Below are positions 1-64,000 of a stretch of DNA of 64,000 bases, one piece after another. This DNA comes from Escherichia virus TH57. The stretch lies in sequence record MT446422.1; one strand, written 5' to 3'. Below the pieces are notes generated by a model, which saw only the letters and a program-made list of their open reading frames with translations, was not told the origin of the DNA and ran no database searches. The stretch's first letter is position 1, and the number at the start of each line of letters is the position of its first letter. The translations under genes were made by a program, and so were the position numbers.

Positions 1-164
1 AAATTGAAGTTGGCCGCCACAAAGGTCGTTTAATTGAACATTCACTTTACGAATTGTCGGATTCTCGTAAGTTACCCGATGAAGAATCTGCTTTAATTTT
101 TGCCGCGGCGGATTATATCCATTGGCTTGAAGCACAACTTCGCTTTTCTGATGAGGTCTTTTAA
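1..164 (+). CDS. 3' end of an ORF that starts upstream of the window (hypothetical protein)
   Basis: Frame open from the window edge (...IEVGRHKGRLIEHSLYELSDSRKLPDEESALIFAAADYIHWLEAQLRFSDEVF) to TAA 162-164, which overlaps the next ATG (TAATG coupling). Confidence 0.5.
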   Translation, partial: IEVGRHKGRLIEHSLYELSDSRKLPDEESALIFAAADYIHWLEAQLRFSDEVF

Positions 165-433
165 TGTTTTTAGAAATTGTTAATATTCATGCTGCTCAAT
201 CAGGTTTTATGAAAGAGCTTCAAGACGCAGGATTTAAAAATGGCGATGTTATCCAGGCGTTAAGACAACGTTTTGACCCTGATGTTGAATGTAATGTTTG
301 GGACGTTGTTGAAACAGATGAATACCTTTTTGATACCATAGAAATTGAAGGGTCATGGACTTGTATCACTGAGTATATGATAATTGATAATGGTAACGTT
401 GAATGCCATTATCCTTGTTTTAGGATTGTTTAA
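164..433 (+). CDS. hypothetical protein (89 aa)
   Basis: ORF track. Both ends are TAATG overlaps with neighbours, typical T4 early-gene packing. No motif recognised. Confidence 0.6.
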   Translation: MFLEIVNIHAAQSGFMKELQDAGFKNGDVIQALRQRFDPDVECNVWDVVETDEYLFDTIEIEGSWTCITEYMIIDNGNVECHYPCFRIV

Positions 434-609
434 TGAAAACTAAATTAGTCTATACTGAAAAGTTAAATGGTGCCAAGGTCTGGAAACTTCTTATCAAAGG
501 AAGTCCTACTGACCAGTTTATGGCCACCTGTGTGGGATTGTATACTCGCCCTACCAAAAAGATGATTCGTCAATTTAAACGGTTGCATCGCTCGTTCTAT
601 AATATTTAA
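433..609 (+). CDS. small hypothetical protein (58 aa) with basic RPTKK...HR tail
   Basis: Below the ORF-track cutoff. ATG 433 overlaps stop 431-433. MKTKLVYTEKLNGAKVWKLLIKGSPTDQFMATCVGLYTRPTKKMIRQFKRLHRSFYNI. The tail resembles ORF 24041..24262. Confidence 0.5.
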   Translation: MKTKLVYTEKLNGAKVWKLLIKGSPTDQFMATCVGLYTRPTKKMIRQFKRLHRSFYNI

Positions 610-644
610 TAAATACCCTTATCTAATAATGGTAAGGGTTTATT
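608..644 (+). promoter_or_regulatory. Gene 49 control region: late-like promoter AATAAATA plus a hairpin that sequesters the gene 49 SD
   Basis: AATAAATA 608-615. Stem ACCCTTA 615-621 / TAAGGGT 633-639, 11-nt loop, then TTATT. The SD AAGGG (634-638) is in the 3' arm, 6 nt before ATG 645. Confidence 0.55.
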
Positions 645-1118
645 ATGTTGTTGACTGGCAAATTATACAAAGAAGAAAAACAAAAACTTTATGATGCACA
701 AGCTGGTAAGTGTCCAATTTGCCACCGTGATTTGGACTCTGATGTTCAGGCCAACCATCTTGACCATGACCACGAATTGAACGGGCCAAAAGCCGGTAAG
801 GTTCGCGGGTTACTATGCAATCTGTGCAATGGAACAGAAGGGCAAATGAAGCATAAGTTCAGCCGTTCGGGTCTGAAAGGTCGTGATGTTGACTACCTGG
901 AATGGTTGGAGAGTTTGCTTGTCTATCTGAAATCTGATTATACCGAAAACAATATTCACCCCAATTTTGTAACAGACAAAGCCAAAGAGTTTGGCCGCCT
1001 GGGGAAAGAAGAAATGATTCGGGAAATGCTTTTGAATGGTATGACTTATAATGAATCTGACACCAAAACACAATTAATGGCTTCATTTAAGAAGCAGCTT
1101 AGAAAGAGTTTAAAATGA
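645..1118 (+). CDS. 49: Endonuclease VII (Holliday-junction resolvase), T4 gp49 homolog
   Basis: 157 aa, the T4 gp49 length. MLLTGKLYKEEKQK N-terminus, CPIC...HLDHDH...CNLCN zinc/HNH-like motifs and KKQLRKSLK C-terminus match my recollection of T4 EndoVII. nrdD follows, as in T4. Confidence 0.95.
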   Translation: MLLTGKLYKEEKQKLYDAQAGKCPICHRDLDSDVQANHLDHDHELNGPKAGKVRGLLCNLCNGTEGQMKHKFSRSGLKGRDVDYLEWLESLLVYLKSDYTENNIHPNFVTDKAKEFGRLGKEEMIREMLLNGMTYNESDTKTQLMASFKKQLRKSLK

Positions 1119-2932
1119 CAATTGAAAACGAAATTGAAGGATTGATTCATAAAACTAATAAAGACCTTTTAAACGAGAATGCTAATAAAGATTCTCGTGT
1201 TTTTCCAACTCAACGTGACCTTATGGCTGGTATTGTATCTAAACACATTGCCAAAAATATGGTCGCGTCTTTTATTATGAAAGCACATGAAAGCGGAATT
1301 ATTCATTTCCATGATATTGATTATTCCCCTGCTCTTCCATTTACTAATTGCTGTTTAGTAGATTTAAAAGGAATGCTTGAGAACGGATTTAAGCTTGGTA
1401 ACGCACAGATTGAAACTCCTAAATCAATTGGTGTTGCTACTGCAATTATGGCACAAATTACTGCACAGGTTGCTTCTCACCAATATGGTGGAACGACTTT
1501 TGCTAATGTAGACAAAGTATTTTCTCCTTATGTTAAACGTACATACGCAAAACATATTGAAGACGCAGAAAAATGGCAAATCACTGATGCATTGAATTAT
1601 GCCCAATCTAAAACAGAAAAAGACGTATACGATGCATTCCAAGCTTATGAATACGAAGTAAATACTCTCTTTAGTTCAAACGGACAAACGCCTTTTGTAA
1701 CCATTACATTTGGTACGGGAACTGACTGGACTGAACGAATGATTCAGAAAGCAATTCTGAAAAATCGTATCAAAGGTCTTGGTCGCGATGGGATAACTCC
1801 TATTTTCCCTAAACTTGTTATGTTCGTTGAAGAAGGTGTTAATCTTTATAAAGACGACCCGAACTATGATATTAAGCAGCTTGCTCTAGAGTGTGCAAGC
1901 AAAAGAATGTATCCTGATATTATTTCAGTTAAGAATAATAAAGCTATCACCGGTTCATCTATTCCTGTTTCTCCAATGGGTTGCCGTAGTTTCTTGAGCG
2001 TATGGAAAGATTCGACTGGTAATGAAATTCTTGATGGACGTAATAATCTTGGCGTTGTAACACTGAATCTTCCTCGTATTGCATTAGATTCTTATATTGG
2101 AACACAGTTCAATGAACAGAAATTTATCGAATTGTTTAATGAGCGAATGGATTTATGTTTTGAAGCATTGATGTGCAGAATTAGTTCCTTAAAAGGAATT
2201 AAAGCGACTGTTGCTCCTATTCTTTACCAAGAAGGTGCGTTCGGGGTTCGTCTTAAACCTGATGATGATATAATTGAGTTATTTAAAAACGGTAGAAGTT
2301 CAGTGTCTTTGGGATACATTGGTATTCACGAATTGAATATTCTTGTCGGTCGTGATATTGGGCAGGAAATTTTAACTAAAATGAATGCTCGTCTTAAGCA
2401 GTGGACCGAAAGAACCGGTTTTGCTTTTAGCTTGTATTCTACTCCCGCTGAAAACCTTTGTTATCGATTCTGTAAACTTGATACTGAAAAATATGGAAGT
2501 GTAAAAGATGTTACCGATAAAGGATGGTACACTAACAGTTTCCATGTTTCAGTAGAAGAAAATATTACTCCGTTTGAAAAGATTTCTCGCGAAGCACCAT
2601 ATCATTTCATTGCGACAGGTGGTCACATTTCTTATGTTGAACTTCCTGATATGAAAAATAACTTAAAAGGTCTTGAGGCTGTATGGGATTATGCTGCACA
2701 ACATTTAGATTATTTTGGTGTTAATATGCCAGTAGATAAATGTTTTACGTGTGGAAGTACCCATGAGATGACTCCTACTGAAAACGGATTTGTTTGTTCT
2801 ATTTGTGGAGAAACTGACCCTAAAAAGATGAACACAATAAGAAGAACATGCGGCTATCTTGGAAACCCGAACGAACGCGGATTTAATCTCGGCAAAAATA
2901 AAGAAATCATGCATAGGGTTAAACACCAATGA
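1115..2932 (+). CDS. nrdD: Anaerobic ribonucleoside-triphosphate reductase, large subunit
   Basis: 605 aa, as in T4 NrdD. C-terminal zinc ribbon CFTCGS...CSICG and glycyl-radical motif RRTCGYLG. Contiguous, with no intron. Confidence 0.95.
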   Translation: MTIENEIEGLIHKTNKDLLNENANKDSRVFPTQRDLMAGIVSKHIAKNMVASFIMKAHESGIIHFHDIDYSPALPFTNCCLVDLKGMLENGFKLGNAQIETPKSIGVATAIMAQITAQVASHQYGGTTFANVDKVFSPYVKRTYAKHIEDAEKWQITDALNYAQSKTEKDVYDAFQAYEYEVNTLFSSNGQTPFVTITFGTGTDWTERMIQKAILKNRIKGLGRDGITPIFPKLVMFVEEGVNLYKDDPNYDIKQLALECASKRMYPDIISVKNNKAITGSSIPVSPMGCRSFLSVWKDSTGNEILDGRNNLGVVTLNLPRIALDSYIGTQFNEQKFIELFNERMDLCFEALMCRISSLKGIKATVAPILYQEGAFGVRLKPDDDIIELFKNGRSSVSLGYIGIHELNILVGRDIGQEILTKMNARLKQWTERTGFAFSLYSTPAENLCYRFCKLDTEKYGSVKDVTDKGWYTNSFHVSVEENITPFEKISREAPYHFIATGGHISYVELPDMKNNLKGLEAVWDYAAQHLDYFGVNMPVDKCFTCGSTHEMTPTENGFVCSICGETDPKKMNTIRRTCGYLGNPNERGFNLGKNKEIMHRVKHQ

Positions 2933-3399
2933 ATTACGATAGAATATATCCTTGCGATTTTATTAATGGTCCTGGCTGCAGGGCCGTTCTTTTCGTTACA
3001 GGTTGTTTGCATAAATGCGAAGGGTGTTATAATAAATCAACATGGAATGCTAGAAATGGTGTTCCATTCACTGGTGAAACACTAGAACAATTAATTGAAT
3101 GTTTGAATAATGATTATATAGAAGGATTGACTATAACTGGAGGAGACCCTCTCTATCCCGATAACCGAGATGTTATTCACTCTGTGGTTCAAACTATTAA
3201 AAATCTTTATCCCAATAAAAGCATTTGGTTGTGGACCGGATATAAGTTTGAAGATATTAAACAACTAGAAATGCTTAAATATGTTGATGTTATTATTGAT
3301 GGGAAGTATGAGAAAAATCTTCCGACCAAAAAACTGTGGCGAGGGTCAGATAATCAGCGACTTTGGTCAAATACCGATGGGGTGTGGAAACATGATTAA
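2929..3399 (+). CDS. nrdG: Anaerobic ribonucleotide reductase activating protein (radical SAM)
   Basis: 156 aa. CLHKCEGC = CxxxCxxC radical-SAM cluster motif. ATGA overlap with nrdD. Confidence 0.9.
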   Translation: MNYDRIYPCDFINGPGCRAVLFVTGCLHKCEGCYNKSTWNARNGVPFTGETLEQLIECLNNDYIEGLTITGGDPLYPDNRDVIHSVVQTIKNLYPNKSIWLWTGYKFEDIKQLEMLKYVDVIIDGKYEKNLPTKKLWRGSDNQRLWSNTDGVWKHD

Positions 3400-3513
3400 A
3401 TTTAATTATATTATGGACACTATAAATGATATGATTTTTCATTTTGGTCCAGAATTTTATTCGCAGTATAGTTTAGTGTTTATCAATGCTTGGTTAATCA
3501 ATTAAGGGTAAAT

Positions 3514-3729
3514 ATGAATAAATTTCGTAATGCTACAGCAGATATTCTGGCAAACATAACGCTTGTGTTGTTCATCGTTTGTCTGCTTATTCTGGCTATC
3601 CCGTTTGGTTTACTGTTTGTTATCATCGGTTGGTTAAGCACCAATCCTGGCCTAGAAAGCTCTGAATTCAACAAACGAATCCAGGCTATTCATAGTACCA
3701 TTGCAAAAATGATGAAGGTGAAAGAATGA
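3514..3729 (+). CDS. small membrane protein (71 aa)
   Basis: ATG 3514 preceded by TAAGGG SD. Long hydrophobic stretch ANITLVLFIVCLLILAIPFGLLFVIIGWL. The ORF-track start 3490 is a non-ATG extension. Confidence 0.55.
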   Translation: MNKFRNATADILANITLVLFIVCLLILAIPFGLLFVIIGWLSTNPGLESSEFNKRIQAIHSTIAKMMKVKE

Positions 3730-4025
3730 AACGTTTTGAAGAATATGTAGCTACTAATTGGACCGCGTGGGACAAATTCGGTGATGAATGGTACTTCCAC
3801 GACTGTGACCTGGACCCGAAATTCTTTGCTGATAAAGAAGAAGACCTTAAAGATATCTATGCTCTATCTGAGATTCATGGAATCAAACCGACGGTTTATT
3901 TCTCTTTCAATGACACAGGTTTCCTTATTCAGGTTTATGTCCCGTATGCAACCGCCAGCGATGAAGAAGTTATTAAAACCTGGAACTACCAAGGAGTGAT
4001 TTCCTGTGGGCCAAAACTCGACTAA
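3726..4025 (+). CDS. hypothetical protein (99 aa)
   Basis: ORF track. ATGA overlap with upstream ORF. Confidence 0.6.
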   Translation: MKRFEEYVATNWTAWDKFGDEWYFHDCDLDPKFFADKEEDLKDIYALSEIHGIKPTVYFSFNDTGFLIQVYVPYATASDEEVIKTWNYQGVISCGPKLD

Positions 4026-4323
4026 GATTGAAATTTATGGTATCCCCGAAGAAGTCGGTCGATGCCCTGGTTGTATGCACGTAAGGAGCCTTCTGGGCTC
4101 CTTAAACCTTCCTTATACATTCTATTCAGTCCTTAACAAACAAGGCTCTGAAATCGCTTATGACAGGCCTTTAATCATGTCTTTGGCTAAGCGTGCTGGA
4201 TATCCTACCCTTAACATTCGTTACCCAGTGATTTTTGTCAATGATGAAAAAATGACAAATATTCCTGCCTTTAAAACAAAACTGATATCCCTGGGGTACG
4301 ACCAGGACTTAATTGAAGATTAA
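4006..4323 (+). CDS. glutaredoxin/thioredoxin-fold redoxin (NrdH/NrdC-like)
   Basis: IEIYG...CPGC active-site CxxC near the N-terminus and YPVIFVND (cis-Pro region). Size and position next to nrdG/nrdD as for T4 nrdH. GTG 4006 start behind AAGGAG (3990-3995). Confidence 0.6.
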   Translation: MGQNSTKIEIYGIPEEVGRCPGCMHVRSLLGSLNLPYTFYSVLNKQGSEIAYDRPLIMSLAKRAGYPTLNIRYPVIFVNDEKMTNIPAFKTKLISLGYDQDLIED

Positions 4324-4329
4324 AAAGGG

Positions 4330-4359
4330 GTGTACAAGCCCCTTTGAACGGTGTATCAT
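4330..4359 (+). promoter_or_regulatory. early (sigma-70 type) promoter
   Basis: -35 GTGTACA 4330-4336 (in the loop of the GGGG/CCCC hairpin 4327-4342), 17-nt spacer, -10 TATCAT 4354-4359. Leader CCATCAACTACTGATGAGGA. Confidence 0.6.
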
Positions 4360-4390
4360 TATCCCATCAACTACTGATGAGGAAAACAAA

Positions 4391-4573
4391 ATGGTTATTG
4401 AAGATAAAGAAATTAAACTTGACCATTATTATTCTGTAAATGGTTATCCTATACAAGTAACCAAAGTGACTGACCAAGATGTATGGTATCGTCCTTTGAA
4501 ATGGCCAGACGCTCCGTTGATGGTGTGCGACCGTAGCTTGTTCAATACAGTTGCGAAAGGACCTAAATTATGA
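4391..4573 (+). CDS. hypothetical protein (60 aa)
   Basis: ATG 4391 behind GAGGA of a conserved early leader (CCATCAACTACTGATGAGGA). The ORF-track start 4313 lies upstream of the promoter and is unlikely. Confidence 0.55.
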   Translation: MVIEDKEIKLDHYYSVNGYPIQVTKVTDQDVWYRPLKWPDAPLMVCDRSLFNTVAKGPKL

Positions 4574-4824
4574 GCCTGAAATTACACTCAATGAAAAATA
4601 TCATTACCCTTAATCTGGATGATGAGCGCCTGATTTTTCTCACCGTCACTGATAAGAATATTGAAATTGCAAATGGTCCTAAGACTTATTGTTGCCCAGT
4701 GAAGAATTGGAAACATGTAACCTTTTTGACCCTGGGTGAACGCCTGAAAGACCTTAAGTTGGATTTGGATGTCAAAGATATCCAGTACATTAAAAATCTT
4801 ATTGGATACAAACTGTTGAGGTAA
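4570..4824 (+). CDS. hypothetical protein (84 aa)
   Basis: ORF track. ATGA overlap. Confidence 0.55.
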   Translation: MSLKLHSMKNIITLNLDDERLIFLTVTDKNIEIANGPKTYCCPVKNWKHVTFLTLGERLKDLKLDLDVKDIQYIKNLIGYKLLR

Positions 4825-4826
4825 CT

Positions 4827-5120
4827 ATGGGTAAAACTATCCGTCGTAAAGAATTGTCTGTAAAAGATTTTTATTATTCCGGACGTCGTAAAGCACCAGA
4901 CGGTGTAAGTCAGGAACAAGTTGAAGAAAATATTTTCCGTTCAGACAAATGGAAGCGTATGCGTGGCGTTGATTCAGAAGTCAAGAATGAAATGAATCGT
5001 CAACTGCGCAAAGAAGTTCGCCAGTTGAAAAAAGATGTATACGTTGAGGATGATTTTGATTATAATACTTCTCACCGTGTTGCAAAGCGTAAATCAAATG
5101 AATGTTATCGTTACAGTTGA
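4827..5120 (+). CDS. hypothetical basic protein (97 aa)
   Basis: ORF track. GAGG SD 5 nt upstream. Lys/Arg rich. Confidence 0.55.
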   Translation: MGKTIRRKELSVKDFYYSGRRKAPDGVSQEQVEENIFRSDKWKRMRGVDSEVKNEMNRQLRKEVRQLKKDVYVEDDFDYNTSHRVAKRKSNECYRYS

Positions 5121-5127
5121 GGAAAAT

Positions 5128-5259
5128 ATGAATATCAAACGTATGCTTTTTAAACAAGGGTTATACACTTTAAATTCTGCTCCAAAAGGCGATACAACCA
5201 AGTGGTCAGTAAATGACTGGATTGAATTTATTGATGAAAACGGTAACTGGAAAATTTAA
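5128..5259 (+). CDS. small hypothetical protein (43 aa)
   Basis: ATG 5128 behind GAGGAAAAT. The longer track ORF (5035) overlaps the previous gene in another frame. Confidence 0.45.
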   Translation: MNIKRMLFKQGLYTLNSAPKGDTTKWSVNDWIEFIDENGNWKI

Positions 5260-5457
5260 ATGAACCCTGAATCTAAATTATCACAGCGAATTGCTGAAGC
5301 TCGTCGCCAGTTTTTTGAAAATATGATAGCTCAAGGTATCGATGACGAAGTTTTTCTAAACTGGTTTTGGAATCACAAGTATTCAAGTTGTTCAGGAGCG
5401 ATATTCATATCAGCCGCAATGATGTATGAAGGCTGGAAAGCGGCTAAAGCGCAATAA
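5260..5457 (+). CDS. hypothetical protein (65 aa)
   Basis: ORF track. Starts immediately after the upstream stop. Confidence 0.5.
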   Translation: MNPESKLSQRIAEARRQFFENMIAQGIDDEVFLNWFWNHKYSSCSGAIFISAAMMYEGWKAAKAQ

Positions 5458-5472
5458 AAACCAACGGGGTCA

Positions 5473-5481
5473 TGGTATAAT
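5473..5481 (+). promoter_or_regulatory. extended -10 promoter candidate
   Basis: TGgTATAAT inside the hairpin GGGTCAT/ATGACCC (5467-5486), upstream of ORF 5530. Confidence 0.4.
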
Positions 5482-5529
5482 GACCCTAGGATAATAAAAT
5501 TTTAATTTAATGAGACTGAGGAATATATC

Positions 5530-5856
5530 ATGACTGCATCTATCACTAACATCATCGCTAATTTCGCATTTACTAAAGTTAACACTCTGATGAAATCTGG
5601 TTTTGTTACTCCTGAGATTCTGGACCAGTGGGAAGGCGATGTACAGAAACTGATTATTGCAGAAGGTCAGACAATGGGTAAAGCGCGTATTCGTGAAAGC
5701 CTTGTCCAGTATATCCTGAATGAATTTGATGTAGTAGCGTTTGGTTTACCGCTTCTGCGTGAAAACAAAGAAGTTTCTGATAAAGCTATCAAGCGTATGA
5801 AGTCCCAACGCAAGAAGGGGTTTGTTGACCTGAAAATTGTTAAGGGTGCAAAATGA
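5530..5856 (+). CDS. hypothetical protein (108 aa)
   Basis: ORF track. GAGGAATATATC-ATG SD. Preceded by TGgTATAAT (5473-5481). Confidence 0.6.
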   Translation: MTASITNIIANFAFTKVNTLMKSGFVTPEILDQWEGDVQKLIIAEGQTMGKARIRESLVQYILNEFDVVAFGLPLLRENKEVSDKAIKRMKSQRKKGFVDLKIVKGAK

Positions 5857-6116
5857 TGTGCCCTGCTATTGAATTACCTGAAGGTGTTGCGGTAATAGTA
5901 TCCTACAAACATACGTATGCTAATGGAATTCGCCGAGCTCATAAAATTAGTCACGGTTACTATTTACAAAGGACTTTAAATTATTTCATTTCAATGGGAT
6001 ATGAATTCAGAATCTATCCTATGTGTACTAAAACCAAGTACACTAAAATCGATGCTTGGGAAGCTTGGGCGGAAGGCATGACATTAGACGAATTCCTGGA
6101 CTACTTAAATGATTAA
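5853..6116 (+). CDS. hypothetical protein (87 aa)
   Basis: ORF track. ATGA overlap. Confidence 0.55.
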   Translation: MMCPAIELPEGVAVIVSYKHTYANGIRRAHKISHGYYLQRTLNYFISMGYEFRIYPMCTKTKYTKIDAWEAWAEGMTLDEFLDYLND

Positions 6117-6375
6117 AATAAAACTCTCTAATTACGATAAAAACCTGGAAATGATTACTATGAAAGAAGAACTCCTGAATGATGTCCGCTTGACGGGTTA
6201 TGCAGTTCAATTTAATGATGTTGGTGTCCTCCAGATTGAAGGCGACCACTTTATTATTGAATATGAATTCCATCAGTATTGGTTGTATGCCAAAGATGAA
6301 GTAGGTGGGATTGATTATGTTGACCAGTTTGATAAGCTTGACGATGTTTTAGAAGCTGCCCAGATGGTTTACTGA
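6109..6375 (+). CDS. hypothetical protein (88 aa)
   Basis: ORF track. Overlaps the upstream stop. Confidence 0.5.
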   Translation: MIKIKLSNYDKNLEMITMKEELLNDVRLTGYAVQFNDVGVLQIEGDHFIIEYEFHQYWLYAKDEVGGIDYVDQFDKLDDVLEAAQMVY

Positions 6376-6641
6376 TGCACATCAATCATACAATGATATC
6401 CGTCCAGGACCTGGGAACGTTTTGGGTGGATGAATTTATGAAAATAACATTCTTCCCGCATGCAGAAGGGTATGGCTCTTGGGAGTCTCATATCGGTATG
6501 CTGAATGAAGGACAATACCGCAACGAGCATGACCGTTTGATGGAATTCATTAGCGATGCCGAGGTTATTCCTTATATTGACATCCATGAATTTAAGGCAA
6601 TTATGGAGAAGGTCTTTCAGGCTTACTGTTTACTTCGCTAA
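6375..6641 (+). CDS. hypothetical protein (88 aa)
   Basis: ORF track. TGATG overlap. Confidence 0.5.
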   Translation: MHINHTMISVQDLGTFWVDEFMKITFFPHAEGYGSWESHIGMLNEGQYRNEHDRLMEFISDAEVIPYIDIHEFKAIMEKVFQAYCLLR

Positions 6642-6666
6642 TGCTTTGTATTAAGGATGATATAAT
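6642..6666 (+). promoter_or_regulatory. MotA-dependent middle promoter candidate (gene 55)
   Basis: MotA-box-like TGCTTTG 6642-6648, 12-nt spacer, TATAAT 6661-6666. Confidence 0.55.
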
Positions 6667-6689
6667 ATTCATATACTAAGTGAGGCGAT

Positions 6690-7247
6690 ATGAACGAAAT
6701 TAAATTAACCAAGAATAACTATGTAAATAATAAAGAGCTTTTGAAAGCTATTTCGGAGTGGAAACAGAAGCTGAATGCGAACACCGACCCGAACAAAATT
6801 ATTCGCCAGAACGATGTTATTGGTCTGGCGATTATGCTTATAGCCGAAGGTCTTAGCAAACGTTTCAACTTCTCCGGATATACCCAATCCTGGAAGCAAG
6901 AAATGATAGCAGACGGAATTGAGGCCGCAATAAAAGGTCTTCATAACTTCGACGAAACAAAATACGATAATCCACATGCTTACATAACAATGGCTTGCTT
7001 CAATGCTTTCGTTCAGCGTATCAAAAAAGAACGTAAAGAAATGGCAAAGAAATATAGCTACTTCGTCCATAACGTATATGATTCACGTGACGACGATATG
7101 GTGGCTCTGGCTGATGAAACATTTATCCAGGACATCTACGACAAAATGACACAGTACGAATCCTCTTTAGTTAAAGCGCCAGGGTCTGATAAGAGCGCCA
7201 AAGATAAAGAAGGTGATTTGGATTTTTTATATGGAACATCAATTTGA
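6690..7247 (+). CDS. 55: Late-transcription sigma factor gp55
   Basis: 185 aa, the T4 gp55 length. C-terminal DLDFLYG matches the sliding-clamp-binding tail known for gp55. Position between the nrd genes and 47. Confidence 0.9.
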
Positions 7248-7464
7248 TATTACCGATTTTTTAGATAAAATCGAGGAAGACTTTACTGCGCTCCCATATT
7301 TCATTAAACTTTATCTGCGAGACATAAAAGGTCTTCCAATTGATATCGACCCTTTAAACGTCCGGAATCTGGAATTTACTTCACCGGATAATAACGTTGA
7401 TTACCGTTATCATGTGGATAATGCTAATCTATATTTTACAATTGAGTTAACTCCCAAGGATTAA
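7231..7464 (+). CDS. hypothetical protein (77 aa)
   Basis: First ATG (7231) of track ORF 7213..7464. Overlaps the end of gene 55. Confidence 0.45.
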
Positions 7465-7465
7465 T

Positions 7466-7777
7466 ATGCAAGCTCCAGATATTTCTCAACTGACCGATAA
7501 GCAGATTGAAGAAGCACAGGAACGTCTCGAAGAAGCGAACGCACTCGAAGCGCAGAGTCAAGCAGCAAAGATTCTGAAAAAGAATGCTCGTGAAATTGCA
7601 CGACTGAATAAGCATGCTCAAGGGGCAGTGCTGGAAAACAATTTTGAAGCATACAAATATGCTTTAGTTAAACTGCGTGGAATTTACCGCCAACCAGTTA
7701 CGGAAGACCTGATTAAGTTGATGTGGGAAACTACTCGCAAACAAATTTGGGAAATCGTAAATGGCATTAGTAAATAA
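7466..7777 (+). CDS. hypothetical coiled-coil protein (103 aa)
   Basis: ORF track. Glu/Ala/Lys-rich N-terminal half. Confidence 0.55.
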   Translation: MQAPDISQLTDKQIEEAQERLEEANALEAQSQAAKILKKNAREIARLNKHAQGAVLENNFEAYKYALVKLRGIYRQPVTEDLIKLMWETTRKQIWEIVNGISK

Positions 7778-7964
7778 ACCTTTTAAACGGCTTCTTGTTG
7801 GAGCCGCTTTCAGACTTCGCTCATACGGTAATATCTGTATCAAGCAGACCGAAACCGAATATAAAATGGTTGGTCAGTATTCTGATGGTATTTTTCAGAT
7901 TGAGCCTGTGGCCAAGGTTTGGGTGGATTCACACCAACTTAAGAAATGGTGGCAACGATGGTAG
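7761..7964 (+). CDS. questionable small ORF (67 aa)
   Basis: ORF track only. No SD, and a hairpin (CGGCT/AGCCG, about 7794-7814) lies inside its 5' part. Confidence 0.3.
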   Translation: MALVNKPFKRLLVGAAFRLRSYGNICIKQTETEYKMVGQYSDGIFQIEPVAKVWVDSHQLKKWWQRW

Positions 7965-8054
7965 GATTTTATGAAAGCGGATGTAACGAAGACGAACATC
8001 CGGATTTTTAAGCTTATGAACGACGAATAAGAAAAAGTTTAAGAGGTTTTATGA

Positions 8055-8228
8055 ATGACGAATTCGACGGATTTTGATAAGATTAAATCTGGCAAAAATG
8101 AGATGATACTTCAATTTGAAGCCGCTCGTATTAAAGCAGAAAATGAAGGCACTATTACCCATAAGAAAATCAAGTTCAAGTCTAATCGCGAACCTCTGTA
8201 TGGTGTATTAATTGGAAAGGAAGCCTAG
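8055..8228 (+). CDS. small hypothetical protein (57 aa)
   Basis: Below the track cutoff. AAGAGG 8 nt upstream. MTNSTDFDKIKSGKNEMILQFEAARIKAENEGTITHKKIKFKSNREPLYGVLIGKEA. A terminator follows. Confidence 0.45.
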   Translation: MTNSTDFDKIKSGKNEMILQFEAARIKAENEGTITHKKIKFKSNREPLYGVLIGKEA

Positions 8229-8240
8229 TGCTTCCTTTTT
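8219..8240 (+). terminator. rho-independent terminator
   Basis: GGAAGC 8219-8224 / GCTTCC 8230-8235, 5-nt loop, T5 run. Confidence 0.7.
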
Positions 8241-8264
8241 GCTTTATATTCGGGATGATAAAAT
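8240..8264 (+). promoter_or_regulatory. MotA-dependent middle promoter (gene 47 unit)
   Basis: TGCTTTA 8240-8246, 12-nt spacer, TAAAAT 8259-8264. Confidence 0.65.
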
Positions 8265-8284
8265 GAACCAACTGAGGAGAACAT

Positions 8285-8428
8285 ATGGAATTATTTTTAG
8301 GATATGTTGTGTTATTCATGGCATTCTACACATTCACACGAGCTTGTTGGATAGGATTCTTTTCTACTCCTGACGGGTTCATTTCAATAATTTTATTTTG
8401 CACTGCGATAACGGCGCTTGGCTTATGA
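8285..8428 (+). CDS. small membrane peptide (47 aa) coupled to gene 47
   Basis: Below the track cutoff. GAGGAGAACAT-ATG. MELFLGYVVLFMAFYTFTRACWIGFFSTPDGFISIILFCTAITALGL. Its stop overlaps the gene 47 ATG (ATGA). Confidence 0.5.
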   Translation: MELFLGYVVLFMAFYTFTRACWIGFFSTPDGFISIILFCTAITALGL

Positions 8429-9444
8429 AAATTTTAAATTTAGGTGATTGGCACTTGGGTGTCAAAGCTGACGACCCATGGGCTCAAAACATTCAACGTG
8501 ATGGTATTTTACAGGCGATTGCATATTCCAAAGCGAATGGAATTAAAGTTTGGATTCAATATGGTGATATTTTTGACGTCCGTAAGGCCGTAACGCATAA
8601 GACAATGGAATTCAGCCGCGAGATTATGGAACTCCTTCGTGAAGCAGGAATTACTATGCACACGATAGTCGGGAACCATGACATGAATCTGAAGAATAAG
8701 ATTCATCCTAATGCTATCACCGAACTCCTGAATAAGTATGACCATGTTAAAATCTACGACAAGCCAACGACTGTTGATTTTGACGGTTGTCAGATTGATA
8801 TGATTCCATGGATGTGTGACGAGAACGCGACTGACATTCATCAACACATCAAAACTTCTGGTGCCGAATATTGCATCGGTCACTGGGAATTAACCGGGTT
8901 TTATTTCTATAAAGGATTGAAATCCCACGGGCTTGAGCCTGATTTCCTTAAGAAGTACAAGCAAGTTTGGTCTGGGCACTTCCATACCATTTCAGAAGCT
9001 GCGAACGTTAAGTACATAGGAACGCCATGGACATTAACAGCAGGTGATGAGAATGACCCGCGCGGATTCTGGGAATTTGATACAGAAACCGAAGAGATGA
9101 AATTTATTCCGAATGAAACCACCTGGCATCGGAAGATTTTTTATCCAAACGAAACTATTAACTACGACGACTTCAAAGACTTATCAGTCCGTGTTATTGT
9201 AGAAAAAGTCGATAAAGACCTGACCAAGTTCGAATCTGAATTAGAAAAGCGTGTACATGAATTGCGTGTTGTCAATAAGGTTGATAACAGTGTTGATACG
9301 ACTGACTCCGAAGAAGAGTTAGACATAAAACGCTTAACTGATATGATGGCAGAATATATTGATGCATTACCTGACACCAATGAGAAAGAATCAAAAGCTC
9401 TTAAAGCATTGGCCAACAAATTATATCTTGAGGTGCAACCGTGA
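8425..9444 (+). CDS. 47: Recombination/repair nuclease subunit gp47 (Mre11-like)
   Basis: From MKILNLGDWHLG the product is 339 aa, as in T4 gp47. Phosphoesterase motifs GDWH, GDIFD, GNHD. The track start 8398 is an upstream extension. Confidence 0.93.
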   Translation: MKILNLGDWHLGVKADDPWAQNIQRDGILQAIAYSKANGIKVWIQYGDIFDVRKAVTHKTMEFSREIMELLREAGITMHTIVGNHDMNLKNKIHPNAITELLNKYDHVKIYDKPTTVDFDGCQIDMIPWMCDENATDIHQHIKTSGAEYCIGHWELTGFYFYKGLKSHGLEPDFLKKYKQVWSGHFHTISEAANVKYIGTPWTLTAGDENDPRGFWEFDTETEEMKFIPNETTWHRKIFYPNETINYDDFKDLSVRVIVEKVDKDLTKFESELEKRVHELRVVNKVDNSVDTTDSEEELDIKRLTDMMAEYIDALPDTNEKESKALKALANKLYLEVQP

Positions 9445-9704
9445 GACTTTATGATTTTAATGAAGCGGGGCTTGAACATATCCGCGAATGTGATGTGGTT
9501 GACGACGATAATCAACCGAATACTATTAAGTATTGGTTTGAAGCTATCACTGACCGGGAAACCGGTCAACTTATCAAAGTCTATGTAGTCACCGATTGGG
9601 CCGTAGAATTTAGTTTTAATGTAATGGAAGATGATACTCCAGAAACATTAATTCATATGGCTGAATCATGCATCAAGGATGCTTATAATGATGAAAATGT
9701 ATAA
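9441..9704 (+). CDS. hypothetical protein (87 aa), position of T4 46.2/46.1
   Basis: ORF track. GTGA overlap with the gene 47 stop. Confidence 0.5.
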   Translation: MRLYDFNEAGLEHIRECDVVDDDNQPNTIKYWFEAITDRETGQLIKVYVVTDWAVEFSFNVMEDDTPETLIHMAESCIKDAYNDENV

Positions 9705-9903
9705 ACATGATTTTCATATTGGCGATGGCTGGTTCGGTAATGTAGAATGGGACGTGGATGGTTCTTGGTATACCGGAACTATGTATGTCACTTCTGAATA
9801 TTCTGAAGGTGTTTCATGGGTCATGGAACTTGACGACGTGTTTGCTTCTTCCGAAGAAATGCTAGAATATGCTGAACAAACAATTCGTGAGAACAATACA
9901 TGA
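9679..9903 (+). CDS. hypothetical protein (about 70 aa), position of T4 46.1
   Basis: ORF track. Several possible ATGs (9679, 9688, 9691, 9697). ATGA overlap with gene 46. Confidence 0.5.
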   Translation: MLIMMKMYKHDFHIGDGWFGNVEWDVDGSWYTGTMYVTSEYSEGVSWVMELDDVFASSEEMLEYAEQTIRENNT

Positions 9904-11582
9904 AAACGTTTAAGCTTAAGAAAGTTATCTATAAAAATATTATGTCGGTTGGTGCTCAACCGATTACTGTTGAACTGGATAAAGTCCAGAAAACTCTTGT
10001 AACTGGCAAGAATGGCGCAGGGAAATCTACGTTCCTTGAAGCGGTTACCTTTGCTATGTTCGGTAAGCCTTTCCGTGATGTAAAGAAAGGTCAGCTGATT
10101 AACTCGAGCAACAAAAAAGATATGCTCGTTGAATTGTGGATGGAATATGATGGAAAAGAATACTATATCAAACGCGGGCAAAAACCCAATGTTTTTGAAA
10201 TCTCTTGTGGCGGTAAACGTCTTGATGAATCTGCCAGCAGTAAAGACTTCCAAGCGGAATTTGAACAGCTTATCGGAATGTCATACGCAAGCTTCAAACA
10301 AATTGTCGTACTCGGCACAGCTGGATATACCCCTTTTATGGGCCTATCCACTCCTGCCAGAAGAAAGCTTGTCGAAGACCTTTTAGAGGTTTCTGTACTG
10401 GCCGATATGGATAAGCTGAACAAATCTCTTATCCGCGAAGTCAATAGCCAAATCCAGGTGATGGATGTACAGCATGACGGTATCGTTCAACAGATTAAAA
10501 TCTATCAGGACAACGAAGACCGTCAAAGAAAATTGTCAGGCGATAATCTGTTGCGACTGCAAACGATGTATGATGAACTTGCCACAGAAGCACGTGGAAT
10601 CAAGGCAACTATCGAAGAAGCAACGACAAGACTGACCGAGATAATCTTGGGAGAAGACCCTGAGCACGAACTCACAAAGTTAAAGCAGGAATCATTCCTG
10701 ATTAAATCGAAGATTGACGATTATCGAAAGGTTGTTGGTCTGTACGAGAAAGGTGGTTGTTGTCAGACCTGTGCCAGTCAGTTGCATCCAGGAGACCCTA
10801 TTGTCGCCAGGATTGAGTCAAAGATTGAAGAATGTAATGCATCGGCTGATAAGCATAAAGCTCGCCAGAATGCTGTTCAGGAGCAATTTGATGCGTATAC
10901 CAAGGCAAGACAAAACCAGCGTACAATAGCTCAAGACATTCAAACTAAGAAACAAACCTTAGTCCAGACTGTCGAAAAAGCTAAAAAGGTTAAAGCATTA
11001 ATCGAGCAAGCCAAGTCAGAATTCATTGACCATGCAGCAGACATTAAAATGCTTCAAGACCAGCTTGATAAAATAGTCAAACAGAAATCTGACCTTGTGA
11101 TGGAAAAATATCAACGTGGTATCCTAACGGATATGTTGAAAGATTCTGGTATCAAGGGCGCGATTATTAAGAAATATATTCCTATCTTTAATAAGCAGAT
11201 AAACGCTTATCTTAAAGTTATGGAAGCTGATTATAGCTTTACGTTAGATGAAGAGTTCAACGAAACGATTAAATCTCGTGGACGTGAAGACTTTAGCTAT
11301 GCATCATTTAGCCAGGGTGAAAAAGCTCGTATAGATATTGCATTGCTGTTTACATGGCGCGATATTGCTGCGAAAGTATCTGGTGTTAATATTAACACAT
11401 TGATTCTGGATGAAGTTTTTGACTCGGCCACTGATGTAGAGGGTGTTAAAGCAATTGCTACCATCCTGAACAAATTGGAAGACACCAACATTTTTATTAT
11501 CAGTCACCGAGACCATGACCCGGAAGCATACGGGCAACATCTCCAGATGAAAAAAGTTGGTCGATTCACCGTTATGGAATAA
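9900..11582 (+). CDS. 46: Recombination/repair ATPase subunit gp46 (Rad50/SbcC-like)
   Basis: 560 aa, as in T4 gp46. Walker A GKNGAGKST, central coiled coil with a CCQTC zinc hook, signature SFSQGEKARIDIAL, Walker B LILDE. Confidence 0.95.
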   Translation: MKTFKLKKVIYKNIMSVGAQPITVELDKVQKTLVTGKNGAGKSTFLEAVTFAMFGKPFRDVKKGQLINSSNKKDMLVELWMEYDGKEYYIKRGQKPNVFEISCGGKRLDESASSKDFQAEFEQLIGMSYASFKQIVVLGTAGYTPFMGLSTPARRKLVEDLLEVSVLADMDKLNKSLIREVNSQIQVMDVQHDGIVQQIKIYQDNEDRQRKLSGDNLLRLQTMYDELATEARGIKATIEEATTRLTEIILGEDPEHELTKLKQESFLIKSKIDDYRKVVGLYEKGGCCQTCASQLHPGDPIVARIESKIEECNASADKHKARQNAVQEQFDAYTKARQNQRTIAQDIQTKKQTLVQTVEKAKKVKALIEQAKSEFIDHAADIKMLQDQLDKIVKQKSDLVMEKYQRGILTDMLKDSGIKGAIIKKYIPIFNKQINAYLKVMEADYSFTLDEEFNETIKSRGREDFSYASFSQGEKARIDIALLFTWRDIAAKVSGVNINTLILDEVFDSATDVEGVKAIATILNKLEDTNIFIISHRDHDPEAYGQHLQMKKVGRFTVME

Positions 11583-11606
11583 TGCTTTAAACAAGGATGT
11601 TATAAT
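11583..11606 (+). promoter_or_regulatory. MotA-dependent middle promoter
   Basis: TGCTTTA 11583-11589, 11-nt spacer, TATAAT 11601-11606. Confidence 0.6.
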
Positions 11607-11616
11607 AGAGGCTATT

Positions 11617-11808
11617 ATGGCTGACTTCTTAACCGGGCAGCATTTACTGGCTGTCCCTGAAATTAAACGGTATGTGTTAGTTAATACCTTTTCGAAAGAT
11701 GAACACCTTGTCACTGAACGTGACTTGCAAAACGCTTTCGGTGAAGAATATGTTAAAATAATCGCGAACAGACACAATGCCTGGTTCGCATATGAATACT
11801 TTGATTAA
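11617..11808 (+). CDS. small hypothetical protein (63 aa), position of T4 45.2
   Basis: First ATG downstream of middle promoter 11583-11606. The track ORF begins earlier, inside gene 46. Confidence 0.5.
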   Translation: MADFLTGQHLLAVPEIKRYVLVNTFSKDEHLVTERDLQNAFGEEYVKIIANRHNAWFAYEYFD

Positions 11809-11832
11809 TTGATAATGAATAGAGAGAATATT

Positions 11833-12240
11833 ATGAACAACGTAACTGCTAAAGATATCCAAGTTAAAACCATCCGCACTGACGCTAACCCGCATAACCA
11901 AAACCGTGTGCGCAAATCCTGGGTTCTGGCCTGTGATGAAGCATCTGCTACCCGTCTGCAGTCTCTGCCGCAAGAAATTAAATTCATGCTGTACGGTGTG
12001 ATTGATACTGATGTATCTGATAAGTGGATTGAACTGATGCGTAATCACTACAACGATTCACTGGCTGCTGGTGCTAAACTGGTTATCGACCGTGATGGTT
12101 CCGAACGTCTTGAAGATGATTATTGTGTTAACTCGGACGACCATCTGGTGCAAGCCGGTTCTATTATTGCTGCGCAACTTCCAGAGTATATTGAATCTCT
12201 TCCGGAAGCTATCCGCAAACAAATGGCAGTTGTTGCTTAA
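11833..12240 (+). CDS. rpbA: RNA-polymerase-binding protein RpbA candidate (by position)
   Basis: 135 aa ORF between 46 and 45, where T4 has rpbA (129 aa). No motif confirmed. Start chosen at the ATG behind AGAGAG. Confidence 0.4.
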   Translation: MNNVTAKDIQVKTIRTDANPHNQNRVRKSWVLACDEASATRLQSLPQEIKFMLYGVIDTDVSDKWIELMRNHYNDSLAAGAKLVIDRDGSERLEDDYCVNSDDHLVQAGSIIAAQLPEYIESLPEAIRKQMAVVA

Positions 12241-12270
12241 TTAATTTTGATTTGAATAAAAGGTAATTAA

Positions 12271-12966
12271 ATGAAATTCTCTAAAGACACTATCGCAGTT
12301 CTGAAAAACTTCACCTCCATCTACTCTGGCATTATGCTTAAGCCAGGTAATACCATCCTGACCCGTTCTGTAACTGGAGCGTCATATGGCGAAGCCGAAA
12401 TCAATGATACAATTGACTTTGAAGCTGCGATTTATGACCTGAACGGCTTCTTAAGTATCCTGGGCCTGGTAACTGACCAAGCTGAAGTATCTCTGGCTGA
12501 AGATGCATCGAATATCATTATCAAAGACCAACGTTCAACGATTCACTGGCCTGCAGCAGACCCGAGCACTATCGTGTTCCCTGCTAAGAAGATTCCTTTC
12601 CCGGTAGCTAAGGTTATCTTCGACCTGAAAGGCAGTGACCTGCAGCAGCTTCTGCGTGTGGCTGGTGGTTTGTCTCTGGATACTTTTGCAATCACCAACA
12701 AAGACGGTAAGATTGTTATCCATGGTTATAACCAGCTCGAAGATAAAGAATTAGCGCGTCCATTGTATTCCCTGGTGTGTGGTGATTACGAAGGTGATGC
12801 AGCGTTTAAATTTATCATTAACAAACTGAACATGAAAATGATTCCGGCTGATTACCGTGTTATGCTTTGGGCAAAAGATGATAAATTTGCTACGAAGTTT
12901 GAAGGTACACAAGCAAGCTATGTGATTGCAATGGAACAAGGCTCTAGCCACGAATTCCAAGATTAA
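12271..12966 (+). CDS. 45: DNA polymerase sliding clamp gp45
   Basis: 231 aa. MKFSKDTIAVLKNF..., AIYDLNGFL, WPAADPSTIVFP and LQQLLRV match recalled T4 gp45. Followed by 44/62. Confidence 0.95.
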   Translation: MKFSKDTIAVLKNFTSIYSGIMLKPGNTILTRSVTGASYGEAEINDTIDFEAAIYDLNGFLSILGLVTDQAEVSLAEDASNIIIKDQRSTIHWPAADPSTIVFPAKKIPFPVAKVIFDLKGSDLQQLLRVAGGLSLDTFAITNKDGKIVIHGYNQLEDKELARPLYSLVCGDYEGDAAFKFIINKLNMKMIPADYRVMLWAKDDKFATKFEGTQASYVIAMEQGSSHEFQD

Positions 12967-12971
12967 TAAAT

Positions 12972-12985
12972 GGGGCTTCGGCCCC
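12972..12985 (+). other. intercistronic GC hairpin between genes 45 and 44 (no U-run)
   Basis: GGGGC-TTCG-GCCCC. Followed by AUGAGGAAAAUAAUAAUG, the gene 44 initiation region, which is the RegA target region in T4. Confidence 0.5.
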
Positions 12986-13024
12986 ATGGAGTACAAAGTA
13001 GAAACTAATATGAGGAAAATAATA

Positions 13025-14002
13025 ATGGCAACAGTAATTAACGGTCTAACAGTCAACGAATCCGACTTCATGTGGGAACAAAAATACCGCCCAGGCACAT
13101 TATCAGAGTGTATTCTGCCGGCTCATGATAAAGAAACGTTAGAGGCGATTGTTAAAAAAGGTTTGATTCCTAACTTGATTCTGGTCAGTAGTTCCCCTGG
13201 CACCGGTAAGACAACAGTTGCGAAAGCTATGTGTGCGGATACGAATTCTGATATGTTGTTTGTTAACGGCTCCGATTGTCGAATTGACTTTGTGCGTAAT
13301 GAATTGACTCGCTTTGCATCATCCAAATCAATCGAAGGGCGCCGTAAGGTAATCGTTATCGATGAGTTTGACCGTGCAGGTCTGGCAGAATCCCAGCGAC
13401 ATCTTCGTAGTTTCATGGAAGCTTATTCGAGCAACTGTTCAATCATTATGACCGCGAACAACATCGATGGTATCATCACTCCATTGCAGTCCCGTTGCCG
13501 TGTGATTAAATTCGGTGAGTCAACCGATGAAGACCGTACCTCCATGCTTAAACAGATGATTCATCGTTCAGTGGCTATCTGTAAGAACGAAGGTGTTGAA
13601 ATCGAAGACCTGAAAGTTGTTGCTGCCCTGGTTAAGCATAACTTCCCGGACTTGCGTAAGACAATTAACGAGCTTGACCGTTACTCTGCGAAGGGTGTTA
13701 TCGATTCTGGTATCTTAAGTATCGTGACAAATAATCGCACTCCAATCGATGATGTGATTGATGCCCTTAAGGACCGTAACTTTAAAGTTCTCCGTGGCCT
13801 GGCACCGAAATTTGCAAATGATTATTCAAACTTCATTGCCAAGCTCGCTGATGAAATGTACGGCAAACTGACTGGTGCAAGCATCATCCGTATGTATGAG
13901 ATTGTGGGTGAGAACAATCAGTATCACGGGCTGGCAGCGAACACCGAAGTTCACTTGACTTATCTGTTTGCTCAACTGGCTGGGGAAATGAAATGGCTGT
14001 AA
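13025..14002 (+). CDS. 44: Clamp-loader large subunit gp44 (AAA+)
   Basis: ATG 13025 (MATVINGL...EQKYRPGTLSECILP) aligns with the T4 gp44 start. Walker A SPGTGKTT, VIDEFD, SRC motif (QSRCRV). The track start 12926 overlaps gene 45. Confidence 0.93.
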   Translation: MATVINGLTVNESDFMWEQKYRPGTLSECILPAHDKETLEAIVKKGLIPNLILVSSSPGTGKTTVAKAMCADTNSDMLFVNGSDCRIDFVRNELTRFASSKSIEGRRKVIVIDEFDRAGLAESQRHLRSFMEAYSSNCSIIMTANNIDGIITPLQSRCRVIKFGESTDEDRTSMLKQMIHRSVAICKNEGVEIEDLKVVAALVKHNFPDLRKTINELDRYSAKGVIDSGILSIVTNNRTPIDDVIDALKDRNFKVLRGLAPKFANDYSNFIAKLADEMYGKLTGASIIRMYEIVGENNQYHGLAANTEVHLTYLFAQLAGEMKWL

Positions 14003-14571
14003 GTCTCTTTGATGATGACGTTCAATTAAACGAACATGAGGTTGCGTGGAAATCACGTGACTTTAACAAAATTCAGGAATTGTCCGATTCATACAAAGAG
14101 AAAGCAGAAAATGAATTGTTCGCGATTCTTAATGACATAACCGTTAGCAAAAAACCACGGAACCTGATTCAATCGGAAAACTACAATAAATTCTGGTTGG
14201 AAAACGCATTGAGCCAACATGTCGATTGCATTATGCAGGTGAACGTGATGAACTTAATCGGTTCCGGGTTAACAGACCAACAGCATTATAATTATTTGCT
14301 GCATGCGGTTCCACAAGGCAAACGTTATGGTAAATGGGCAAAGGCTGAGCCGGATGCGGTCAACGTCCAGCTTGTGTTAAAGCTTTTAATGAAATATTAT
14401 ACAATTAATGCAGATGATGCTTTGATGTATATGGAAACATTGAAAGTCAAAGGTAGTCTTAAAGATGTTTTGAAAAAGACAAAAGGTCTGGTAACGGATG
14501 AATTCTTAAAGACCGTTACCAGTAATGTGAAAGAACAAAAAGAAATTAAAAAACAAATATTGGAATGGTAA
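13993..14571 (+). CDS. 62: Clamp-loader small subunit gp62
   Basis: 192 aa. SLFDDDVQLNEHEVAW, AVPQGKRYGKWAK and KNVKEQKEIKKQILEW match recalled T4 gp62. Overlaps the end of gene 44. Confidence 0.92.
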   Translation: MAVSLFDDDVQLNEHEVAWKSRDFNKIQELSDSYKEKAENELFAILNDITVSKKPRNLIQSENYNKFWLENALSQHVDCIMQVNVMNLIGSGLTDQQHYNYLLHAVPQGKRYGKWAKAEPDAVNVQLVLKLLMKYYTINADDALMYMETLKVKGSLKDVLKKTKGLVTDEFLKTVTSNVKEQKEIKKQILEW

Positions 14572-14572
14572 A

Positions 14573-14941
14573 ATGATTGAAATTACATTAAAGCAACCTG
14601 AAGACTTCCTGAAAGTTAAAGAAACTCTGACCCGTATGGGCATCGCAAATAATAAAGACCGTGTGCTGTACCAGAGCTGCCACATCCTCCAGAAGCAAGG
14701 TCGTTACTATATTGTTCACTTCAAAGAAATGCTGCGTATGGATGGTCGCCAGGTAGATATTGATGGTGAAGACTATCAGCGCCGTGATTCCATTGCTCAA
14801 CTGCTCGAAGACTGGGGCTTAATCACTATCAAAGAAGAAGAGCATAATGAATTGTTCGCAGTAACAAACAACTTCCGTGTTATCTCCTTTAAACAAAAAG
14901 ACGACTGGAAGCTCGTAGCCAAATATACAATTGGTAATTGA
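14573..14941 (+). CDS. regA: Translational repressor RegA
   Basis: 122 aa. MIEITLKQPEDFLKVKETLTRMGIANNKD...FKEMLRMDGRQV...KYTIGN is near-identical to recalled T4 RegA. Confidence 0.96.
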   Translation: MIEITLKQPEDFLKVKETLTRMGIANNKDRVLYQSCHILQKQGRYYIVHFKEMLRMDGRQVDIDGEDYQRRDSIAQLLEDWGLITIKEEEHNELFAVTNNFRVISFKQKDDWKLVAKYTIGN

Positions 14942-14942
14942 T

Positions 14943-15158
14943 ATGAAGCATGAAATTGAAACATGCGAACGCCTTAAAGAAATATATGGACTTTCCCCAA
15001 CTCAAACTATTTTTGACCTTTCCGAAGAACTTCAAATAGAATTTCAAAAGGAACTCAAGAAATTATTGCATCCTGGGCAGAGAGTCTTCCAGGCTATGGT
15101 TAGAACTAAAGATGAAAAGGGGAATCCGACCATCGAACGTCGTACAATAGAAATTTAA
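14943..15158 (+). CDS. hypothetical protein (71 aa), position of T4 43.1
   Basis: ATG 14943 two nt after the regA stop. A terminator follows. Confidence 0.5.
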   Translation: MKHEIETCERLKEIYGLSPTQTIFDLSEELQIEFQKELKKLLHPGQRVFQAMVRTKDEKGNPTIERRTIEI

Positions 15159-15164
15159 AGCAAA

Positions 15165-15182
15165 GGGACTTCGGTCCCTTTT
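15165..15182 (+). terminator. rho-independent terminator
   Basis: GGGAC-TTCG-GTCCC followed by TTTT. Confidence 0.7.
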
Positions 15183-15213
15183 GTAGTATAATAGCGTCAA
15201 GTCATAAAACAAA

Positions 15214-15243
15214 AGTCAATCACTCGACTATAAAGGAAACCAA
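15214..15243 (+). promoter_or_regulatory. gp43 autogenous translational operator candidate
   Basis: Hairpin AGTC 15214-15217 / GACT 15226-15229 with the 8-nt loop AATCACTC. The T4 operator loop recalled from the SELEX literature is AAUAACUC, so 7 of 8 match. Then AUAAAGGAAACCAA-AUG. Confidence 0.6.
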
Positions 15244-17958
15244 ATGCAAGAATTTTATTTAACTATCGAACAAATCGGTGACAATCTGCTTGAACGATAC
15301 ATTGACAAGAACGGTCATGAACGTGTTCGTGAAATCCCTTATGCTCCATGCTTGTTTATGCATGCCCGTGAAGACCAGGCTGCAAAGTATACAGACATCT
15401 ATAATAAAGGTTGTGTGAAAAAAGAATTCGATTCCATGCGTGATGCATCCCAGTGGATGAAGCGAATGAATGACATGGGTCTCGAAGCTATGGGTATGGA
15501 TGACTTTAAACTCGCATACTTGTCCGACCGTTACCCGCACGAAATCAAATACGATTCAAGTAAAATCCGTGTGGCTAACTTCGATATCGAGGTGACATCT
15601 CCTGATGGGTTCCCTGAGCCGTCTGAAGCACGTCACCCTATTGATGCCCTGACGCACTATGATTCGGTAGACGATAAATTCTATGTCTTTGACCTTTTGA
15701 GCTCACCATACGCCACTGTGGAGCAATGGTCTATCGATATTGCTGCTAAGCTGCAAGAAGATGGCGGCGATGAAGTCCCCGAAGAAATCCTGGAAAAAAT
15801 TGTTTATATGGCCTTCGATTCAGAAGAAGAAATGCTCCAGCAGTATTTGGTATTCTGGAACGAGAAAACTCCGGTTATGTTGACTGGTTGGAACATCGAG
15901 AAGTTTGATATTCCATATATCTACAACCGCCTTAAAAATGTGTTTGGTGAAGCTACGGCAAAACGTCTGAGTCCACATCGTCGTACAAAAGTTAAGGTCA
16001 TTAACAACGGATTCGGTGAAGAACAAGAAATCATTCAGATTCTGGGTATCTCTGTTCTGGATTATCTGGACCTGTATAAAAAGTTCAGCTTCACAAACCA
16101 ACCATCTTATTCGTTGGATTATGTTGCAGAATCTGAGCTGGGTGTTGGTAAACTCCCGTATGATGGTCCGATTTCTAAACTGCGTGAATCAAATCACCAA
16201 CGGTATATTTCTTATAACATCATCGACGTTTATCGTGTTGTGCAGATTGACCGTAAGCGACAGTTTATTAACCTAAGCCAGTCAATGGGTTATTATGCAA
16301 AAATGCAGATTCAGTCTGTATTCAGCCCAATCAAAACTTGGGATGCGATTATCTTTAACAGCCTGAAGACGCAAAACAAAGTCATTCCGGAAACCAAATC
16401 GCATGTTCGCCAATCGTTCCCTGGTGCATTTGTTAAGGAACCGATTCCGAACGCATACAAATACGTTATGAGCTGTGACTTAACATCTCTGTATCCGAGC
16501 ATCATCCGACAGATTAACATCAGTCCAGAAACGATTGCCGGGTCATTTGCACCTGCGCCGATGTACGAATACATTGCAGGAACTGCTGACCGTCCATCTG
16601 ATACATTTAGTTGTGCTCCAAACGGTATGATGTATTTTAAAGATGTTGCGGGTATTATTCCGACAGAAGTCACCAAGGTGTTTAATCAGCGTAAAGAACA
16701 CAAAGGCTATATGCTTGCGGCTCAACGTAATGGTGAACTGATTAAGGAAGCTCTGCGTAATCCAGGAACTGGTACAACCGAGCCTGAAGTTGATTATCGT
16801 TATGACTTTGATGACAATATGAAAACAACCTTGCATGGTCTGAATCAAACAGTCCTGAATGGTATGTTGTACAAAGCGCAGATGGAAGAAGTTGCTGGTA
16901 TGACCGCACAGATTAACCGTAAACTGCTTATCAACAGTTGTTATGGTGCTCTGGGTAATATCTGGTTCCGTTACTTTGACCTGCGAAATGCAACCGCGAT
17001 TACATCTTTCGGGCAACTTGCATTGCAGTGGATTGAGCGTAAAGTTAACGAATATTTTGATAGTGTTTGTGGTACAAGTGGTGAAACATATGTATTCTAT
17101 GGCGATACTGACTCCATTTATATCCAGTGCGATAACCTGATTAAAAAGGTTGGTGGCGAATCTAAATTCCGCGATACAAACCACCTGGTTGACTTCATGG
17201 ACAAGTTTGCGAAAGACCGTCTGGAACCAGCAATCGATAAAGCTTTCCGTGAACTAGCTGAATACATGAACAACAAACAGCACCTTATGTTTATGGACCG
17301 TGAAGCGATTGCATGTCCTCCACTTGGTTCTAAAGGTGTTGGTGGATTCTGGACGGCGAAGAAGCGTTATGCTCTGAACGTGTACGATATGGAAGGCACA
17401 CGATATGCTGTTCCGAAACTGAAAATCATGGGTCTGGAAACTCAAAAGTCGAGCACACCAAAAGCATGTCAGAAAGCTCTGAAAGAATGTATCCGCCGTA
17501 TGTTGCAAGAAGGTGAAGAATCTCTGCAGACGTACTTCAAGGAATTCAACAAGGAATTTAATGAGCTTAATTACATGACCATCGCAGGTGTATCATCGGT
17601 TAACAACATCCAGAAATATAATGAGGGTGGTTTCCCTGGATTTAAGTGTCCGGCTCATATCAAAGGCGTGCTTGCTTACATGCGTGCAACCAAAGGGCTG
17701 AAGACTGTTCCACAAATCATGGAAGGGGAAAAGGTGTATGTGCTTCCTCTTAAAGTTGGTAACCCGTTTGGCGAAACCGTGATTGCGTGGCCATCAGGGA
17801 TTGAACTCCCGATTGAAATTCGTGACCAAGTCTTGCAGTGGATGGACTACAACACACTGTTCCAGAAGACTTTTGTTAAGCCATTGACAGGGTTCTCTGA
17901 AGCAGCTAAGGTTGATTACGAGAAAAAAGCATCTCTTTTTGATATGTTTGACTTTTAA
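15244..17958 (+). CDS. 43: DNA polymerase gp43 (family B)
   Basis: 904 aa. Exo I FDIEV, DLTSLYPS, KKRY, YGDTDS. The clamp-binding C-terminus ASLFDMFDF is identical to recalled T4/RB69 sequence. Overall closer to my recollection of RB69 than of T4. Confidence 0.98.
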   Translation: MQEFYLTIEQIGDNLLERYIDKNGHERVREIPYAPCLFMHAREDQAAKYTDIYNKGCVKKEFDSMRDASQWMKRMNDMGLEAMGMDDFKLAYLSDRYPHEIKYDSSKIRVANFDIEVTSPDGFPEPSEARHPIDALTHYDSVDDKFYVFDLLSSPYATVEQWSIDIAAKLQEDGGDEVPEEILEKIVYMAFDSEEEMLQQYLVFWNEKTPVMLTGWNIEKFDIPYIYNRLKNVFGEATAKRLSPHRRTKVKVINNGFGEEQEIIQILGISVLDYLDLYKKFSFTNQPSYSLDYVAESELGVGKLPYDGPISKLRESNHQRYISYNIIDVYRVVQIDRKRQFINLSQSMGYYAKMQIQSVFSPIKTWDAIIFNSLKTQNKVIPETKSHVRQSFPGAFVKEPIPNAYKYVMSCDLTSLYPSIIRQINISPETIAGSFAPAPMYEYIAGTADRPSDTFSCAPNGMMYFKDVAGIIPTEVTKVFNQRKEHKGYMLAAQRNGELIKEALRNPGTGTTEPEVDYRYDFDDNMKTTLHGLNQTVLNGMLYKAQMEEVAGMTAQINRKLLINSCYGALGNIWFRYFDLRNATAITSFGQLALQWIERKVNEYFDSVCGTSGETYVFYGDTDSIYIQCDNLIKKVGGESKFRDTNHLVDFMDKFAKDRLEPAIDKAFRELAEYMNNKQHLMFMDREAIACPPLGSKGVGGFWTAKKRYALNVYDMEGTRYAVPKLKIMGLETQKSSTPKACQKALKECIRRMLQEGEESLQTYFKEFNKEFNELNYMTIAGVSSVNNIQKYNEGGFPGFKCPAHIKGVLAYMRATKGLKTVPQIMEGEKVYVLPLKVGNPFGETVIAWPSGIELPIEIRDQVLQWMDYNTLFQKTFVKPLTGFSEAAKVDYEKKASLFDMFDF

Positions 17959-17960
17959 GT

Positions 17961-17990
17961 GTTTACAACGGCAAAGGACTGCCGTATGAT
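17961..17990 (+). promoter_or_regulatory. early promoter (imm unit)
   Basis: GTTTACA 17961-17967, 17-nt spacer, TATGAT 17985-17990. Leader CCATCAACTGATGA is related to the conserved leader family. Confidence 0.55.
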
Positions 17991-18027
17991 TACTCCATCA
18001 ACTGATGAATAACTTAAGGATATTAAA

Positions 18028-18270
18028 ATGGAAACATTAATTGCGGGTACTGTTGTTCTGGGTGCTGGCTCTTTCTTCCTGGCTGCACTGGCATATTTTC
18101 TGCCGTGGATTATCGCACTACTGCGAGGAACCAAAAGTAATTGCGGAATCTTCTTTGTTAACCTCCTGTTAGGTTGGACAATGGTCGGATGGTTTATTGC
18201 ATTTATCTGGGCACTCGTTGCTGAGCGTAAATCAAACGCACAAGTAATTATCATCAAGGAAACCAAATGA
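18028..18270 (+). CDS. imm: Superinfection immunity protein Imm
   Basis: 80 aa, two TM segments. YFLPWIIALLRG...NLLLGWTMVGWFIAFIWAL fits the Imm_superinfect family signature. Directly downstream of 43, as T4 imm. Confidence 0.75.
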   Translation: METLIAGTVVLGAGSFFLAALAYFLPWIIALLRGTKSNCGIFFVNLLLGWTMVGWFIAFIWALVAERKSNAQVIIIKETK

Positions 18271-18410
18271 AGATAATTACAATTATTATACTGATTGCAT
18301 TTTTTAGTATGTCAATCTATTGGGCAATAATGACTCCGCATATGATTCCAACTTTAATTTTGGGTTGGGTATTTTTGGGGCTCCAAGCTCGCTATGAATG
18401 TTTTAATTGA
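18267..18410 (+). CDS. small membrane peptide (47 aa)
   Basis: Below the track cutoff. ATGA overlap with the imm stop. MKIITIIILIAFFSMSIYWAIMTPHMIPTLILGWVFLGLQARYECFN. Confidence 0.5.
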   Translation: MKIITIIILIAFFSMSIYWAIMTPHMIPTLILGWVFLGLQARYECFN

Positions 18411-18420
18411 GGAAAATACA

Positions 18421-18924
18421 ATGAAAAAGTTAGCTATCGCAGCTGTTATGCTGCTATCTGGTTGTGCTTACCAGGGCGATGTAGTTAATGTCAGTGAAAT
18501 TGGTAAAGCGCGAATTGCTGCAGACCGTCAGGTGCATAATGGTTCCTTTGATTTCAAAGGTGGTACTGGACTTATCTACAAACGCGACAACAATCAATGT
18601 GGAAACAACTGCGCAAAATATGCTCAACAAGAAATTGAGTACAAACGCGAGCAAGCTGCAAAGCATGACGAAATCATTGCCAAGCTGGAAGCAGAAACTA
18701 AGCGACAAAATGACTTGGATACTGTTAACCAGATTTCACAGGTCTGCATGTCATACATCAATATGCAGATAAACATCATGCGCGCGGAAGCTTATCAGGC
18801 AGCGGAGACGGGTTCTCCAAAAGCCAATGAGTATCGCGATATGTATCAGCGGTCTGCTCAAAATCGTCTGAGCTATATTAATAAATGTGTGGCTAAAGAG
18901 AAAGCCCGCCAAGGTATTAACTAA
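18421..18924 (+). CDS. predicted lipoprotein (167 aa)
   Basis: MKKLAIAAVMLLSGC has a signal peptide plus lipobox LSGC. GAGGAAAATACA-ATG. The track start 18394 is an extension. Occupies the slot of T4 42/beta-gt. Confidence 0.65.
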   Translation: MKKLAIAAVMLLSGCAYQGDVVNVSEIGKARIAADRQVHNGSFDFKGGTGLIYKRDNNQCGNNCAKYAQQEIEYKREQAAKHDEIIAKLEAETKRQNDLDTVNQISQVCMSYINMQINIMRAEAYQAAETGSPKANEYRDMYQRSAQNRLSYINKCVAKEKARQGIN

Positions 18925-18931
18925 CATTAAT

Positions 18932-18956
18932 TGCTCTAAAAATACAGTGATATAAT
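18932..18956 (+). promoter_or_regulatory. MotA-dependent middle promoter (uvsX)
   Basis: TGCTCTA 18932-18938, 12-nt spacer, TATAAT 18951-18956. T4 PuvsX is a classical middle promoter. Confidence 0.6.
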
Positions 18957-19009
18957 TATCCTATCTTAAACCTGTGAGAAAAATATAATGGTGCCTATGG
19001 AAAAAATGA

Positions 19010-20188
19010 ATGTCTATTGCAGATTTGAAATCCCGTTTGATTAAAGCTTCTACATCCAAAATGACTGCGACTCTTACTAAGTCCAAGTTTTTTAATGATA
19101 AAGATGTAGTTCGTACAAAAATCCCGATGCTGAACATTGCAATCAGCGGTGCACTAGATGGTGGTATGCAGTCAGGTTTGACTATTTTTGCTGGTCCGTC
19201 AAAACACTTTAAATCCAATATGGGTTTAACGATGGTCTCTGCATATATGAACAAATACCCCGAAGCAATCTGTTTGTTCTATGATTCAGAATTTGGTATC
19301 ACAGAAGCCTATCTGCGTGCAATGAAAGTAGACCCGGAGCGTGTTATCCACACACCAATCCAGTCGGTTGAACAATTGAAAGTTGATATGGTTAACCAGC
19401 TTGAAGCAATTGAGCGTGGTGAAAAAGTCATTATCTTTATTGACTCAATCGGTAACATGGCGTCAAAAAAAGAAACAGAAGATGCGATGAACGAAAAAGT
19501 CGTTGGCGATATGACTCGTGCTAAATCCCTGAAATCTCTGTTCCGTATTGTTACCCCATATTTTAGTATCAAGGATATTCCTTGTGTCGCGGTTAACCAT
19601 ACAATCGAGACGATTGAGATGTATAGCAAAACCGTTATGACCGGTGGTACAGGTGTTATGTATTCTGCGGACACCGTATTCATTATCGGCAAACGCCAGA
19701 TTAAAGAAACTGGTAAAGAACTTGAAGGTTTCCAATTTGTTCTGAATGCCGAAAAATCTCGTATGGTCAAAGAGAAAAGTAAATTCTTCATTGATGTAAA
19801 ATTCGATGGTGGTATTGACCCGTATTCTGGCCTGCTTGATATGGCAATGGAAATCGGATTTGTAGTGAAACCGAAAGTTGGTTGGTATAACCGTGAATAT
19901 CTTGATGTTGAGACCGGTGAAATGGTCCGCGAAGAAAAATCATGGCGTGCAAAAGATACTAACTGTACTGAATTCTGGGGCCCGTTGTTTAAGCACGAAC
20001 CTTTCCGTGACGCAATCAAACGCCATTACCAACTGGGTGCAATCGATAGCAATGCTGTTGTTGATGCCGAAGTTGATGCGCTTATTGCCTCCAAGGTTGA
20101 AAAATACTCTGCCCCTGAAGGTAAGGCAAAACCATCTGCGGCAGATATCGAAAACGATTTAGATATGATGGAAGACCTTGATGAATGA
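19010..20188 (+). CDS. uvsX: Recombinase UvsX (RecA-like)
   Basis: 392 aa. DLKSRLIKASTSK, Walker A GPSKHFKS, KSWRAKDTNCTEFWGPLFKH and an acidic C-terminus match recalled T4 UvsX. Confidence 0.97.
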   Translation: MSIADLKSRLIKASTSKMTATLTKSKFFNDKDVVRTKIPMLNIAISGALDGGMQSGLTIFAGPSKHFKSNMGLTMVSAYMNKYPEAICLFYDSEFGITEAYLRAMKVDPERVIHTPIQSVEQLKVDMVNQLEAIERGEKVIIFIDSIGNMASKKETEDAMNEKVVGDMTRAKSLKSLFRIVTPYFSIKDIPCVAVNHTIETIEMYSKTVMTGGTGVMYSADTVFIIGKRQIKETGKELEGFQFVLNAEKSRMVKEKSKFFIDVKFDGGIDPYSGLLDMAMEIGFVVKPKVGWYNREYLDVETGEMVREEKSWRAKDTNCTEFWGPLFKHEPFRDAIKRHYQLGAIDSNAVVDAEVDALIASKVEKYSAPEGKAKPSAADIENDLDMMEDLDE

Positions 20189-20522
20189 TATCGATTTATC
20201 TGATTTAGATAATTTCGAGAAAGATGCGGAGGGAGCTAAGGCTCCTTCTGTGCCTTACTACGAAAAAAGTTTGGAGATTATCCGGCAATCCATGGGAACC
20301 GTACGACAGGAAATTCTGTTATCACTCCCTGATGGGTCCAATCACATTGTGTACGTAACCGGAATTAAAATTGAACCATCTGGAAAAGTTTCCGTTGATT
20401 TCGGCACCCCTTCTGAAGACCGCAAAGCGGAGCTTGCAGTGCATGTAGAAAAGTGTGTTACAATGCAAATACAAGATGAAATTGATAAGATTAAAATGAA
20501 AAAGAGGTGGTGGAAGTGGTAG
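20181..20522 (+). CDS. 40: gp40-position protein (head vertex assembly chaperone in T4)
   Basis: 113 aa ORF between uvsX and 41, as T4 gene 40. Assignment is by position and size only. ATG 20181 (the track gives TTG 20178). Confidence 0.5.
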   Translation: MNDIDLSDLDNFEKDAEGAKAPSVPYYEKSLEIIRQSMGTVRQEILLSLPDGSNHIVYVTGIKIEPSGKVSVDFGTPSEDRKAELAVHVEKCVTMQIQDEIDKIKMKKRWWKW

Positions 20523-21946
20523 AAACTATTTTATCCCAGCTACTCTTTAACAAGGAATATTTTGTTAAAGTCTGGCCATATCTTAATAACACATATTTTG
20601 AAAAGGGTCCAGCAAAGACCCTTTTTAATACGATTAACGAACACGTAAAAGAATATCAAGCGGTACCAACTAAGACTGCACTTGATATCGCGCTCGACAG
20701 TTCTGACCTTTCTGAAGTCGAATATGAAGGCACAAAGAAACTCTTAGGAGTCCTGGCCGATACTCCAGAAGACCAGGAATGGTTGGTCAAAGAAACCGAG
20801 AAGTATGTACAGAAGTCTGCGATGTTCAATGCCACATCCAGGATTATCGAAATCCAGAGTAATGCCGAACTTCCAAAAGATAAACGTGATAAACGAATCC
20901 CAGATATTGGGGCTATCCCTGACATCATGCGCGATGCATTGTCCATCTGTTTTGACTCTGCTCTGGGGCATGACTGGTTAAACGATTACGAAGCTCGATT
21001 CCAGACTTATCTGAACAAATCGAAGAAGGTTCCGTTCCGTATTAACATCCTGAATAAAATCACGAAGGGTGGAGTTGAGTACGGCACAGAGAACGTTTTA
21101 CTGGCCGGGACAAACGTCGGCAAATCCCTTGGACTTTGTTCGTTAGCGGCTGACTATCTTCAGACTGGTCATAACGTGCTTTATATAAGCATGGAAATGG
21201 CTGAAGAAGTATGTGCCAAACGTATTGATGCCAACTTGTTGGATGTATCTCTGGATGATATTGATGAAGGTCATGTGTCATGGGCAGAATACAAAAGTAA
21301 GATGGAAAAATGGCGTGCTTCCGGGACTCTCGGGACTCTGAAGATAAAACAATATCCAACTGGGGGCGCGCATGCGGATACCTTCCGTGCATTACTGAAC
21401 GAGTACAAACTGAAGCAAGGATTTGTACCGGATGTGATTATTGTTGACTACCTGGCAATCTGCGCAAGCTCAAGACTGAAAACGTTTACCGAAAACAGTT
21501 ACGGCCTGATTAAGATGGTTGCAGAAGAACTTCGTGGTCTGGCGGTCGAGAAAAATGTGGTCCTGTGGACTGCAGCACAGACAACCAGGGGCGCAAACGT
21601 TGCAGCTGAGATTGACATGGCTGACATCGCAGAATCCTTTGGTATTGCTCACACGGCTGACTTTATGTTGGGTGTTGTTGAGACCGAAGAATTCGCTCAA
21701 ATGGGACTGCAGTTAATCAAACAGCTTAAGTCTCGTTATGGCGATAAGAACTACTATAATAAATTCAAGATGGGTGTTAAGAAAGGTAATCAACGCTGGT
21801 ATGAGGTTGATGATGATTCAGCTCCTAAACAAGGCCCTACGGTGAAAGAAGCCACTGGTGAGATGAATCGTCAGGCTGAAATGAATAGACAAACCAGGGT
21901 CAACAGGAGCGACCTGGATGACCTTGCCGCTCAAATGAAATTTTAA
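20507..21946 (+). CDS. 41: Replicative DNA helicase gp41 (DnaB-like)
   Basis: About 476-479 aa. ILSQLLFNKEYFVKVWPY, Walker A GTNVGKS, YISMEMAEEVCAKRIDAN, SRYGDKN. GTG start (20507, or 20516 which aligns with T4 MVEIILSH). Confidence 0.95.
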   Translation: MVEVVETILSQLLFNKEYFVKVWPYLNNTYFEKGPAKTLFNTINEHVKEYQAVPTKTALDIALDSSDLSEVEYEGTKKLLGVLADTPEDQEWLVKETEKYVQKSAMFNATSRIIEIQSNAELPKDKRDKRIPDIGAIPDIMRDALSICFDSALGHDWLNDYEARFQTYLNKSKKVPFRINILNKITKGGVEYGTENVLLAGTNVGKSLGLCSLAADYLQTGHNVLYISMEMAEEVCAKRIDANLLDVSLDDIDEGHVSWAEYKSKMEKWRASGTLGTLKIKQYPTGGAHADTFRALLNEYKLKQGFVPDVIIVDYLAICASSRLKTFTENSYGLIKMVAEELRGLAVEKNVVLWTAAQTTRGANVAAEIDMADIAESFGIAHTADFMLGVVETEEFAQMGLQLIKQLKSRYGDKNYYNKFKMGVKKGNQRWYEVDDDSAPKQGPTVKEATGEMNRQAEMNRQTRVNRSDLDDLAAQMKF

Positions 21947-21958
21947 AATATTTTAAAA

Positions 21959-21978
21959 GGGGCTTACAGCCCCTTTTT
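21959..21978 (+). terminator. rho-independent terminator after gene 41
   Basis: GGGGC-TTACA-GCCCC plus T5. Confidence 0.75.
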
Positions 21979-21991
21979 CTTATGTTATAAT
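21962..21991 (+). promoter_or_regulatory. early promoter overlapping the terminator (PeSL-like)
   Basis: -35 GCTTACA is the terminator loop, 17-nt spacer, TATAAT 21986-21991. Leader CCTATCAACTACTGGAGAATAAA-ATG. Confidence 0.65.
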
Positions 21992-22017
21992 GACCCTATC
22001 AACTACTGGAGAATAAA

Positions 22018-22335
22018 ATGAAAACTATTGATTGCAAAGCGGAATACAAAGTTTATTATCATGGCTCAAGCTCTAATGCTGGAATCCAAAATATGCTTTG
22101 CCCTCCTGATGCAACTGGTGTTCTGTCAGAAGTTGGGCGCAAGAAAAATTTAGGGCGTGTGTTTTTTACTGAAGATATTGGTTTGGCCCGTATCTATGCA
22201 GGAAGAGCAGCTCGCTCGTATGGAGGAGAACCCCGTCTTTATCGTGTGATTGCACCTGTTGACGTGGTTTGTTTAAATGATACTAAAGGTGCTACAGTTT
22301 ATCACGCTGACTGGGCCTTCTGTGAGGAAATCTAA
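22018..22335 (+). CDS. truncated ADP-ribosyltransferase-fold protein (Mod/Arr-like mini-ART)
   Basis: 105 aa. YYHGS...(29 aa)...GRVFFTEDIGLARIYAG parallels LYRGV...(22 aa)...GRITSFTEDYGIARDFAA of the Mod-type ART at 29063 in this window, with Arg->His and Ser->Phe at motif positions. Ends before the ExE region. Has its own early promoter. Confidence 0.45.
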   Translation: MKTIDCKAEYKVYYHGSSSNAGIQNMLCPPDATGVLSEVGRKKNLGRVFFTEDIGLARIYAGRAARSYGGEPRLYRVIAPVDVVCLNDTKGATVYHADWAFCEEI

Positions 22336-22548
22336 ATGTATAAATTAGAGAACGTAGTGTTTATTGGTTGGTTTGAAAATGGTAATATGTTTACCAAAGA
22401 AACTGCACTAGATGTTAGCGACCAAAATATGATTGAATGGGTCACAGTGCAGTATGCAGAAGTGAATAATGCGCTGGTGAAAGCCTTTGTTAATGACAAT
22501 AAAGTTTTTGAATATGATTATCGTATCCACTTATCTGAGGAAATCTAA
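22336..22548 (+). CDS. dmd: Dmd (discriminator of mRNA degradation; antitoxin against RnlA/LsoA)
   Basis: 70 aa. VVFIGWFENGNMFTKE...YAEVNNALVKAFVNDNKV matches recalled T4 Dmd (VVFMGWFKNESMFTKE...YAEVNKALVKAFIDDKKV). Adjacent to 41, as T4 61.5. Confidence 0.8.
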   Translation: MYKLENVVFIGWFENGNMFTKETALDVSDQNMIEWVTVQYAEVNNALVKAFVNDNKVFEYDYRIHLSEEI

Positions 22549-22890
22549 ATGGCTTTTAATCCAGAAGACCGCGTAAAAGTAACAATCAAAGTGAGTGCTG
22601 TTGGTGTACCATCTTTTGAACGTTCTAGCATGTTCCACCCAGCAGGTATTCACTGGTATGTCCAGAAGACTGCTGATAACTATAATGCACTGGTTGAAGC
22701 TTTTGTTGATGACAAGCTAATTCATAAAGTAGACATGCGTAAGGGTACTGCATTGCGTAATCTGATTTTGACCGTTGAAGCTCAACTGGTAAATGAAGAA
22801 ATCTGCCTTACTGATATTGAAGCAGCTCTTCATATTGCGCGTGCTGAATATTACAACTTGACTGGTTTTTCAGTTGAAGGCGAAAAATAA
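22549..22890 (+). CDS. Dmd-like paralog (113 aa), position of T4 61.4
   Basis: ADNYNALVEAFVDDKLIHKVDMR parallels AEVNNALVKAFVNDNKVFEYDYR of the preceding gene. The identical 16-nt junction TGAGGAAATCTAAATG precedes both genes. Confidence 0.55.
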   Translation: MAFNPEDRVKVTIKVSAVGVPSFERSSMFHPAGIHWYVQKTADNYNALVEAFVDDKLIHKVDMRKGTALRNLILTVEAQLVNEEICLTDIEAALHIARAEYYNLTGFSVEGEK

Positions 22891-22920
22891 GTGTACAACA
22901 AAGGGATAATGCTGTATATT
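22891..22920 (+). promoter_or_regulatory. early promoter (sp unit)
   Basis: GTGTACA 22891-22897, 17-nt spacer, TATATT 22915-22920. Hairpin GGGATAAT/ATTATCCC 22903-22925 spans the -10. Confidence 0.6.
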
Positions 22921-22948
22921 ATCCCTATCAACTACTGAGGAGATTGAA

Positions 22949-23242
22949 ATGAAAAAGTTATTAATTGCAGCAATTCTTACCGTAGCATCATGTGGTACAG
23001 CTCCAGTTACTGCTGGGCTTGATAAAGACCTTTGTGAGTGGTCTATGACCGCTGACCAGACTGATGTTGAACATCAGATTTATGCTGATATCATGAACAT
23101 AACTAAACGTGACCGTCCTGATATGGTTAAAGAAGTGTCTGACCAACTGGCTTCTGGTGACGTTATGCAGTATAACTATGTTCTGTATTGCGATGCTTCA
23201 TTCGACAACAGCAAAATTGTTCAATGGGTTACAGGTGAATAA
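22949..23242 (+). CDS. sp: Spackle (periplasmic inhibitor of gp5 lysozyme; superinfection exclusion)
   Basis: 97 aa, as in T4 Sp. Signal peptide. DKDLCEWSMTADQTDVE...VMQYNYVLYCD matches recalled T4 61.3. Confidence 0.8.
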   Translation: MKKLLIAAILTVASCGTAPVTAGLDKDLCEWSMTADQTDVEHQIYADIMNITKRDRPDMVKEVSDQLASGDVMQYNYVLYCDASFDNSKIVQWVTGE

Positions 23243-23243
23243 A

Positions 23244-23681
23244 ATGATTAACAGAAATTTGGTTATCAAAAAACTTCGCTGTAAAAATCCAAATGCGCAA
23301 GCATACAGAGTGTTTTGGAGCGACGAGATTCAATATCTGGGTTATTTTCTTGTTGACAGTGATAATAGAATTACGTTTGCTCATAAGCTTCTTAACAAAG
23401 AATTAAACCATTGGCAAGAACTTATTGCAGTCAAGTCTAAATTATTTTCATGCAATGCAATGCACCAATTGGTTTATTTTTTCGCTGATGGTATTCCTGA
23501 CAAGGTTGAGTTTGAAGGGTTTGAATTTAAAGACATCAATCCAGACAATGAATTGAATAATGATGTTGTTAATATGGGTATCCCTGGTAAGTACATCAAA
23601 AACAGTCTTTTGAAAATTCTGGAAAATCCTGTTTATTCAGTTGACGACCAAATTTTTAATGCCTTTATGAAGCGAGATTAA
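23244..23681 (+). CDS. hypothetical protein (145 aa) with DDQIFNAFMKR tail
   Basis: ATG 23244 just after the sp stop (the track ORF extends back over sp). The C-terminal 12 aa are shared with the next ORF. Position of T4 61.2/61.1. Confidence 0.6.
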   Translation: MINRNLVIKKLRCKNPNAQAYRVFWSDEIQYLGYFLVDSDNRITFAHKLLNKELNHWQELIAVKSKLFSCNAMHQLVYFFADGIPDKVEFEGFEFKDINPDNELNNDVVNMGIPGKYIKNSLLKILENPVYSVDDQIFNAFMKRD

Positions 23682-23682
23682 T

Positions 23683-24039
23683 ATGAGTTATTATAATTTT
23701 CTGAATTTTGAACTGGCCAGCAATAATGATGGTAATGCTCGTTATGAATTTCGTGAGCCTCGGTTTAATCAGGCGATTGGTTATATTATCGTTAAAGATG
23801 ATGTTATCATAAAGGCTCGCTCATTTATGGTAATGGATGGACCTTATGAAGATACTCGTGGATACCCATTTGATAAAAAGAATGTGCGCGATTGCGCAAT
23901 CTGGATAACTGGGAACCCTGAAATTGGGGTCATGATATCTACTGAAGCGAATGACATTCTGGAAGGGGTAGCCAAAGCTCAAGAACCGCCTACTGATATT
24001 GATGACCAGATTTTTAATGCCTTCATGAAGCGAGGTTAA
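23683..24039 (+). CDS. hypothetical protein (118 aa) with DDQIFNAFMKR tail
   Basis: ORF track. C-terminus IDDQIFNAFMKRG versus VDDQIFNAFMKRD in the upstream ORF. The 43-nt junctions are about 88 percent identical. Confidence 0.6.
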   Translation: MSYYNFLNFELASNNDGNARYEFREPRFNQAIGYIIVKDDVIIKARSFMVMDGPYEDTRGYPFDKKNVRDCAIWITGNPEIGVMISTEANDILEGVAKAQEPPTDIDDQIFNAFMKRG

Positions 24040-24040
24040 T

Positions 24041-24262
24041 ATGTTTGTTTTGACCCAATTCTCTAAAGCAATATATAGTTACTCTTGCCAGTGGGAAGTC
24101 TTTATTGATACTCCTTCGCCTAAGTATGGTGTTTTTGGACGAGTAACTACTCAAGCTTATGTTGCACGACCGACTAAACGTCAGATTCGTAAACTTAAAA
24201 AGGCACATCGTCAATTGATTAAAAGAAGGGAACAATATGAGTGCAATGTGTACGGGCTCTAA
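24041..24262 (+). CDS. hypothetical basic protein (73 aa), RPTK-tail family
   Basis: ORF track. YVARPTKRQIRKLKKAHRQ resembles YTRPTKKMIRQFKRLHR of ORF 433..609. Confidence 0.55.
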   Translation: MFVLTQFSKAIYSYSCQWEVFIDTPSPKYGVFGRVTTQAYVARPTKRQIRKLKKAHRQLIKRREQYECNVYGL

Positions 24263-24428
24263 GATTTCGGTCTTCCAGATTTTTGAAGAATATGAAATCG
24301 TGTCGCAAGACCAAGAAGCAATCCATGTTATCGCTGATGATGGTGTTACCTGGATTATTCCGTTGTATCATGAAGACACTTATGAAGTGACTGATGCAAA
24401 TGGTGATAAAGCTATCTTCGTTGTATAA
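24237..24428 (+). CDS. hypothetical acidic protein (63 aa)
   Basis: ORF track. AAGGGAACAAT-ATG. Confidence 0.5.
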   Translation: MSAMCTGSKISVFQIFEEYEIVSQDQEAIHVIADDGVTWIIPLYHEDTYEVTDANGDKAIFVV

Positions 24429-24431
24429 ATA
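24424..24431 (+). promoter_or_regulatory. late promoter
   Basis: Perfect TATAAATA, 16 nt before ATG 24448. Confidence 0.7.
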
Positions 24432-24447
24432 GCGGAAAGGGGGTGTT

Positions 24448-24615
24448 ATGAAAACATTCAAAGATTTTATAAACGAAGATATGGTTGCCGGTGATGCAGG
24501 TGGAAACCCAACTAATATCGCAACAGGTACCACTTCCGGGGCAGTTGTCAATAAAGGCCCTGAACAAATCCCATCAAAAAAGCGTAAGAACAAAGACGAT
24601 AAACCTACAGTATAA
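24448..24615 (+). CDS. small late protein (55 aa) with internal-protein-type capsid targeting sequence
   Basis: Below the track cutoff. Perfect late promoter TATAAATA 24424-24431, SD AAAGGGGG. MKTFKDFINE-DMVAGDAGGNPTNIATGTTSGAVVNKGPEQIPSKKRKNKDDKPTV. The first 10 aa parallel the T4 IPIII CTS MKTYQEFIAE. Confidence 0.6.
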   Translation: MKTFKDFINEDMVAGDAGGNPTNIATGTTSGAVVNKGPEQIPSKKRKNKDDKPTV

Positions 24616-24632
24616 TGGTCCCCCGGGACCAT
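24615..24632 (+). other. GC-rich hairpin just upstream of the gene 61 SD
   Basis: ATGGTCCC-CC-GGGACCAT (contains CCCGGG). No U-run. SD GAGGAAA follows at about 24639. Confidence 0.45.
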
Positions 24633-24647
24633 TGAAATGAGGAAACT

Positions 24648-25676
24648 ATGTCATATATTGATAAAGAATTTGCGGTCAGAGCTTTATCGTATCAACCACG
24701 TTATAGAGAAGTCACCGGGAGCACATTTAAAGCAAACTGTCGTTGTAAGGTTTGCGGGGACTCCCAGAAAGATTCACATAAGGCTCGATTCTGGGCGTAT
24801 ACCAATCCGTCTGATGGTGCGGTTTACGTGAAATGTTTTAACTGTGACTACTCCACGCATATAAGCAAATACATAAAAGAGTTTGAGCCGGATTTGCACC
24901 GGGAATATATGGTTGAGAAGTACAAGGAAAATGCCTTCGGTCGACAACGTAATGAAGTTGCAGAAACTCCGAAAGAACCAGAAAAAACTCCGGTTATTGA
25001 AGAGCTTGCTTTTTGCGAAAGAATCGATACTTTACCAGAAGCACATCCGATAGTTAAGTATGTGAAAAGTCGGTGTATTCCGAGCAATGTTTGGAACCGG
25101 TTATGGTTTACAAACAAATGGCCTGCATTAGTTAACTCCGTTAATCCTGGGACGTATAAGAATGAAACGAATGAACCACGCTTGGTTATTCCTATCTTCA
25201 ACGGCAAAAAAGAAATCGAATCTTTCCAAGGACGAGCTCTTCGCAAAGATGCACCACAAAAATATATCACAATCAAAGCTCACCCAGAAGCTTCCAAAGT
25301 CTATGGCGTAGACAAGATTGATGAGCGCAAGCGCGTGTGGGTAATGGAAGGTCCGATTGATAGTTTGTTTATCCCTAACAGCATTGCGATAACCGGTGGA
25401 ACATTAGCATTGGAAGCCGTTCCTTATGCTGAAACCCGAGTATGGGTAATGGACAACGAGCCAAGACATCCGGATACGATTAAACGTATGAAGAAACTCG
25501 TTGAAGCTGGCGAAGCTGTTATGTTCTGGGACAATGCACCATGGCATACGAAAGACATAAATGAGATGGTTAAATCGGAGGGTGCAACCCCTGAACAAAT
25601 CGAATCATATATGGCCGATAACGTTGCTCAAGGGCTGATGGCGAGAATGCGACTTTCGAAGTACGCAAAAGTTTAG
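24648..25676 (+). CDS. 61: DNA primase gp61
   Basis: 342 aa, as in T4. Zinc ribbon CRCKVCGDS...CFNC. EPRLVIPIFN, TOPRIM EGPIDSLF, DNEPRHPDTIKRM, MRLSKYAK. Confidence 0.96.
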   Translation: MSYIDKEFAVRALSYQPRYREVTGSTFKANCRCKVCGDSQKDSHKARFWAYTNPSDGAVYVKCFNCDYSTHISKYIKEFEPDLHREYMVEKYKENAFGRQRNEVAETPKEPEKTPVIEELAFCERIDTLPEAHPIVKYVKSRCIPSNVWNRLWFTNKWPALVNSVNPGTYKNETNEPRLVIPIFNGKKEIESFQGRALRKDAPQKYITIKAHPEASKVYGVDKIDERKRVWVMEGPIDSLFIPNSIAITGGTLALEAVPYAETRVWVMDNEPRHPDTIKRMKKLVEAGEAVMFWDNAPWHTKDINEMVKSEGATPEQIESYMADNVAQGLMARMRLSKYAKV

Positions 25677-25784
25677 GAAGGGATTCCGGTAAAGTAACCG
25701 ATGATGGAATGGATATGTTCCATTGTGACCTGAGGTAAGTGTACCCCTTGTGATGCAGCGATAGGCATAACCAGTAAGTTCTAC

Positions 25785-25982
25785 CTATATAAGGCCGATT
25801 AATGCCAGTGAAACATCTACAACTGATTCGAGTGCGATGACTGGCAATATAACGCCATGTGCCAATGCAACAGGGGCAACAATGAAATTCCAGAGTAGAA
25901 CTAAACAGAGTATCGAAAGGACTAGAATCGTTCGCTTACGACTGCCTTTGATGGCTTGAATTAGACTAGATAGTTTTAGCAT
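25785..25982 (-). CDS. small membrane protein (65 aa) on the opposite strand
   Basis: ATG at 25982 behind AAAGGAGGATAT. MLKLSSLIQAIKGSRKRTILVLSILCLVLLWNFIVAPVALAHGVILPVIALESVVDVSLALIGLI (basic N-terminus, two hydrophobic helices). CATAAATA late-like promoter 16 nt upstream. Confidence 0.55.
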   Translation of the reverse strand: MLKLSSLIQAIKGSRKRTILVLSILCLVLLWNFIVAPVALAHGVILPVIALESVVDVSLALIGLI

Positions 25983-25998
25983 ATATCCTCCTTTCTTG

Positions 25999-26006
25999 TA
26001 TTTATG
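25999..26006 (-). promoter_or_regulatory. late-like promoter (7/8) for the reverse-strand ORF
   Basis: The reverse complement reads CATAAATA, 16 nt before ATG 25982. It abuts the MotA box of the divergent gene 56 promoter, the same layout as 61723-61738. Confidence 0.45.
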
Positions 26007-26028
26007 CTTCAAACCAATATGATATAAT
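26005..26028 (+). promoter_or_regulatory. MotA-dependent middle promoter (gene 56)
   Basis: TGCTTCA 26005-26011, 11-nt spacer, TATAAT 26023-26028. Confidence 0.65.
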
Positions 26029-26066
26029 TAACATACAAACAACATGAATTGATAAGGAAAAATATA

Positions 26067-26585
26067 ATGGCTCATTTTAATGAATGTTCACAACTGATTG
26101 CTGGTGTTGACAAAGCTGAAGAAGCTTATGACAATGCAATTATCGAAGGCACTGACCCGCTGCAGATTATGCTTGATATGCAGAAATCATTGCAGGTCCG
26201 TTTGGCTACTGAAAAACCAGAATACAACTCACATCCAGACGAATTGGCTACCGCCGGCGATGTTGTTGCATGGCTTCGTAACCAGAAAGATTATGTTGAT
26301 GATGAATTCCGTGAACTTCTAACTTCTCTCGGTGGTATGTCTAATGGCGAGAAAGCTGCATCTAGTGTATGGAAGCCTTGGAAAGCCCAACATGCTGAAT
26401 TCCGTAATCGTCGTATTGATGAGTTGTCTCCTGAAGACCAGCTCGAAATTAAATTTGAGATGATTGACATCCTGCACTTTGTTCTGAACATGTTCCATGG
26501 TCTTGGCCTGTCGGCAGAAGAAATCTTTAAATTGTATTACCTGAAAAATGCTGAAAACTTTGCTCGTCAAGACCGAGGTTATTAA
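26067..26585 (+). CDS. 56: dCTP/dCDP pyrophosphatase gp56 (MazG-like)
   Basis: MAHFNECSQLIAGVDKA..., ELATAGDVVAWLRNQKDYVDDEFRELLTSLG and IFKLYYLKNAENFARQDRGY match recalled T4 gp56. The track start 26049 is an extension. Confidence 0.93.
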   Translation: MAHFNECSQLIAGVDKAEEAYDNAIIEGTDPLQIMLDMQKSLQVRLATEKPEYNSHPDELATAGDVVAWLRNQKDYVDDEFRELLTSLGGMSNGEKAASSVWKPWKAQHAEFRNRRIDELSPEDQLEIKFEMIDILHFVLNMFHGLGLSAEEIFKLYYLKNAENFARQDRGY

Positions 26586-26866
26586 TGGCTCGTTTAAATA
26601 AACGACAGCTTAAGAAAGCTCGTAAGAAGCATATTAATGATATAATTGAAAACGCTAATGTTGAAATCTTTGTAGAACTTTTAGCCAATCAACTAAAAAA
26701 TTTATCTAAACAAGAAATTGCTATGAATACTGAAAATGCTAAAAATGTAATCGAAACTCATAATGTTTTTGCCCAAGCTACTGCTGAATACATTGCTAAT
26801 CCTACTGCTGAAAATCTAGCTAAAATGACCGAAGCCAATAAAGCAGTCCAAGCCGCCAAATTGTAA
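26585..26866 (+). CDS. hypothetical protein (93 aa)
   Basis: ORF track. TAATG overlap with 56. Basic N-terminus RLNKRQLKKARKKH. Confidence 0.55.
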   Translation: MARLNKRQLKKARKKHINDIIENANVEIFVELLANQLKNLSKQEIAMNTENAKNVIETHNVFAQATAEYIANPTAENLAKMTEANKAVQAAKL

Positions 26867-26868
26867 GT

Positions 26869-26876
26869 TATAAATA
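26869..26876 (+). promoter_or_regulatory. late promoter (soc)
   Basis: Perfect TATAAATA, 31 nt before the soc ATG. Confidence 0.8.
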
Positions 26877-26907
26877 CACCTGTAATTAAACATCAAAGGA
26901 GTTTATT

Positions 26908-27141
26908 ATGGGTGGTTTCGTTAATATCAAAACCTTCACGCATGCAGCTGGTGAAGGTAAAGAAGTTAAAGGTACTGAGGTTTCAGTTCCATTTGAAATC
27001 TATTCTGATGCGCATCGTATTGCTAATGCTCATTATCAGACTTTCCCTTCGGCCGTTGCAGCCTATTCTACCGTAGTGACTGATGCTGCTGACTGGAAGA
27101 CCAAGAACGAGGCAATGTTTACGCCGACCGATATTGTTTAA
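26908..27141 (+). CDS. soc: Small outer capsid protein Soc
   Basis: 77 aa. FVNIKTF...GTEVSVPFEIYSDAHRIANAHYQTFPSAVAAYSTV matches recalled T4 Soc. A perfect late promoter lies upstream. Confidence 0.9.
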   Translation: MGGFVNIKTFTHAAGEGKEVKGTEVSVPFEIYSDAHRIANAHYQTFPSAVAAYSTVVTDAADWKTKNEAMFTPTDIV

Positions 27142-27146
27142 TTATA

Positions 27147-27169
27147 GGGAACCTTCGGGTTCCCTTTTT
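27147..27169 (+). terminator. rho-independent terminator after soc
   Basis: GGGAACC-TTCG-GGTTCCC plus T5. Confidence 0.8.
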
Positions 27170-27192
27170 GCTTTTAATAGAAGCGGTATAAT
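27169..27192 (+). promoter_or_regulatory. MotA-dependent middle promoter candidate
   Basis: TGCTTTT(A) 27169-27176, about 11-nt spacer, TATAAT 27187-27192. Confidence 0.55.
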
Positions 27193-27217
27193 TATTTCAA
27201 TTACAGAGGAGAATACT

Positions 27218-27415
27218 ATGTTAAACCGTTGGATTAAACCAAATAAAGCTTTAGATGAAATTATTGCTCATGATGTCCATTTTAAGTACGGATTGGGTGT
27301 GTTTGATGAGGTTATCGTACATTCATTCATGATGCATGACGATGACTCTTTAGAATTCAATATTGAAATCCGTTATGATGATGGTCAAGTTGAATTTAAA
27401 CGAGGTTTCCTATGA
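27218..27415 (+). CDS. hypothetical protein (65 aa)
   Basis: ATG behind GAGGAGAATACT, downstream of the middle promoter. The track ORF start 27083 lies inside soc. Confidence 0.5.
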   Translation: MLNRWIKPNKALDEIIAHDVHFKYGLGVFDEVIVHSFMMHDDDSLEFNIEIRYDDGQVEFKRGFL

Positions 27416-27771
27416 TTAGTTGGCTCAAGAATTTGTTCAAGACCAAACCAAACGAGGGTGTGGTTCCGGTTAGCCTGCCGGATGTTAAGCTAAGAGAATA
27501 TGTTTACATGGGTGACGGCATGATGGAAGAAGTTCGTCGACGTCCAGAAAAAGCCGGTAATGTCGGGCCAGGTGCATTACCATTGAATTCGAAAAAGTTA
27601 AAAGAGCATCTGGATTCAAGACGTCCTGCAAACCATATTAATACCACTCCAGTTATCGATACTACTTCGATTGTGGTTACGGCCGCTGCAGTCAGTTCCT
27701 GGACCGGTGATTCGTCTTATTCCTCCTATGATTCGGGAAGCTGTGATTCGTCTTCCAGCTCGTGTGATTAA
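27412..27771 (+). CDS. hypothetical protein (119 aa) with Ser/Tyr/Cys-rich acidic tail
   Basis: ORF track. ATGA overlap. Tail WTGDSSYSSYDSGSCDSSSSSCD. Confidence 0.55.
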   Translation: MISWLKNLFKTKPNEGVVPVSLPDVKLREYVYMGDGMMEEVRRRPEKAGNVGPGALPLNSKKLKEHLDSRRPANHINTTPVIDTTSIVVTAAAVSSWTGDSSYSSYDSGSCDSSSSSCD

Positions 27772-27966
27772 ATGAGAATTACAAGTTGGCTTAAAGATTG
27801 GTTGGTTACTCCAGGGATTGATGATTCCTGGGTGGCCAGAGCCGAGGAAGAAATGCAACGCGAAGCCGAAGAATGGGCTGTTAACGGGCTTAAAGCCATG
27901 CAGGAAAAGAAGACTGAACGAGCAGCGCTTAAACTGATGCGTGATATCTACGGAGATAAATCATGA
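27772..27966 (+). CDS. hypothetical protein (64 aa)
   Basis: ORF track. Starts directly after the upstream stop. Confidence 0.5.
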
Positions 27967-28112
27967 CACAAGAAGATGCTGAACGCCGAGCAAAAGAAGC
28001 ACTGGATTTGCTTTTGAAAATTGGCAGTAAAATGATGGAAGAAAACGAAAAGTACATCAAGGAAAATAAAGTTCCTGATGGTCCATTAGTCGGTAAGAGG
28101 AAAACATTATGA
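27963..28112 (+). CDS. small hypothetical protein (49 aa)
   Basis: Below the track cutoff. ATGA overlaps at both ends. [49 protein letters not shown]. Confidence 0.45.
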
Positions 28113-28597
28113 AAGTATATGAATTAGAATTCTATGTCCGTGATTCGGCAGGTCAAACACGACCTTACGATGCTACCGCATGCCTTATCATGGTTTACAA
28201 TGGCATGGATTCGGTTACTGAGTTAGAAACAAAATTAATGAACCTGACGATGCCAGAAAATGTCATGATGAAGGTATTTCATAACAAAAACGTTAATGTG
28301 GCTGAAGGGTGTCCGTTTACTGTTTCTGAAGCTCTGCACATCAAAGGCTATCGTCACCCGGACCCTTATGCAGAAGGTACTGCGGATATTTTCTATAAAG
28401 ATACCGATAGAATTTCAGAAGAACGCCTTAAAGGTCGCACATATCTGATTTCCACTACCGACGACCTTGCTGAAGTTGAACGTCAGATTTGGAAGCACTT
28501 TGATATTGGCTTACGCTTTACTTTAACAGAAGAAGCTATTCAAGATACTAAAATGCGTGCTCATATGTATGGTTACGGTCCGATTGGTGGTTACTAA
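28109..28597 (+). CDS. hypothetical protein (162 aa); positional and size candidate for T4 mrh
   Basis: ORF track. Lies between soc and the mod genes, where T4 has mrh (about 161 aa). No sequence confirmation. Confidence 0.55.
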
Positions 28598-28776
28598 TGG
28601 ATTTATTTGAACTTTTTGAAGAGCCTAAAGCTCATACGGAAGCCCGTGTGGACCTAGTTGACGAACTTGATGCGATTATACAGAAGCACGGTTTTAGTCT
28701 CCCAATGGAAGTTCTACGCGACCTGGCCTCATATTACGACGACCCACCTCCATGGGCACCATGGGTGAAACAATGA
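28597..28776 (+). CDS. small acidic hypothetical protein (59 aa)
   Basis: Below the track cutoff. TAATG and ATGA overlaps. [59 protein letters not shown]. Confidence 0.45.
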   Translation: MDLFELFEEPKAHTEARVDLVDELDAIIQKHGFSLPMEVLRDLASYYDDPPPWAPWVKQ

Positions 28777-29006
28777 ACTGGTTAACAAATATCCCCACAT
28801 CGGCACTGGATATCGACCGTAAACATGCTCATAAGGAAATTGAGCAACAAAAAATTAATCGTTTACAAAGGCTTAAGACTGAATCCGAGACAATTAAAGT
28901 CAAACGCCCGACAGAATCGAAAAGTTCTTACTCATCATATCAATCTCCGATTGGCATGGCCGTAGACATTGCAGTCTTTGGCACCCCACTTGGAGTATTT
29001 AAGTAG
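28773..29006 (+). CDS. hypothetical protein (77 aa) with SSYSSY motif and hydrophobic C-terminus
   Basis: ATG 28773 (ATGA overlap). ...TESKSSYSSYQSPIGMAVDIAVFGTPLGVFK. Confidence 0.5.
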   Translation: MNWLTNIPTSALDIDRKHAHKEIEQQKINRLQRLKTESETIKVKRPTESKSSYSSYQSPIGMAVDIAVFGTPLGVFK

Positions 29007-29035
29007 TTTACTTACTCCCCTCCTAATGACATAAT
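29006..29035 (+). promoter_or_regulatory. early promoter (modB unit)
   Basis: GTTTACT 29006-29012, 17-nt spacer, CATAAT 29030-29035. Confidence 0.5.
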
Positions 29036-29062
29036 GGTCTTTCTTACAACAGAGAGGCCATT

Positions 29063-29623
29063 ATGAACATCATCAAATCTGATACCGAACCCAACCAGTT
29101 AAAATTTAGTGAAATGGAGATAGCTTCATTATTTGAGTGCCGTACAGCAAAGGTTGATAAGACCTTGCATTCAAATGTCAACTCAATCATCAAGTCAAGG
29201 TTATCTATACCCGATACAGTCTTGTATCGTGGGGTAACCCAGCAAGAGATTGATTTATTAGATGAAGCAAAAGAATCAATGCAACCTTTTGAATTTGGAA
29301 GGATAACCTCCTTTACAGAAGACTATGGTATTGCCAGGGATTTTGCTGCAATGGAATATGTATCAAGGACTATCATCAGATTGAATCATACAAAAGCTTT
29401 TTGTTACCATGATGCGATGCGCAAAATTGCGCTTGATGTTCCACTGGAATTCTTCAATACTGCTTCTGGTTCCGAACAGGCGGCAACGTTAAGACGTGAA
29501 GAATATATGGACATGATTGATTCTGAGCTTGAATGGTTTGTTCCAGCTGACCAGAAATTCGTGATAGTTGATGCTGGATTTGTTGGTGATTATTATGTTC
29601 TTGACTGTGTACAAGAGCAATAA
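29063..29623 (+). CDS. modB: ADP-ribosyltransferase, Mod family (T4 modB position)
   Basis: 186 aa. R-S-E triad context: LYRGV, ITSFTEDYGIARDFA, SELEWFVP. First of a tandem pair upstream of srd, as T4 modB-modA. Confidence 0.7.
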   Translation: MNIIKSDTEPNQLKFSEMEIASLFECRTAKVDKTLHSNVNSIIKSRLSIPDTVLYRGVTQQEIDLLDEAKESMQPFEFGRITSFTEDYGIARDFAAMEYVSRTIIRLNHTKAFCYHDAMRKIALDVPLEFFNTASGSEQAATLRREEYMDMIDSELEWFVPADQKFVIVDAGFVGDYYVLDCVQEQ

Positions 29624-29636
29624 GACACGTTAATAT
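29607..29636 (+). promoter_or_regulatory. early promoter inside the 3' end of the first mod gene
   Basis: GTGTACA 29607-29613, 17-nt spacer, TAATAT 29631-29636. Leader CCTATCAACTACTGATGAGGA. Confidence 0.55.
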
Positions 29637-29667
29637 GTTCCTATCAACTACTGATGAGGATAATAAA

Positions 29668-30282
29668 ATGCTGTACACTGATGATGTTTTGAATGGAATT
29701 ATTGACACTGCTGCTTCTAGTGAGTCTTTTCGTGACCAATGTCAAGCGGAGATTGATGCTCTTTATACAGATGAAGAGCAATCGGTACTCTGGCAGTGTA
29801 TGGAAAATAAACCCGACTTGATTCAAGAAGACTTAACCAGGATTATCCGCAACAATCTGAATACTGCACCGCCTGCGGCATTGTTCCGTGGTATATCAAA
29901 GAAAACTATGGAATACCTGGAAGATTTAAGATATGTTGGTGCGACAATTGAGTTCAACCGTGTAATGAGTTTTTCCAGGGACTGGCAGGTTGCAAGAAAT
30001 TTTGCATCATACAGTTTCTATGGCACAAGGAACATTTTCTGTATAAACAATGCACCATATGCGTATAACTATCAGGAAGCAATCTTCAAAATGATTTGCG
30101 GTGCTCCTCCTGAAGAGTTCAATGGTGCATATCCAGAAGCAACCAGGAAGTCAAACTTGCACCTGGTTAATGATGAAGATGAGTTTATGTTTCCCGCTGG
30201 GACTACGCTCCGCGTAGACTTGATTGAAACACACCCATTGAATAACCTGTATACTGTTTGGCATTTAACTGTTTTGAACTAA
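29668..30282 (+). CDS. modA: ADP-ribosyltransferase, Mod family (T4 modA position)
   Basis: 204 aa from ATG 29668 (behind the conserved leader GATGAGGATAATAAA). LFRGIS, VMSFSRDWQVARNFA, EDEFMFPAG (ExE). Confidence 0.7.
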   Translation: MLYTDDVLNGIIDTAASSESFRDQCQAEIDALYTDEEQSVLWQCMENKPDLIQEDLTRIIRNNLNTAPPAALFRGISKKTMEYLEDLRYVGATIEFNRVMSFSRDWQVARNFASYSFYGTRNIFCINNAPYAYNYQEAIFKMICGAPPEEFNGAYPEATRKSNLHLVNDEDEFMFPAGTTLRVDLIETHPLNNLYTVWHLTVLN

Positions 30283-30341
30283 CCAAAGACCTTAGAACCA
30301 TTATACACAGTAAAAATAAAAGCGTTAAAGGTGAAAAAGTA

Positions 30342-30370
30342 GTGTACATAAAAGATGAATAGTATATAAT
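30342..30370 (+). promoter_or_regulatory. early promoter (srd unit)
   Basis: GTGTACA 30342-30348, 16-nt spacer, TATAAT 30365-30370. Leader GATTCCGTACTGAGTTA. Confidence 0.6.
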
Positions 30371-30415
30371 GATTCCGTACTGAGTTATTCACGTCCGTAA
30401 GATGAGAAAAATATC

Positions 30416-31162
30416 ATGACTTTATCAAAAACCAAAACACTGAAAGTTAAACGTCGTCTGGAACACACTCAAGCTTCTGCTAAACGTCGTGGTAAGGACT
30501 TTAACCTGGATTTCAATTACCTGGTTAACATTCTTGACCAAAAAGTTTGTGCTTATTCTGGTGAAGCATTTAATAACTCTGTTGAAGACGAGAAGTTATC
30601 ATTAGAACGTTTTAACAATGATATTGGTTATATCAAGGGTAATGTTATTCCTGTTAAAAAGAAATACAACACCATGCGTTCTGATTGGTCCCTGGATGAG
30701 CTTAAACAACGTCGTGATGATGTTGCTGTAAAAATTGCTCGCCCGTCCGCCAAGAAGATTGAAAAGTTAAATCTGACTTCAGAGAAATGGGAACAGATTA
30801 AAAAGGCATATAACCATATAAAGAACATTCAGCACAAACGTGAGAATCGCGTTAAGCATTATGCTCAAATGAGTAAATCAGAACAGTCCAAAGAAAACCA
30901 ATTAAAAATGGTTGCTTTGAAGGCTCGCATTGATGGTTCCCGTGTTGCGGAAGGTCATGAGCTTACTAAATTGAATGTTTTGCTCAAAGGCAATGACTGG
31001 AAAGTTACCAAGAAATTAACTGATGCTGAAACGCTTTTTGATTGCTATGATAAAATCATTCAAGGTCTTGAGCGTTTTGAGAAGATTGGTTTTATTGGTA
31101 AATTAAAACTGAAACGTGGTTTGCCTTTGAACGCGTCAATTTTTAAACTGATTAGAGGTTAA
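30416..31162 (+). CDS. srd: Srd-position protein (248 aa)
   Basis: Position between mod and dda and a size like T4 srd. The N-terminal part looks HNH/EndoVII-like (CAYSG...ERFNNDIGYIKGNVIPV). Assignment mainly positional. Confidence 0.5.
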   Translation: MTLSKTKTLKVKRRLEHTQASAKRRGKDFNLDFNYLVNILDQKVCAYSGEAFNNSVEDEKLSLERFNNDIGYIKGNVIPVKKKYNTMRSDWSLDELKQRRDDVAVKIARPSAKKIEKLNLTSEKWEQIKKAYNHIKNIQHKRENRVKHYAQMSKSEQSKENQLKMVALKARIDGSRVAEGHELTKLNVLLKGNDWKVTKKLTDAETLFDCYDKIIQGLERFEKIGFIGKLKLKRGLPLNASIFKLIRG

Positions 31163-31166
31163 TGTG

Positions 31167-31463
31167 ATGTACTACGCATATGTGCTGGTCCACAAAGATA
31201 AAGATGGTTTTGAACACCCATTGGAGTATGATGGAAAGGTGACCTTATACACCACAAAAGCTGGCGCAGATTATGAACTTGCCAACTATTCATATACTAC
31301 AAACCGCTATTTACGCATGGGACGTATTGAAACACGGTATATTCCCAGGAAGTGGTGGTTTGATAAGCGTGAAACAAAAACTGTTTTTCCTACTGAAGAA
31401 CGCGCACGAGAATTGAAATTAGTTTTAGATACTTTATATGTTAAGCGAGTAAAATTGGCATGA
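31167..31463 (+). CDS. hypothetical protein (98 aa), position of T4 dda.1
   Basis: ATG 31167 behind AGAGG (the track gives GTG 31164). ATGA overlap with dda. Confidence 0.55.
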   Translation: MYYAYVLVHKDKDGFEHPLEYDGKVTLYTTKAGADYELANYSYTTNRYLRMGRIETRYIPRKWWFDKRETKTVFPTEERARELKLVLDTLYVKRVKLA

Positions 31464-32788
31464 TTAAATTTGAAGACTTGAACACAGGACAAAAAGAAGC
31501 TTTTGATTATATCACTGAAGCTATTCAGCGACGTTCAGGGGAATGTATCACTCTGAATGGCCCAGCTGGCACAGGTAAGACCACTCTGACAAAATTTGTC
31601 ATTGACCACTTAGTGCGTAATGGAGTTATGGGAATTGTGCTCGCTGCACCAACTCACCAGGCGAAAAAAGTTTTATCTAAATTGTCTGGTCAAACAGCGA
31701 ATACAATCCATAGTATCCTGAAGATTAACCCGACCACATATGAAGACCAAAACGTTTTTGAACAGCGCGAAATGCCTGACATGTCAAAATGTAATGTTCT
31801 GGTTTGTGATGAAGCAAGTATGTATGACGGGTCTCTGTTTAAGATTATTCTTAACTCTGTTCCCGAATGGTGTACTATTCTTGGGATTGGTGATATGCAC
31901 CAGCTGCAGCCAGTTGACCCAGGAAGCACACAACAAAAGATAAGCCCATTCTTTACGCATCCTAAGTTCAAACAGATTCATCTGACTGAGGTCATGCGAA
32001 GTAATGCTCCTATCATTGAAGTGGCGACAGAAATTCGCAATGGTGGTTGGTTCCGTGACTGCATGTATGAAGGCCATGGCGTGCAAGGTTTCACCTCACA
32101 AACCGCTTTAAAGGATTTCATGATAAACTATTTCAGTATTGTAAAAGATGCTGATATGTTGATGGAAAACAGGATGTATGCATACACGAATAAATCAGTT
32201 GAAAAACTGAACAATATTATTCGTCGCAAGCTATATGAAACGGACAAAGCATTTTTACCGTATGAAGTCCTGGTTATGCAAGAGCCACACATGAAAGAGC
32301 TGGAATTTGAAGGTAAGAAATTCAGCGAAATTATTTTTAACAATGGTCAGTTAGTTCGCATCAAGGATTGCAAATACACTTCCACCATTCTCCGCTGTAA
32401 AGGCGAATCGCACCAGTTAGTGATTAATTACTGGGACCTGGAAGTTGAGTCAATTGATGAAGATGAAGAATATCAGGTTGACCGCATTAAAGTTTTACCA
32501 GAAGACCAGCAACCAAAATTCCAGGCATATCTGGCGAAAGTTGCTGACACATACAAACAGATGAAAGCCGCTGGTAAACGTCCAGAGTGGAAAGACTTCT
32601 GGAAAGCGCGCAGGACCTTCTTGAAAGTTCGTGCTCTTCCGGTCAGTACAATCCATAAGGCACAGGGCGTTTCAGTGGACAAAGCATTCATCTATACTCC
32701 ATGCATCCATATGGCCGAAGCTTCATTAGCGAGCCAGTTGGCTTATGTAGGAATCACACGAGCGAGGTACGACGCATATTATGTATAA
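31460..32788 (+). CDS. dda: Dda DNA helicase (SF1B)
   Basis: 442 aa. Walker A GPAGTGKTT, VCDEASM, TIHKAQG, YVGITRAR. Confidence 0.95.
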   Translation: MIKFEDLNTGQKEAFDYITEAIQRRSGECITLNGPAGTGKTTLTKFVIDHLVRNGVMGIVLAAPTHQAKKVLSKLSGQTANTIHSILKINPTTYEDQNVFEQREMPDMSKCNVLVCDEASMYDGSLFKIILNSVPEWCTILGIGDMHQLQPVDPGSTQQKISPFFTHPKFKQIHLTEVMRSNAPIIEVATEIRNGGWFRDCMYEGHGVQGFTSQTALKDFMINYFSIVKDADMLMENRMYAYTNKSVEKLNNIIRRKLYETDKAFLPYEVLVMQEPHMKELEFEGKKFSEIIFNNGQLVRIKDCKYTSTILRCKGESHQLVINYWDLEVESIDEDEEYQVDRIKVLPEDQQPKFQAYLAKVADTYKQMKAAGKRPEWKDFWKARRTFLKVRALPVSTIHKAQGVSVDKAFIYTPCIHMAEASLASQLAYVGITRARYDAYYV

Positions 32789-33026
32789 GGTACATAAAGA
32801 AGATTTAGATAATCTTATCTATGGTATTCAGGACGCGGTTGAATTTTTCGAAGATAATCCAACTATCGTCGTGCAGGGTAATTACGTTTTGCTGGAACTG
32901 AATCTTATTCGGAAACGTATGGCCGCGATTGAATATTTTAACAATGAAGAGCCAGGGATTTTTATCTCCGACTATGTTGCTGGTGAAATTCAGAAATTAA
33001 AAGAGATGTGCGATGGTTGCTGGTGA
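32781..33026 (+). CDS. hypothetical protein (81 aa); C-terminus altered by a 40-bp tandem duplication
   Basis: ORF track. Overlaps the dda stop. The last residues ...EMCDGCW read into duplicate copy 2. Confidence 0.55.
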   Translation: MYKVHKEDLDNLIYGIQDAVEFFEDNPTIVVQGNYVLLELNLIRKRMAAIEYFNNEEPGIFISDYVAGEIQKLKEMCDGCW

Positions 33027-33055
33027 AATTCAAAAATTAAAAGAGATGTGCGATG
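32976..33055 (+). repeat. 40-bp tandem direct duplication (2 copies, 1 mismatch) spanning the dexA translation start
   Basis: GTTGCTGGTGAAATTCAGAAATTAAAAGAGATGTGCGATG at 32976-33015 and again at 33016-33055 (G 32993 versus A 33033). Confidence 0.95.
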
Positions 33056-33736
33056 ATTGATGCTATTATTGACTTTGAAACTCTAGGAAACGGCTCGAAG
33101 GGAGCCGTTATTGACCTGGCTCTGATTACATTCGAATCTGACCCTGCTATTGTGGAATCATTCGAAACTCTGGTTAATCGCGGCAAACGTATTAAGTTCA
33201 GCCTCGAATACCAAAAAGGTAAGCGGTTGTTCGACACAACAACCATGGGTTGGTGGAAAAAACAATCACCAGAAGCTCGTGTTAACCTGACTCCTTCTGC
33301 GCATGATGTTGATACTCTGACCGGTATCCAACAGGCGATTGACTATCTGAATGGCAATGGAATTAACAAATACGAAAGCCTTATGTGGTGCCGTGGAATG
33401 TCTTTTGACTTCCCGTTGTTTGTCGACCTTATCCGCGACCTACAGCGCAATGAGGGGATTCCTGAGCGTGAATTGAATACCTACGGTCTGGAGCCGGTTG
33501 TATTCTGGAATCAGCGAGATATCAGGACAGCCATCGAAGCCTTATCACTCGTCCGTAAGATGTGTGAAACCCCATTACCGAAAGGGACTTTAGATGGATT
33601 TGTGGCGCACGATTCGGTACATGACTGCGCGAAAGATATTTTGATGTTGAAGTACGCCCAACGCTATGCTCTTGGTTTGGATGAAGTTCCTTCCGAAGAA
33701 GATGCAGACCCGTTATCTTTACCGAAAAAACGATAA
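33053..33736 (+). CDS. dexA: Exonuclease A (DexA, DEDD 3'-5' exonuclease)
   Basis: 227 aa, as in T4 DexA. MIDAIIDFETLG (Exo I), HDSVHDCAKD (Exo III). Confidence 0.9.
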   Translation: MIDAIIDFETLGNGSKGAVIDLALITFESDPAIVESFETLVNRGKRIKFSLEYQKGKRLFDTTTMGWWKKQSPEARVNLTPSAHDVDTLTGIQQAIDYLNGNGINKYESLMWCRGMSFDFPLFVDLIRDLQRNEGIPERELNTYGLEPVVFWNQRDIRTAIEALSLVRKMCETPLPKGTLDGFVAHDSVHDCAKDILMLKYAQRYALGLDEVPSEEDADPLSLPKKR

Positions 33737-33742
33737 AAAGTA

Positions 33743-33772
33743 GTGTACAAGGCCAATAGAAAGAGACATAAT
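33743..33772 (+). promoter_or_regulatory. early promoter
   Basis: GTGTACA 33743-33749, 17-nt spacer, CATAAT 33767-33772. Leader CTCATCAACTACTGATGAGGA. Confidence 0.6.
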
Positions 33773-33803
33773 CATCTCATCAACTACTGATGAGGATAAC
33801 AAA

Positions 33804-34061
33804 ATGATTACTTCTTTTGAAATTGGCCAACAATATGAAATGTCTGCTCTTCAAGCTGCTGAAGCAGGTCTGACTAAAGCGTTTGAATGTGCATTTGCAA
33901 ATATTCGTGGTAAAATCTTTACTGTCAATAAAATTGCGGTATATGATAAAGAAACAGACATGAACAAAGGCATCTACCTGAACGTGTCAAATGCAAAAGG
34001 CCGTCGTGAAATTATGGTTGTACAACCTAATCAACTGGCGATGTTCAATAAGGTTGCATAA
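33804..34061 (+). CDS. hypothetical protein (85 aa), one copy of an ~80-aa repeat module
   Basis: ORF track. FEIGQQYEM...GKIFTVNK...EIMVVQPNQL parallels two modules in the next ORF. Confidence 0.55.
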   Translation: MITSFEIGQQYEMSALQAAEAGLTKAFECAFANIRGKIFTVNKIAVYDKETDMNKGIYLNVSNAKGRREIMVVQPNQLAMFNKVA

Positions 34062-34816
34062 TGAAACCAGAATTTATTGACTTTGATGTTGTAAGCACTT
34101 ATGTGTGTCCAATTAAACCATTAAAACTTGAGAAACAAAATATGACTATTGAAATTAACAAAACTTATCAACTGATTGAACCTATTATTCAAAACGCAGC
34201 TATGATTTCTGGGTATAATACTTTGACTGATGCTTTAGGTGAAGGTGAATTTGTTGTTGAAACTTTTGTAAAAAGTAACTGGTTTGATAAAGCATATATT
34301 TTGCATGCCCGTCGTCTGGATACTAATGAAGTGGAAAAAATTATGGTTTATGAAGCTGAGATTGAACTTTTCAAAGAAGTTGAAGAAACTCCTATCAAAG
34401 TTGGTAAAACATATCAGCTTATTGAAGATGGTAGTCAGTTTGATAATGCTATCGCACTGCATGCAGGCTGGCGTGTGCTGAAAGGTATTTTTGGCTTTGC
34501 TCCATTTACCGTTGAAACAGTTAAGTACCACAATCACTTAAATATCTTTGAATTTACTGCAATTAATGAATCAGGTGACAATCTTGAAGCTATCCTTTAT
34601 CCGCGTGAATCTGTACTGTTGGAAGAAGTTAACGAACTGGGTGACCCTATTGACTTGTTATGTAAACCAGTTCAAATCAAACGCCCATTTAACAGTTCCA
34701 TTTGTGGTTGGGTAACAGACCAGTGGATTGAAGATGGGGTTGAACTCCTGAACGTCGTCCATGCTGGTGAATTTACTGTTGTCCCACGTTCCATGGTTGT
34801 TCAAATTTTTAATTAA
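34061..34816 (+). CDS. hypothetical protein (251 aa): two repeat modules plus a MotB-like C-terminal domain
   Basis: INKTYQLIEP...FVVETF... and VGKTYQLIED...FTVETV... are internal repeats. C-terminal GWVTDQWIEDGVELLNVVHAGEFTVVPRS matches GYITDQWVEEGVKLYNIVFLGTFKVVPES of ORF 34894. Confidence 0.6.
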   Translation: MKPEFIDFDVVSTYVCPIKPLKLEKQNMTIEINKTYQLIEPIIQNAAMISGYNTLTDALGEGEFVVETFVKSNWFDKAYILHARRLDTNEVEKIMVYEAEIELFKEVEETPIKVGKTYQLIEDGSQFDNAIALHAGWRVLKGIFGFAPFTVETVKYHNHLNIFEFTAINESGDNLEAILYPRESVLLEEVNELGDPIDLLCKPVQIKRPFNSSICGWVTDQWIEDGVELLNVVHAGEFTVVPRSMVVQIFN

Positions 34817-34821
34817 GTTTA

Positions 34822-34851
34822 GTGTACAAACTCTTGGGGTCGGAGTATAAT
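34822..34851 (+). promoter_or_regulatory. early promoter (motB-like unit)
   Basis: GTGTACA 34822-34828, 17-nt spacer, TATAAT 34846-34851 inside the hairpin GGGGTC/GACCCC 34836-34857. Confidence 0.6.
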
Positions 34852-34893
34852 GACCCCACTGGAGAATAAACTTATTAACCAAGAGAGAAAATT

Positions 34894-35385
34894 ATGAAAG
34901 TTGAAGCTGGTGATATTGTACGTGTTTCTAAAGAATCTCGTTCCAAAGCTGCTGGTCGTTTTGTTGAGGTTGTGGGTCTTCGCACTAATTTAGCAGGTGG
35001 AATTAAAGAAGTTAAAGTGCGCATCATTCCTAAAAATGGTCAGACTGAAACTCAATTGGCTTATGTGCATCCTAAATTCCTGGAATCAACCGAATTTACT
35101 GGGTACATCGCTCCTGTGGCCGAAGAAGTTGAAACTATTGACCAGTCTCATGTTGGGGTTGATTTTAAATGGAAATTGGGCAAAGGTGTCTTTTTTGTTT
35201 CACCTAAACCGTTTGAATATAATTGTCAGTATGGTCCGACTTATGAAACCACTAGCATGTCTGGTTATATCACAGACCAATGGGTTGAAGAAGGTGTCAA
35301 ACTGTATAATATCGTGTTCCTTGGAACCTTTAAGGTTGTTCCTGAGAGCTTTATTGTCGAGTATGCTGATATTCATTTTGCCTAA
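34894..35385 (+). CDS. motB: MotB-like DNA-binding protein candidate
   Basis: 163 aa (T4 MotB is 162 aa). KOW-like N-terminus GDIVRVSKESRSKAAGRFVEVVG. Position downstream of dexA, as in T4. Confidence 0.5.
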   Translation: MKVEAGDIVRVSKESRSKAAGRFVEVVGLRTNLAGGIKEVKVRIIPKNGQTETQLAYVHPKFLESTEFTGYIAPVAEEVETIDQSHVGVDFKWKLGKGVFFVSPKPFEYNCQYGPTYETTSMSGYITDQWVEEGVKLYNIVFLGTFKVVPESFIVEYADIHFA

Positions 35386-35432
35386 ATTATAAAAATGATA
35401 GGGTAATTTGCCCTATCAATGAGGAGAATATT

Positions 35433-35657
35433 ATGTTTAATGAAGATTGTGTGACCACTTCCCTGACTGCTGAAGAGTTTTGGGATACTGCTGAAAGTGA
35501 TAAAGTGATTGTGAAGAAAAACATCAATGAATTTCTTTGCACCACTGATATCATTTATGTGTATGCAGACAAAGACGCAGAACTACCTAGCTATGCGTTG
35601 TTCCGTGAAGAATCAGAAGATGGTACAGATTTTTGGAAGGAGATTTATAATGTCTAA
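35433..35657 (+). CDS. hypothetical acidic protein (74 aa)
   Basis: ORF track. GAGGAGAATATT-ATG. Confidence 0.55.
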   Translation: MFNEDCVTTSLTAEEFWDTAESDKVIVKKNINEFLCTTDIIYVYADKDAELPSYALFREESEDGTDFWKEIYNV

Positions 35658-36009
35658 ATTTGAAACTGATAAGTGGTATTATTTTAAAGATAATGTTGCT
35701 GAAAGCAGATTCCGTTTGTTATGCACAGATAATGATAATATAGCCAATGCTATAATCAATGGCGAGGGATTTAGACCAGTCAGAATTGAAGATGGTGATG
35801 TGTGTAAAATGGAATTATCAACTGGTGAATTTGTGAGCCTATTCATAAAGGAAGATGAATTCCGTTTCTTTGAAGAAGAAAAAGATGACGGCGATGAAGA
35901 AACTGAAGCTCCAGAAATCACTGCATTCCCATTGACTAAAATCACCATTAGTAATAATGAAGAAGCCTGGTCAGTTTTCCAGATGTTGAAAGCACACTTT
36001 AAGGAATAA
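35650..36009 (+). CDS. hypothetical acidic protein (119 aa)
   Basis: ATG 35650 overlapping the upstream stop. The track ORF start 35527 overlaps the previous gene. Confidence 0.5.
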   Translation: MSKFETDKWYYFKDNVAESRFRLLCTDNDNIANAIINGEGFRPVRIEDGDVCKMELSTGEFVSLFIKEDEFRFFEEEKDDGDEETEAPEITAFPLTKITISNNEEAWSVFQMLKAHFKE

Positions 36010-36016
36010 TTTAGAG

Positions 36017-36190
36017 ATGCCACTTTATGATTACAAATGCCAATCTGAAGACTGCGCAAAAGAATACGAAAAAATCAAGAAAATCTCTGAAAGAGATAAT
36101 GATGTTTGTCCTGATTGTCATCGGCTGGCTGTTCGGCTAGTCTCGGCCCCCAAACATGTTAATGGTGGGGTTTACGACCTGCTTAAATGA
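36017..36190 (+). CDS. FmdB-type zinc-ribbon protein (57 aa)
   Basis: Below the track cutoff. MPLYDYKCQSEDCAKEYE...CPDCH fits the MPxYxYxC...CPxC pattern of the CxxC_CxxC_SSSS family. Confidence 0.55.
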   Translation: MPLYDYKCQSEDCAKEYEKIKKISERDNDVCPDCHRLAVRLVSAPKHVNGGVYDLLK

Positions 36191-36196
36191 GGAAAT

Positions 36197-36457
36197 ATGA
36201 AATATATTAATCGTTCTATTGCCGCGCTGGTTTTGGCAGTTTCATTGACTGGTTGTACTGATGCAGATAATGCTGTTCGCGTATTAGATGCAAACGGCTA
36301 TGAGCAAATCCAAATCACCGGATATAACTGGTTTGGATGCTCTAAAGATGATTTCCAGCATACTGGTTTTACAGCAGTGGGTTCAACTGGTAAGAAAGTT
36401 GAAGGAACTGTTTGTTCTGGATTGTTGTTCAAGAATTCAACCATCCGATTTGAATAA
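36197..36457 (+). CDS. predicted lipoprotein (86 aa)
   Basis: MKYINRSIAALVLAVSLTGC has a signal peptide plus lipobox LTGC. A terminator follows. Confidence 0.65.
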   Translation: MKYINRSIAALVLAVSLTGCTDADNAVRVLDANGYEQIQITGYNWFGCSKDDFQHTGFTAVGSTGKKVEGTVCSGLLFKNSTIRFE

Positions 36458-36475
36458 GGCCTTCGGGCCTTTTTG
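36457..36475 (+). terminator. rho-independent terminator
   Basis: AGGCC-TTCG-GGCCT plus T-run. Confidence 0.75.
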
Positions 36476-36498
36476 CTTTAAAATATGTGACTTATAAT
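36474..36498 (+). promoter_or_regulatory. MotA-dependent middle promoter (gene 39)
   Basis: TGCTTTA 36474-36480, 12-nt spacer, TATAAT 36493-36498. Confidence 0.7.
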
Positions 36499-36520
36499 AC
36501 CTCCATACACAAGAGGAAAG

Positions 36521-38353
36521 ATGATGATTAATAATGAAATTAAAGTACTCTCGGACGTCGAGCATATCAAAAAACGTTCCGGGATGTATATTGGTTCCAG
36601 TTCAAATGAAGCGCATGAGCGATTCTTGTTTGGTGAATATAAGTCCGTAAGCTATGTTCCTGGTATTGTAAAACTGATTGATGAAATTATTGATAACTCT
36701 GTTGATGAAGCAATTCGCACCAGTTTTAAATTTGCCAATAAAATTGATGTCCAAATTAAAGATAATCAGATTTCGGTTTCTGATAATGGCCGTGGTATTC
36801 CACAGGCAATGGTTACAGACCAAAACGGTGAACAAATCCCTGGCCCTGTTGCAGCATGGACTATTCCAAAAGCAGGTGGCAACTTCGGCGATGATGCTGA
36901 ACGTAAAACTGGCGGGATGAATGGCGTCGGGTCTTCTCTGACCAATATTTTCTCCGTATTGTTCACCGGGATTACCGCTGATGGGGCGAACGAAATTACT
37001 GTTAACTGCTCCAACGGTATGGAAAACAAATGTTGGTCGACTAAGAAATCAAAGGGTAAAGGTACGACTGTTATATTTATTCCAGATTTTAGTCACTTTG
37101 AAGAAAATAGTCTGTCCCAGATTTATCTGGATATTACATTGGACCGTCTGCAGACTCTTGCTGTTGTTTATCCGGATATTCAGTTCACCTTTAATGGTAA
37201 AAAGGTTGATGGCAACTTCAAGAAGTTCTCCAAGCAATTCGGAACCGAAGTTGTTATTCAGGAAACTGATACAGTATCGATGGCCTTTACGACCAGCCCA
37301 GACGGTTTCCGTCAGTTGACTTATGTCAACAACATTCATACAAAGAATGGCGGACACCACGTTGAATGTGTTATGGATGATATCTGTGAACACCTTCAGC
37401 CGGCGATTAAGCGCAAATATAAAGGCATTGAGGTGACCAAGGCACGAGTTAAAGAATGTCTCACCATGCTTATGTTCATCCGCGATATGAGCAACATGCG
37501 ATTTGATTCCCAAACCAAGGAGCGATTGACTTCTCCGGCTGGTGAAATCCGAAATCACATTAAGATTGATGCTAAGAAAATCGCGCAAGCTATTCTGAAA
37601 AATGAACCGCTGATTATGCCGATTGTTGAAGCTGCATTAGCCCGTAAATTGGCTGCAGAGAAAGCAGCAGAGACTAAGGCAAATAAGAAAGCTTCAAAGG
37701 CCAAGGTACAAAAGCATATCAAGGCCAACGAATGGGGCAATGATAAGTTGGAAACGACTCTATTCCTGACCGAAGGGGATTCTGCAACTGGCCCATTTAT
37801 CAAGGTTCGCGACCGTGAATTGCAGGGTGCTTATCCATTACGGGGCAAGTTTAAAAACACATGGGGCCTGAAAGCTATTGACGTTATGAAGAACGCTGAA
37901 GCCTTTGATGTGTGTGCAATTACTGGATTAACGATTGGACAACCGGCCGAGAATATGAATTACCGAAACATTGCTATCATGACAGATGCGGATGTGGATG
38001 GTGTCGGTAGTATCTATCCATCGTTATTGGCGTTTTTCAGTAACTGGCCAGAGCTGTTCCATGAAGGACGAATTCGCTTTGTGAAAACTCCTGTTATTAT
38101 TGCGCAGCTCAAAGATAAACAAGAATGGTTCTATTCTCTTCCTGACTATGAAGAAGCTAAGGATAAACTTCCGAAGCACACCATCCGATACATCAAGGGA
38201 CTTGGTTCTCTGGAAGATGCCGAGTACAAACGCGTATTGCTCGAACCGGTATTCGAAGTTGTTCAATTGCCTGACAACTGGAAAGAACTGTTTGAAATGT
38301 TATTCGGTAAAGATTCCCAGCAGCGCAAAGATTGGATGAATGCGACGCTATAA
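36521..38353 (+). CDS. 39: DNA topoisomerase II large subunit, unsplit gp39 (39+60 fused)
   Basis: 610 aa. GHKL ATPase motifs (DNSVDE, DNGRGIP, GGMNGVGSS) plus TOPRIM (EGDSA, DADVDG) in one frame, so no gene 60 split or bypass. Confidence 0.95.
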   Translation: MMINNEIKVLSDVEHIKKRSGMYIGSSSNEAHERFLFGEYKSVSYVPGIVKLIDEIIDNSVDEAIRTSFKFANKIDVQIKDNQISVSDNGRGIPQAMVTDQNGEQIPGPVAAWTIPKAGGNFGDDAERKTGGMNGVGSSLTNIFSVLFTGITADGANEITVNCSNGMENKCWSTKKSKGKGTTVIFIPDFSHFEENSLSQIYLDITLDRLQTLAVVYPDIQFTFNGKKVDGNFKKFSKQFGTEVVIQETDTVSMAFTTSPDGFRQLTYVNNIHTKNGGHHVECVMDDICEHLQPAIKRKYKGIEVTKARVKECLTMLMFIRDMSNMRFDSQTKERLTSPAGEIRNHIKIDAKKIAQAILKNEPLIMPIVEAALARKLAAEKAAETKANKKASKAKVQKHIKANEWGNDKLETTLFLTEGDSATGPFIKVRDRELQGAYPLRGKFKNTWGLKAIDVMKNAEAFDVCAITGLTIGQPAENMNYRNIAIMTDADVDGVGSIYPSLLAFFSNWPELFHEGRIRFVKTPVIIAQLKDKQEWFYSLPDYEEAKDKLPKHTIRYIKGLGSLEDAEYKRVLLEPVFEVVQLPDNWKELFEMLFGKDSQQRKDWMNATL

Positions 38354-38356
38354 ATA
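38349..38356 (+). promoter_or_regulatory. late promoter candidate overlapping the gene 39 stop codon
   Basis: Perfect TATAAATA. Followed by the 16-nt perfect palindrome GGGAGAATATTCTCCC (38362-38377) and ORF 38394. Confidence 0.5.
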
Positions 38357-38393
38357 GATGTGGGAGAATATTCTCCCGCTACTAGGAGACAAT

Positions 38394-38546
38394 ATGACTA
38401 AATACTGGATTACACTCGCTACCGGTGAATATGGTTTTCTCTGGGCAGAGAAAAAGCCTTTGTTTGCAGAATTTGTAACAATCACGTGCGAAACCTGGGA
38501 AGGTGAAACTTTCATGGCGTATGGTCAAGTCTATAAAGTAGAATAA
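38394..38546 (+). CDS. small hypothetical protein (50 aa)
   Basis: ATG 38394 behind TAGGAGACAAT. TATAAATA at 38349-38356 upstream. A terminator follows. Confidence 0.45.
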   Translation: MTKYWITLATGEYGFLWAEKKPLFAEFVTITCETWEGETFMAYGQVYKVE

Positions 38547-38551
38547 AATTT

Positions 38552-38575
38552 GGTCTCCTTCGGGAGACCTTTTTA
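38552..38575 (+). terminator. rho-independent terminator
   Basis: GGTCTCC-TTCG-GGAGACC plus T5. Confidence 0.8.
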
Positions 38576-38577
38576 TT

Positions 38578-38607
38578 ATGTACAAGCCACAAAAATTGTG
38601 TTAAGAT
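38578..38607 (+). promoter_or_regulatory. early promoter (rIIA unit)
   Basis: ATGTACA 38578-38584, 17-nt spacer, TAAGAT 38602-38607. Confidence 0.5.
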
Positions 38608-38624
38608 GTCTTTGAGGTGAAAAT

Positions 38625-38909
38625 ATGATTATGTCTGACGGAAGTTTAGTTAATCTGCAAAATGTTGCACGGTGTATTATGGAAGCAGGTCTAAGGAAGG
38701 TGCAGGGGCTCCCAGATAACGACAGGAAGCGAAGTTACTTGTTAGCTGTAAGAACAACAGCCATGAGCATTAAGGCTGGCCAGAAGGTCCCTGAGGAGCG
38801 AATTGAAGCACTCCTTGCATTGATATACCATGACCAAGAACATAAAGCTACCATGCGTAGTATGAGAAAAATATTACAGGAGATTGGAAATGACGAACTT
38901 CAAAGTTAA
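38625..38909 (+). CDS. hypothetical protein (94 aa)
   Basis: ORF track. GAGGTGAAAAT-ATG. Downstream of early promoter 38578-38607. Confidence 0.55.
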   Translation: MIMSDGSLVNLQNVARCIMEAGLRKVQGLPDNDRKRSYLLAVRTTAMSIKAGQKVPEERIEALLALIYHDQEHKATMRSMRKILQEIGNDELQS

Positions 38910-39093
38910 TATGGAACTGTTTGATAAGGCTATCCATAAAGAGTACCGTGTTATCCAACGATTTTTTGATATAAGAGAAGCTGAAGAGTTTAAAGAACGC
39001 TTCAAAGAAATCCGTATTAAAATAGCTTCTGACGCCGCAACAAAGGATGAACTTCTTGAAGTTGCAGAATTAATCAAACGTAACATAAAGTGA
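38890..39093 (+). CDS. hypothetical protein (67 aa), position of T4 rIIA.1
   Basis: ATG 38890 behind GGAG (the track gives TTG 38884). Confidence 0.5.
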   Translation: MTNFKVNMELFDKAIHKEYRVIQRFFDIREAEEFKERFKEIRIKIASDAATKDELLEVAELIKRNIK

Positions 39094-39100
39094 GAAAAAC

Positions 39101-41335
39101 ATGATTTTAGAAACTGAAAAGGAAACAATCCTTGGTAATGGTGCCAAGGCATCAGCATTCACAATCCAGGCATCTCCAAAGGTGTTTAAGATTCTGACCA
39201 GCGACCTTTATACAAACAAGGTGCGCGCGGTTGTTCGTGAGCTGATTACCAATATGATTGATGCTCATATGCTCAATGGTTGTCAGGATAAATTCATTGT
39301 GCAAGCTCCTGGTGAACTGGACCCACGTTTTGTATGTCGTGACTTTGGTCCGGGTATGAGTGATTTCCAGATTCGTGGTGATGAAAATACTCCAGGTCTG
39401 TATAACAGTTTCTTTGCATCATCCAAGGCTGAATCCAACGATTTTATTGGTGGCTTTGGCCTGGGTTCTAAATCTCCGTTCAGTTATACCGAGACGTTTA
39501 GCCTGATTTCATATCATGATGGTCAAGTTAACGGTTATGTCGCTTATATGGATGGCGATGGCCCACAGATTAAGCCAACCTTTAGCGAACCAATGAAACC
39601 TGGTGACCGCACAGGGATTGAAGTTGTTGTCCCGGTTGATAGTAATGATTTTGGTAAGTTCCGCTACGAGATTGCGTATATCATGCGTCCATTTGCTGGA
39701 CTGGCTGAAGTGCAAGGCGTAGGCGAAATTAATTACTTCCCAGAATTTGATGATTATTATGCTCCAGCGCGTATTGATTATAGCAGCCCAGAACGTTATG
39801 GACTTTATGCAATTTACGGCGGTATTGTTTATCCGATTGGTGACGGTTATACAAAGAAAACCTGGATGACTGCCAAAAATGATGTTGTCTTTATTAAGTT
39901 CCCGATGGGTTCGTTGGATATTGCACCTTCTCGCGAAGCATTATCACTGGACAAACGTACGGTCGCAAATATCGTTGAACGTATTGAATCGCTTGATAAG
40001 AAGGTCATGGAAGATGATTGTAAGAAATGGCAGGAATCAGAATGTATCCGCCATACGTATCGCGAATTGCAGAGTCTGAGTTATGAAGCTCGTAATTTTC
40101 TGAAAGCTCGTAATGCTGAAACGAAATTTACAAAATCACAATTGACTTTTAACCAGATGTACGAAATGTTCGAGCTGGACAAAGACCTTATTAATGCCGG
40201 GGTTGTCTATGATATCTATAGCACCACCCGTCTGAAACGTCTGCGTAACTCAAGCTCGAACACGAATACTGCAAGCCTGACAAGCATGTTTGGTATTCAT
40301 AATGATACCTTGAATATTGTTATTGACGATGCTAAAGGGCGAATTGCGATGATTCGTGGTATCAGTTCAATGCTGTATGACACCAGCGCGAAAGCCAAAA
40401 AGCTCAAAGCATCTGGTAAAGTTCCGACTGTGCAGGGTAGTAGTCTATTGTTCGTTGACCCAACCAGCGAAATTCAAACACGTCTGATGGTTCAACTTCA
40501 AGAACGATTTAAAGGCGATACAGTTAATATCTATCGTACGTCTGAACTGACCGCCCTTGTAAAAGACTGGATTCCGGTTGCGGACCCGAAAGAGCGTGTT
40601 AAGTCAAAGACTCCATCGGTGATTCGTTGGACTAAAACCAATGGTCGATGGCAGGCTGTTGAAGAATTTACATGCGCTGCTGATGCAGAGGAAATCGATG
40701 GTTATGCTGTATTCATTAACCGTAGCAACATTTCCCCGTTGAATCAGGATTATGGCGTCACGAACTTCGGGACCCAGACATTGTGCAAACTGGCAAACCT
40801 GTTGGAAATCAATGAATTCTGTGTTATTCGTCCACAGCTTCAGAAAAAGGTTACCAAGCTGGCGCAGTGTGATTGTCTGATTGAAGCTGCAGTCAATCGT
40901 TATGTGGAATTGATTGATTCAGTTGATGCGGACCAGTACATTGCCGCTTCAAGCCGTTCGCGTTATTATATTCCTATCCTGTCTGAATATGCAGAACTGA
41001 ATTTTATGTTCAAGTATTTTTATGCAAAAGATGTTCAGAAAGATGTGAACACTGACTATGCCGAACTAATGCAGTTCAATAAGTTCTTTGCTTATAACGC
41101 ATATAACAGTGGAACAGTTGATAAGACCATGCAGGAAACTCTGGTCCTTTGTAATAAGATTTATGACGACCTGACCAAAAACGCTTCGGTAACAAGCGAT
41201 AAAATGGTTTTTGAATTTGAAAAGAATCACCCGATTGTTTCACACTTTTTATATAACCGTAACGCCATGTCAACTGAACAAGTACAGAACGTTGCTCAAA
41301 TCATGAAGGCCGTGGAAGCGGCCAATAAGGAATAA
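39101..41335 (+). CDS. rIIA: rIIA protein (protector from prophage-induced early lysis)
   Basis: 744 aa (T4 725 aa). N-terminal GHKL-like VRELITNMIDAH...GLGSKSPF. Follows gene 39 and precedes rIIB, as in T4. Confidence 0.9.
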   Translation: MILETEKETILGNGAKASAFTIQASPKVFKILTSDLYTNKVRAVVRELITNMIDAHMLNGCQDKFIVQAPGELDPRFVCRDFGPGMSDFQIRGDENTPGLYNSFFASSKAESNDFIGGFGLGSKSPFSYTETFSLISYHDGQVNGYVAYMDGDGPQIKPTFSEPMKPGDRTGIEVVVPVDSNDFGKFRYEIAYIMRPFAGLAEVQGVGEINYFPEFDDYYAPARIDYSSPERYGLYAIYGGIVYPIGDGYTKKTWMTAKNDVVFIKFPMGSLDIAPSREALSLDKRTVANIVERIESLDKKVMEDDCKKWQESECIRHTYRELQSLSYEARNFLKARNAETKFTKSQLTFNQMYEMFELDKDLINAGVVYDIYSTTRLKRLRNSSSNTNTASLTSMFGIHNDTLNIVIDDAKGRIAMIRGISSMLYDTSAKAKKLKASGKVPTVQGSSLLFVDPTSEIQTRLMVQLQERFKGDTVNIYRTSELTALVKDWIPVADPKERVKSKTPSVIRWTKTNGRWQAVEEFTCAADAEEIDGYAVFINRSNISPLNQDYGVTNFGTQTLCKLANLLEINEFCVIRPQLQKKVTKLAQCDCLIEAAVNRYVELIDSVDADQYIAASSRSRYYIPILSEYAELNFMFKYFYAKDVQKDVNTDYAELMQFNKFFAYNAYNSGTVDKTMQETLVLCNKIYDDLTKNASVTSDKMVFEFEKNHPIVSHFLYNRNAMSTEQVQNVAQIMKAVEAANKE

Positions 41336-41336
41336 T

Positions 41337-42311
41337 ATGTTTAATATTAAAGCTTTATCCAAATTTGACCAAAACCAGGTAGTTTCTCTTTATAAAACTG
41401 GTAATTATACCCAACAGGAACTAGCAGATAATTTCGGTGTATCGGTTGACACCATTCGCCGTGTTTTGAAAAATGATAAAGAATCAAAATTATCTAAAAC
41501 CATTTCTGCATCACTGAAAGCAGCTGTTGGTGTGGCGATTAATGCTCCGGTGACAGTAACGGTTGAAGTCCCGGTTGTTGAAGATACAATCGGCGGGAGC
41601 CGCCCGGAAATCGTATGGAATGCATCAAGCAAATTCGTTTCCATCACCGAAGGTCGTACGGTCTGGAACGCAACAAAAGACCATAAACACTTTAATGATA
41701 TTATTCAGGCATTGATTGAATCTCGTTTTGATGATGCTATCGAGTTTATCTCAATCAAAGCTGCAGTACAAAAATATGTGAAAGGCGATGTGCGTATTGA
41801 AGGTGGTAGTTTGTTCTATCAGGGAATTGAACTGCGCTCTGGCCTGGTTACTCGTATCATTGATTCAATGCAAAATGGCGAAGACTTTGAATTCTATCTG
41901 CCGTTCCTTGAGAATCTCCTTGAGAACCCGAGTGAGAAAGCTGTACAGCGTTTGTTTGACTTCCTGGTTGCAAACGATATCGAAATCACCGAAGATGGCC
42001 ATTTCATCGCCTGGAAAATGGTTCGTTCAACCTACAAAGATTGCCACTCAAACACATTCGACAACAGCCCTGGCCAATATGTTAAAATGCCGCGCTCTCG
42101 TGTGAATGACAATGACGAACAGACCTGTTCAACTGGGCTGCACGTTTGTTCTAAAGGTTATATCGGAAGTGGCTTTGGTCATGGTGATGGGCGCATCGTA
42201 TCCTGTAAAGTTCACCCGCGCGATGTTGTAAGCATCCCGGTGGATTATAATGATTCCAAAATGAGGGTATGTGGTTATCTGGTCCTTGATGATGTAACTG
42301 AACAATTCTAA
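41337..42311 (+). CDS. rIIB: rIIB protein
   Basis: 324 aa (T4 312 aa), immediately after rIIA. Assignment by synteny and size. Confidence 0.8.
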   Translation: MFNIKALSKFDQNQVVSLYKTGNYTQQELADNFGVSVDTIRRVLKNDKESKLSKTISASLKAAVGVAINAPVTVTVEVPVVEDTIGGSRPEIVWNASSKFVSITEGRTVWNATKDHKHFNDIIQALIESRFDDAIEFISIKAAVQKYVKGDVRIEGGSLFYQGIELRSGLVTRIIDSMQNGEDFEFYLPFLENLLENPSEKAVQRLFDFLVANDIEITEDGHFIAWKMVRSTYKDCHSNTFDNSPGQYVKMPRSRVNDNDEQTCSTGLHVCSKGYIGSGFGHGDGRIVSCKVHPRDVVSIPVDYNDSKMRVCGYLVLDDVTEQF

Positions 42312-42318
42312 ATGAATC

Positions 42319-42332
42319 GGGGCTTCGGCCCC
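42319..42332 (+). other. GC hairpin after rIIB (no U-run)
   Basis: GGGGC-TTCG-GCCCC. Confidence 0.5.
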
Positions 42333-42344
42333 TAATGAGGCTTT

Positions 42345-42542
42345 ATGTTAGGTTTCCAAGCACGTGTAGTTGAAGAATATGACCAGCTGGTTTTGAAAAT
42401 CAATGCTCTTGAAGAATTTATTAAGGGCGGTGTTTTTGAAACTCTCGATGCTCGTCAACAAGGTCTTTTGATTGCCCAGTTAGATGCAATGGGTGCTTAT
42501 GCTCATGTACTGGCAATTCGTATCTCTTATTTTGGTGAATAA
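42345..42542 (+). CDS. hypothetical protein (65 aa)
   Basis: ORF track. GAGG SD. Confidence 0.55.
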   Translation: MLGFQARVVEEYDQLVLKINALEEFIKGGVFETLDARQQGLLIAQLDAMGAYAHVLAIRISYFGE

Positions 42543-42545
42543 ATT

Positions 42546-42815
42546 ATGATTAAGCATTTCAATGTGTCAGACCGTGACATCAAAGTTTCAAATCTCCGGG
42601 GTCACCATTACGCAGGAATAGTTTACTGTGGCAAGCTCATCAAGCATGAAGGTGATGTTCACTATGGCTGGTTGGAATGTGATGAAGTAGTTGTTGGGGA
42701 ATTCCCTGACCCGGATTCTGATACATTTGATGCTAATGACCGTTTGTATTATGGCGAGCTTCATATCCGGGGAATCGTCGGTATCGATGAGGTAAAAGAT
42801 GATTCAGAAGAGTAA
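42546..42815 (+). CDS. hypothetical protein (89 aa)
   Basis: ORF track. Confidence 0.5.
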   Translation: MIKHFNVSDRDIKVSNLRGHHYAGIVYCGKLIKHEGDVHYGWLECDEVVVGEFPDPDSDTFDANDRLYYGELHIRGIVGIDEVKDDSEE

Positions 42816-43392
42816 AACATGGGAGCATCTGAAAAAGATGCCCTCCTTTCTTTATACAAAGGAAGACTTAACACCTGAATCCCTACAAAAGATTGTAGAC
42901 ACGGCCAGGTATTCATTGCGTAAAGACCCAGGTCAAGACCGTGAGCAAGTCATGCAAAGATGTATGGTGGCTACAATGGCAGAACAAGCTATTGCTAAAT
43001 GGACCTCCGGCTTTTTATGCGGCGGTGATGAAGATTACGATAATCCTTATTCCTTTGCATTTGATGTAGTTTCGAAGGAAGGGGTAAGAATCGAAGTCAA
43101 GACCCACCAGTCTGGTTCCAAATGGATATCCGTGCATACTGGTAGTCAGGGCGATTATCCACATGGTTACGGGATTAATCTTGGTCCTTTTATGCAACAC
43201 AAGCTTGCTGACCTTATGATTATGTTTAATGTAAAAGAGACTATCAAAGGTTATAGATTTAAACCAAAATTCCTTGCTGGGCCTGGGGCTTTTGTTCCTG
43301 AGTCCGGTCTTGTGCAGAAGTCACAAGGGGATGGCTGGTACCTCCGTTCTTGTTCAGAAGAAAAATTCCCCTATCACCGGTTTACAAGCTGA
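42799..43392 (+). CDS. denB: PD-(D/E)xK-like nuclease candidate; positional equivalent of denB (endonuclease IV)
   Basis: 197 aa (T4 DenB 185 aa) between rIIB and ndd. FAFDVVSKEGVRIEVKT looks like a D...ExK nuclease motif. Not confirmed by alignment. Confidence 0.4.
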   Translation: MIQKSKTWEHLKKMPSFLYTKEDLTPESLQKIVDTARYSLRKDPGQDREQVMQRCMVATMAEQAIAKWTSGFLCGGDEDYDNPYSFAFDVVSKEGVRIEVKTHQSGSKWISVHTGSQGDYPHGYGINLGPFMQHKLADLMIMFNVKETIKGYRFKPKFLAGPGAFVPESGLVQKSQGDGWYLRSCSEEKFPYHRFTS

Positions 43393-43404
43393 ACCAACCA
43401 TGTA

Positions 43405-43438
43405 ATAATGTCCTCACACCAACAAATGAGGACATTAT
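43405..43438 (+). promoter_or_regulatory. 12-bp hairpin sequestering the SD of ORF 43440
   Basis: ATAATGTCCTCA 43405-43416 pairs perfectly with TGAGGACATTAT 43427-43438, 10-nt loop. SD GAGGA 43428-43432. ATG 43440. Confidence 0.65.
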
Positions 43439-43439
43439 C

Positions 43440-43715
43440 ATGGACCACGTTACTACTCACAACATTAAACAAATTCTTATTCAAGCACTCAAAAACAACA
43501 ACATCAATTTTCCAACCCATGAAATTTTTGATGTGGTATTCAACGAAGTCCAGGGTCAAGTTGCATATTATGACGTTATCGTTTATCTTTCAGAATTTGA
43601 AGTCTACCACCTGACTGAAATCGCTTTCTATCTCTATCGTGGAACAGCAGATTTTACTGGTGTCGTGAATGCAGTTGGCGCATATAAAGAAGTTAAAGAA
43701 CAAATGCACAATTAA
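43440..43715 (+). CDS. hypothetical protein (91 aa) with hairpin-sequestered SD
   Basis: ATG 43440. Its SD GAGGA (43428-43432) lies in the 3' arm of a 12-bp hairpin. Confidence 0.5.
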   Translation: MDHVTTHNIKQILIQALKNNNINFPTHEIFDVVFNEVQGQVAYYDVIVYLSEFEVYHLTEIAFYLYRGTADFTGVVNAVGAYKEVKEQMHN

Positions 43716-43725
43716 TTAAAAAGTA

Positions 43726-43755
43726 GTGTACATCAGTATGGAGTCTATGTATAAT
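43726..43755 (+). promoter_or_regulatory. early promoter
   Basis: GTGTACA 43726-43732, 17-nt spacer, TATAAT 43750-43755. Leader GATTCCATACTGAGTTA. Confidence 0.65.
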
Positions 43756-43789
43756 GATTCCATACTGAGTTACCAAACTGGAGAATAAA

Positions 43790-43945
43790 ATGAAACCTGC
43801 TCAATATGCAATGACTTTATACCTTGAAGTTAATGGCGATATTACTGAATTTTTTAAATTAATGCAACAGCGTGGAAAAAGTTTTGCAGTTACTGAGCGT
43901 CAATTTTACGCTTGCCGTAAAAATACATACAATCGTTATGCATGA
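43790..43945 (+). CDS. small hypothetical protein (51 aa)
   Basis: Below the track cutoff. GGAGAATAAA-ATG conserved leader. MKPAQYAMTLYLEVNGDITEFFKLMQQRGKSFAVTERQFYACRKNTYNRYA. Confidence 0.5.
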   Translation: MKPAQYAMTLYLEVNGDITEFFKLMQQRGKSFAVTERQFYACRKNTYNRYA

Positions 43946-43955
43946 GGAAAATAAA

Positions 43956-44222
43956 ATGGATATTAAATTATACTACGCCAAACACAAAGTTACAGGTATG
44001 GTTGTTGCCGCTATGTATGATGCGTCAGGTGATGGTGATGATGTTACCACAGAATTGTCTCTTTCTGATTGTAAATTTCTTCGTCCATTGATTGCATCAA
44101 AGGAAGATTTGGAAAAGCTTATTGATGGAAAACTGGATAATGTTGATGGCATAGATATTCTTTATGACCTTCGCACCGCATTGCACAGGGGTCTGATTGA
44201 AATAAAAGAGGTGATATTTTGA
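43956..44222 (+). CDS. hypothetical protein (88 aa)
   Basis: ATG 43956 behind GAGGAAAATAAA. The track start 43872 overlaps the previous ORF. Confidence 0.5.
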   Translation: MDIKLYYAKHKVTGMVVAAMYDASGDGDDVTTELSLSDCKFLRPLIASKEDLEKLIDGKLDNVDGIDILYDLRTALHRGLIEIKEVIF

Positions 44223-44312
44223 GCAGCAAAACCTGGTGTCTTATCTGGATGCTGTGTATCCCAGTAATTTGCGTTTGTTTTAGTTTATTATTAATGAAAC
44301 TTGCATAAAAGA

Positions 44313-44341
44313 GTGTACATCTCCGGTGGTTGTAGTATAAT
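44313..44341 (+). promoter_or_regulatory. early promoter
   Basis: GTGTACA 44313-44319, 16-nt spacer, TATAAT 44336-44341. Leader CCTATCAACTACTGGAG. Confidence 0.6.
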
Positions 44342-44367
44342 GAACCTATCAACTACTGGAGATGATT

Positions 44368-44484
44368 ATGAAAAAGTTACTTAAAGCCATTTGGAACATG
44401 TTTGTATTGTTTGTTGTCCTGAGCATTTTCCCAATTGTTTTTATGATTGACCATGTGCGCGTTTACTTTAACTATTTCTTTTGA
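44368..44484 (+). CDS. small membrane peptide (38 aa)
   Basis: Below the track cutoff. Conserved leader ...ACTACTGGAGATGATT-ATG. MKKLLKAIWNMFVLFVVLSIFPIVFMIDHVRVYFNYFF. Confidence 0.45.
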   Translation: MKKLLKAIWNMFVLFVVLSIFPIVFMIDHVRVYFNYFF

Positions 44485-44494
44485 GGATAATATT

Positions 44495-44701
44495 ATGAAT
44501 TACAATTCACAATTTCAGAAATCCAATCGTCGCTTTGACTTTATGTTCAAGTTTATTGTGGCGATGATTATCCTGATTTTCATTGGTGCCATTGCAATGA
44601 TTAGTTTCCAGCTCTGGATTGCTGCTGAAGTGTTCACACAAATCCAGGATAATGGTTTGAAGTCTGTTGTTGATGTAATTTGGAATGGAGCTAAGCAATG
44701 A
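44495..44701 (+). CDS. small membrane protein (68 aa)
   Basis: ATG 44495 behind GAGGATAATATT. TM segment FKFIVAMIILIFIGAIAMISFQLWIAA. Confidence 0.5.
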   Translation: MNYNSQFQKSNRRFDFMFKFIVAMIILIFIGAIAMISFQLWIAAEVFTQIQDNGLKSVVDVIWNGAKQ

Positions 44702-44943
44702 AACTTTTTAAAGACATTGCAGTTGGTGAAAAATTTGTCCTGGGTAATGGTCAACAACTGATTCGCATTTCGCCTTTAATGGATAACAGCGAGCGCCCCG
44801 TGCGCACTGAAAACTGTTTGGATTATCCTTTTTATCAGAAGCGTTTTGCAATTGAAAATAATACTGAGTGCTTCACAGTTGATGAACTGATGGAATCATC
44901 AGAAGAAGTTGACTTGTGGGATGGCGCAGTAGACCCTGAATAA
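44698..44943 (+). CDS. hypothetical protein (81 aa)
   Basis: ORF track. ATGA overlap. Confidence 0.5.
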   Translation: MKLFKDIAVGEKFVLGNGQQLIRISPLMDNSERPVRTENCLDYPFYQKRFAIENNTECFTVDELMESSEEVDLWDGAVDPE

Positions 44944-44958
44944 ATTGAGGAAATCATT

Positions 44959-45300
44959 ATGTCTAAATTATTTTTTGGTAATGCCAATGTTATGTTCTTT
45001 AAGAACCTTAGTCTCCAAGATGCAGCTTTATGTAATCAAGGGCAGATTCCAGGGTTACATTTAAAAACTGTAATGAGCACAGATTTTGTTTTTGTTCAAG
45101 ACCCTGATACAGGTTTTTACAGATTTATTAAATTCCGTATGTGCATGGACCCCGACTATCGCAATGCTTACTATGTAAGTTATGAAAATGTTATTAAAGA
45201 ATTACGTAATACCTATGGATATGCTTTGATAAACCTGAATAAGGTGTATAACGCTACTTGTTACACCCCCGAATTTATTTTAGAACAACTTCAAAAATAG
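44959..45300 (+). CDS. hypothetical protein (113 aa)
   Basis: ORF track. GAGGAAATCATT-ATG. Confidence 0.55.
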   Translation: MSKLFFGNANVMFFKNLSLQDAALCNQGQIPGLHLKTVMSTDFVFVQDPDTGFYRFIKFRMCMDPDYRNAYYVSYENVIKELRNTYGYALINLNKVYNATCYTPEFILEQLQK

Positions 45301-45329
45301 TGTACAAACTCATGGGGTCAGAGTATAAT
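45300..45329 (+). promoter_or_regulatory. early promoter (ndd unit)
   Basis: GTGTACA 45300-45306, 17-nt spacer, TATAAT 45324-45329 inside the hairpin GGGGTC/GACCCC 45314-45335. Confidence 0.65.
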
Positions 45330-45373
45330 GACCCCACTGGAGCACAAAACTTTAACTTACTGAGGAAATTAAT

Positions 45374-45823
45374 ATGACTACTTACATGACCCGTCGTGAC
45401 GTACTGAATGCTGGCGCTACCACTGTTGCTCACATCCATAATGGCAATTATGTTGTAGGGCGTCCAACTAAAGAAGCTATCACCCAACCAGGTTTTTATT
45501 TCGTGGTTAAAGGTGAAGGCGAATCACGTATTGTTGCTGCACGTTTTTACGTTGGTAACCAACGTTCACAACAAGGGTTTGACACTGTATTAAGTCACAT
45601 CCGCAAACAGCGTTCACAACTGTCGCGCACAATGGCGAACAATGGTGTTATCTATGAAGTCCTGTTTGTTCCAGTTTCTAAAATGAAACCTTTGACAACT
45701 GGTTATGGTAAAGGTCAAATTGCGATGGCGTTCACACGCTCACATAGTTCTGATTGTCAGACCCTTTCAGAAATGAATCGCATGCTTGCTGATAACTTTA
45801 AATTCATTTTGCAGAGCTATTAA
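45374..45823 (+). CDS. ndd: Nucleoid disruption protein Ndd
   Basis: 149 aa. [31 protein letters not shown]...[20 protein letters not shown]...[16 protein letters not shown] matches recalled T4 Ndd. Confidence 0.88.
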
Positions 45824-45824
45824 T

Positions 45825-45905
45825 ATGAGTAATTTCCATAATGAACATGTGATGCAATGGCATCGTCATAATCTGAAATTAACCGGCGTCTTTGGGCGCC
45901 CTTGA
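45825..45905 (+). CDS. stp: Stp peptide (26 aa; suppressor of T4 polynucleotide kinase/ligase mutants, activator of the PrrC anticodon nuclease)
   Basis: Below the track cutoff. [26 protein letters not shown] versus recalled T4 Stp [26 protein letters not shown]. Directly after ndd, as in T4. Confidence 0.85.
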
Positions 45906-45912
45906 GGAAAAT

Positions 45913-46068
45913 ATGAATAAATTTGTTTATAGTGTAGCTTTTTTCTGTTGGTCATTTGTATTTGTTGGAACATTATTAACTGGAGAAACTTCAGTATTTT
46001 CACAGGCGATTGCTCAAGGTACCGTAGCGGTTTTATCACTATTTAAATTATTGGATAAAAATGATTAA
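45913..46068 (+). CDS. ac: Ac-position small membrane protein (51 aa, acridine sensitivity locus in T4)
   Basis: Below the track cutoff. GAGGAAAAT-ATG. MNKFVYSVAFFCWSFVFVGTLLTGETSVFSQAIAQGTVAVLSLFKLLDKND. Size and position between stp and 52 as for T4 ac. Confidence 0.55.
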   Translation: MNKFVYSVAFFCWSFVFVGTLLTGETSVFSQAIAQGTVAVLSLFKLLDKND

Positions 46069-46201
46069 GAAAATCTTGGGCTACTCATTAGCCCTTGCTA
46101 CCTTATTGGTGGCGCTGTATTATGGAGTTGTATTTGCATTAGTGCAGGTTGTGCTTTTTATTTCTGATGCTATAATGGCAGTACATTCGTTAATCTGGTA
46201 A
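46061..46201 (+). CDS. small membrane peptide (46 aa)
   Basis: Below the track cutoff. Overlaps the end of ac. MIKKILGYSLALATLLVALYYGVVFALVQVVLFISDAIMAVHSLIW. Confidence 0.45.
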   Translation: MIKKILGYSLALATLLVALYYGVVFALVQVVLFISDAIMAVHSLIW

Positions 46202-46209
46202 GGTGATAT

Positions 46210-47589
46210 ATGTCTGACGTTTTAAGTATGATGTCCAAACAGTTCAGTGATTCCATGGGGTCCCTTAACCCACGCAGTCTAAAAGACATTATTGATGTGG
46301 AAGCATTGTCATATGCTATCTACACTGTGGAAGGTCGTGCCATCCCAAACATGATTGATGGTTTTAAACCAGTTCACAGATTTGTTATGGCGAGAGCATT
46401 AGACCTGGCTCGTGGCGATAAGAATAAATTCCATAAGGTTGCCTCCATTGCAGGTGGCGTAGCTGATTATGGTTATCACCATGGCGAAGCATCAGCGGAA
46501 GAAGCAACTTCTGGTCTGGTCGCAACATATAAAAATGAATACCCCATGTTTGATGGGCAAGGCAACTTTGGTTCCAGAATGGTGCCAGAAGCATCATCAG
46601 CTCGTTATGTATTCGCAAGGGTTTCAAAGAACTTTTATAACTTGTTTAAGGATACAGAATATGCTCCGGTCCATCCTGATGAAGAACATAAGCCTCCTGC
46701 TTTTTATCTTCCTGTTATTCCTACTGTATTACTTAACGCCACTTCTGGGATTGCTGTTGGCTTCGCTACTGATATTCTTCCTCATTCGTTCCAGGACGTC
46801 AAGGAAGCTGTTAAAGCTATCGTGGAAGGTCGTGAGCCGGTTGCTCCGAAAGTAAAATATCCAGAATTCCGTGGTGAAGTTGTTGAGCTGGAAGAGCCTG
46901 GTAAGTATGAGCTTCATGGCACGTACAAAATGACTTCCAGGACTCAAATGGAAATTACTGAAATCCCGGTCCAATGGAACCTGGAAAAGTATACAAGTAA
47001 AATCCTGGACCCACTGGAAGAGAAAGGTTTTATCACCTGGAAAGATAACTGTGGCGAGCATGGTTTTGGGTTTAAGATTAAATTCCGTAAGGAATACAAG
47101 CTGGATGGCACTGAAGAAGAAAATCATGAGAAAATCATGAAAGACTTTGGTCTGATTGAGAAGCTCTCCCAGAACTTAACTGTACTTAATCACAAAGGCA
47201 AATTGGCTGAATACACCAACACGCTTGACCTGATTCGCGATTTCGTTGATGTCCGTAAGACTTATGTCCAAGTGCGAATTGACAGTAAGATTAAAGAAAC
47301 TGAAGCCGCGTTTAAACTGGCCCGAGCAAAAGTCTTCTTTATTAAAGAAGTGATTGATGGTAAGGTTGTTATCCAGGGGAAACCTCGTAAGAAGTTGATT
47401 GAGGAGCTCCAGGCGAGTGAAATATATGGCGATTATGCAGAGAAGTTAGTGGCGATGAACATCTACCATATGACCTCTGATGAAGCCAAGAAGCTTGCAG
47501 ACGAAGCAAAGGCTAAGAAAGCCGAGCATGAGTACTGGAAGACAACTGATGTTAAAACTGAATACCTTAATGATTTGGAGGCTCTATGA
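46210..47589 (+). CDS. 52: DNA topoisomerase II medium subunit gp52
   Basis: 459 aa. GyrA/ParC-like N-terminus (RAIPNMIDGFKPVHRF, HHGE, ARY active-site Tyr context). Confidence 0.93.
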   Translation: MSDVLSMMSKQFSDSMGSLNPRSLKDIIDVEALSYAIYTVEGRAIPNMIDGFKPVHRFVMARALDLARGDKNKFHKVASIAGGVADYGYHHGEASAEEATSGLVATYKNEYPMFDGQGNFGSRMVPEASSARYVFARVSKNFYNLFKDTEYAPVHPDEEHKPPAFYLPVIPTVLLNATSGIAVGFATDILPHSFQDVKEAVKAIVEGREPVAPKVKYPEFRGEVVELEEPGKYELHGTYKMTSRTQMEITEIPVQWNLEKYTSKILDPLEEKGFITWKDNCGEHGFGFKIKFRKEYKLDGTEEENHEKIMKDFGLIEKLSQNLTVLNHKGKLAEYTNTLDLIRDFVDVRKTYVQVRIDSKIKETEAAFKLARAKVFFIKEVIDGKVVIQGKPRKKLIEELQASEIYGDYAEKLVAMNIYHMTSDEAKKLADEAKAKKAEHEYWKTTDVKTEYLNDLEAL

Positions 47590-47684
47590 GTTTTGGAGTT
47601 GAGTTTGCATTGCTTTGTATTTTCGCGGCAATCGCGGGTGTGATTGTTGGTATGTTTATTGGTAATAAGATAGATAAAGACTAG
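47586..47684 (+). CDS. small membrane peptide (32 aa)
   Basis: Below the track cutoff. ATGA overlap with the gene 52 stop. MSFGVEFALLCIFAAIAGVIVGMFIGNKIDKD. A terminator follows. Confidence 0.4.
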   Translation: MSFGVEFALLCIFAAIAGVIVGMFIGNKIDKD

Positions 47685-47706
47685 GGCCCTTCGGGGTCCT
47701 TTTTTA
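47683..47706 (+). terminator. rho-independent terminator after the gene 52 unit
   Basis: AGGGCCC-TTCG-GGGTCCT (one G-U pair) plus T6. Confidence 0.75.
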
Positions 47707-47718
47707 TTTTAAAAAGTA

Positions 47719-47748
47719 GTGTACAAGTCCCTTGACCCGATGCATAAT
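47719..47748 (+). promoter_or_regulatory. early promoter (motA unit)
   Basis: GTGTACA 47719-47725, 17-nt spacer, CATAAT 47743-47748. Leader GATTCCATACTGAGTTA. Confidence 0.6.
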
Positions 47749-47797
47749 GATTCCATACTGAGTTACACACTGAATCATAAAAATTTTGGAGAATAAA

Positions 47798-48013
47798 ATG
47801 TTTACTGCACAACAGAATGAAGGTCAAGAATACATCAACGCCAAATTCAAATCTAACAAAGAAGCTTGTTATTACTACTTTGACATGTTCAAACTGGCAA
47901 ACTCTAAAGAAGAACGTAAACAAGCGATTGATGTTATTGTTTCTACTTCCCATATGAAACGTACTGTGGTACAATCATATGCATCAAATTATATGAAATC
48001 TATTAAGGGATAA
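47798..48013 (+). CDS. hypothetical protein (71 aa), position of T4 motA.1
   Basis: ATG behind the GGAGAATAAA leader of early promoter 47719-47748. Confidence 0.55.
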   Translation: MFTAQQNEGQEYINAKFKSNKEACYYYFDMFKLANSKEERKQAIDVIVSTSHMKRTVVQSYASNYMKSIKG

Positions 48014-48015
48014 TT

Positions 48016-48624
48016 GTGAACAAGTTAAATTATATCGTTAAATGCTCCCAGAACGCCTTACATGAGACTGATGTCAATGCCCTGGTGTTTGTATACAAAA
48101 ACAACTTTGTGCGTCCAGAGGTTGTTTTAAACCAGCAGAACACATCAATTGATAGTGTGCAGACATTGTTGAATAACAACTATGTTGAAGCTTCTGGTGA
48201 TGGTTTGATGGTTACAGAAAAAGGTGTTGACCTTATTCTGGATGCAGCTGAACTTTGGGCAAATGAAAATAATCCTGACCTTCTGGAAGTGAAGAAGACA
48301 AGAACAAAACGCGGTGTGACTGATGAAATGGAAGCGACTGCAGAATATATCAAAGAGCAATTGTTGTCTATTGGTATTGACTTTAAGAGCATTTCAGAAG
48401 ACCGCAGCAATCTGATTGTGAAGTTCAAGCGTGTCAAGACATTAAAACAGATTGATGTACGTCGTGATGGTCAGATTCGCGTGCATGCGTATAATACTGA
48501 ACAAAAGATAGTAAAACAGTTTACAGACGTGGGATTTAGCGTTAAAGTGGGTGGATTAAATACCTACATTGACAACGTTATGTCAACTGAAAACATTCAA
48601 CATGTTATTAACATCTTAAAGTGA
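48016..48624 (+). CDS. motA: Middle-transcription activator MotA
   Basis: 202 aa, GTG start. YIVKCSQNAL..., SGDGLMVTEKG, ...HVINILK parallel recalled T4 MotA (YIIKASNDVL, SGDGLIITGE). Next to 52, as in T4. Confidence 0.85.
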   Translation: MNKLNYIVKCSQNALHETDVNALVFVYKNNFVRPEVVLNQQNTSIDSVQTLLNNNYVEASGDGLMVTEKGVDLILDAAELWANENNPDLLEVKKTRTKRGVTDEMEATAEYIKEQLLSIGIDFKSISEDRSNLIVKFKRVKTLKQIDVRRDGQIRVHAYNTEQKIVKQFTDVGFSVKVGGLNTYIDNVMSTENIQHVINILK

Positions 48625-48634
48625 GGAAATTGTT

Positions 48635-48811
48635 ATGAACATCTATCTGATTAAGTACCTAAAAGATGGTAAAGAACGTGATTACCAAATCCCCGCAAAA
48701 AATGAATATGATGCGTGTGTTCGCCTTGGTCAGATTCATGGTGATGACCGTGAATATCGCAATGATGTTGAAATTGAAATCCAATCTGTAACTTTGAAAG
48801 TGAGAGGCTAA
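48635..48811 (+). CDS. small hypothetical protein (58 aa)
   Basis: Below the track cutoff. GAGGAAATTGTT-ATG. MNIYLIKYLKDGKERDYQIPAKNEYDACVRLGQIHGDDREYRNDVEIEIQSVTLKVRG. Confidence 0.5.
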   Translation: MNIYLIKYLKDGKERDYQIPAKNEYDACVRLGQIHGDDREYRNDVEIEIQSVTLKVRG

Positions 48812-48813
48812 TC

Positions 48814-49146
48814 ATGAATAAGCTGAATATTGTTAATGAATTGCGTGCTTGCGTAGAACCTACTCAAGAGGGTTGGGATGTTTGGTATCATGGCGCTTAC
48901 CTTGGGACTATTGTCAAGGTCAAAGCTGGTCAGTATCTTATTCACCGCCAGGATGATGCAACAGCACCGTTTGGCGTCCGCAAGAACTTCATGGCAGCGA
49001 TTGGCGCCTTTGTTCCAGCAGCATATGAAGTCTATAAAGCTGACTATAAGGAATACCAGGAATCACAACCAGTTATTCGCTCAATTGGTGTCAATAAAGC
49101 TCAACAGAAAAGTCTGTGGCAACGTGTTAAAGGTTGGTTCAAATGA
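48814..49146 (+). CDS. hypothetical protein (110 aa)
   Basis: ORF track. GAGAGG SD. Confidence 0.55.
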   Translation: MNKLNIVNELRACVEPTQEGWDVWYHGAYLGTIVKVKAGQYLIHRQDDATAPFGVRKNFMAAIGAFVPAAYEVYKADYKEYQESQPVIRSIGVNKAQQKSLWQRVKGWFK

Positions 49147-49481
49147 TTCCTATGGAGCTAAATTGGGATGGCGAAGGTCATTCCCTTAAATTGATTGAAG
49201 AGCAACGTAACGCTTGGGATGAGCGTTGTGCCCTGGTGAATGGTATTAAGGTAATTTATAACCTTCATCTCCAAATTGATAATATTCCTCTTGAGTTTGG
49301 TATGCAGTTATCACGTTTTCTTGAGATTATTACTATAGAAAAAGTATCCATAACTTCATTTGGTGTATGTCAAACAGTTGATATCAAATTGGCTTCTTCT
49401 GATAAAGGCGAGTTGATTGGTATTGGTGATAAAATTCATGAATTCGTGAAATATAATGGTTATAAGGTGATTATCAAATGA
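49143..49481 (+). CDS. hypothetical protein (112 aa)
   Basis: ATG 49143 (ATGA overlap). The track start is 49134. Confidence 0.5.
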
Positions 49482-49966
49482 ATCCATTAAAAGGTAAAGA
49501 ATTATCTTTTAAAGACCGTATGGCTTTATTGGATAAAGCTCTTTCTCGTGAGACACCTGAAAGTCTAGCGGCTAAATTACAGGCATCCGGTGACTATACA
49601 GAATATACAGAAGAAGATGTTTTAGAAGAAGTCCCAGAAATCTGTTGGCAGATTGCTCATTGGAACAACAATGAAAAATATCAGCGACGAATTGTATGCG
49701 CTGCCAACCGCTTTAGATTAAAAGATGGCGGGACTTTGGTTATTCCTGGCGCCAGACATTATTCAAAAGATATGGCAGAAGTGCTTGACCAGGTAAGTGA
49801 TAAACTTGTATCAGACCATGTTTGTGGTGATAATCAAGGATTCATTGACCAATACAGCAATTACTGGACCCGTGAAGAAGCAATGATTATTGCGACTTAT
49901 GCAAATCAAGTGCGTATTGAACGTGGTGGTAGTGAAAAAGAACTTTACTCTGAGGACCTTTACTAA
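49478..49966 (+). CDS. hypothetical protein (162 aa)
   Basis: ORF track. ATGA overlap. Confidence 0.6.
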
Positions 49967-50247
49967 TGAATCTTAAACAACTCCAGATTGATGCAATCGA
50001 AGCCCATATTAACCATATTAAACGTCTGAATGTTATGCTGGAAGACAACTGGGGAACTTATGTCAACCAACCGGCCTGGGATGCATTAGACCATGAATAT
50101 ATAAAGAATATTAGTTCCAAGACAATTCATGGAAATATGGAAGGCCTAAAGCCATTCTTGCGTGATATGTATATTGCTACTAATAAAGAAATTATTGGCT
50201 CTTTGGAATATCAATTAAGGAAATTGCATGAACAATCTGGTAGCTAA
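49966..50247 (+). CDS. hypothetical protein (93 aa)
   Basis: ORF track. TAATG overlap. Confidence 0.55.
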   Translation: MNLKQLQIDAIEAHINHIKRLNVMLEDNWGTYVNQPAWDALDHEYIKNISSKTIHGNMEGLKPFLRDMYIATNKEIIGSLEYQLRKLHEQSGS

Positions 50248-50347
50248 ACACGATTTCAATAAGGCATCTGTCCATAAGGACAAGAAGAAAAATTTTAAAG
50301 AGTCCAATCGCAAACAGAAACATAAGGGTAAAGGCTATGATTACTAA
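50228..50347 (+). CDS. small very basic peptide (39 aa)
   Basis: Below the track cutoff. MNNLVAKHDFNKASVHKDKKKNFKESNRKQKHKGKGYDY. Overlaps both neighbours. Confidence 0.35.
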   Translation: MNNLVAKHDFNKASVHKDKKKNFKESNRKQKHKGKGYDY

Positions 50348-50627
50348 ACTCCATACATATCAAGCAACTGAATTGGTTATTCTTATTGATGAGCTTTTTA
50401 AAATCCATGCTTCAGTTCCAGCCGAAATCTATGCAGAAATTCTTTGTGATTTGGATAGCAGCTTTGGCTATATTCAACCGGAATATACAATTAGATTCTC
50501 TAGTGAACGACCTGGCTACGCTAAAGTGGTTTTTGGTCCTGGATTAGATGAAGAACAAGTATTAAGAGAAATTCAAGAAGAAATTGATGATTTTGGTTTA
50601 GAAGATTACATCGAGGAATCACTATGA
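50337..50627 (+). CDS. arn: acidic protein (96 aa); positional candidate for Arn (anti-McrBC DNA mimic)
   Basis: Strongly acidic (EEQVLREIQEEIDDFGLEDYIEESL). Size near T4 Arn (92 aa) and located between motA and asiA. Sequence identity not verified. Confidence 0.4.
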   Translation: MITKLHTYQATELVILIDELFKIHASVPAEIYAEILCDLDSSFGYIQPEYTIRFSSERPGYAKVVFGPGLDEEQVLREIQEEIDDFGLEDYIEESL

Positions 50628-50788
50628 GTCATAACTTAGAGAACACCATCACTGGCCAACGTACACACGAATCGACTTGCTTTGATGAATTCCTGGGAGC
50701 CGATTTTAAGTTCCAGGAACCAGTTGAACAGATGTATCAGGAATATGTTGTACAGATGGAAAATCATGTGTACAACCCAGAGGAATAA
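50624..50788 (+). CDS. small hypothetical protein (54 aa), position of T4 asiA.1
   Basis: Below the track cutoff. ATGA overlap. MSHNLENTITGQRTHESTCFDEFLGADFKFQEPVEQMYQEYVVQMENHVYNPEE. Confidence 0.45.
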   Translation: MSHNLENTITGQRTHESTCFDEFLGADFKFQEPVEQMYQEYVVQMENHVYNPEE

Positions 50789-50797
50789 TAGTACAAT
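50768..50797 (+). promoter_or_regulatory. early promoter (asiA)
   Basis: GTGTACA 50768-50774, 17-nt spacer, TACAAT 50792-50797. Confidence 0.5.
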
Positions 50798-50846
50798 ATC
50801 CTTACTGAATAATTGAATGTCTTATTGAATACTTGAGTAAATTAAA

Positions 50847-51122
50847 ATGACTAAATTTGAAATTGTTTCTGAAATTGTTACTATAACTTCAATTTTGATT
50901 AAAACCGACCGGGAAGATATTACGATGAAGCGTGATGTGTTTATCGCGTTTTTGAATGAGTTGGGATTAAGGAATGAGAATGGTAATGAGTTAAACAATG
51001 TATCGTTTAACAAGTTGTTTAAAAGTTTATCTGAAGATGAAATTGAACAAATCATTGAACAATTTAACGAAGGATTCGAAGATATACACCGATATCTGAT
51101 GATGTATACCTCCGGATTCTAA
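50847..51122 (+). CDS. asiA: Anti-sigma-70 factor AsiA
   Basis: 91 aa. EIVTITSILIKTDREDI...FIAFLNELG...IIEQFNEGFEDIHRYLMMYT parallels recalled T4 AsiA (EIITVASILIKFSREDI...FIAFLNEIG...LIDEFNEGFEGVYRYLEMYT). Confidence 0.92.
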   Translation: MTKFEIVSEIVTITSILIKTDREDITMKRDVFIAFLNELGLRNENGNELNNVSFNKLFKSLSEDEIEQIIEQFNEGFEDIHRYLMMYTSGF

Positions 51123-51772
51123 CGTGTACGCCCGAGCGTACGACCTGCTTGCCCACACATAGCAGAAAGCCTATCAAAACTAAGGTCGGGTTTTTGCTTA
51201 TACCAGTACAGCGAGACTGTACCTGCATAAACGTTTTCCAAATTAAAGAATGGGCAGCTGAACATATATTCGAAGCTGCTTTTTTTCTTTGTTGGTAAGA
51301 ATACAGATTCCGTGCCGGATTCAAAATAATTACCATTAACCCCCGCCAAATATTCCGCTGAAGTTTTATCTATTGGAAACCCACCCAAGTTTTTTTCGTC
51401 GACTGTATCAGGTAATATCCCCTCATAACCCACCATATCCACGAAGTAGTTAAGGTTAGTTGGTCTAAAAGAATATATTGCTGTAAAGTCTGCCCCACTT
51501 GATGAGTGAACTATCTGGATTTGCTCGATAGCTGCAATTTTAAATCTGTTATCCTGGTCTTGCCTTATCATTTCTGTGTACGAGGCATATGAAGCATCCC
51601 TATACGCATCTAAAATTGCATCACCTTTATACCAGATTACCGCCATTAAAAATAATAGAACAATAACTAGTACCCGGGAAAAAACAACTTTCCCGGTTGC
51701 ATTATCTTTAAAAATTCTATCAAGAAGTCCAAAAAGTAGGTCGGGTATTGAGATTCCTACTTTTGGTTCCAT
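51119..51772 (-). CDS. t: Holin T
   Basis: 217 aa. DLLFGLLDRIFKDNATGKV, one TM segment, YSFRPTNLNYFVD, YMFSCPFFNLENVYAGT match recalled T4 holin. TATAAATA lies 18 nt upstream. Confidence 0.95.
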   Translation of the reverse strand: MEPKVGISIPDLLFGLLDRIFKDNATGKVVFSRVLVIVLLFLMAVIWYKGDAILDAYRDASYASYTEMIRQDQDNRFKIAAIEQIQIVHSSSGADFTAIYSFRPTNLNYFVDMVGYEGILPDTVDEKNLGGFPIDKTSAEYLAGVNGNYFESGTESVFLPTKKKSSFEYMFSCPFFNLENVYAGTVSLYWYKQKPDLSFDRLSAMCGQAGRTLGRTR

Positions 51773-51790
51773 ACTTTTCTCCTTTAAAGA

Positions 51791-51798
51791 TATTTATA
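51791..51798 (-). promoter_or_regulatory. late promoter (holin t)
   Basis: The + strand reads TATTTATA, so TATAAATA on the - strand, 18 nt before the t start. Confidence 0.75.
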
Positions 51799-51812
51799 AT
51801 GCTTTTGCGTTA

Positions 51813-52358
51813 TTATTTTTTAAACAATCCTTTGAAGAATGATTTTTTCTCTTTCTCTGGCCAAGCCGGGAATTCACCACCAAGGTGTTCGTGTTTTTCT
51901 AAAAGAGCAAAGAAACGTTTAAGATTCTGGTGATAGAATTTTTCTTTCTTATCGGCGACTGAGGCTTCAACCATATTACTTAATACCTGGAATTCTTTAT
52001 ACAAATCGTCAATTTTTCGATTACGAATTAAAACGCGTTTATAGGTTTCGTCTTCTTTCCAGCCATCGTCGGTCCACACATCAAATTCACCAGGCTCGTC
52101 AAAAGATATACCGACTGGGCTTCCTATGTCATTTATTAAGATTTCTTCTTTATTAAAAGTCCATGCACGTTTGCCTCGATGGTCTTCTTCATAAATCCAA
52201 TCTTGAACGCGTTCATCAAATACAACGGCGAAACCTTCTTTAGGTTCCAATGGTTCCTTTGTGGTTGAGTGAGCCGGGAGACCAAGACCTTTAATGGGTT
52301 TATAATTTTCTTCTTTGTAAAATTCTTTTGTGTCAAAATAAAAATGATAAATTTTCAT
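51813..52358 (-). CDS. 38: Tail-fibre assembly chaperone gp38 (T4 type)
   Basis: MKIYHFYFDTKEFYKEENYKPIKGLGLPAHST... is near-identical to recalled T4 gp38 (183 aa). ATG at 52358 (the track adds 2 codons from a TTG). Confidence 0.93.
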   Translation of the reverse strand: MKIYHFYFDTKEFYKEENYKPIKGLGLPAHSTTKEPLEPKEGFAVVFDERVQDWIYEEDHRGKRAWTFNKEEILINDIGSPVGISFDEPGEFDVWTDDGWKEDETYKRVLIRNRKIDDLYKEFQVLSNMVEASVADKKEKFYHQNLKRFFALLEKHEHLGGEFPAWPEKEKKSFFKGLFKK

Positions 52359-52362
52359 ATTC

Positions 52363-52380
52363 AAAAGGGGCCGAAGCCCC
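52363..52380 (-). terminator. hairpin/attenuator between genes 37 and 38
   Basis: On the - strand: GGGGC-TTCG-GCCCC then TTTT, 4 nt before the gene 38 ATG. Confidence 0.5.
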
Positions 52381-52386
52381 CTCTCC

Positions 52387-55300
52387 TTATGCTAAACGAA
52401 CGATATAGTTAAAAGCAATGTTTTTAACCGTGTTTTCTGTATTACCTGTACTATTTACAGTGATAGTATGACCGTGCGAACCAATTGCTACCGAGTGGGT
52501 ATGAGCACCAATACCTACAGTATGTGTATGGGCACCAATACCTACAGTATGCGCGTGGTTACCTGTGGTACTTGTGGTTCCTGACCAAGAGTGGGTATGA
52601 GCACCATCATTTGATGTTTTACCAATAGAGCTACTAATACCGATAACACTGGTTGAATTAAATCCAGTCATACCAGACGAGGCAGATACTGAATTAACAC
52701 CGTCTGGAAATAACCCGTTTGGATTATTTCCACTCGAATATCTAGGACCTGAACGAGCGTGCTGGTGAGCACCGGCTGAACTGGTAGTACCACTTACTGT
52801 ATGGTTATGGTTGCCAGTAGTATTACTGGTTTTAGTACCATAGTCAAAACTTGAAGAGGTCTTAGTGCCATAATCAAAGCTTGATGTAGTTTTAGTACCT
52901 AAATCAGTATTAGATGCTGAAGCACTATGGTTATGAGCCTTAACACCATCAGCTTCGGCACTCAACACCGCACGTCCACTTGGTTTACCTTTAATAGTCT
53001 GCCCGCGCATATCCGGAATAGTACCTGTAGGATATGCAACAGCAAGCTTAGGATAAGCACCTGTATCAAAGGTCTGACCTTCCATCAAAGCAAATCCAGC
53101 AGGAACTGAATCACTTGGCCACGGAATCGGAGCGCCAACAGGATAAGGTATCTGAGCATCGGAGTACATCATATACACTTGTCCACGCAGATGACCGGTA
53201 GGTAATTCTGTCACAGGTGTTTGATATCCACCATTAAGTCCAATTACCGAAATATAACGGGTATTTTCCGTGGCGTCATATTCAACTATAAGTTTGTCTG
53301 CATAAGTCCCGGCATACAGATAAACATCATAATCATCACCGGAGGTATTAATTGTTGCTATATTAGTAAATCCATTACCCGTGCGCCCCCATAAGGTAGC
53401 GTTAATACCTTTAGGATTGTCATTACTGGTACGAAGAACTACTTCAGTAATTGTAGCCTGTTCCGGTGAATTTACATTGTATCCATTACCACCTATAATC
53501 TTAAATTGAGCAGTTGATACCGACTGTGGCATAGTTACAGTAGCAAATTTATACCAACCTGCAGTTGAACTACCAGACCAAGTGCCAACATTAACTTTAC
53601 GGTCTAAAGTAGTGTTCAGGTTTTTAAAGTTTTCTAATGCAGTGCTGCCTGTAATATTACCGTCAGGACCAATACGAACATCGGAACCAATTTTAAGTGC
53701 CTTGGTTATATCAACAGTATCAGAGTTTAATGCAATACCATGGGAGTAGGTATAGTTATGTAAACGAACAACGTTGCCGCCGTCGCCGATACCGAGATAC
53801 CATTTTGTAACATCTGCTTTACGACCCTGGATAAAGTTGGATGACGCCTGAGAAGAAGCATTTACCACAATGGCGTCGGAATCCATATTAACACGCAATC
53901 TACAGTCGGTCTGAACAAATTTACTTACGTTGTCTACTGTAAAAAGTGGACCGCCTGTAGAAGTTTTATTACCCATTATAACCGTGCCATTAGCCAAATT
54001 AATGGAAAGCGGGCGAAGGTCGCTTATTCCACCGTTTTCACCGGCATTCTGAAGAGTAGGAATAAGATGGAATGAAGCAGAAGAACCTGTTTCTGAACGA
54101 CGGAAAATCATACCATATTCAGCGTTCCAAATTCTTAATGCATCTGCGGTACCGCCCATTTTAACTTGGCCGTTAATTGAGGCCCCACCTTGGACAAACA
54201 AACCGTTAGACATAGTAACATTGCCACCAAAAGAACCCTTACCTGAAGCGGTAATATCACCAAGACCAACGATATGACCTGTTTCAACAGTTCCATTAAA
54301 CTTAAAGTTGACAGGGCCAACACCATCTGCAACGGCAGGGTTTGTACGTTGGGCATAAAAATAATAACCTTGTGAATCTGAAACTTCCCATACTGTTTCA
54401 CGATTACCTTTTTCGGCGTTAAATGAGTTACCCCATGCCTTAATTGTAACTGTATTTTTGTTCTGGCCATTTCGGGTACCAGCGTCCCAGTTAATTGTTT
54501 TAGTACCATCTACACCGGAAGGAGCTTTAAATGATAATGCATTGGTATTGTCATCACCGTTTAAAAATAAACCAGTACGCATAGAAATGCGATTGGTAGA
54601 GTCAAATGTACCATCTGCTCTAATAGCAACTCTATTGGACCCGGTTTTAACATCTAAAATACCTGGCTCAACAAGAAGCCCGTCGCCCATACTAACAGAC
54701 ATACGACCTTGGCCACGGAAATAGTGATACATCTTTGCATTGCTGCTATAACCGATATGAGTCTGACCATCACCATTATTATTACCGTCGACATCAGTGC
54801 GCGCGGTAAACATTGCCTGATTGCTATTAGGGAAATCCCATGTAGTACCAGAATCACGGCTATAACCAACCATCAATTTCTTAGTGCTGTTAATACCGTT
54901 GTTCAAAACGGTAGCAGATGAAATACCGTTGGCCATCAGGTCATAAACGCCATCACGAACCCATTTAATACCGGTGTCATTATCACCAATTGCAATACCG
55001 ATAGAAATGGCAGAATCTAAAGGATAGCGTCCATTTGTACCATTATCCGGAAGACCTACAGAAATTGATTTACCCGCAGTAATACGTCCGGAGTTATCAA
55101 ACGCCCATTGGAAAGATGAAGGACCCACACCAGTCCACCAAGAAATTTCTTGTGGTTTACCTTTGCGACAATCAGCAATTTCATGGAAAATACTTGATGC
55201 ACTTGATGCACGCAATTTACGCAAATAGTTTAAACCATTAGTAGTATCATCAGAACCATCGGCAGGCGGGTTATAAACCCAAGTAGGTAAAGAAACCCAG

Positions 55301-55947
55301 TCGTATCCTATATTTGCATTAGCTACAAATGATTTTGTACTGAAATTAATATTTTTGGTAACAATTTCAGGACCGGTGATAATACCATTAGCCGAATTTA
55401 TGTTGCCTGATGCAGAAATATTACCTGCTGATACCATTAAACTACCGGTATCAACTTGAAAATTACCATTACGATTAAAGGTCCAATATTTTGAATCACC
55501 AGCTTCATTAATATAGTGGAATTTAAAACTACCTTCCGAAACTAATGTGCCTGCTGAAAATGTTCCATCTTTAAAGCGTTGTTTAATCAGTGGGTTGTAT
55601 TCTGAAGTAGATGCAGCCGCACTTAAATCAGCAAAAATAGGAGCTTTGGCACTGTGCTGGCCTGCCCAAGAGCCACTACCTGTCGTACGATAGTTAAATT
55701 CTATATAACCACCAGAGGCAACAATTTCAGGACCGTTTAAATTCAGGGTCCCGTTAATAGTTACATTTCCATCAACCTGTCCACCCTTTGCAAAGCCTAA
55801 ATCAATAATCTGTCCTTGGTCTGACTTAGTAAAAATGGTACGGTCACGCAAGTTAATAGCCAGTTCACCTTCATCTAACTGGGCTGCAGTAGGCTTGGCT
55901 CCTGCTATTTTACTTCTTTTAAATTGTATCGATTTTAAAGTAGCCAT
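52387..55947 (-). CDS. 37: Long tail fibre distal subunit gp37 (receptor-recognising)
   Basis: 1186 aa. N-terminus [17 protein letters not shown]-terminal HxH iron-binding repeats ([36 protein letters not shown]) and [16 protein letters not shown] end, as recalled for T4 gp37 (1026 aa). Confidence 0.96.
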
Positions 55948-55955
55948 AATGCCTC

Positions 55956-56615
55956 TTAATAATATCCAAAATCTTCAGATGTGCCTCTAAGAACAACCTG
56001 GTCGATACGAGGAACGTGTTCGTTCAATGTACCTGGGTTCCTAGATATGAAATTCGGGGCTGAAAGAACGCCAGCCATAGATTGTATGCTACTATTATTT
56101 ATTTGGACCTGTTTTGCGTTATCCACATCACTTAATCCAACTTGTGCTTTTGACGGAGTATTCCCTGGAGAAAACACTCGACCTGATTCGTCTTTAATTT
56201 GACGACCAAGGATATCACCCATTACAGTAAGACGGTTTGCACCTACAACAGTAGTCGGGTCGAAAATTACAAACGGTGTTCCATCCGATGTCTCAAGACC
56301 CAGACCTTTGCTCATTCTAAATGAGAAAGAATATGTAGCAGACATTGGGGATGTATTGGTTTTTCTACCCAATTTAACCCAATACCCATCGGAATCTTTA
56401 AATTGTAAGTCTTTATCAAAGTTTACTGTACTTAAATAATTCCCACCATTAGCTTTAGAAACAAAGTCGTTATCTGCTGCTTGCGGTTTATTGAATTCTG
56501 TATATACTTTATATGTTTTGTAAAATAAATCATTGCTTACTGGCGTCAACGGAAAGTTGCCCTGGTGCCAGATAACTGAGCCCCCAGTCGTTGAGCCTAC
56601 TCTTAAATCGGCCAT
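55956..56615 (-). CDS. 36: Long tail fibre distal connector gp36
   Basis: 219 aa. [23 protein letters not shown]...DFGYY matches recalled T4 gp36 termini. Confidence 0.93.
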
Positions 56616-56640
56616 AATATTCCCCTTTATTAGATAAGAG

Positions 56641-56648
56641 TATTTATA
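56641..56648 (-). promoter_or_regulatory. late promoter (genes 36-37-38)
   Basis: TATAAATA on the - strand, 25 nt before the gene 36 start. Confidence 0.8.
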
Positions 56649-56651
56649 ATG

Positions 56652-56671
56652 AAAAAAGGACCCGAAGGTCC
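56652..56671 (-). terminator. rho-independent terminator after gene 35
   Basis: On the - strand: GGACC-TTCG-GGTCC plus T6. Confidence 0.75.
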
Positions 56672-57808
56672 TTATTCTTTTTCACGGAATTCTGCAGCAA
56701 ATACAAATCCAGATTGACTGGACCTTGTTGCATTTTTATCATTCAATTGTGCAATGACATTACCAAGATTTCCCGGTTCTCCAGCTACAACCATTCTTAT
56801 GCCGTTGACACCGATTTCTGCAGATTTAGCTTGTGTTTCTTGTCGAGCGATTTCTGTAAAGAAAATATTCCTTACTCCACCTTGCCCTGCAGCAGCGGTC
56901 TTCCTTGCGTACAGTGTAAATCCATCGGCATTCGGTGGAACAACTACATAACGTTCAAACGTCATCCATGCACCAGCCGGTGGGCTTGCTTGACCCGTAG
57001 CAGGAATATCATAATCGTTTGACTGAATCATAGTCTGTCCATTAAAGAATCGAACAGACATCTGAGTTGTTCCAAGGTCTTTAAGTGCCTGGTCATATGT
57101 CAGTTGAAACTTCAGGTAAAAAGTATCACCCGGAGCCATATTATAATCGGCCGCAGGAGTGATGGGAGAGTCTGTGGGGAAACGTTTTATTTCTTGTGTA
57201 CTATTACTGTAATATGTGTTTTCGTCTTCCACGACGCGCAGAGGGAATCCTGTGCCGCCCACATCAGCAAAGTCGTCATACACCATTTCCAATGGAGTCA
57301 ATACATCCTCAACAGTTACCCCGTCATTATACAACACATGCTCTTTAACGATTGCATTTCGACCAGTTATATAAAAAGCCGAATACGAAGTATCAACTTG
57401 GTCAATCAACCACTTATCCGGAAATGCAGTCGAGCCGTGTGTTCTGAACCAATCAATTAAAGTTTGAGAAGCATTCAATTTCCCCTGTGATATCAAACAA
57501 ACAATCCTACCCGCTGGAATGGAATTAATATAAGTCACAAATGCCTGTGAAATGACATCATAGTCTTTTGTGAAGCCATAGTTTTTAGTTGCAGTGATTG
57601 TATTTGTTACTGGGTCAATCTCAATAAGGTTTAATCCATTTTGGAAGTTCTGAGGCCCGAAGGCCTCATCTTGAAACTTAACGTAGGGATAGTTTGGCGA
57701 TTTGGTACAAGTCCCTGCAATCGACAATTTATATCTTACTGCGTTATTTTCAGAAAGCACGGGAACTTGGACATATCCCTGTCCAAATTCTGCCATCAAT
57801 CTTTCCAT
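56672..57808 (-). CDS. 35: Long tail fibre hinge protein gp35
   Basis: 378 aa. MERLMAEFGQGYVQ... and GVNGIR... match recalled T4 gp35. Confidence 0.92.
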   Translation of the reverse strand: MERLMAEFGQGYVQVPVLSENNAVRYKLSIAGTCTKSPNYPYVKFQDEAFGPQNFQNGLNLIEIDPVTNTITATKNYGFTKDYDVISQAFVTYINSIPAGRIVCLISQGKLNASQTLIDWFRTHGSTAFPDKWLIDQVDTSYSAFYITGRNAIVKEHVLYNDGVTVEDVLTPLEMVYDDFADVGGTGFPLRVVEDENTYYSNSTQEIKRFPTDSPITPAADYNMAPGDTFYLKFQLTYDQALKDLGTTQMSVRFFNGQTMIQSNDYDIPATGQASPPAGAWMTFERYVVVPPNADGFTLYARKTAAAGQGGVRNIFFTEIARQETQAKSAEIGVNGIRMVVAGEPGNLGNVIAQLNDKNATRSSQSGFVFAAEFREKE

Positions 57809-57816
57809 AATACCTC

Positions 57817-60800
57817 TTATGGTGTATCAATCCATTCGAATTTAACGGATTTGGTTACTGGGTCCGGAACAATACGTACATTACCGATTCTTAACCAATC
57901 TCTGATAGTCAGGTTACTCATCGATGCATTATCAGAAGGCAATGCACCGATATCCGAAGGCTGAGGAGGGTTACCACCATCAAATACCTGAACAAAACCT
58001 GACCATGCGTTTTTGTTCTGCTGCCATGTACGAGTCCAGCGAGTAGTGCTTCCATCTGCTGTGTTTGGATAGGTAATCCAATCCTGGTAAAGTGAATTCA
58101 GCGTGTTACCAAACTGGGTCAAAGTACCCGGAGACTTAACTTCTTCACCACGAACCAGATAAGGCAGACCAGTTACTTCGTTGGTCTTTTCAACCATTTT
58201 GAAATAACCTGGGAACTGATTATATGTGGCTGAATCGTTAATGTCGATAGACCAAAAACCTGCATTATCCATTGTAGGTTTTCTGCTATAGATGTCAGAA
58301 GTCTTATCTCCTGTAACCCTTGCATATTTCTGAACAGCTAAGCCGTTGTTAAGTGTAGCTTTGTTGCTTACCGTAAGGAAGTTGTTAATAGTAACAGCGC
58401 CTTCGAATCTAGATTCACTATTAGCAACTAGCCCTGTGGTTGTGATACCAGAAGCTTTAGTAACACTAAGACCGCCGTTAATTATAGCAGACCCATTACC
58501 AAGAACAAAATTACCTGCAGTTATTTCTAAATCACCATTCCGTCTAAAGGTCCATTTGCGCTGGGGTTTTACCGAATCTATATAATGAAGAATAAAAGCA
58601 CCTTCATCATTTGAGGTGGGTTCATTTATCAATGTGCCAAAGGTAAATGTCCCATCTTTATAACGTTGCTTAATTAAAGGAACGTATCTAGATGAGCCAG
58701 ACGGAGTAGTTATATTTAAAAATACAGGAGCTTTAACATTACTATCGTGTTGAGAGTTCCAAGTACCCGAGCCTTGAGATTCTGAAGTGAACTCAATGTA
58801 ATTCAGAGCACCTACTGTAGAATTGCTATTGATTGTAGTAGCACCAGTTAATGTGGTATTATTTGAAGTAACAGAACCACTCAAATTAACTACGCCAGTA
58901 ACTGTCAAAGTACTTTCAATTCTTACAGGCTGTTTAAATGTCATAGTAGCGTTAATATCCTGGGCTACATCACGACGAATAAACTGGGTTGAATCCAGGT
59001 TGTCCAATTTATCAGAGTCTACCGCTTTAGCCAAACGCGGCAGGAAGTTACCAAGGGTTTTGTTTAACTCATACGGAGAGATAGCATAGCTATTTTTCTC
59101 GTACAGGTCAAGAGCCTGAGTAGAACCTGCAGTTGCATTACCGACAAAAGTAATTGCGCCTTCAGACATCTTAGCAAAGCCGCGGGTCGTCGTGGTTGCT
59201 GCCCATGTTGGTTCGGACTGCGCAATCCATTTCAGACTAACAGGAGAAACAGCCAGAACAGAACTTGTTCCTGCGATAGTTTCTGCACGAGTAGCGATGC
59301 GAACAATACCTTCGGTGTCTTCTGTAGCTTTTTTCGACATCAACTTAAGCGGAGTAACGATAGTTTTATCATCAGTACCCGTGTTTACTTCCAACTGAGT
59401 AGCCAGTCTTGCGGTGCCACGTTGAGTCTCATTTGCTTCAAGAATATTCAGCGTATAATGGTCCCAGAGCGTCCCTGTTTCTACTAAACCACTTGCTGCA
59501 ATAACAGAAGTACGAGCAGTATTATTAAATCTAGTTTTAATTTTTAATGGCGTTGCAATACGAGTATCATCTGTACCAGTATCAAATTCTGATTGCGTAG
59601 CAATCTCGGCTATGCCGGATAATGATTCTGTTGCTTTACGGTCATTCAACGTTTTAGGAGTTACAGCTCTGGTATAATCAGTACCGGCATTAGTTTCAAC
59701 CTGAGTTGCAATCTCGATTAAACCGTGGTTTGAATCTGTTGCTCTGCGGGCACCTAATGTTTCAGGAGTCACGACCGAGTTACTGAATCCTATATTTGTT
59801 GCACCAGCGTTAACTTCTGACTGAGTTGCTAGATATACAGCACCTTGGTTATTCTGGTCAGCTTTATATTGGTCTAAAGCTTTAGGAGAAATAACTAAAT
59901 TAGTTGTATTTTTGTTATAAACGTTGGTACCAACAGTTATACGGCTTGCCGCTGGAGTAGTCCCGGTAGTAGGAACATACTTAACGATACCAGATAGGCT
60001 TTCTGAGCCCTGACGAGCTTGTAGCTTACGCGGAGTGATGATGGTAGTATCATCAGTGCCTGCATCAGTTTCTTGTTGTGTGGCGATTTCTGCAAGCCCA
60101 CGTCTTGTTTCTGTGGCTGTACGTTCGTTTAACTTTTTCGGAGAGACGATGATGTCGTCCTGGAAAGCAAAAGTCGTATCCTGATTCACCTGGGCAGTGT
60201 TAGCAATTCGCGCAATACCACGACGTGATTCAGTGGCCACACGGTTAGCTAAAGTCTGCGGGGTAATCGCTAATTCTTTTTCAGGGTTATTTTCATGGTC
60301 AACGTTAGCCTGAGCCTGGTTGGCCAGTGCAATAACACCCAAACGAGCACGAGTCAAATCATCTTTCGAGTCAACACGTTCAACAGTCGGAACGTTCTGA
60401 GCAACAACCCAGTAGTTAATGTTATTATCTGTATCTTCAAGATAACTTAATTCGATAACCGGAGTATAGCTTATATTGCCATTGAAAGTCAGAGAGTCAA
60501 CCAGTACCCATTCAGTATCAGGTGGATATTCCGAACGTTTCGGGAACTGAAGCAGTTGAACAGAAGACGCGATTTTATCAGTAGCCGAAGCTTTAATATT
60601 AACAGTCTGTGCCTTGCGAAGATAGTTCAGAGCAATCTTAACTACGTCCCCAGAACGAACCCCCGTCGGAAGGTCGATGTTAATTGTCTGTGAAGTGTTG
60701 TTATCATTACCAAACACGATGATACTTTCATTTGGCAGCAATTTCACACTGTCACGAATTACGCGCAAGCGAGTTTTATTATCACCGTCCCAGGGTACCC

Positions 60801-61692
60801 ACAGTTTTTCAGTGGCATTATAAACGAAGAAACCATCACCAGTAGTACGGAATTCCATACTGTGCTGGCCCTGTTTACCCAGAGAGCTTGACTCGTCAAA
60901 CGTTTCAACATCCAGGTGGTATAATGGCCCTAATCCATCTATATCTACTGATTTGACAATATCGCCTTGGTTAGCATACTTAGGAAGAATAAATGTAATT
61001 TTTTCTGCAGTCGTATAATGACGCATAATAAAATCTGATGCTTGAGTTCGATATTTACCAGAGCTTGGTTCAATTCTTATTCCGCGTTCTTCGTTACCTG
61101 CTTCCCAGAACTGCCATAAACGGTTAGAGAAAATAAGCATATTATAAGAGAACGGCTTACTGATTAATACTTCAGTAAATTGGTTACCGAAACGGACAAT
61201 CTTTTGGTTACCTTGACCAGGCACATTGCTCGATTGAACTTTGATTTCATTATAACCGGTATTACCGCCGATATCTTTAATAACGATGGTATCACCATCA
61301 GTCGGGTTCGGAGGCAATGTAAATGTGGTAAAGCTTGCAGCTGAGTCGACTGCGATAAATTCCCCGGAGCGAAGCTGACGAGTTGGTGATGCAACAGTTT
61401 CCCATTTCGGGTCAGTACGGGTTGCGGTCCAATATTGCTGAACAAACGGGCCAGCTGGTTCTGCGATTTCACGTTGGGAAACCCAAATACGGTTATCATA
61501 GATAACTGCAAAATCTTTCTTATATCCGCGTGTTGCATCATATTGTTGAATTGTGTTTTCTTCTATAAAGAAGTCTACGTTTACGCCGTCTGACAAAACT
61601 GAGAAATCAGCTTTCGCGACATTAATGACTTTCTCACCAGCAGCATCGAGACCGGATGTTGCTCTGAATGCTGGTTTTAAAATATCGGCCAT
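57817..61692 (-). CDS. 34: Long tail fibre proximal subunit gp34
   Basis: 1291 aa (T4 1289 aa). Repeated ~40-aa motif ATExxxG(I/L)xxxATxxExxxGTDDxxxxTPxxL. TATAAATA upstream. Confidence 0.95.
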   Translation of the reverse strand: MADILKPAFRATSGLDAAGEKVINVAKADFSVLSDGVNVDFFIEENTIQQYDATRGYKKDFAVIYDNRIWVSQREIAEPAGPFVQQYWTATRTDPKWETVASPTRQLRSGEFIAVDSAASFTTFTLPPNPTDGDTIVIKDIGGNTGYNEIKVQSSNVPGQGNQKIVRFGNQFTEVLISKPFSYNMLIFSNRLWQFWEAGNEERGIRIEPSSGKYRTQASDFIMRHYTTAEKITFILPKYANQGDIVKSVDIDGLGPLYHLDVETFDESSSLGKQGQHSMEFRTTGDGFFVYNATEKLWVPWDGDNKTRLRVIRDSVKLLPNESIIVFGNDNNTSQTINIDLPTGVRSGDVVKIALNYLRKAQTVNIKASATDKIASSVQLLQFPKRSEYPPDTEWVLVDSLTFNGNISYTPVIELSYLEDTDNNINYWVVAQNVPTVERVDSKDDLTRARLGVIALANQAQANVDHENNPEKELAITPQTLANRVATESRRGIARIANTAQVNQDTTFAFQDDIIVSPKKLNERTATETRRGLAEIATQQETDAGTDDTTIITPRKLQARQGSESLSGIVKYVPTTGTTPAASRITVGTNVYNKNTTNLVISPKALDQYKADQNNQGAVYLATQSEVNAGATNIGFSNSVVTPETLGARRATDSNHGLIEIATQVETNAGTDYTRAVTPKTLNDRKATESLSGIAEIATQSEFDTGTDDTRIATPLKIKTRFNNTARTSVIAASGLVETGTLWDHYTLNILEANETQRGTARLATQLEVNTGTDDKTIVTPLKLMSKKATEDTEGIVRIATRAETIAGTSSVLAVSPVSLKWIAQSEPTWAATTTTRGFAKMSEGAITFVGNATAGSTQALDLYEKNSYAISPYELNKTLGNFLPRLAKAVDSDKLDNLDSTQFIRRDVAQDINATMTFKQPVRIESTLTVTGVVNLSGSVTSNNTTLTGATTINSNSTVGALNYIEFTSESQGSGTWNSQHDSNVKAPVFLNITTPSGSSRYVPLIKQRYKDGTFTFGTLINEPTSNDEGAFILHYIDSVKPQRKWTFRRNGDLEITAGNFVLGNGSAIINGGLSVTKASGITTTGLVANSESRFEGAVTINNFLTVSNKATLNNGLAVQKYARVTGDKTSDIYSRKPTMDNAGFWSIDINDSATYNQFPGYFKMVEKTNEVTGLPYLVRGEEVKSPGTLTQFGNTLNSLYQDWITYPNTADGSTTRWTRTWQQNKNAWSGFVQVFDGGNPPQPSDIGALPSDNASMSNLTIRDWLRIGNVRIVPDPVTKSVKFEWIDTP

Positions 61693-61722
61693 GTGCTTTA
61701 TCCTTATTGATTGGTATACGTG

Positions 61723-61730
61723 TATTTATA
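61723..61730 (-). promoter_or_regulatory. late promoter (gene 34)
   Basis: TATAAATA on the - strand, 30 nt before the gene 34 start. Confidence 0.8.
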
Positions 61731-61731
61731 T

Positions 61732-61756
61732 TGCTTTAAAAATTTTATGCTAATAT
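61732..61756 (+). promoter_or_regulatory. MotA-dependent middle promoter (rnh)
   Basis: TGCTTTA 61732-61738, 12-nt spacer, TAATAT 61751-61756. Back to back with the gene 34 late promoter. Confidence 0.6.
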
Positions 61757-61787
61757 AATCGAGTCAACTAATTGAACAGAGGTTCAT

Positions 61788-62732
61788 ATGAATTTAGATT
61801 TTTTACTCCCTGAAGAAGACCGTCAAAAAGATGGTTTTCTGTTACTCGATTTTAGCCAGCTTATCATGGCAGCAGCCTTCCAGGAATTCGGTAAAGACGC
61901 AGGCTTCCCTAAGGTGACAACCGCAATGACCAGACATCTGGTTCTGAACTCTATCAGAAAAAACATTGTACAGTTTAAAAAGCTCGGTTATACAATCCCA
62001 ATTATTTGTGTTGATAATTCAAAGAATGGTTATTGGCGCCGCACGAAATCTTATTATTATAAGAAAAACCGTGCAAAAGCCCGTGAAGAGTCACAATTTG
62101 ATTGGGAAGGCCTACATGCTGCCATGCACATCATCATTGATGAAATGGAAAAACACATGCCTTACATCGTGATGAATATGGATAAAATTGAGGCTGATGA
62201 CCATATTGCGGTATTAACGAAGTTGCTCACCGGTCTCGGGCATCCGGTTATGATTGTTTCTTCGGATGGTGACTTTACCCAGCTGCATAAATTCCCTGGG
62301 GTAAAACAATGGTCTCCGATGCAGAAAAAATATGTCAAAACCAAATCAGGCGATGCCCTTATGGATTGCGTGACCAAGGTTGTTAAAGGTGACAAAAAAG
62401 ATAACGTGTCGAGCATCAAAGTTCGTGGTGATTTTTATTACACTCATGAAGAAGGTGAACGTACTCCACCGACCCGCGCAGCTGAACTTGAACAAATTGC
62501 ACTCAACTATTACGACCATGACGTTTTGAAAACGCTTTTAACAGAAGAGCAATATAATAGATTCTGTGAAAACCAATTGTTGATTGATATGGACTTTATT
62601 CCAACGGAAATATCCGCTTCAATCTTAGAACGATATAATAACTACACTATCCCAGCCAAAAGTAAAGTTTATCCTTACTTTGTTAAGTCTGGTCTGTCTA
62701 AACTAACTGCAAATATTGCTGAATTTTATTAA
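61788..62732 (+). CDS. rnh: RNase H (5'-3' exonuclease / flap endonuclease)
   Basis: 314 aa. YWRR..YYYKKNR.KAREES.FDWEG, EADDHIAVL, SSDGDFTQLHK and GDKKDNV match recalled T4 RNase H. Confidence 0.95.
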   Translation: MNLDFLLPEEDRQKDGFLLLDFSQLIMAAAFQEFGKDAGFPKVTTAMTRHLVLNSIRKNIVQFKKLGYTIPIICVDNSKNGYWRRTKSYYYKKNRAKAREESQFDWEGLHAAMHIIIDEMEKHMPYIVMNMDKIEADDHIAVLTKLLTGLGHPVMIVSSDGDFTQLHKFPGVKQWSPMQKKYVKTKSGDALMDCVTKVVKGDKKDNVSSIKVRGDFYYTHEEGERTPPTRAAELEQIALNYYDHDVLKTLLTEEQYNRFCENQLLIDMDFIPTEISASILERYNNYTIPAKSKVYPYFVKSGLSKLTANIAEFY

Positions 62733-62740
62733 GGTATATT

Positions 62741-63010
62741 ATGAAAGAGAAAAAAGTGAAAGTTGAATTTTGTCCTGATACTCATGGCGCTGAACTGGCC
62801 AAGCTGATTAAAGCTGCTTCCGATACCAAATTAAAAATGGAAGCATATGCAGACGAAATTAAAGACCTTAAAGATAAGGCAAAAACTGAATTAGGCGTTG
62901 ACGGTAAGATGTTCAATACACAGCTCGGCCTGTATCATAAAGGCACTCGTGAACGTTTTGAAGATGAAAAAACCGAAGCTGTGGAGCTCTATGATGTCCT
63001 CTTTAGTTAA
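62741..63010 (+). CDS. dsbA: Double-stranded DNA-binding protein DsbA
   Basis: 89 aa, as in T4. ELGVDGKMFN...LYHK...VELYD matches recalled T4 DsbA. Confidence 0.88.
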   Translation: MKEKKVKVEFCPDTHGAELAKLIKAASDTKLKMEAYADEIKDLKDKAKTELGVDGKMFNTQLGLYHKGTRERFEDEKTEAVELYDVLFS

Positions 63011-63284
63011 TTTCGATACACAGAAAACTGAATCGCCTTCCGGGGCGATTAGTAAGCAGCAAAACGGGCTTGATATTGAAGCCATGGTTGAGTCAACTGA
63101 AATGTCTTATCTGGAAGCTGCGACTGCCTGGTTGGAAGAACGTGGAATTCCTGAAGGTAATTTTGCGCGATACATTCCTGCGGGAATCATTGATAAGATT
63201 ATGAACGAAGCCTATGATGATAACCTGCTTCGTCCGAGTATGTCTCGTACACAGAAAACTAATACGCTGGACTTTTTGTTATGA
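62991..63284 (+). CDS. 33: Late-transcription co-activator gp33
   Basis: MSYLEAATAWLEE...IPEG.FA.YIP.GII.KI...NLLRPS...KTNTLDFLL (clamp-binding tail) matches recalled T4 gp33. Start uncertain: ATG 62991 behind GGAG, with alternatives 62964 and 62898. Confidence 0.85.
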   Translation: MMSSLVNFDTQKTESPSGAISKQQNGLDIEAMVESTEMSYLEAATAWLEERGIPEGNFARYIPAGIIDKIMNEAYDDNLLRPSMSRTQKTNTLDFLL

Positions 63285-63948
63285 TTACGATTCGCATGCC
63301 TCCAAATAACAACCGATACATAAATGGTAAATCAGTATATCAACTGTACTTATCCATCAAACAGCATTTTTCGGGTCGTTATGATATTATCAAATATAAC
63401 TGGACCATGCGAATCTCCGATAGTGCTTATCAAAAACGTCGTGATAAGTATTTTTTCGAAAAGCTTAGTGATAAGTACACTCTCAAAGAATTAACGTTAA
63501 TATTCATGTCAAACCTGGTCGCGAACCAGGATGCATGGATAGGCGATATAAGTGATGCCGATGCTCTGATATTTTATAGGGAATACATCGGCAGACTTAA
63601 AAGAATTAGACAAGTATACGAAGATGATATAAAGAATATCTATTACTTCAGTAAGAAAGTCGAAGTCAAATCGCTTCAAGAGATTTTCGAGATAATACTA
63701 AAGTGAATACAAGTTATATTTTCAAACTTCTCCAATCGAATGTTATCTCATTTGAAACGTTTTGTTTGCTTGATTCATTTTTAGATATTATAAATAAACA
63801 TGATGAACAGACTAACGACTTGGTTTGGGAAAAGTATTCAACCAAACTAAATGCCTATAAGAAAATCTTAAATATCGATTCTCTTGAAGCTCGTAAATTG
63901 TTCATCGAGACCGTTAAAAACTGTCAAATAACGCTTCAAGCACTTTGA
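63281..63948 (+). pseudogene. 59: Helicase-loading protein gp59, reading frame interrupted by an apparent 1-nt deletion near 63692
   Basis: ORF 63281..63706 matches recalled T4 gp59 residues 1 to about 139 (IRMP...YINGKSVYQLYL...NLVANQDAWIGDISDADAL.FYREYIGRLK...YYFSKKVEV). It then ends EIFEIILK*. ORF 63703..63948, in another frame, continues with SYIFKLLQSNVISFETF...DKHDEQT. Inserting one T after GAG (63689-63691) restores EIFEYNTKVNTSYIF. Confidence 0.8.
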
Positions 63949-64000
63949 AGTATAATTAATACGTAATCAAAACAACTGCTAAAAATCAAATAATCTAAGG

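Follow-up and report, generated by a model that had tools for sequence, protein, structure and literature searches.

The helicase gene (gp41) and the primase gene (gp61) of Escherichia virus TH57 (MT446422.1) enclose an interval of 2.7 kb, from the gp41 stop at 21946 to the gp61 start at 24648 of the window, i.e. the whole analysed stretch of 64,000 nucleotides. This locus raises the question whether the small genes between two replication genes form a general anti-toxin-antitoxin (anti-TA) and anti-defence locus, as an earlier note had suggested. In agreement with that note we find nine small ORFs (A to I, 22018-24615; Table 1), all co-oriented on the + strand. Each of them matches a PHROG family with E <= 1e-26, which marks them as conserved genes rather than chance ORFs. 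Their products are small and for the most part consist of a single domain.

On the basis of sequence relationships the interval can be regarded, with a probability of about 85%, as the Gaprivervirus-type version of the T4 hyperplastic region, a candidate "anti-TA island". The claimed anti-defence function gains support at this level from the TifA-family protein G, from E and F with their AdfA tail, and from the Dmd-like protein C. The T4 region dmd-tifA-sp-adfA-61.1 has been named a possible "anti-TA island" (Srikant, Guegler and Laub 2022, PMC9391042); the idea for exactly this region is already in print, and the finding is real and largely known in kind. The literature also bears out what the earlier note had stated about T4: tifA, the gene of a ToxN inhibitor, is 61.4, and adfA, that of an anti-DarT factor, is 61.2. 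Its description of the other ORFs as unrecognised has to be withdrawn for several of them, which have known relatives (G TifA, E and F the AdfA tail, C Dmd, I gp61.1). The genes sp and 61.1 count against a reading in which every gene is directed against defence, as neither is an anti-host-defence gene.

In T4 the gene order is 41, dmd, 61.4, sp, 61.2, 61.1, 61. The TH57 interval occupies the same 41-61 slot with the same orientation and early transcription, and Dmd, Spackle, a TifA-family gene, 61.1 and AdfA-tail proteins are all found in it. It differs from T4 in that canonical AdfA is absent, with E and F in its place, that the TifA-family gene follows F whereas T4 tifA adjoins dmd, and that A (the miniature ART), C (Dmd-like) and H are present in TH57 and absent from T4.

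Table 1. Features of the gp41-gp61 interval of TH57 (positions in the window).
Feature	Position	Strand	Description
PeSL-type cassette	21955..22017	+	terminator-like hairpin overlapping early promoter, then leader CCCTATCAACTACTG and Shine-Dalgarno
ORF A	22018..22335	+	105 aa, miniature ADP-ribosyltransferase-fold protein; translationally coupled to dmd
ORF B	22336..22548	+	70 aa, Dmd; Pfam PF17587, 72.6 bits (cut-off 27)
ORF C	22549..22890	+	113 aa, Dmd-like, rare cassette; Dmd-like residues ~15-64, then ~50-aa C-terminal extension
Second early promoter cassette	22892..22948	+	TGTACA-17-TATATT (22892-22920), leader and Shine-Dalgarno as in the first
ORF D	22949..23242	+	97 aa, Spackle (sp); Pfam PF25676, 147.8 bits
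ORF E	23244..23681	+	145 aa, AdfA-related; body resembles C-terminal half of AdfA, ends in tail SVDDQIFNAFMKRD
ORF F	23683..24039	+	118 aa, second tail-bearing protein (DIDDQIFNAFMKRG); cassette flanked by tail repeats
ORF G	24041..24262	+	73 aa, pI 10.1, TifA-family; PT motif, then basic helix RPTKRQIRKLKKAHRQLIKRR
ORF H	24237..24428	+	63 aa, small acidic protein, pI 4.1; phrog_3249
Late-promoter motif TATAAATA	24424..24431	+	16 nt before ORF I ATG
ORF I	24448..24615	+	55 aa, gp61.1; 75% identical to T4 61.1
Hairpin GGTCCCCCGGGACC	24617-24630		3' of ORF I; z = -2.2

Relatives of Dmd, TifA and AdfA

ORF B is shown by its profile score to fall into the Dmd family, as had been claimed for the gene at 22336: its residues 4-63 cover positions 3-59 of the 60 in the profile, and it is 56% identical to T4 Dmd, an antitoxin mimic which inhibits the toxins RnlA and LsoA. 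The dmd-like paralog proposed at 22549, ORF C, is Dmd-like in its N-terminal half and not a certified member of the family, because its PF17587 score is below threshold (19.1 bits vs 27, profile positions 29-59 only) and its relation to Dmd follows from a pairwise match to the T4 protein (34% over 56 aa, E 1.6e-7) and a PDB search with two Dmd structures as the sole, weak matches (E 0.055 and 0.31). ORF C occurs in only 15 phage records and may be a derivative of Dmd that inhibits another toxin. ORF D, correctly named sp at 22949, covers positions 1-96 of the 96 in its profile with residues 1-96 and is 66% identical to T4 Sp. Spackle acts in the periplasm, where it inhibits the gp5 lysozyme of a superinfecting phage; its target is a competing phage and not host defence.

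The earlier note had counted the ORF at 24041, with its RPTK tail, as an unrecognised basic protein. Its basic character stands, yet ORF G is a full TifA-family member: on DUF7279 (PF23945, cut-off 24.5) it scores 72.2 bits and T4 TifA 72.7 bits, with 39% identity between the two over 62 aa (E 5e-14). It also shares the N-terminal beta region with TifA and possesses a Pro-Thr cap with an adjoining basic alpha-helix (ARPTKRQIRKLKKAHRQLIKRR), the conserved features of the family (Guegler 2023, PMC10853763). Differences concern the length (73 vs 85 aa) and the position within the island. In T2, T4, T6 and RB69 tifA directly follows dmd within one operon, whereas G does not adjoin dmd and belongs to the sp operon, where it comes after F. 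VR7 and VR25 have two TifA-family genes; the second follows dmd and C and precedes sp, a position like that of T4 tifA. In MN01 and DK-13 a TifA-family gene comes directly after dmd. G/TifA proteins occur in 619 phage records. TifA binds RNA and inhibits the type III toxin ToxN, but the homologues tested from other E. coli and Pectobacterium phages neutralised none of the tested ToxN homologues (PMC10853763), so that family membership has no predictive value for the target. While the profile score shows G to be in the TifA family, inhibition of a ToxN-type toxin is a candidate role.

AdfA (T4 gp61.2, RB69) is an anti-DarT1 factor which binds the toxin, with H164 as specificity residue; deletion of T4 adfA has no DarTG1 phenotype. 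ORFs E and F take the place of adfA after sp, share with AdfA a hairpin motif G-h-h-h-V-K/D-D-N-x-I, and terminate, as AdfA does, in the invariant peptide DDQIFNAFM-x-R-G/D. They are shorter (145 and 118 aa vs 208-216 aa) and fail the Pfam AdfA threshold (PF23813): F reaches 20.6 bits vs 27, on profile positions 197-211 (the last 15 residues) only, and no match of E is reported. With hhalign, full-length E aligns to AdfA with a probability of 97% (E 4e-11; E 22-145 on AdfA 118-208). Once the tail is removed the likeness of E and F to AdfA becomes weak (probability 2-14%, P 0.002-0.03). For tail-removed E the P value is ~0.002-0.005 with a DNRIT motif in common, and the C-terminal half of AdfA gives a score of 22.8 (P 0.002, 71 columns). 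Tail-removed F compared to both AdfA halves and to E gives P 0.005-0.02 (controls 0.07-0.4), with a score of 17.5-20.5 (P 0.006-0.02) for the N-terminal half of AdfA. The controls, unrelated island families, score 8-14.5 except for one at 17.0 (F vs sp). The hairpin motif of F (IGYIIVKDDVII) resembles FVFVKNNEII of AdfA. The alignment around AdfA H164 is too weak for an assignment, the AF2 model of E is poor (pLDDT 60), and Foldseek with this low-confidence model did not retrieve AdfA. ORF E is found in 85 phage records and F in 332; homologues of F with ~50% identity fill the adfA slot of T2 and ~300 others, mostly Tequatrovirus-named records. We infer that E and F could be short paralogues of AdfA, the variable bodies of which would set the target specificity, with the invariant C-terminal peptide as shared functional element.

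The tail common to E and F, which the earlier note had pointed out, is encoded by a 45-nt direct repeat with 91% identity. Its core DDQIFNAFM is identical in T4 and Mosigvirus AdfA, in E and F, and in one further body type (P0142). One could suppose that the tail acts mainly at the DNA level, as a recombination joint and translational-coupling signal which permits body swaps before the next gene. It is precisely the stretch between the two 45-bp repeats, the F cassette, that is gained or lost; the last tail codons (CGAGGTTAATATG) include the Shine-Dalgarno and the start codon for the gene that follows; the body of P0142 shares only 38% identity with E, yet its last 30 residues match E except at two positions; and an analogous junction repeat (TGAGGAAATCTAAATG) is present at the ends of both A and dmd. 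However, all nucleotide changes in the nine core codons among T4, Mosigvirus, Gaprivervirus and Dhakavirus are third-position and synonymous, the pattern left by selection on the peptide; the sole amino-acid change is N to E in the tail of EcS1 (f20). The gene after the tail varies (F, G, H or 61.1), and therefore no single downstream gene explains the conservation. A mainly DNA-level role appears rather unlikely to us, and a role of the peptide and one of the DNA element are not mutually exclusive.

The ART-fold protein and the last two ORFs

ORF A had been described as a truncated ART fold. The fold is confirmed by a split beta-sheet ART core, with Tpt1, Arr and AcrIF11 as the nearest structures. 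The truncation is not: the 115 homologue clusters have ~80-140 aa, most of them 96-110 aa, and A is a complete, strongly conserved 105-aa ART fold. Invariant among the homologues are H15 and G16 (in the H15-G16-S motif), R41, N44, F49 (in VFFT), Y60 (in IYAGRA) and R63, and E103, three residues from the C-terminus, is conserved in at least 90% of the sequences and is a candidate for the catalytic acidic residue expected on beta-5. The beta-1 His (H-G-S/T) together with a downstream aromatic residue represents the signature of the H-Y clade; by analogy, these His and aromatic residues may contact NAD. Compared to the H-Y-type enzymes AcrIF11, Arr and Tpt1-KptA, A is smaller and without detectable sequence similarity, and no sequence match to Pfam, NCBIfam or PDB families was found. 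ORF A occurs in 609 records of the phage collection, at other loci in some phages, and retains ~60-70% identity into Acinetobacter and Aeromonas phages; as judged from these sequences, its conservation is far above the expectation for an arms-race binder.

By its fold A may be an NAD-dependent enzyme modifying a host factor or a nucleic acid, and with AcrIF11 a small phage ART directed against a defence system is already known. It is possible, if somewhat doubtful, that A has no part in counter-defence and is a Tpt1-like RNA 2'-phosphotransferase or RNA-end ADP-ribosylase, or an Arr-like small-molecule enzyme, with a metabolic, repair or resistance function. The lack of a sequence match in the three databases and of the Tpt1 N-terminal domain argues against this, as does the position of A as first gene of the immediate-early dmd operon in this clade. 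Since it is absent from T4 and T2, A is also dispensable.

ORF H, the acidic ORF which had been claimed at 24237, starts 26 nt before the end of G, overlapping its stop. It is known from 260 phage records, Mosigvirus among them; no copy was found in the examined loci of T4 and T2. The late promoter expected at 24424 is exactly there. Its motif alone is unenriched in the window (7 found vs 5.1 expected); every examined locus of Gaprivervirus and Dhakavirus has it at this position, and in phiR1-RT it lies upstream of the long form of 61.1. Long (154-177 aa) and short forms of 61.1 have a common C-terminal peptide after an LxE/IxE site. The capsid-targeting consensus of T4 internal proteins consists of an N-terminal MKT-x-x-x-F-I-x-E with a gp21-type cleavage site and late expression; the N-terminus of ORF I (MKTFKDFINE, then D) resembles it. 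ORF I would be a separate late gene with probably a packaged peptide as product. It is nearly universal, probably expressed late, and not accessory.

Turnover and expression of the interval

Among 25 related genomes the interval extends over 1.0-3.5 kb with 3-11 ORFs; it is strongly polymorphic and not invariant. Profile searches assigned a housekeeping function to none of the ORFs. Indel breakpoints coincide with a terminator/promoter cassette, with junctions between genes and with the pair of 45-bp tail repeats on either side of F. Extra gene modules of relatives are inserted exactly at 21954-21956 (the PeSL hairpin), the indel of C has its breakpoints at 22525/22880, that of F is bounded by the tail repeats 23641-23685 and 23999-24043, and that of G is precise (24043/24234). 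Compared to Dhakavirus, A, dmd, sp and E of TH57 are 88-92% identical (gp41 80%, gp61 69%); compared to VR7 of the same genus they are 73-79% identical and C 62% (gp41 99%, gp61 97%). By these identities the A-to-E alleles are closer to another genus than to a same-genus phage.

We consider it improbable that the interval is a generic hyperplastic region, in which mobile ORFans, most of them unrelated to defence, accumulate between core genes. T4-like genomes do have many PeSL-shuffled regions whatever the gene function (PMC4122927), superinfection-immunity and lipoprotein genes also lie in the interval in other genera, Lw1 and a non-T4 Vibrio phage carry A at unrelated loci, and H and A are without a link to any defence system. 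Against this, one short interval unites Dmd, TifA and AdfA, three anti-TA families with experimental validation, and B, C, E, F and G, five of the nine TH57 ORFs, are relatives of these.

The candidate anti-TA island carries its own expression signals. The early promoters, claimed at 21962 and 22891, were located by our scan as motifs at 21963-21991 (CTTACA-17-TATAAT; -35 at 21963, TG-extended -10 at 21986-21991) and 22892-22920. The first is overlapped by a hairpin (21955-21977, A4G4-loop-C4T5, -14.7 kcal/mol, z = -3.7), and the second lies inside the hairpin 22902-22926 (z = -3.95) in a repeat (D5) 87% identical to 21986-22008. The leader downstream of both has 8 matches in the window (<=3 mismatches) vs 0.94 expected, and six + strand cassettes of -10, leader, Shine-Dalgarno and ATG occur there. 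A terminator-like stem-loop with an early promoter, repeated and situated at indel borders, is the hallmark of the promoter-early stem-loop (PeSL) cassettes of T4-type phages (PMC4122927; Arbiol 2010, Comeau 2014). The first TH57 cassette conforms to it: the terminator-like A4G4/C4T5 stem-loop is joined to an early promoter, recurs through the genome and marks an indel breakpoint. In TH57, however, the conserved unit runs downstream into leader and Shine-Dalgarno (CCTATCAACTACTG..GAGGA), and several island breakpoints are at coding-sequence repeats and not at PeSLs.

We propose that the island turns over by recombination at short repeats which double as expression signals: promoter/terminator cassettes, stop/Shine-Dalgarno/start junctions and the 45-bp tail repeats. 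Each inserted gene would therefore arrive expression-ready. Each of the two strong early promoter cassettes would serve one operon of tightly coupled genes, A-dmd-C and sp-E-F-G-H respectively, the products of which would thus be present within the first minutes of infection, when the shut-off of host transcription lets labile antitoxins decay and frees their toxins.

Gene order and transcription signals

The region reads uvsX, gene 40, the helicase gene 41, nine small plus-strand ORFs (A to I) and the primase gene 61, and the T4 layout is alike (41, dmd, 61.4, sp, 61.2, 61.1, 61). At the DNA level the sequence shows 95-96% identity to Gaprivervirus phages, e.g. TH15, PSD2001, VR20 and SP18. 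The nine small ORFs placed between the replication genes by the earlier note are real and conserved genes, since each has a match in the phage protein family set PHROG (E 1e-26 to 1e-93); an NCBIfam search with all nine gave no meaningful match. An antisense ORF at 24219-24632 (137 aa) was treated as spurious, being unannotated in relatives and opposite conserved plus-strand genes.

Genes in the island are 0-1 nt apart or overlap, except for 71 nt before A and 58 nt before sp, the two promoter gaps, and 19 nt before I. Three units are inferred from this region: A-dmd-C behind the first early promoter, sp-E-F-G-H behind the second, and I behind a late promoter. Both early promoters lie where the earlier note had put them, and the first is a typical promoter-early stem-loop (PeSL), a composite terminator/promoter (PMC4122927). 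Downstream of both follows CCCTATCAACTACTG-(A)GGAGA-ATG. This leader occurs at six plus-strand promoter cassettes (GTGTACA-N17-TAnAnT) within the window, and in total eight matches with at most three mismatches were found in the window scan compared to 0.94 expected by chance, an excess that assigns the island promoters to the early-promoter class of the phage. The six copies (plus strand, at 4362, 21994, 22923, 29639, 33775 and 44344) share the extended cassette (A)nG..GTGTACA-N17-TAnAnT, leader CCTATCAACTACTG(AT)GAGGA and ATG. A promoter would not need so long a conserved transcribed leader, which may represent a regulatory or recombination module.

The late-promoter motif noted ahead of I, TATAAATA, is present and is kept at the same position in Gaprivervirus and Dhakavirus although the flanks have diverged, and it also precedes the long 61.1 form in phiR1-RT; however, it is not enriched over the window as a whole. 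Between I and the ribosome-binding site of gene 61 we further note a perfect palindrome, GGTCCCCCGGGACC (24617-24630), whose hairpin (-11.5 kcal/mol, z = -2.2) lacks a T-run; instead of terminating transcription, it could serve RNA stability or processing.

Features of the helicase-primase interval and its borders
Feature	Position	Strand	Description
uvsX	19010-20188		
gene 41	20507-21946		helicase
breakpoint	21954-56		PeSL hairpin
hairpin	21955-21977	+	terminator-type; -14.7 kcal/mol, z = -3.7
early promoter 1	21963-21991	+	CTTACA-17-TGnTATAAT, embedded in the terminator-type hairpin
A	22018-22335	+	105 aa; ART fold
B	22336-22548	+	Dmd; Pfam 72.6 bits
breakpoint	22525/22880		C plus last 8 dmd codons
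C	22549-22890	+	Dmd-like N-terminal half; pairwise E 1.6e-7 to T4 Dmd
early promoter 2	22892-22920	+	TGTACA-17-TATATT, inside second hairpin, z = -3.95
D	22949-23242	+	Spackle (sp); Pfam 147.8 bits
E	23244-23681	+	AdfA-related, tail-bearing; hhalign probability 97%
breakpoints	23641-85 and 23999-24043		45-nt tail repeats, 91% identical, flanking F
F	23683-24039	+	tail-bearing; Pfam AdfA hit confined to the last 15 aa
G	24041-24262	+	TifA family; Pfam DUF7279 72.2 bits
breakpoint	24043/24234		G
H	24237-24428	+	acidic; phrog_3249
late-promoter motif	24424-24431	+	TATAAATA, ahead of I
I	24448-24615	+	gp61.1; 75% identical to T4 61.1
gene 61	24648-25676		primase

Relatives of known inhibitors and a shared C-terminal tail

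The genes recognised earlier as dmd and sp are B and D, both with clear Pfam scores. T4 61.4 is tifA and 61.2 is adfA, as the earlier note states and the literature confirms. G had been described as an unrecognised basic protein with an RPTK tail; the basic helix and the Pro-Thr cap are there, but they are the conserved TifA feature reported by Guegler et al. (PMC10853763), and by sequence G is a member of the TifA family. It scores nearly the same against DUF7279 as T4 TifA (72.7 bits) and aligns with it at 39% identity over 62 residues (E 5e-14). To call C a dmd-like paralogue was fair: it is 34% identical to T4 Dmd across 56 residues, and a PDB search returned the two Dmd structures only, with marginal E-values, though its score against Pfam Dmd (19.1 bits) stays under the 27-bit threshold. 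C bears an additional C-terminal segment of about 50 residues. H is acidic as noted before (63 aa, pI 4.1); it occurs in 260 phage records, Mosigvirus included, and was not found in the examined T4 or T2 loci.

Regarding I, gp61.1 exists in a short (53-55 aa) and a long form (154-177 aa) across the window and six compared loci. Both end in a peptide of about 45 aa that is highly conserved (DMVAGD..GTTSGAVVNKGPE..KKRK) and is preceded by a prohead-protease-like site (FINE|D or LPLFE|D). The short form has a start resembling a capsid-targeting sequence and a conserved late promoter. This suggests that gp61.1 is a processed peptide packaged in the head.

E and F indeed share a C-terminal tail, ending in SVDDQIFNAFMKRD and DIDDQIFNAFMKRG, and the same peptide closes the AdfA proteins of T4 and Mosigvirus. 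A 143-aa protein of phage EcS1 carries a near-identical peptide near its end (N to E). Apart from this exchange the nine core tail codons differ at third positions only, across lineages, and selection thus acts on the peptide itself.

Beyond the tail, hhalign pairs E 22-145 with AdfA 118-208 (probability 97%, E 4e-11). If the last 16 residues are removed, 71 columns remain with a score of 22.8 (P 0.002), and the motif Y-x-G-x-h-h-V-x-DNRIT is common to both. F aligns with E and with both AdfA halves at the same hairpin motif (scores 17.5-22.9), compared to 8-14.5, plus one at 17.0, for six unrelated island families as controls. A common ancestry of E, F and AdfA is therefore probable but unproven, and AdfA has the look of two E/F-like modules in tandem. 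That E and F are instead a split AdfA was rejected: E resembles the C-terminal and F the N-terminal half, so the order is reversed, both own a tail, and an F-like protein stands alone in T2 and alongside AdfA on the metagenomic contig L043, 361 nt from the AdfA gene.

E belongs to a tiny family, with 3 representatives in 1.8 billion proteins, and F has 8 close clusters. Homologues of F with about 50% identity fill the adfA slot in T2 and approximately 300 other records, mostly Tequatrovirus-named. The search for F homologues at E <= 1 did not retrieve AdfA through the tail; a degenerate-DNA tail scan recovered the AdfA type, the E type and the F type, diverged F-like proteins among them. The AlphaFold2 model of E, from a 4-sequence alignment, has a pLDDT of 60.5 (tail helix below 45), and when this low-confidence model was compared with BFVD by Foldseek, the hits were its own family and a 118-aa protein, probably F-like; AdfA was not among them. 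As the body of the EcS1 protein (f20) has no similarity to E, F or AdfA, homology throughout is not claimed for all tail carriers. P0142, a tail-bearing protein of 143 aa, is 38% identical to E overall, but only two positions of its C-terminal 30 residues (KYIKNSLLKILE.PVYSVDDQIFNAFM.R.) differ from E. Its body may have been exchanged ahead of a 3' segment that stayed conserved, or else constraint changes very sharply along the protein.

A small protein with an ART fold

The ART fold that the earlier note saw in A is confirmed by fold comparison, which alone was informative; a PDB sequence search with the A profile gave nothing. The description as truncated is wrong, because the size of A is normal for its family (115 clusters, about 80-140 aa, mostly 96-110 aa, 52-98% identity). 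Residues H15, G16, R41, N44, F49, T51, D53, Y60 and R63 are invariant and E103 is near-invariant. Such very high conservation is more readily expected of an enzyme whose substrate is conserved than of an arms-race binder. The small phage ART AcrIF11 acts as a catalytic anti-defence factor, which by analogy is a precedent for A, not evidence.

The family is spread over phages of Escherichia, Klebsiella, Acinetobacter, Aeromonas and Vibrio (609 phage records); the T4 and T2 loci examined gave no member. In Acinetobacter phage Ac42 the homologue also lies within the 41-61 interval; in Lw1 and one non-T4 Vibrio phage it lies outside. The Lw1 homologue (5001-5318 of locus L028) sits in another accessory region, few genes from RNA ligase 2 and NAMPT (NAD salvage), a neighbourhood that is a possible hint towards an RNA- or NAD-linked role of A, or a coincidence.

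A wider reading joins the tail and A. The tail (DDQIFNAFM-x-R-G) may define an undescribed superfamily of modular phage inhibitors (AdfA, E, F, P0142 and the EcS1 type). The tail would be the functional element they share, a warhead or docking helix that targets a conserved site of ART-type or other toxins, and the exchangeable body would set the toxin recognised. A would be a new NAD-dependent enzyme that acts catalytically in counter-defence, akin to AcrIF11 and widespread among T4-like phages. We consider this combination rather unlikely, at perhaps one chance in four.

Turnover of the interval and its implications

Comparison loci were taken from GenBank phage records, as a gp61-seeded IMG/VR scan had yielded 5 loci only. 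ORF tiling of the interval in 25 genomes gave 1.0-3.5 kb and 3-11 ORFs; its content thus varies between relatives, as had been expected. Gaprivervirus phages have 0, 1 or 2 additional genes ahead of A; C is present, absent, swapped for a 79-aa TifA-family gene or joined by a 98-aa one; some of them have F or G and others lack it. VR26 is without dmd and has a 188-aa protein (782-1348 of the interval) in place of dmd and C, with a signal-peptide-like N-terminus and no family assignment. Dhakavirus KIT01 has dmd in two copies.

Relative to the window, the breakpoints listed in the table are precise. The junction CT-x-TGAGGAAATCTAAATG is common to A/dmd and dmd/C. One 22-nt junction (..TGAGGAAATCTAAATG; 22317-22338 and 22530-22551) closes both A and dmd, so that both proteins end in -EEI, and stop, Shine-Dalgarno sequence and next-gene start form a repeated unit. 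The Dmd C-terminus reads ..YDYRIHLSEEI in the window compared to ..YDYRSNEK in relatives lacking C. Compared to Dhakavirus, the alleles of A, dmd, sp and E show 88-92% identity (gp41 80%, gp61 69%), while against VR7 of the same genus they reach 73-79% and C 62% (gp41 99%, gp61 97%). These sequence comparisons show strong allelic mosaicism.

In Mosigvirus AV110 the dmd-sp gap holds a membrane protein of the superinfection-immunity (Imm) family and a DUF5481 lipoprotein; the slot thus collects phage-phage exclusion genes besides anti-TA genes. The gap between genes 61 and 56 is variable too (the window and three compared loci). In the window it contains a 75-aa membrane-type ORF (25785-26012, minus strand), and its equivalent in EAWsc9 bears the annotation "holin family"; in DK-13 gene 61 is followed by a fused homing endonuclease, and MX01 has dam and an extra ORF. 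In Salmonella phage CF-SP2 (821-3150 of locus L023) uvsX is annotated as two pieces with a 241-aa ORF between them, probably a mobile insertion (homing endonuclease or intein).

The interpretation as an anti-toxin-antitoxin and anti-defence locus is supported, with G, C, E and F as likely relatives of three validated factors. The concept is not new, since Srikant et al. 2022 (PMC9391042) already proposed that the region "may be an anti-TA island" and called other genes there "attractive anti-toxin candidates". New here are its extension to another genus with a different cassette set, the recognition from sequence of these four relatives, and the identification of the invariant tail and the mini-ART, which are the main testable leads. 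Mechanistically, early co-expression would supply toxin-binding proteins just when TA systems become activated by host shut-off; E, F and C could be specificity variants of the AdfA and Dmd binders, and A may work enzymatically. Repeats that are also expression signals would be the sites at which homologous or microhomology recombination turns the island over.

Not only in T4 and RB69, but in Gaprivervirus and Dhakavirus too, the slot between helicase and primase acts as a conflict-gene island. Nine "hypothetical proteins" become specific experimental leads, among them a relocated TifA paralogue, a Dmd-derived protein, two short AdfA relatives and a mini-ART, and the shared tail provides a handle for finding more members of the AdfA group and for dissecting AdfA action. 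The breakpoints show how shuffling islands remain expressible, as the recombination sites are promoters, ribosome-binding junctions and conserved gene ends.

Follow-up and report, generated by a model that had tools for sequence, protein, structure and literature searches.

A stretch of DNA from Escherichia virus TH57 encodes a 105-amino-acid protein that almost certainly belongs to an Arr-related phage family with the ADP-ribosyltransferase (ART) fold, and that probably acts early in infection as a catalytically active effector that uses NAD+, serving either counter-defence or the takeover of the host. The analysed stretch, hereafter the window, consists of 64,000 nucleotides of sequence record MT446422.1 and represents a Gaprivervirus-like T4-type phage. 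Its catalytic activity and the class of its target are inferences.

The gene lies between gene 41 and dmd, in the following setting:

21955..21977, + strand: intrinsic-terminator-like hairpin, AAAAGGGGCT-TAC-AGCCCCTTTT followed by a T run (10-bp stem with 5 GC pairs, loop of 3)
21963..21991, + strand: predicted early sigma-70-type promoter, with -35 CTTACA, a 17-nt spacer and a TG-extended -10 TATAAT (10/12 matches)
22008..22011, + strand: Shine–Dalgarno GGAG, read from the sequence 6 nt before the ATG of the ART ORF
22018..22335, + strand: CDS of the 105-amino-acid Arr-like mini ADP-ribosyltransferase-fold protein (PHROG 2110), ATG start, from the ORF list, profile matches and the model
22336..22548, + strand: dmd, antitoxin against RnlA/LsoA (Pfam Dmd, E = 3e-20; PHROG 2102)
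22549..22890, + strand: Dmd-like paralog of 113 amino acids in the early unit of the ART gene and dmd (PHROG 23762, E = 2e-64)

The hairpin is G+C-rich and symmetric, scores on both strands, and resembles a terminator that would mark the end of the uvsX–40–41 unit. The predicted promoter overlaps it and corresponds in position to the early promoter that T4 has ahead of dmd, where the 41–dmd gap contains GTTTACA ... TATAGT. A first-pass annotation had credited the ORF with its own terminator and promoter; both signals are indeed present at 21955–21991, but the T4 equivalent indicates that the cassette is not private to the ORF. The residues that it quoted (YYHGS, GRVFFTEDIGLARIYAGRAARSYGGEPRLYRVI and the C-terminal WAFCEEI) all occur in the translation, and its statement that T4 lacks a gene at this position agrees with a T4 41–dmd gap of only 58 bp. 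The early transcription unit to which dmd belongs begins with the ART ORF. The TAA stop of this ORF abuts the dmd ATG (TAAATG), and the two genes are predicted to be co-transcribed as an early operon.

Structure prediction and fold search place the protein among the ARTs. The AlphaFold (AF2) model (pLDDT 89.2, pTM 0.79) has all six core strands (residues 13–18, 48–51, 72–78, 84–87, 94–97 and 100–104), arranged as the six-strand split β-sheet of the ART superfamily, in which strands 1 and 2 bear the NAD+-binding motif. The structure-based fold search returned only ARTs at the top, which bears out the ART fold proposed from the sequence. The comparison with known ARTs by Foldseek that had been suggested as a check gave the Arr structures 2hw2 and 9iaf as the best PDB matches (probability 1.0), and the model matches 'Ms Rifampin ADP-ribosyl transferase' in BFVD (E = 5e-8). 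The model also matches the NAD+ lobe of the RNA 2'-phosphotransferase KptA/Tpt1 (PF01885), to which it is equally close. Judged by the model, the protein almost certainly comprises a complete single-domain, six-strand ART fold; the earlier suggestion that it stops before the canonical ExE strand does not hold.

The protein falls in PHROG 2110, annotated as of unknown function, and a survey of its distribution, proposed at the outset, found the family in 609 phage records. On its own, the protein had no match in Pfam at E ≤ 10 and none in NCBIfam, PADLOC or the PDB sequences, and a profile of its close homologs (A1) also found no PDB sequence; the link to Arr is therefore made through a broadened family profile (A3). 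Searched against 177,635 PDB sequences, A3 matched only Arr-ms (2HW2/9IAF, E = 1.9e-4) and Arr-2 (9IBA, E = 2.4e-3), with a score of 25 bits for Arr versus 6 bits for KptA. This profile similarity points to the family as a sequence-level relative of Arr (PF12120), and substantiates a resemblance that the first-pass annotation had noted. Among multidomain relatives, 31 of 54 match the Pfam Arr-ms model at E ≤ 0.001; scanned individually, P0173 (29.4 bits) and P0124 (26.9 bits) exceed the curated cut-off of 25 bits and one more falls just below it, whereas the window protein stays under this threshold. No copy turned up in a plasmid collection.

The relationship covers only part of Arr. The H-Y-D active site of Arr-ms consists of His19, Tyr49 and Asp84. 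The A3–Arr alignment pairs His15 with His19, Phe49 with Tyr49 and Thr51 with Thr51; across the family the His is kept, the Tyr is replaced by Phe, and no conserved acid occupies the equivalent of Asp84 (position 87 is Asn, Ser or Asp, and position 88 is variable). The alignment spans Arr residues 13–82 only, the Pfam alignments end at model position 66–67 of 99, and the C-terminal ~40 residues of Arr (~143 amino acids) have no counterpart in the 105-residue protein. This C-terminal part is presumably the rifampin site, and rifampin is an unlikely substrate of the window protein. Activity as a true Arr, in which the protein would ADP-ribosylate a rifamycin-type antibiotic and so shield the RNA polymerase of the infected host from a small-molecule inhibitor, would be in keeping with Arr being the sole solved family found by sequence and with the name 'rifampin ADP-ribosyl transferase' on some GenBank records of orthologs. 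The confined alignment, the missing C-terminal residues and the altered active site speak against it, and the hosts of the carrier phages (enterics, Acinetobacter, Aeromonas and Vibrio), together with a lytic lifestyle, offer no obvious selective reason for such an enzyme; we consider this reading very improbable.

The conserved residues were located in the gene as follows:

22060..22068, + strand: codons of His15-Gly16-Ser17 on strand 1, a putative H-G-[ST] NAD+-binding motif
22129..22140, + strand: codons of Glu38-Val-Gly-Arg41, in a family-specific basic insert (L-S-E-x-G-R-K-K-N-L) that separates strand 1 from strand 2 and is a gap in the Arr alignment
22162..22170, + strand: codons of Phe49-Phe50-Thr51 on strand 2, Phe49 lying at the 'Y' of H-Y-D
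22288..22296, + strand: codons of Gly91-Ala92-Thr93 at the start of strand 5, with strand limits from the model

In an alignment of 217 family members, His15 is present in 215, Gly16 in 216, Glu38 in 211 and Arg41 in 213; position 49 is Phe in 215 and Tyr in 2, and position 51 is Thr in 214 and Ser in 3. The near-universal residues are His15, Gly16, [ST]17, Pro29, Pro30, Glu38, Arg41, Phe49, Thr51, Ala57, Tyr60, Ala61, [RK]63, Gly69, Gly70 and Gly91. The insert with Glu38 and Arg41 is a candidate substrate- or phosphate-binding element. By topology in the model, Gly91-Ala92-Thr93 would correspond to the position of the canonical catalytic Glu, Asp or Gln of ARTs. Position 93 is mostly Thr or Ser in the close T4-like set (T65, S44, G2), whereas roughly one in four distant representatives has Glu, Asp or Asn there (T52, E18, S15, N5, D5). 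With its Thr/Ser third position, the H-[F]-x-T motif is a variant of the Arr/KptA type (H-Y-D, H-H-h) and not of the R-S-E type of Alt/Mod, and His15 with Phe49-x-Thr51 is the native H-[Y/F]-x-T motif of that lineage. Net charge was considered as a hint of nucleic-acid binding and set aside: the median isoelectric point of the T4-like members is 7.6, and a charge near neutral does not favour such binding.

These residues had previously been regarded as Arg-to-His and Ser-to-Phe substitutions in a Mod-type enzyme, a description at odds with the near-universal His15, Phe49 and Thr51 of an Arr/KptA-related family that numbers several hundred sequences. Two Mod-type genes do lie 7 kb downstream in the window: ORFs 29063 and 29635 are Alt/Mod-type ARTs that match PHROG 832 ('RNA polymerase ADP-ribosylase') at E = 9e-28 and 2e-38, whereas the 105-residue protein does not match the PHROG 832 profile and has His15, F-F-T and G-A-T in place of the Arg, S-x-S and E-x-E of that clade. 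The claimed alignment with the Mod NAD-binding core reduces to one 17-residue stretch shared with ORF 29063 (BLASTP pairwise E = 0.002), centred on F-T-E-D-x-G-x-A-R. In the shuffled controls that had been called for, the Smith–Waterman score against this ORF was 43, compared with 25.9 ± 4.2 in shuffles, and was reached by 14 of 3,000, a marginal result; ORF 29635 aligns best in a different region, without significance (82 of 3,000 shuffles; BLASTP E = 0.14).

The dN/dS ratio is 0.07–0.11 (about 0.1) with dS above 1, and in the same phage pairs the ART is 85–90% identical compared with 68–79% for gp41, ~70% for UvsX and 61–69% for gp61; the gene is under very strong purifying selection. Such a dS does not fit recent horizontal transfer as the source of the high identity, and that idea was dropped. 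The low dN/dS, together with conservation above that of gp41, UvsX and gp61, rules out a degenerate gene. Among the three options first put forward was a Mod/Alt paralog, decayed or duplicated and now without its catalytic Arg and Ser, which would account for the 17-residue similarity to ORF 29063. It is contradicted by the absence of a PHROG 832 match in a protein whose two Mod neighbours match strongly, by the marginal statistics and the lack of similarity to the second Mod ORF, by nearest relatives that are Arr and KptA, and by the constraint described above, and we regard it as practically negligible. The best of those three options is a minimal H-type ART with a non-protein target.

The neighbours of the ART gene are known counter-defence genes. 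The window Dmd is 57% identical to T4 Dmd (BLASTP E = 5e-23); the adjacent paralog matches the Dmd PHROG at E = 9e-6 and Pfam Dmd at 19.1 bits, below the cut-off of 27; and a weak match to the C-terminal tail of AdfA is sub-threshold. An 'ART of p0068 family + Dmd' has been predicted from context to be a toxin–antitoxin pair in section 3.7.1 of Iyer, Burroughs, Anantharaman and Aravind (2022; PMC9503650), which places p0068 in the H-Y-[EDQ] clade. In such a phage type II pair, the ART would be a toxin that modifies RNA and Dmd the antitoxin that restrains it. The abutting reading frames in one predicted early operon, and the recurrence of the ART–dmd arrangement in Mosigvirus, Dhakavirus and Gaprivervirus records, are consistent with this published prediction. 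ART toxins paired with antitoxins are, moreover, common in bacteria. The wider distribution of the gene speaks against it. In a related-loci search of IMG/VR seeded with the close-homolog alignment A1, Dmd lies directly downstream in only 10 of 66 ART loci and the other 56 have no Dmd-like ORF within 4 kb by iterated hidden Markov model search, which weakens the toxin–antitoxin idea; gene linkage gives it no support. Downstream of the ART gene in RB16, Matisse, Konradin, phiAS4 and PEi20 are unrelated families (PHROG 7619, PHROG 7668, a spackle-like gene) or none. In addition, T4 has dmd without the ART, Dmd is an antitoxin with a separate, established target in RnlA/LsoA, and small early genes of T4-like genomes are normally tightly packed. 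We consider a toxin restrained by Dmd an unlikely explanation.

A partner gene conserved across contexts was also sought and dropped: clustering of neighbours over all genomic contexts found none. The largest neighbour 'cluster' is an antisense shadow ORF within the ART gene itself, and two distant stand-alone homologs sit on contigs of under 1 kb, too short to be informative about neighbours. In Pseudotevenvirus and Slopekvirus, the ART gene is 1–2 kb upstream of rnlB (RNA ligase 2).

This last arrangement bears on a KptA/Tpt1-like role in RNA end-healing, in which the protein would use NAD+ to strip or cap 2'- or 5'-phosphates of RNA and, in concert with a phage RNA ligase, counter host nucleases that cut anticodons or mRNA. 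In solved Tpt1 proteins the NAD+ lobe reads LYHGT ... YVHLSxD ... A ... G.R, which parallels the window protein (YYHGS ... RVFFTED ... A ... GR). A 2H phosphoesterase is joined to the domain in one relative, and NUDIX domains occur in 3 of 54 scanned multidomain relatives; enzymes of both kinds process the ADPr>p product of KptA (PMC9503650). At the sequence level, the window protein has no Pfam match to KptA/Tpt1 and the family profile scores only 5–7 bits on three Tpt1 NAD+ lobes. Solved Tpt1 sequences have 90–100 extra N-terminal residues, and the RNA lobe that they form, which holds three of the four residues of the R-H-R-R tetrad, is absent from the single 105-residue domain. The window and most other contexts lack linkage to rnlB, and T4-type repair (Pnkp and Rnl1) creates no 2'-phosphate junctions. 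We think an end-healing enzyme of this kind quite unlikely.

The domain is not confined to small proteins. In distant relatives it is built singly into giant multidomain phage proteins of 870–3,924 amino acids, with co-domains that include ART-PolyVal, NUDIX, 2H/Acb1-like phosphoesterase, GNAT, Toprim, portal and minor tail protein domains; the window protein stands alone as the product of an early gene. The co-domains may be independent weapons and hence say little about the substrate. The giant proteins, like published polyvalent proteins, would arrive in few copies, which argues for an enzyme over a stoichiometric binder.

Activity itself deserves consideration, as the Thr/Ser at the third catalytic position of T4-like members, the lack of a counterpart to Asp84 and the change of Tyr to Phe may mean that transferase activity has been lost. 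The protein would then be a non-catalytic binder of NAD+ or ADP-ribose derivatives, a sponge or decoy that sequesters NAD+-derived immune signals (for example, Thoeris-type ADPR isomers) or shields NAD+. Retention of H-G-S and F-x-T without the canonical acid is compatible with a binder of this kind, as are the small size, the predicted early expression in a counter-defence neighbourhood, and a very high conservation that would suit an invariant small ligand. Few-copy delivery in giant proteins, if it occurs, suits an enzyme better, and it is also unfavourable to a binder that about a quarter of distant members have Glu, Asp or Asn where the catalytic residue is expected. ARTs of the KptA and H-Y-I types do not need a catalytic Glu for activity, and we know of no ART-fold sponge. 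On balance, a sponge is improbable.

We favour an active enzyme. The protein would be made immediately after infection as a catalytically active, NAD+-consuming enzyme, binding NAD+ through His15-Gly-Ser, Phe49 (stacking on the nicotinamide in place of Tyr) and Thr51. The target receiving ADP-ribose would be highly conserved, belonging to the host or related to defence. Like KptA, the family has no fixed catalytic Glu; it has an invariant basic insert instead (Glu38, Arg41, Lys43 and Arg/Lys63). The protein is therefore more likely to modify a nucleic acid or small molecule, at a phosphate or hydroxyl, than the side chain of a protein. Its role, in host takeover or counter-defence, would be independent of Dmd.

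More tentatively, and as a possibility to which we attach limited confidence, the family could be a new catalytic class of mini-ART, in which a His-Phe-Thr/Ser site and a putative acceptor site of Glu38, Arg41, Lys43 and Arg63 modify an acceptor other than a protein, for example the terminal phosphate of a nucleic acid or an immune signal derived from a nucleotide, and thereby inactivate a host defence pathway. Such a role would also account for a conservation above that of the replication proteins. If so, T4-like phages that infect enterics, Acinetobacter, Aeromonas and Vibrio would share a conserved and new enzymatic means of counter-defence.

Compared with known systems, the window protein shares with Arr (2HW2, 9IAF and 9IBA) Y-H-G-[ST] on strand 1, [YF]-x-T on strand 2, the same helix after strand 2 and then G-G ... 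hydrophobic strand 3; Arr lacks the L-S-E-x-G-R-K-K-N-L insert and the helix residues Tyr60 and Arg63. Common to the NAD+ lobe of KptA/Tpt1 are Y-H-G-T, V-[HF]-x-[ST]-x-D and a G-x-R helix motif; KptA/Tpt1 also has no catalytic Glu, which fits a phosphate nucleophile, but most of its R-H-R-R tetrad has no equivalent here and there is no significant profile similarity. Polyvalent-protein effectors (ART-PolyVal, PF18760; Iyer et al. 2017, PMC5512222) resemble the distant relatives, which likewise reside in giant phage proteins, often beside ART-PolyVal, NUDIX, GNAT or Toprim; ART-PolyVal (HYD2) is, however, another ART family, and the window protein is free-standing and not part of a virion protein. 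The description of p0068 with Dmd in PMC9503650 fits the locus exactly, with an ART just upstream of dmd in T4-like phages of Escherichia, Shigella and Salmonella, although p0068 and PHROG 2110 are equated by description only and the Dmd linkage that underlies the toxin–antitoxin reading is infrequent in our loci. The family has been catalogued before as PHROG 2110 and, if it is p0068, has already been flagged as a predicted ART. We found no experimental work on it in the literature on phage Arr-like, KptA-like and anti-defence ARTs, perhaps because T4 itself lacks the gene.

A functional precedent for a catalytic mini-ART in counter-defence is AcrIF11, a small anti-CRISPR ART of phages and plasmids by which a defence complex is inactivated (PMC12421852). 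The parallel drawn here is one of function: AcrIF11 modifies a protein (the type I-F CRISPR–Cas complex) and occurs in other phage groups and hosts. T4 Alt, ModA and ModB share the superfamily fold and are early or injected phage ARTs that use NAD+, but belong to the R-S-x-S ... E-x-E clade as opposed to H-F-T here. Through these three enzymes, T4-type phages have become a model for host takeover by ADP-ribosylation. The gene described here would be a fourth ART of T4-type phages, from a different clade. Its presence in 609 phages, a constraint tighter than that on helicase, recombinase and primase, and its counter-defence neighbours make it a well-defined and cheap candidate for revealing a new target of ADP-ribosylation.

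The mini-ART gene, which encodes a 105-aa protein with an ADP-ribosyltransferase (ART) fold, lies in a T4-type genome; across 21500-23300 the window shares 97% identity with Escherichia phage EAWsc9 (Gaprivervirus) and 96% with VR20.

Features at the mini-ART locus
20507-21946: gene 41 (helicase), preceding mini-ART
21955-21977: hairpin and T run, terminator-like
21963-21991: promoter-like site (CTTACA, 17 nt, TG-extended TATAAT)
6 nt 5' of the mini-ART ATG, + strand: GGAG, read from the sequence
22018-22335, + strand: mini-ART ORF (ATG, 105 codons)
22336-22548, + strand: dmd (Pfam Dmd E = 3e-20; 57% identity to T4 Dmd)
22549-22890, + strand: Dmd-like paralog (113 aa, PHROG 23762), after dmd
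22949-23242: spackle, after the Dmd-like paralog

The mini-ART stop codon meets the dmd start with zero gap (TAAATG). The first-pass annotation gave the gene its own terminator/promoter cassette and held that T4 lacks a gene at this position. The latter is borne out for the interval between 41 and dmd, and the hairpin with its T run and the promoter-like site are indeed present upstream of the ORF. They are not private to it, however, as the 58-bp 41–dmd gap of T4 holds an equivalent early promoter (GTTTACA ... TATAGT); the 'cassette' is thus a promoter for the early dmd unit as a whole, and mini-ART is the first gene in it. In the Dmd-like paralog, the Dmd-like stretch spans residues 30-65 and is followed by a C-terminal extension; the pair formed with dmd also occurs at loci L012 and L032. 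An antisense ORF of ~40 codons within mini-ART (about 22040-22160, - strand) recurs in 31 related loci. The simplest explanation is that it shadows a highly conserved coding sequence and is not itself a gene.

AlphaFold2, run with 39 homologs, gave a confident model (pLDDT 89.2, pTM 0.79) with six strands (13-18, 48-51, 72-78, 84-87, 94-97 and 100-104) and a long helix (54-68). The protein had been read as stopping before a canonical ExE strand; the model contains the entire core. Foldseek ranked the rifampin ADP-ribosyltransferase Arr first in the PDB (2HW2 and 9IAF; prob 1.0, TM 0.62), followed by KptA and cholera-type toxins, in agreement with the ART fold proposed earlier, and a search of BFVD yielded the orthologs from T4-like phages together with a phage protein that carries the name 'Ms Rifampin ADP-ribosyl transferase' (E = 5e-8). 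The single mini-ART sequence had no match in Pfam, NCBIfam, PADLOC or PDB sequences. Searched against all PDB sequences, a profile from 40 diverse domain sequences of the family (A3) matched Arr-ms (E = 1.9e-4), Arr-2 (E = 2.4e-3) and nothing else, pairing His15, Phe49 and Thr51 with Arr His19, Tyr49 and Thr51; three NAD+ lobes of the RNA 2'-phosphotransferase Tpt1 (KptA) scored only 5-7 bits with this profile. On the basis of these profile scores and the fold search, the family is a phage branch with sequence kinship to Arr and a fold equally near the KptA NAD+ lobe. True rifamycin resistance would take the kinship with Arr as far as function, but mini-ART has no counterpart of Arr's C-terminal region.

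Two ORFs of the window, at 29063 and 29635, encode Alt/Mod-type ARTs (PHROG 832, 'RNA polymerase ADP-ribosylase'; E = 9e-28 and 2e-38), and mini-ART had been thought to align with the NAD-binding core of both. It has one 17-residue stretch in common with ORF 29063 (GRV-FFTEDIGLARIYA vs GRITSFTEDYGIARDFA; pairwise BLASTP E = 0.002), and the Smith–Waterman score of 43, against 25.9 +/- 4.2 for shuffles, is marginal, being reached by 14 of 3,000 shuffles. Pairwise alignment and shuffles gave no significant similarity to ORF 29635, for which the best local alignment lies in another region, and mini-ART has no PHROG 832 match. These results point to, at most, a superfamily-level echo of a strand-2/helix motif.

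Over its full length mini-ART matches PHROG 2110, a family of unknown function (E = 1e-58). In a collection of 5.8 billion proteins it has 115 cluster representatives (52-98% identity), and tblastn located it in 609 phage records, almost all of them from Straboviridae, with hosts including Escherichia, Klebsiella, Acinetobacter, Aeromonas, Enterobacter and Vibrio. A few records name orthologs 'putative ADP-ribosyl transferase' or 'rifampin ADP-ribosyl transferase'. The 100% identical ortholog of Escherichia phage UPEC01 (MW233709.1 42061-42375) is labelled 'clamp loaded subunit DNA polymerase', apparently through a shifted or wrong annotation.

We aligned 111 close T4-like sequences with 106 distant representatives. 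Near-universal residues are His15, Gly16, Ser/Thr17, Pro29, Pro30, Glu38, Arg41, Phe49 (Tyr in 2), Thr51, Ala57, Tyr60, Ala61, Arg/Lys63, Gly69, Gly70 and Gly91. An insert between strands 1 and 2 (L-S-E-x-G-R-K-K-N-L) is family-specific and falls in a gap of the Arr alignment. In ARTs, strand 5 begins with the catalytic residue (Glu, Asp or Gln). At the corresponding position of the model, 93, T4-like members have Thr or Ser, and the distant set includes Glu (18), Asp (5) and Asn (5); the alignment contains no conserved acid matching Arr Asp84.

Purifying selection on mini-ART is strong (dN/dS = 0.07-0.11), and with dS > 1 recent transfer is not the cause of its high identity. In the same phage pairs, mini-ART (22018-22335) is 85-90% identical, whereas gp41 reaches 68-79%, UvsX about 70% and gp61 61-69% (window regions 19010-21946 and 24645-25673). 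In the comparison with an Acinetobacter phage the value is 66%, against 61% and 56%. Such conservation of an accessory early gene beyond the replication core is unusual, and it excludes a decaying paralog; we therefore reject the suggestion that mini-ART is a degenerate copy of Mod.

For phages of Escherichia, Shigella and Salmonella, Iyer et al. 2022 (PMC9503650, section 3.7.1) described a 'novel type-II T-A system'; the wording of that section fits the mini-ART–dmd locus, and the family was almost certainly noticed there. As PHROG 2110 is also already catalogued and sporadically annotated as ART or Arr-like, the fold assignment is not new. Our literature search found no characterised member, nor any account of the H-F-[TS] site, of the basic insert, of such extreme conservation or of a Dmd linkage that is not obligate. 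A toxin–antitoxin pair would join mini-ART to Dmd, as the adjacent genes allow, but this reading is weakened by linkage: among 66 IMG/VR loci carrying mini-ART, an iterated Dmd HMM placed Dmd immediately 3' in 10 and found none within 4 kb in the remaining 56. T4, conversely, has dmd without mini-ART.

Among loci in the gene 41-61 context, too, about half are without Dmd. The gene follows a 291-aa PHROG 7439 protein in RB16, Slopekvirus and Aeromonas phages and is itself followed by small ORFs, with srd and rnlB farther downstream; in Acinetobacter phages it is near 61.1, and in Vibrio phages of roughly 100 kb and 149 kb its settings are unrelated. Downstream genes outside the dmd context belong to unrelated families, and neighbour clustering found no neighbour conserved across all contexts. 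The gene behaves as an autonomous module. The PHROG 7439 protein (about 291 aa, without a Pfam match) immediately precedes mini-ART in Pseudotevenvirus, Slopekvirus and Aeromonas T4-like phages (L002 1567-2469; L004 1683-2438; L007 1593-2462; also L028-L031, L036-L038, L052, L053, L055, L065 and L067) and is its only recurrent neighbour outside Tevenvirinae.

Two adjacent + strand ORFs of the window, 23241-23681 (PHROG 8539) and 23683-24039 (PHROG 4122), occupy the T4 gene 61.2 position and end in the same tail, DDQIFNAFMKR[D/G], which looks like a common C-terminal module on different N-terminal bodies. Its similarity to the C terminus of Pfam AdfA (anti-DarT factor A) is weak and sub-threshold (E = 3e-4, 20.6 bits; cut-off 27). 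In EAWsc9 the two are labelled 'serine/threonine protein kinase' and 'DUF2528'.

Exhaustive phmmer against 1.84 billion representatives gave 162 matches; among the matches listed, 54 exceed 200 aa (up to 3,924 aa), with the mini-ART-type domain inside. A Pfam scan matched Arr-ms (PF12120) in 31 of these 54 at E <= 0.001 (best 1.8e-9), and two of three long relatives scanned individually exceeded its curated cut-off. Partner domains are ART-PolyVal (8), NUDIX (3), GNAT, Toprim, CHAP, lambda-type portal, minor tail protein, DdrB-ParB domain and 2H/Acb1-like phosphoesterase, matching the repertoire known for phage 'polyvalent proteins' (PMC5512222). Domain orders recur in giant uncultured-phage proteins: P0120 (1,955 aa) runs ART-PolyVal, Arr-like domain, NUDIX, and P0142 has the Arr-like domain at the same position; P0121 runs lambda-type portal, Arr-like domain, 2H/Acb1-like phosphoesterase. 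P0128 combines ART-PolyVal with the Arr-like domain, so that in it, as in P0120, two different ART families share one polypeptide. The domain is also C-terminal or internal in ORFs of 618 and 850 aa carried by jumbo-phage contigs of 230 kb and 461 kb and by a contig of 62 kb (L073 and L074 2447-4303; L072 3455-6007).

From motifs and model we propose that mini-ART is active as an enzyme and uses NAD+. Its NAD+ site would consist of His15-Gly-Ser and Phe49-x-Thr51, and in it Phe49 could stack on nicotinamide like the Tyr of the H-Y-E clade; the invariant Glu38, Arg41, Lys43, Tyr60 and Arg63 probably form a candidate acceptor site. A sponge for NAD+ or ADPr derivatives is disfavoured by the polyvalent-protein context: a single domain in a giant protein would, by analogy, be delivered in few copies, which argues for catalysis over stoichiometric sequestration. 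The dmd neighbour, the weak AdfA-like tails and the AcrIF11 precedent together suggest a role in counter-defence or host takeover.

KptA-like healing of RNA ends is supported in part, by the fold and by occasional linkage to rnlB, 2H and NUDIX, but mini-ART is without the RNA lobe. For the proposed ART activity, the acceptor is the weakest step: given the invariant putative acceptor set and the KptA-like lack of a fixed acid, a phosphate or hydroxyl of a nucleic acid or small molecule would be favoured over a protein side chain. In KptA, which likewise has no fixed catalytic acid, the nucleophile is a phosphate; in this absence mini-ART also resembles the H-Y-I-type mono-ARTs.

Follow-up and report, generated by a model that had tools for sequence, protein, structure and literature searches.

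The gene directly downstream of dmd in Escherichia virus TH57 (MT446422.1) raises two questions: what kind of protein does it encode, and how did it come to lie there? Dmd (T4 gene 61.5; structures 5HY3_B and 5I8J) is a phage antitoxin; it blocks two HEPN RNase toxins, RnlA and LsoA. To our knowledge, it is among the few phage proteins that plug a bacterial toxin directly, and it has so far been seen as a family standing by itself, with one domain and confined to T-even phages. The first-pass annotation of the locus described the downstream gene, here called ORF2, as a diverged Dmd-like paralogue preceded by the same 16-nt junction as dmd itself. It read the layout as a tandem duplication or a cassette insertion, and placed ORF2 in the position of T4 61.4. 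We analyzed the locus within a stretch of 64,000 nt (the window), with all coordinates counted from its first letter (Table 1).

The dmd locus of TH57

The stretch belongs to a T4-type phage and is locally about 95% identical to the Gaprivervirus-type phages VR20, SP18, and TH15. Judged by its profile match, the dmd gene of the window encodes a bona fide homologue of the Dmd antitoxin: residues 4-63 cover positions 3-59 of the 60-position Pfam profile, above its gathering threshold, and the protein shares 57% identity with T4 Dmd (E=5e-23). In the Dmd alignment its core ends at R63 and is followed by a lineage-specific tail, IHLSEEI. All of the Dmd homologues that we found (n=17) are 63-70 aa long.

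Table 1. Features of the dmd locus in the window
Feature	Position	Strand	Description	Evidence
Promoter element	21955..21991	+	Stem-loop overlapping a sigma-70-like early promoter (CTTACA-17-TATAAT), then CCCTATCAACTACTGGAG leader	Promoter/terminator scan
phrog_2110 gene	22018..22335	+	105 aa, function unknown, first in the putative operon	PHROG E=1.3e-58
16-mer, copy 1	22323..22338	+	TGAGGAAATCTAAATG: EEI-stop of phrog_2110, GAGG Shine-Dalgarno, dmd ATG	
dmd	22336..22548	+	70 aa	Pfam PF17587 Dmd, 72.6 bits, E=3.3e-20
16-mer, copy 2	22536..22551	+	TGAGGAAATCTAAATG: EEI-stop of dmd, GAGG Shine-Dalgarno, ORF2 ATG	
ORF2	22549..22890	+	113 aa, directly after dmd	phrog_23762, E=1.9e-64
ORF2 N-terminal domain	22549..22743	+	Predicted diverged Dmd fold, beta-beta-alpha-beta-beta	Residues 1-65, Dmd-like part ~9-65
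ORF2 C-terminal module	22744..22890	+	Predicted helical hairpin, ~48 residues	Residues ~66-113
Right boundary of slot	22879..22926	+	GAAAAATAAGTGTACAAC, then stem-loop and promoter-like element before sp	
sp (spackle)	22949-23242		Right neighbour of the dmd-to-sp slot	
tifA (T4 61.4) homologue	24041..24262	+	73 aa, RPTKRQIRKLKK basic helix (RPTKRQIR)	BLASTP T4 TifA, E=1e-13

The phrog_2110 gene is kept 5′ of dmd in the Gaprivervirus and Dhakavirus relatives examined and is absent from T4. Its product gave no match in Pfam and PDB sequence searches and ends in ...FCEEI-stop, inside the first 16-mer. There is zero gap between phrog_2110, dmd, and ORF2, and the next promoter-like stem-loop after the upstream element lies at 22892-22926, 5′ of sp. 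Because a promoter precedes the three genes, the genes abut, and the next promoter-like element stands before sp, phrog_2110, dmd, and ORF2 look like one early operon, and the upstream element is likely, from its sequence, the start of this transcription unit. A repeat scan found further copies of the CCCTATCAACTACTGGAG leader at 22923 and elsewhere in the window.

Conservation and distribution of ORF2

On its codon changes, ORF2 is a real gene under purifying selection: compared with VR20 it carries 8 synonymous and 2 nonsynonymous changes, the same ratio as dmd. Its match to phrog_23762, a family of unknown function, spans residues 4-113 and profile positions 1-110 of 110, and a homologue with 62% identity is retained in VR7 and VR25. 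We found ORF2 in 15 phage records and in 2 clusters among 1.84 billion representative proteins, and the phage records annotate it solely as hypothetical. A word-index homologue search with ORF2 returned its own cluster alone, and the literature that we searched contained no description of a Dmd-like paralogue. Two other matches were set aside. The HMMER match to P0005, a 620-aa FG-GAP-like repeat protein, covers 'KTADNYN' only, and a weak AbiEii match (E=0.0045), the sole match in the PADLOC scan, is meaningless. ORF2 is thus very rare and is absent from close relatives such as SP18, an observation that weighs against reading it as a toxin inhibitor.

The N-terminal domain of ORF2 is predicted to adopt the Dmd fold

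The proposed paralogy started from a NALV(K/E)AFV(N/D)D patch common to Dmd and ORF2. This patch is real, and the likeness reaches well beyond its 12 residues. BLASTP aligned the Dmd of the window with ORF2 over 58 columns (E=3e-6), and T4 Dmd gave E=4e-8, with Dmd residues 4-59 covered. The PHROG Dmd profile matched ORF2 with E=8.8e-6, and the Pfam profile PF17587 with 19.1 bits (E=1.7e-3, residues 34-64 only), which is under the gathering threshold of 27 bits; the VR7 homologue gave no Pfam Dmd match at E<=1. Two further PHROG families of more remote Dmd-like proteins, phrog_24669 and phrog_6532, were matched weakly. When the ORF2 family was compared with 16 Dmd sequences by hhalign, the two aligned with 90% probability (E=1.7e-6), and the only chains matched by a PDB sequence search with ORF2 were two Dmd entries.

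An AlphaFold (AF2) model of ORF2, built from an MSA including Dmd (pLDDT 81.9), consists of a beta-beta-alpha-beta-beta domain and a helical hairpin, and superposes on Dmd. Because the presence of Dmd in the MSA made this model circular, we repeated the prediction without it, using ORF2-family and C-module sequences only. The topology was unchanged (pLDDT 84.8). In a Foldseek search with the Dmd-free model the only significant PDB matches were, as before, three Dmd crystal chains (5I8J_A/B and 5HY3_B), with TM 0.87-0.94 (normalised to Dmd), rmsd 0.9-1.7 A, and E about 1e-4, values to be read in the light of a control MSA of 6 sequences and of the chance that AlphaFold may have memorised the Dmd crystal structures. 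The next-best PDB match had E>0.4. Over about 60 residues, the N-terminal domain of ORF2 is therefore a Dmd fold as far as models can predict it. The view of ORF2 as carrier of a diverged Dmd-like domain is borne out by sequence, profile, and predicted fold for the first ~65 residues; it does not extend to the C-terminal 48 residues, which belong to a separate module.

The two proteins share detectable sequence homology, the (in ORF2 predicted) beta-beta-alpha-beta-beta fold, and a core W...A..A.V.AFV...D.R. Only 10 of the 38 columns that are invariant or near-invariant in Dmd are kept in both ORF2 homologues (M1, W36, A42, A47, V49, A51, F52, V53, D62, and R64); the other 28 are not conserved. 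The GW, NGN, and TKE motifs and the D-rich loop of Dmd are replaced or deleted, with 9 residues missing at the deleted TKE...D loop, and both ORF2 homologues carry the same two charge reversals, K49->E and E59->K. ORF2 thus lies outside Dmd proper when judged by the full set of invariant residues (GW, NGN, TKE, D-loop, W, Q, AE.N, ALVKAFV, and E.D.R), and also by size and architecture: Dmd is a single domain of 60-70 aa, whereas ORF2 has 113 aa in two domains, the second being the extra C-terminal hairpin. Family invariance, rather than mapped LsoA contacts, suggests that ORF2 kept the Dmd fold core and changed the Dmd surface. With most Dmd-invariant residues gone, a stable scaffold may be all that the domain has retained.

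A helical module shared with other phages forms the C-terminus

The remainder of ORF2 follows the pattern ...ALRNLILTVE...EEICLTDIE.AL..AR.EYY.LTG.SVEGEK-stop, and both AF2 models place helices at residues 67-82 and 88-105. A HMMER search over the 1.84 billion representative proteins gave real matches only to ORF2, to the VR7 type, and to proteins of 50-55 aa that correspond to residues ~68-113. These free-standing homologues are P0003, P0004, P0006, and an ESCO10 gene (L004:1989-2141, ESCO10_00268); the latter encodes 50 aa and occupies the same slot as ORF2, after a 46-aa CxxC ORF and just upstream of sp. Free-standing copies also occur in small-gene arrays of 135-142 kb phage contigs without dmd. 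In phAPEC8 gp225 the module is the C-terminal part, behind an unrelated, non-Dmd, coiled-coil-like N-terminus. It is likewise C-terminal in phrog_27940, and tblastn detected it in ~70 Phapecoctavirus records; a word-index homologue search with the module returned nothing. All these 'SVEGEK' proteins are homologous to ORF2 residues ~66-113 (45-67% identity), and in each of them the module is C-terminal and ends in S(V/I)EGEK-stop. Unlike ORF2, they are without a Dmd-like domain and either stand alone or carry another N-terminus.

The start of the free-standing P0004 (M-S-K-A-T-A-L) aligns with M63-R64-K65-G66-T67-A68-L69 of ORF2, just past the D-x-R that ends the Dmd core, which at the sequence level is the pattern expected from an in-frame fusion of two adjacent genes. 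By alignment and predicted structure, ORF2 is a fusion of two domains, a Dmd-fold domain and a portable helical module. We also considered whether the 'EEI' tails of Dmd derive from the internal NEEIC motif of the module (TGAAGAAATCT at 22794) and found nothing in support.

ORF2 as a candidate toxin inhibitor

The genes dmd, tifA, and adfA define an 'anti-TA island' in which all three have proven anti-toxin roles, and other genes of the island have been explicitly proposed as anti-toxin candidates (PMC9391042). We propose that ORF2 is a selected accessory gene in such an island of a Gaprivervirus-like T4-type phage. As a diverged, fused paralogue that adjoins dmd in the island of TifA, which inhibits ToxN, and AdfA, which inhibits DarT, it is a concrete candidate for a new anti-toxin specificity. 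The finding itself is one of homology; the gene is rare, and the region is well known to be hypervariable.

According to this proposal, a Dmd-fold domain was fused in frame, at the end of the Dmd core, to a hairpin module of ~48 residues that circulates among other large coliphages as a small gene in its own right. ORF2 would be transcribed from the early promoter 5′ of phrog_2110 and translated by re-initiation or coupling at the stop/SD/ATG right after dmd. Like Dmd, its beta-beta-alpha-beta-beta domain may stoichiometrically plug a host toxin, and the helical hairpin may add contacts or mediate oligomerisation. Because the fold core is kept and nearly all Dmd-specific surface residues are replaced, the most plausible target would be a variant of the RnlA/LsoA-type HEPN RNases, or another toxin, that escapes neutralisation by canonical Dmd. 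We hold this reading, an early-expressed toxin inhibitor with a specificity other than that of Dmd, as a tentative one that comes somewhat short of an even chance. A bolder version is 'Dmd2', a second, distinct Dmd-fold antitoxin, directed for example against a Dmd-insensitive HEPN RNase of the RnlA/LsoA family, with the hairpin as a portable add-on grafted onto various inhibitor heads. We consider it rather unlikely; if it is true, the Dmd fold would serve as a scaffold on which inhibitors diversify, rather than as a protein with one purpose.

The main rival explanation is that ORF2 has an activity unrelated to toxin neutralisation. A Dmd-type scaffold might bind another host factor or RNA, which would suit the poor conservation of Dmd-invariant positions across the ORF2 family; however, the Dmd residues that are kept include the surface-exposed polar D62, R64, and W36 and not the hydrophobic core alone. 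Alternatively, the C-terminal hairpin might be the functional part, with the N-terminal domain adding targeting or stability only. The module is the wider-spread and better-conserved half of the protein, and because phAPEC8 gp225 joins it to a non-Dmd N-terminus and phages without dmd carry it free-standing, the activity could reside there and have nothing to do with RnlA-type toxins, which also counts against the inhibitor reading. Neither version readily accounts for a gene that adjoins dmd, appears to be co-transcribed with it, and lies in an island with three proven anti-toxin genes, and we regard an activity outside toxin neutralisation as possible but doubtful.

A third reading makes ORF2 a partner or modulator of Dmd, forming a hetero-oligomer through the shared fold at a ratio fixed by translational coupling. 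The tight stop/SD/start junction and the shared operon would fit, but Dmd works alone in T4 and in relatives without ORF2, such as SP18, and no co-variation between Dmd allele and ORF2 is evident beyond the short tail, which leaves this reading very improbable.

The 16-nt junction is a generic translational junction

The reported junction before dmd and ORF2 is exact at both sites. Each copy reads GAG GAA ATC TAA and so supplies the EEI-stop of the upstream protein, the Shine-Dalgarno sequence (GAGG, 8 nt 5′ of the ATG), and the start codon of the next gene, as the first-pass annotation had it. The repeat is exactly 16 nt long, since the bases beyond it differ on either side of both copies, and TGAGGAAATCTAAATG occurs only these 2 times in the window. 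When up to 3 mismatches are allowed, the window has 12 matches (1.25 expected); every one lies on the + strand and 11 end in ATG, which identifies the 16-mer as a generic SD-start context. A repeat of this length is also unexceptional in itself, because 64 maximal exact repeats measuring 14 nt or more are present in the window, and most of them are regulatory motifs that recur. The non-random aspect of the two 16-mers is that they occupy consecutive junctions, 213 nt apart.

We then compared the junction across phages. In IMG/VR, the 16-mer is present in 64 stretches, most of which have one copy, at an unrelated ...EEI-stop-ATG junction in an unrelated phage. Every examined relative with phrog_2110 has the exact 16-mer linking this gene to the one that follows, even L068, in which a 188-aa protein replaces dmd. 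A second copy stands 213 nt downstream, before ORF2, in the window and VR20; 204 nt downstream, before a Zn-ribbon ORF, in five relatives (L007, L008, L009, L014, and L056); and, in three more whose dmd is a diverged allele of 64 aa (L016, L036, and L065), 195 nt downstream, once more before the Zn-ribbon ORF. The Zn-ribbon gene encodes 46 aa and is unrelated to ORF2. At the ORF2 homologue of VR7 the 16-mer has decayed to TGAGGAAACAAAATGA, and ESCO10 has a 15/16 match. The 16-mer is therefore a conserved generic translational junction and is no evidence of duplication. Generic occurrence at unrelated junctions had been named beforehand as the outcome that would speak against the duplication reading, and both the IMG/VR survey and the Zn-ribbon relatives returned it.

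The dmd/ORF2 paralogy is old

In its recent form, the duplication reading takes the 16-mer as the end of a tandem repeat and ORF2 as a second dmd copy diverging into a new antitoxin. Two exact 16-mers do bracket dmd at a 213-nt spacing, the gene 3′ of dmd does begin with a Dmd-like domain, and T4 readily amplifies dmd-tifA in tandem through microhomology (PMC9391042). However, the N-terminal domain of ORF2 is about equally far from all Dmds (a flat 33-38% identity, with 35% to the neighbouring one) and is matched better by T4 Dmd than by the neighbouring Dmd. The DNA likeness of dmd and ORF2 is confined to a 34-nt patch (29/34 identical), the remainder being near background, and even inside the patch 3 of the 8 codons for identical residues differ synonymously; on the same evidence we rejected a recent gene conversion. 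Because identity to all Dmds is flat and synonymous sites differ within the patch, we conclude that the paralogy is old. The VR7 homologue further implies that the ORF2 family pre-dates the split of these phages, and the junction there has decayed. Finally, three different dmd alleles are followed by the exact 16-mer and the unrelated Zn-ribbon gene, and many other phages have this 16-mer at unrelated junctions. A recent tandem duplication is thus largely refuted, and we give it very little credence.

An ancient duplication is possible and forms part of the explanation that we prefer, in which a dmd-like gene, duplicated or acquired long ago, was later fused to a small gene downstream. ORF2 would now be one of several interchangeable cassettes that are swapped or deleted by recombination at short junction motifs, and the identical 16-mer would be such a motif and not a remnant of duplication. 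If so, ORF2 would illustrate how toxin inhibitors can diversify in nature: a gene is duplicated or acquired, fused to another domain, and exchanged as a cassette at short junction motifs.

The dmd-to-sp slot is a site of gene shuffling

Comparison of related genomes marks the interval between dmd and sp as a shuffling hotspot. The slot is empty in SP18, holds ORF2 in the window and VR20, and holds the ORF2 homologue and a TifA-like gene in VR7 and VR25. A Zn-ribbon ORF is accompanied there by the C module in ESCO10 and by a TifA-like gene in L007, L008, L009, L016, and L036; the contents also differ in JS98-like phages. Arbiol, Comeau, and Krisch reportedly described promoter-early stem-loop (PeSL) cassettes that are shuffled in the hyperplastic regions of T4-type phages. 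The slot resembles such small-gene shuffling, both of PeSL cassettes and at dmd-tifA, in its variable content, flanked by short motifs that are conserved: on the left a stop/SD/ATG junction, and on the right AAAATAAGTGTACAAC with a stem-loop and promoter. It differs from PeSL cassettes in that its left edge is a translational junction within an operon and not a promoter cassette.

The right edge, (G)AAAATAAGTGT(GT)ACAAC with the stem-loop and promoter, is conserved in SP18, VR7, and VR20 whichever gene precedes it. The window and SP18 differ by an indel of 342 nt, one gene length, bounded by GAAATCTAAATG and GAAAAATAAGTG. The alternative proposal of a cassette inserted at the junction agrees with this presence/absence difference and with boundaries that fall on stop/SD/start motifs. 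SP18 dmd has a chimeric tail, in which TCT is similar to the dmd tail and GAAAAATAAGTG matches the end of ORF2 exactly. Because the right-hand motif also follows the TifA-like gene of VR7, the GAAAAATAAGTG of the SP18 tail may simply belong to the intergenic element. By analogy, the 342-nt indel is compatible with microhomology-mediated recombination of the kind seen in T4, where microhomologies of 6-10 bp on either side of dmd-tifA serve as recombination sites (PMC9391042).

The tifA homologue is a separate gene

In T4, the gene 3′ of dmd is tifA, and on position ORF2 could be taken for its local equivalent. TifA is an RNA-binding inhibitor of the type III toxin ToxN. The identification of T4 61.4 as TifA was correct (PMC9391042, PMC10853763), but its transfer to ORF2 does not hold. 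Although the two share the place just 3′ of dmd, the size class, and the character of small early accessory proteins of the same island, they have no sequence similarity (no BLASTP alignment of ORF2 with T4 TifA at E<=100) and differ in predicted architecture. TifA is characterised by a conserved PT motif capping a basic C-terminal helix (PMC10853763); in ORF2 we found neither the PT motif, nor a basic cluster, nor the RPTKRQIR basic helix, and the Pfam scan gave no DUF7279 match. A bona fide tifA homologue lies elsewhere in the window (Table 1) and matches DUF7279 with E=3.3e-20, as T4 TifA itself does with E=2.3e-20. That ORF2 is the ToxN inhibitor of this phage is, of all the readings considered, the one we find least credible. 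Annotation by position would mislabel ORF2 as TifA, with the tifA homologue 1.5 kb downstream. This homologue is annotated as 'similar to T4 gp61.4' in VR20 and VR7, and in VR7 the ORF2 homologue and the TifA-like gene are separate genes that lie side by side.

Gene content of the anti-TA island around dmd and ORF2

The adfA slot of the island is occupied by two ORFs, and the C-terminal tail (S/D)(I/V)DDQIFNAFM(K/N)R is the sole part that these two proteins and T4 AdfA have in common (BLASTP E=1e-5 and 5e-5, spanning 13-15 residues). Judged from these alignments, the slot looks like another instance, in the same island, of differing 'heads' joined to one conserved tail. The tifA-family gene that follows is strongly conserved, being found in those Gaprivervirus/Dhakavirus-type relatives for which the reading of the locus extended to this point. 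In several relatives an additional, diverged TifA-like gene of 79 or 98 aa occupies the slot directly after dmd, which gives each such genome two tifA paralogues.

At the other end, the operon opens with the phrog_2110 gene. This gene is conserved, upstream of dmd, among the Gaprivervirus/Dhakavirus-type relatives that were examined, and is missing from T4. In these relatives it invariably ends in FCEEI-stop, inside the 16-nt stop/Shine-Dalgarno/ATG junction. Searches of Pfam and PDB sequences with the 105-aa protein gave no match, and we consider the gene a candidate for one more anti-defence protein. In one variant locus (L068), dmd is absent: the phrog_2110 gene and the junction are followed by a 188-aa protein with a signal-peptide-like sequence at its N-terminus, and then directly by sp.

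Features of the island, of related loci and of recurrent elements
Feature	Sequence	Position	Length	Family or motif
phrog_2110 gene, first of the operon	window	22018-22335	105 aa	...VYYHGSSS...
TGAAGAAATCT within ORF2	window	22794-22804		NEEIC
adfA (T4 61.2) slot, first ORF	window	23244-23681	145 aa	phrog_8539
adfA (T4 61.2) slot, second ORF	window	23683-24039	118 aa	phrog_4122
tifA-family gene	window	24041-24262	73 aa	Pfam DUF7279
tifA-family entries in relatives	L003; L007	2821-3117; 3346-3585
Recurrent intergenic elements	window	21955-22020 and 22884-22951
Motifs related to these elements	window	30334, 33734, 43717, 47710, 29640, 44345
Locus without dmd	L068 (IMGVR_UViG_2706795394_000001), minus strand	~984
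Misleadingly labelled locus	L004 (ESCO10)	1645-2141
P0004 C-module gene and Gad2 neighbourhood	L076 (ENA ERZ27235435 k119_17901)	1-159 and 2501-2665

The C module and recurrent intergenic elements

The NEEIC motif encoded by TGAAGAAATCT is conserved in the C module, and its DNA is identical to the first 11 nt of the 16-nt junction at 10/11 positions. This likeness may be a coincidence or may provide additional microhomology usable in recombination. P0004, a free-standing C-module gene, lies within a small-gene array on a 135-kb phage contig, with a Gad2 (anti-Gabija, PF26128) gene ~2.3 kb upstream, which weakly suggests that the module moves around in anti-defence neighbourhoods. GenBank labels are misleading at the ESCO10 locus: the name 'zinc ribbon domain-containing protein' is given to dmd, 'cef modifier of suppressor tRNAs' to the 50-aa C-module gene, and 'modifier of transcription' to sp.

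The recurrent intergenic elements have the left edge AAAAA(T/G)(A)AGTGTACA. Next come a stem-loop and a sigma-70-like promoter, which overlap each other, and after them the leader CCCTATCAACTACTG(G)AG...ATG. Such elements are reminiscent of the promoter-early stem-loop cassettes known from T4-type phages.
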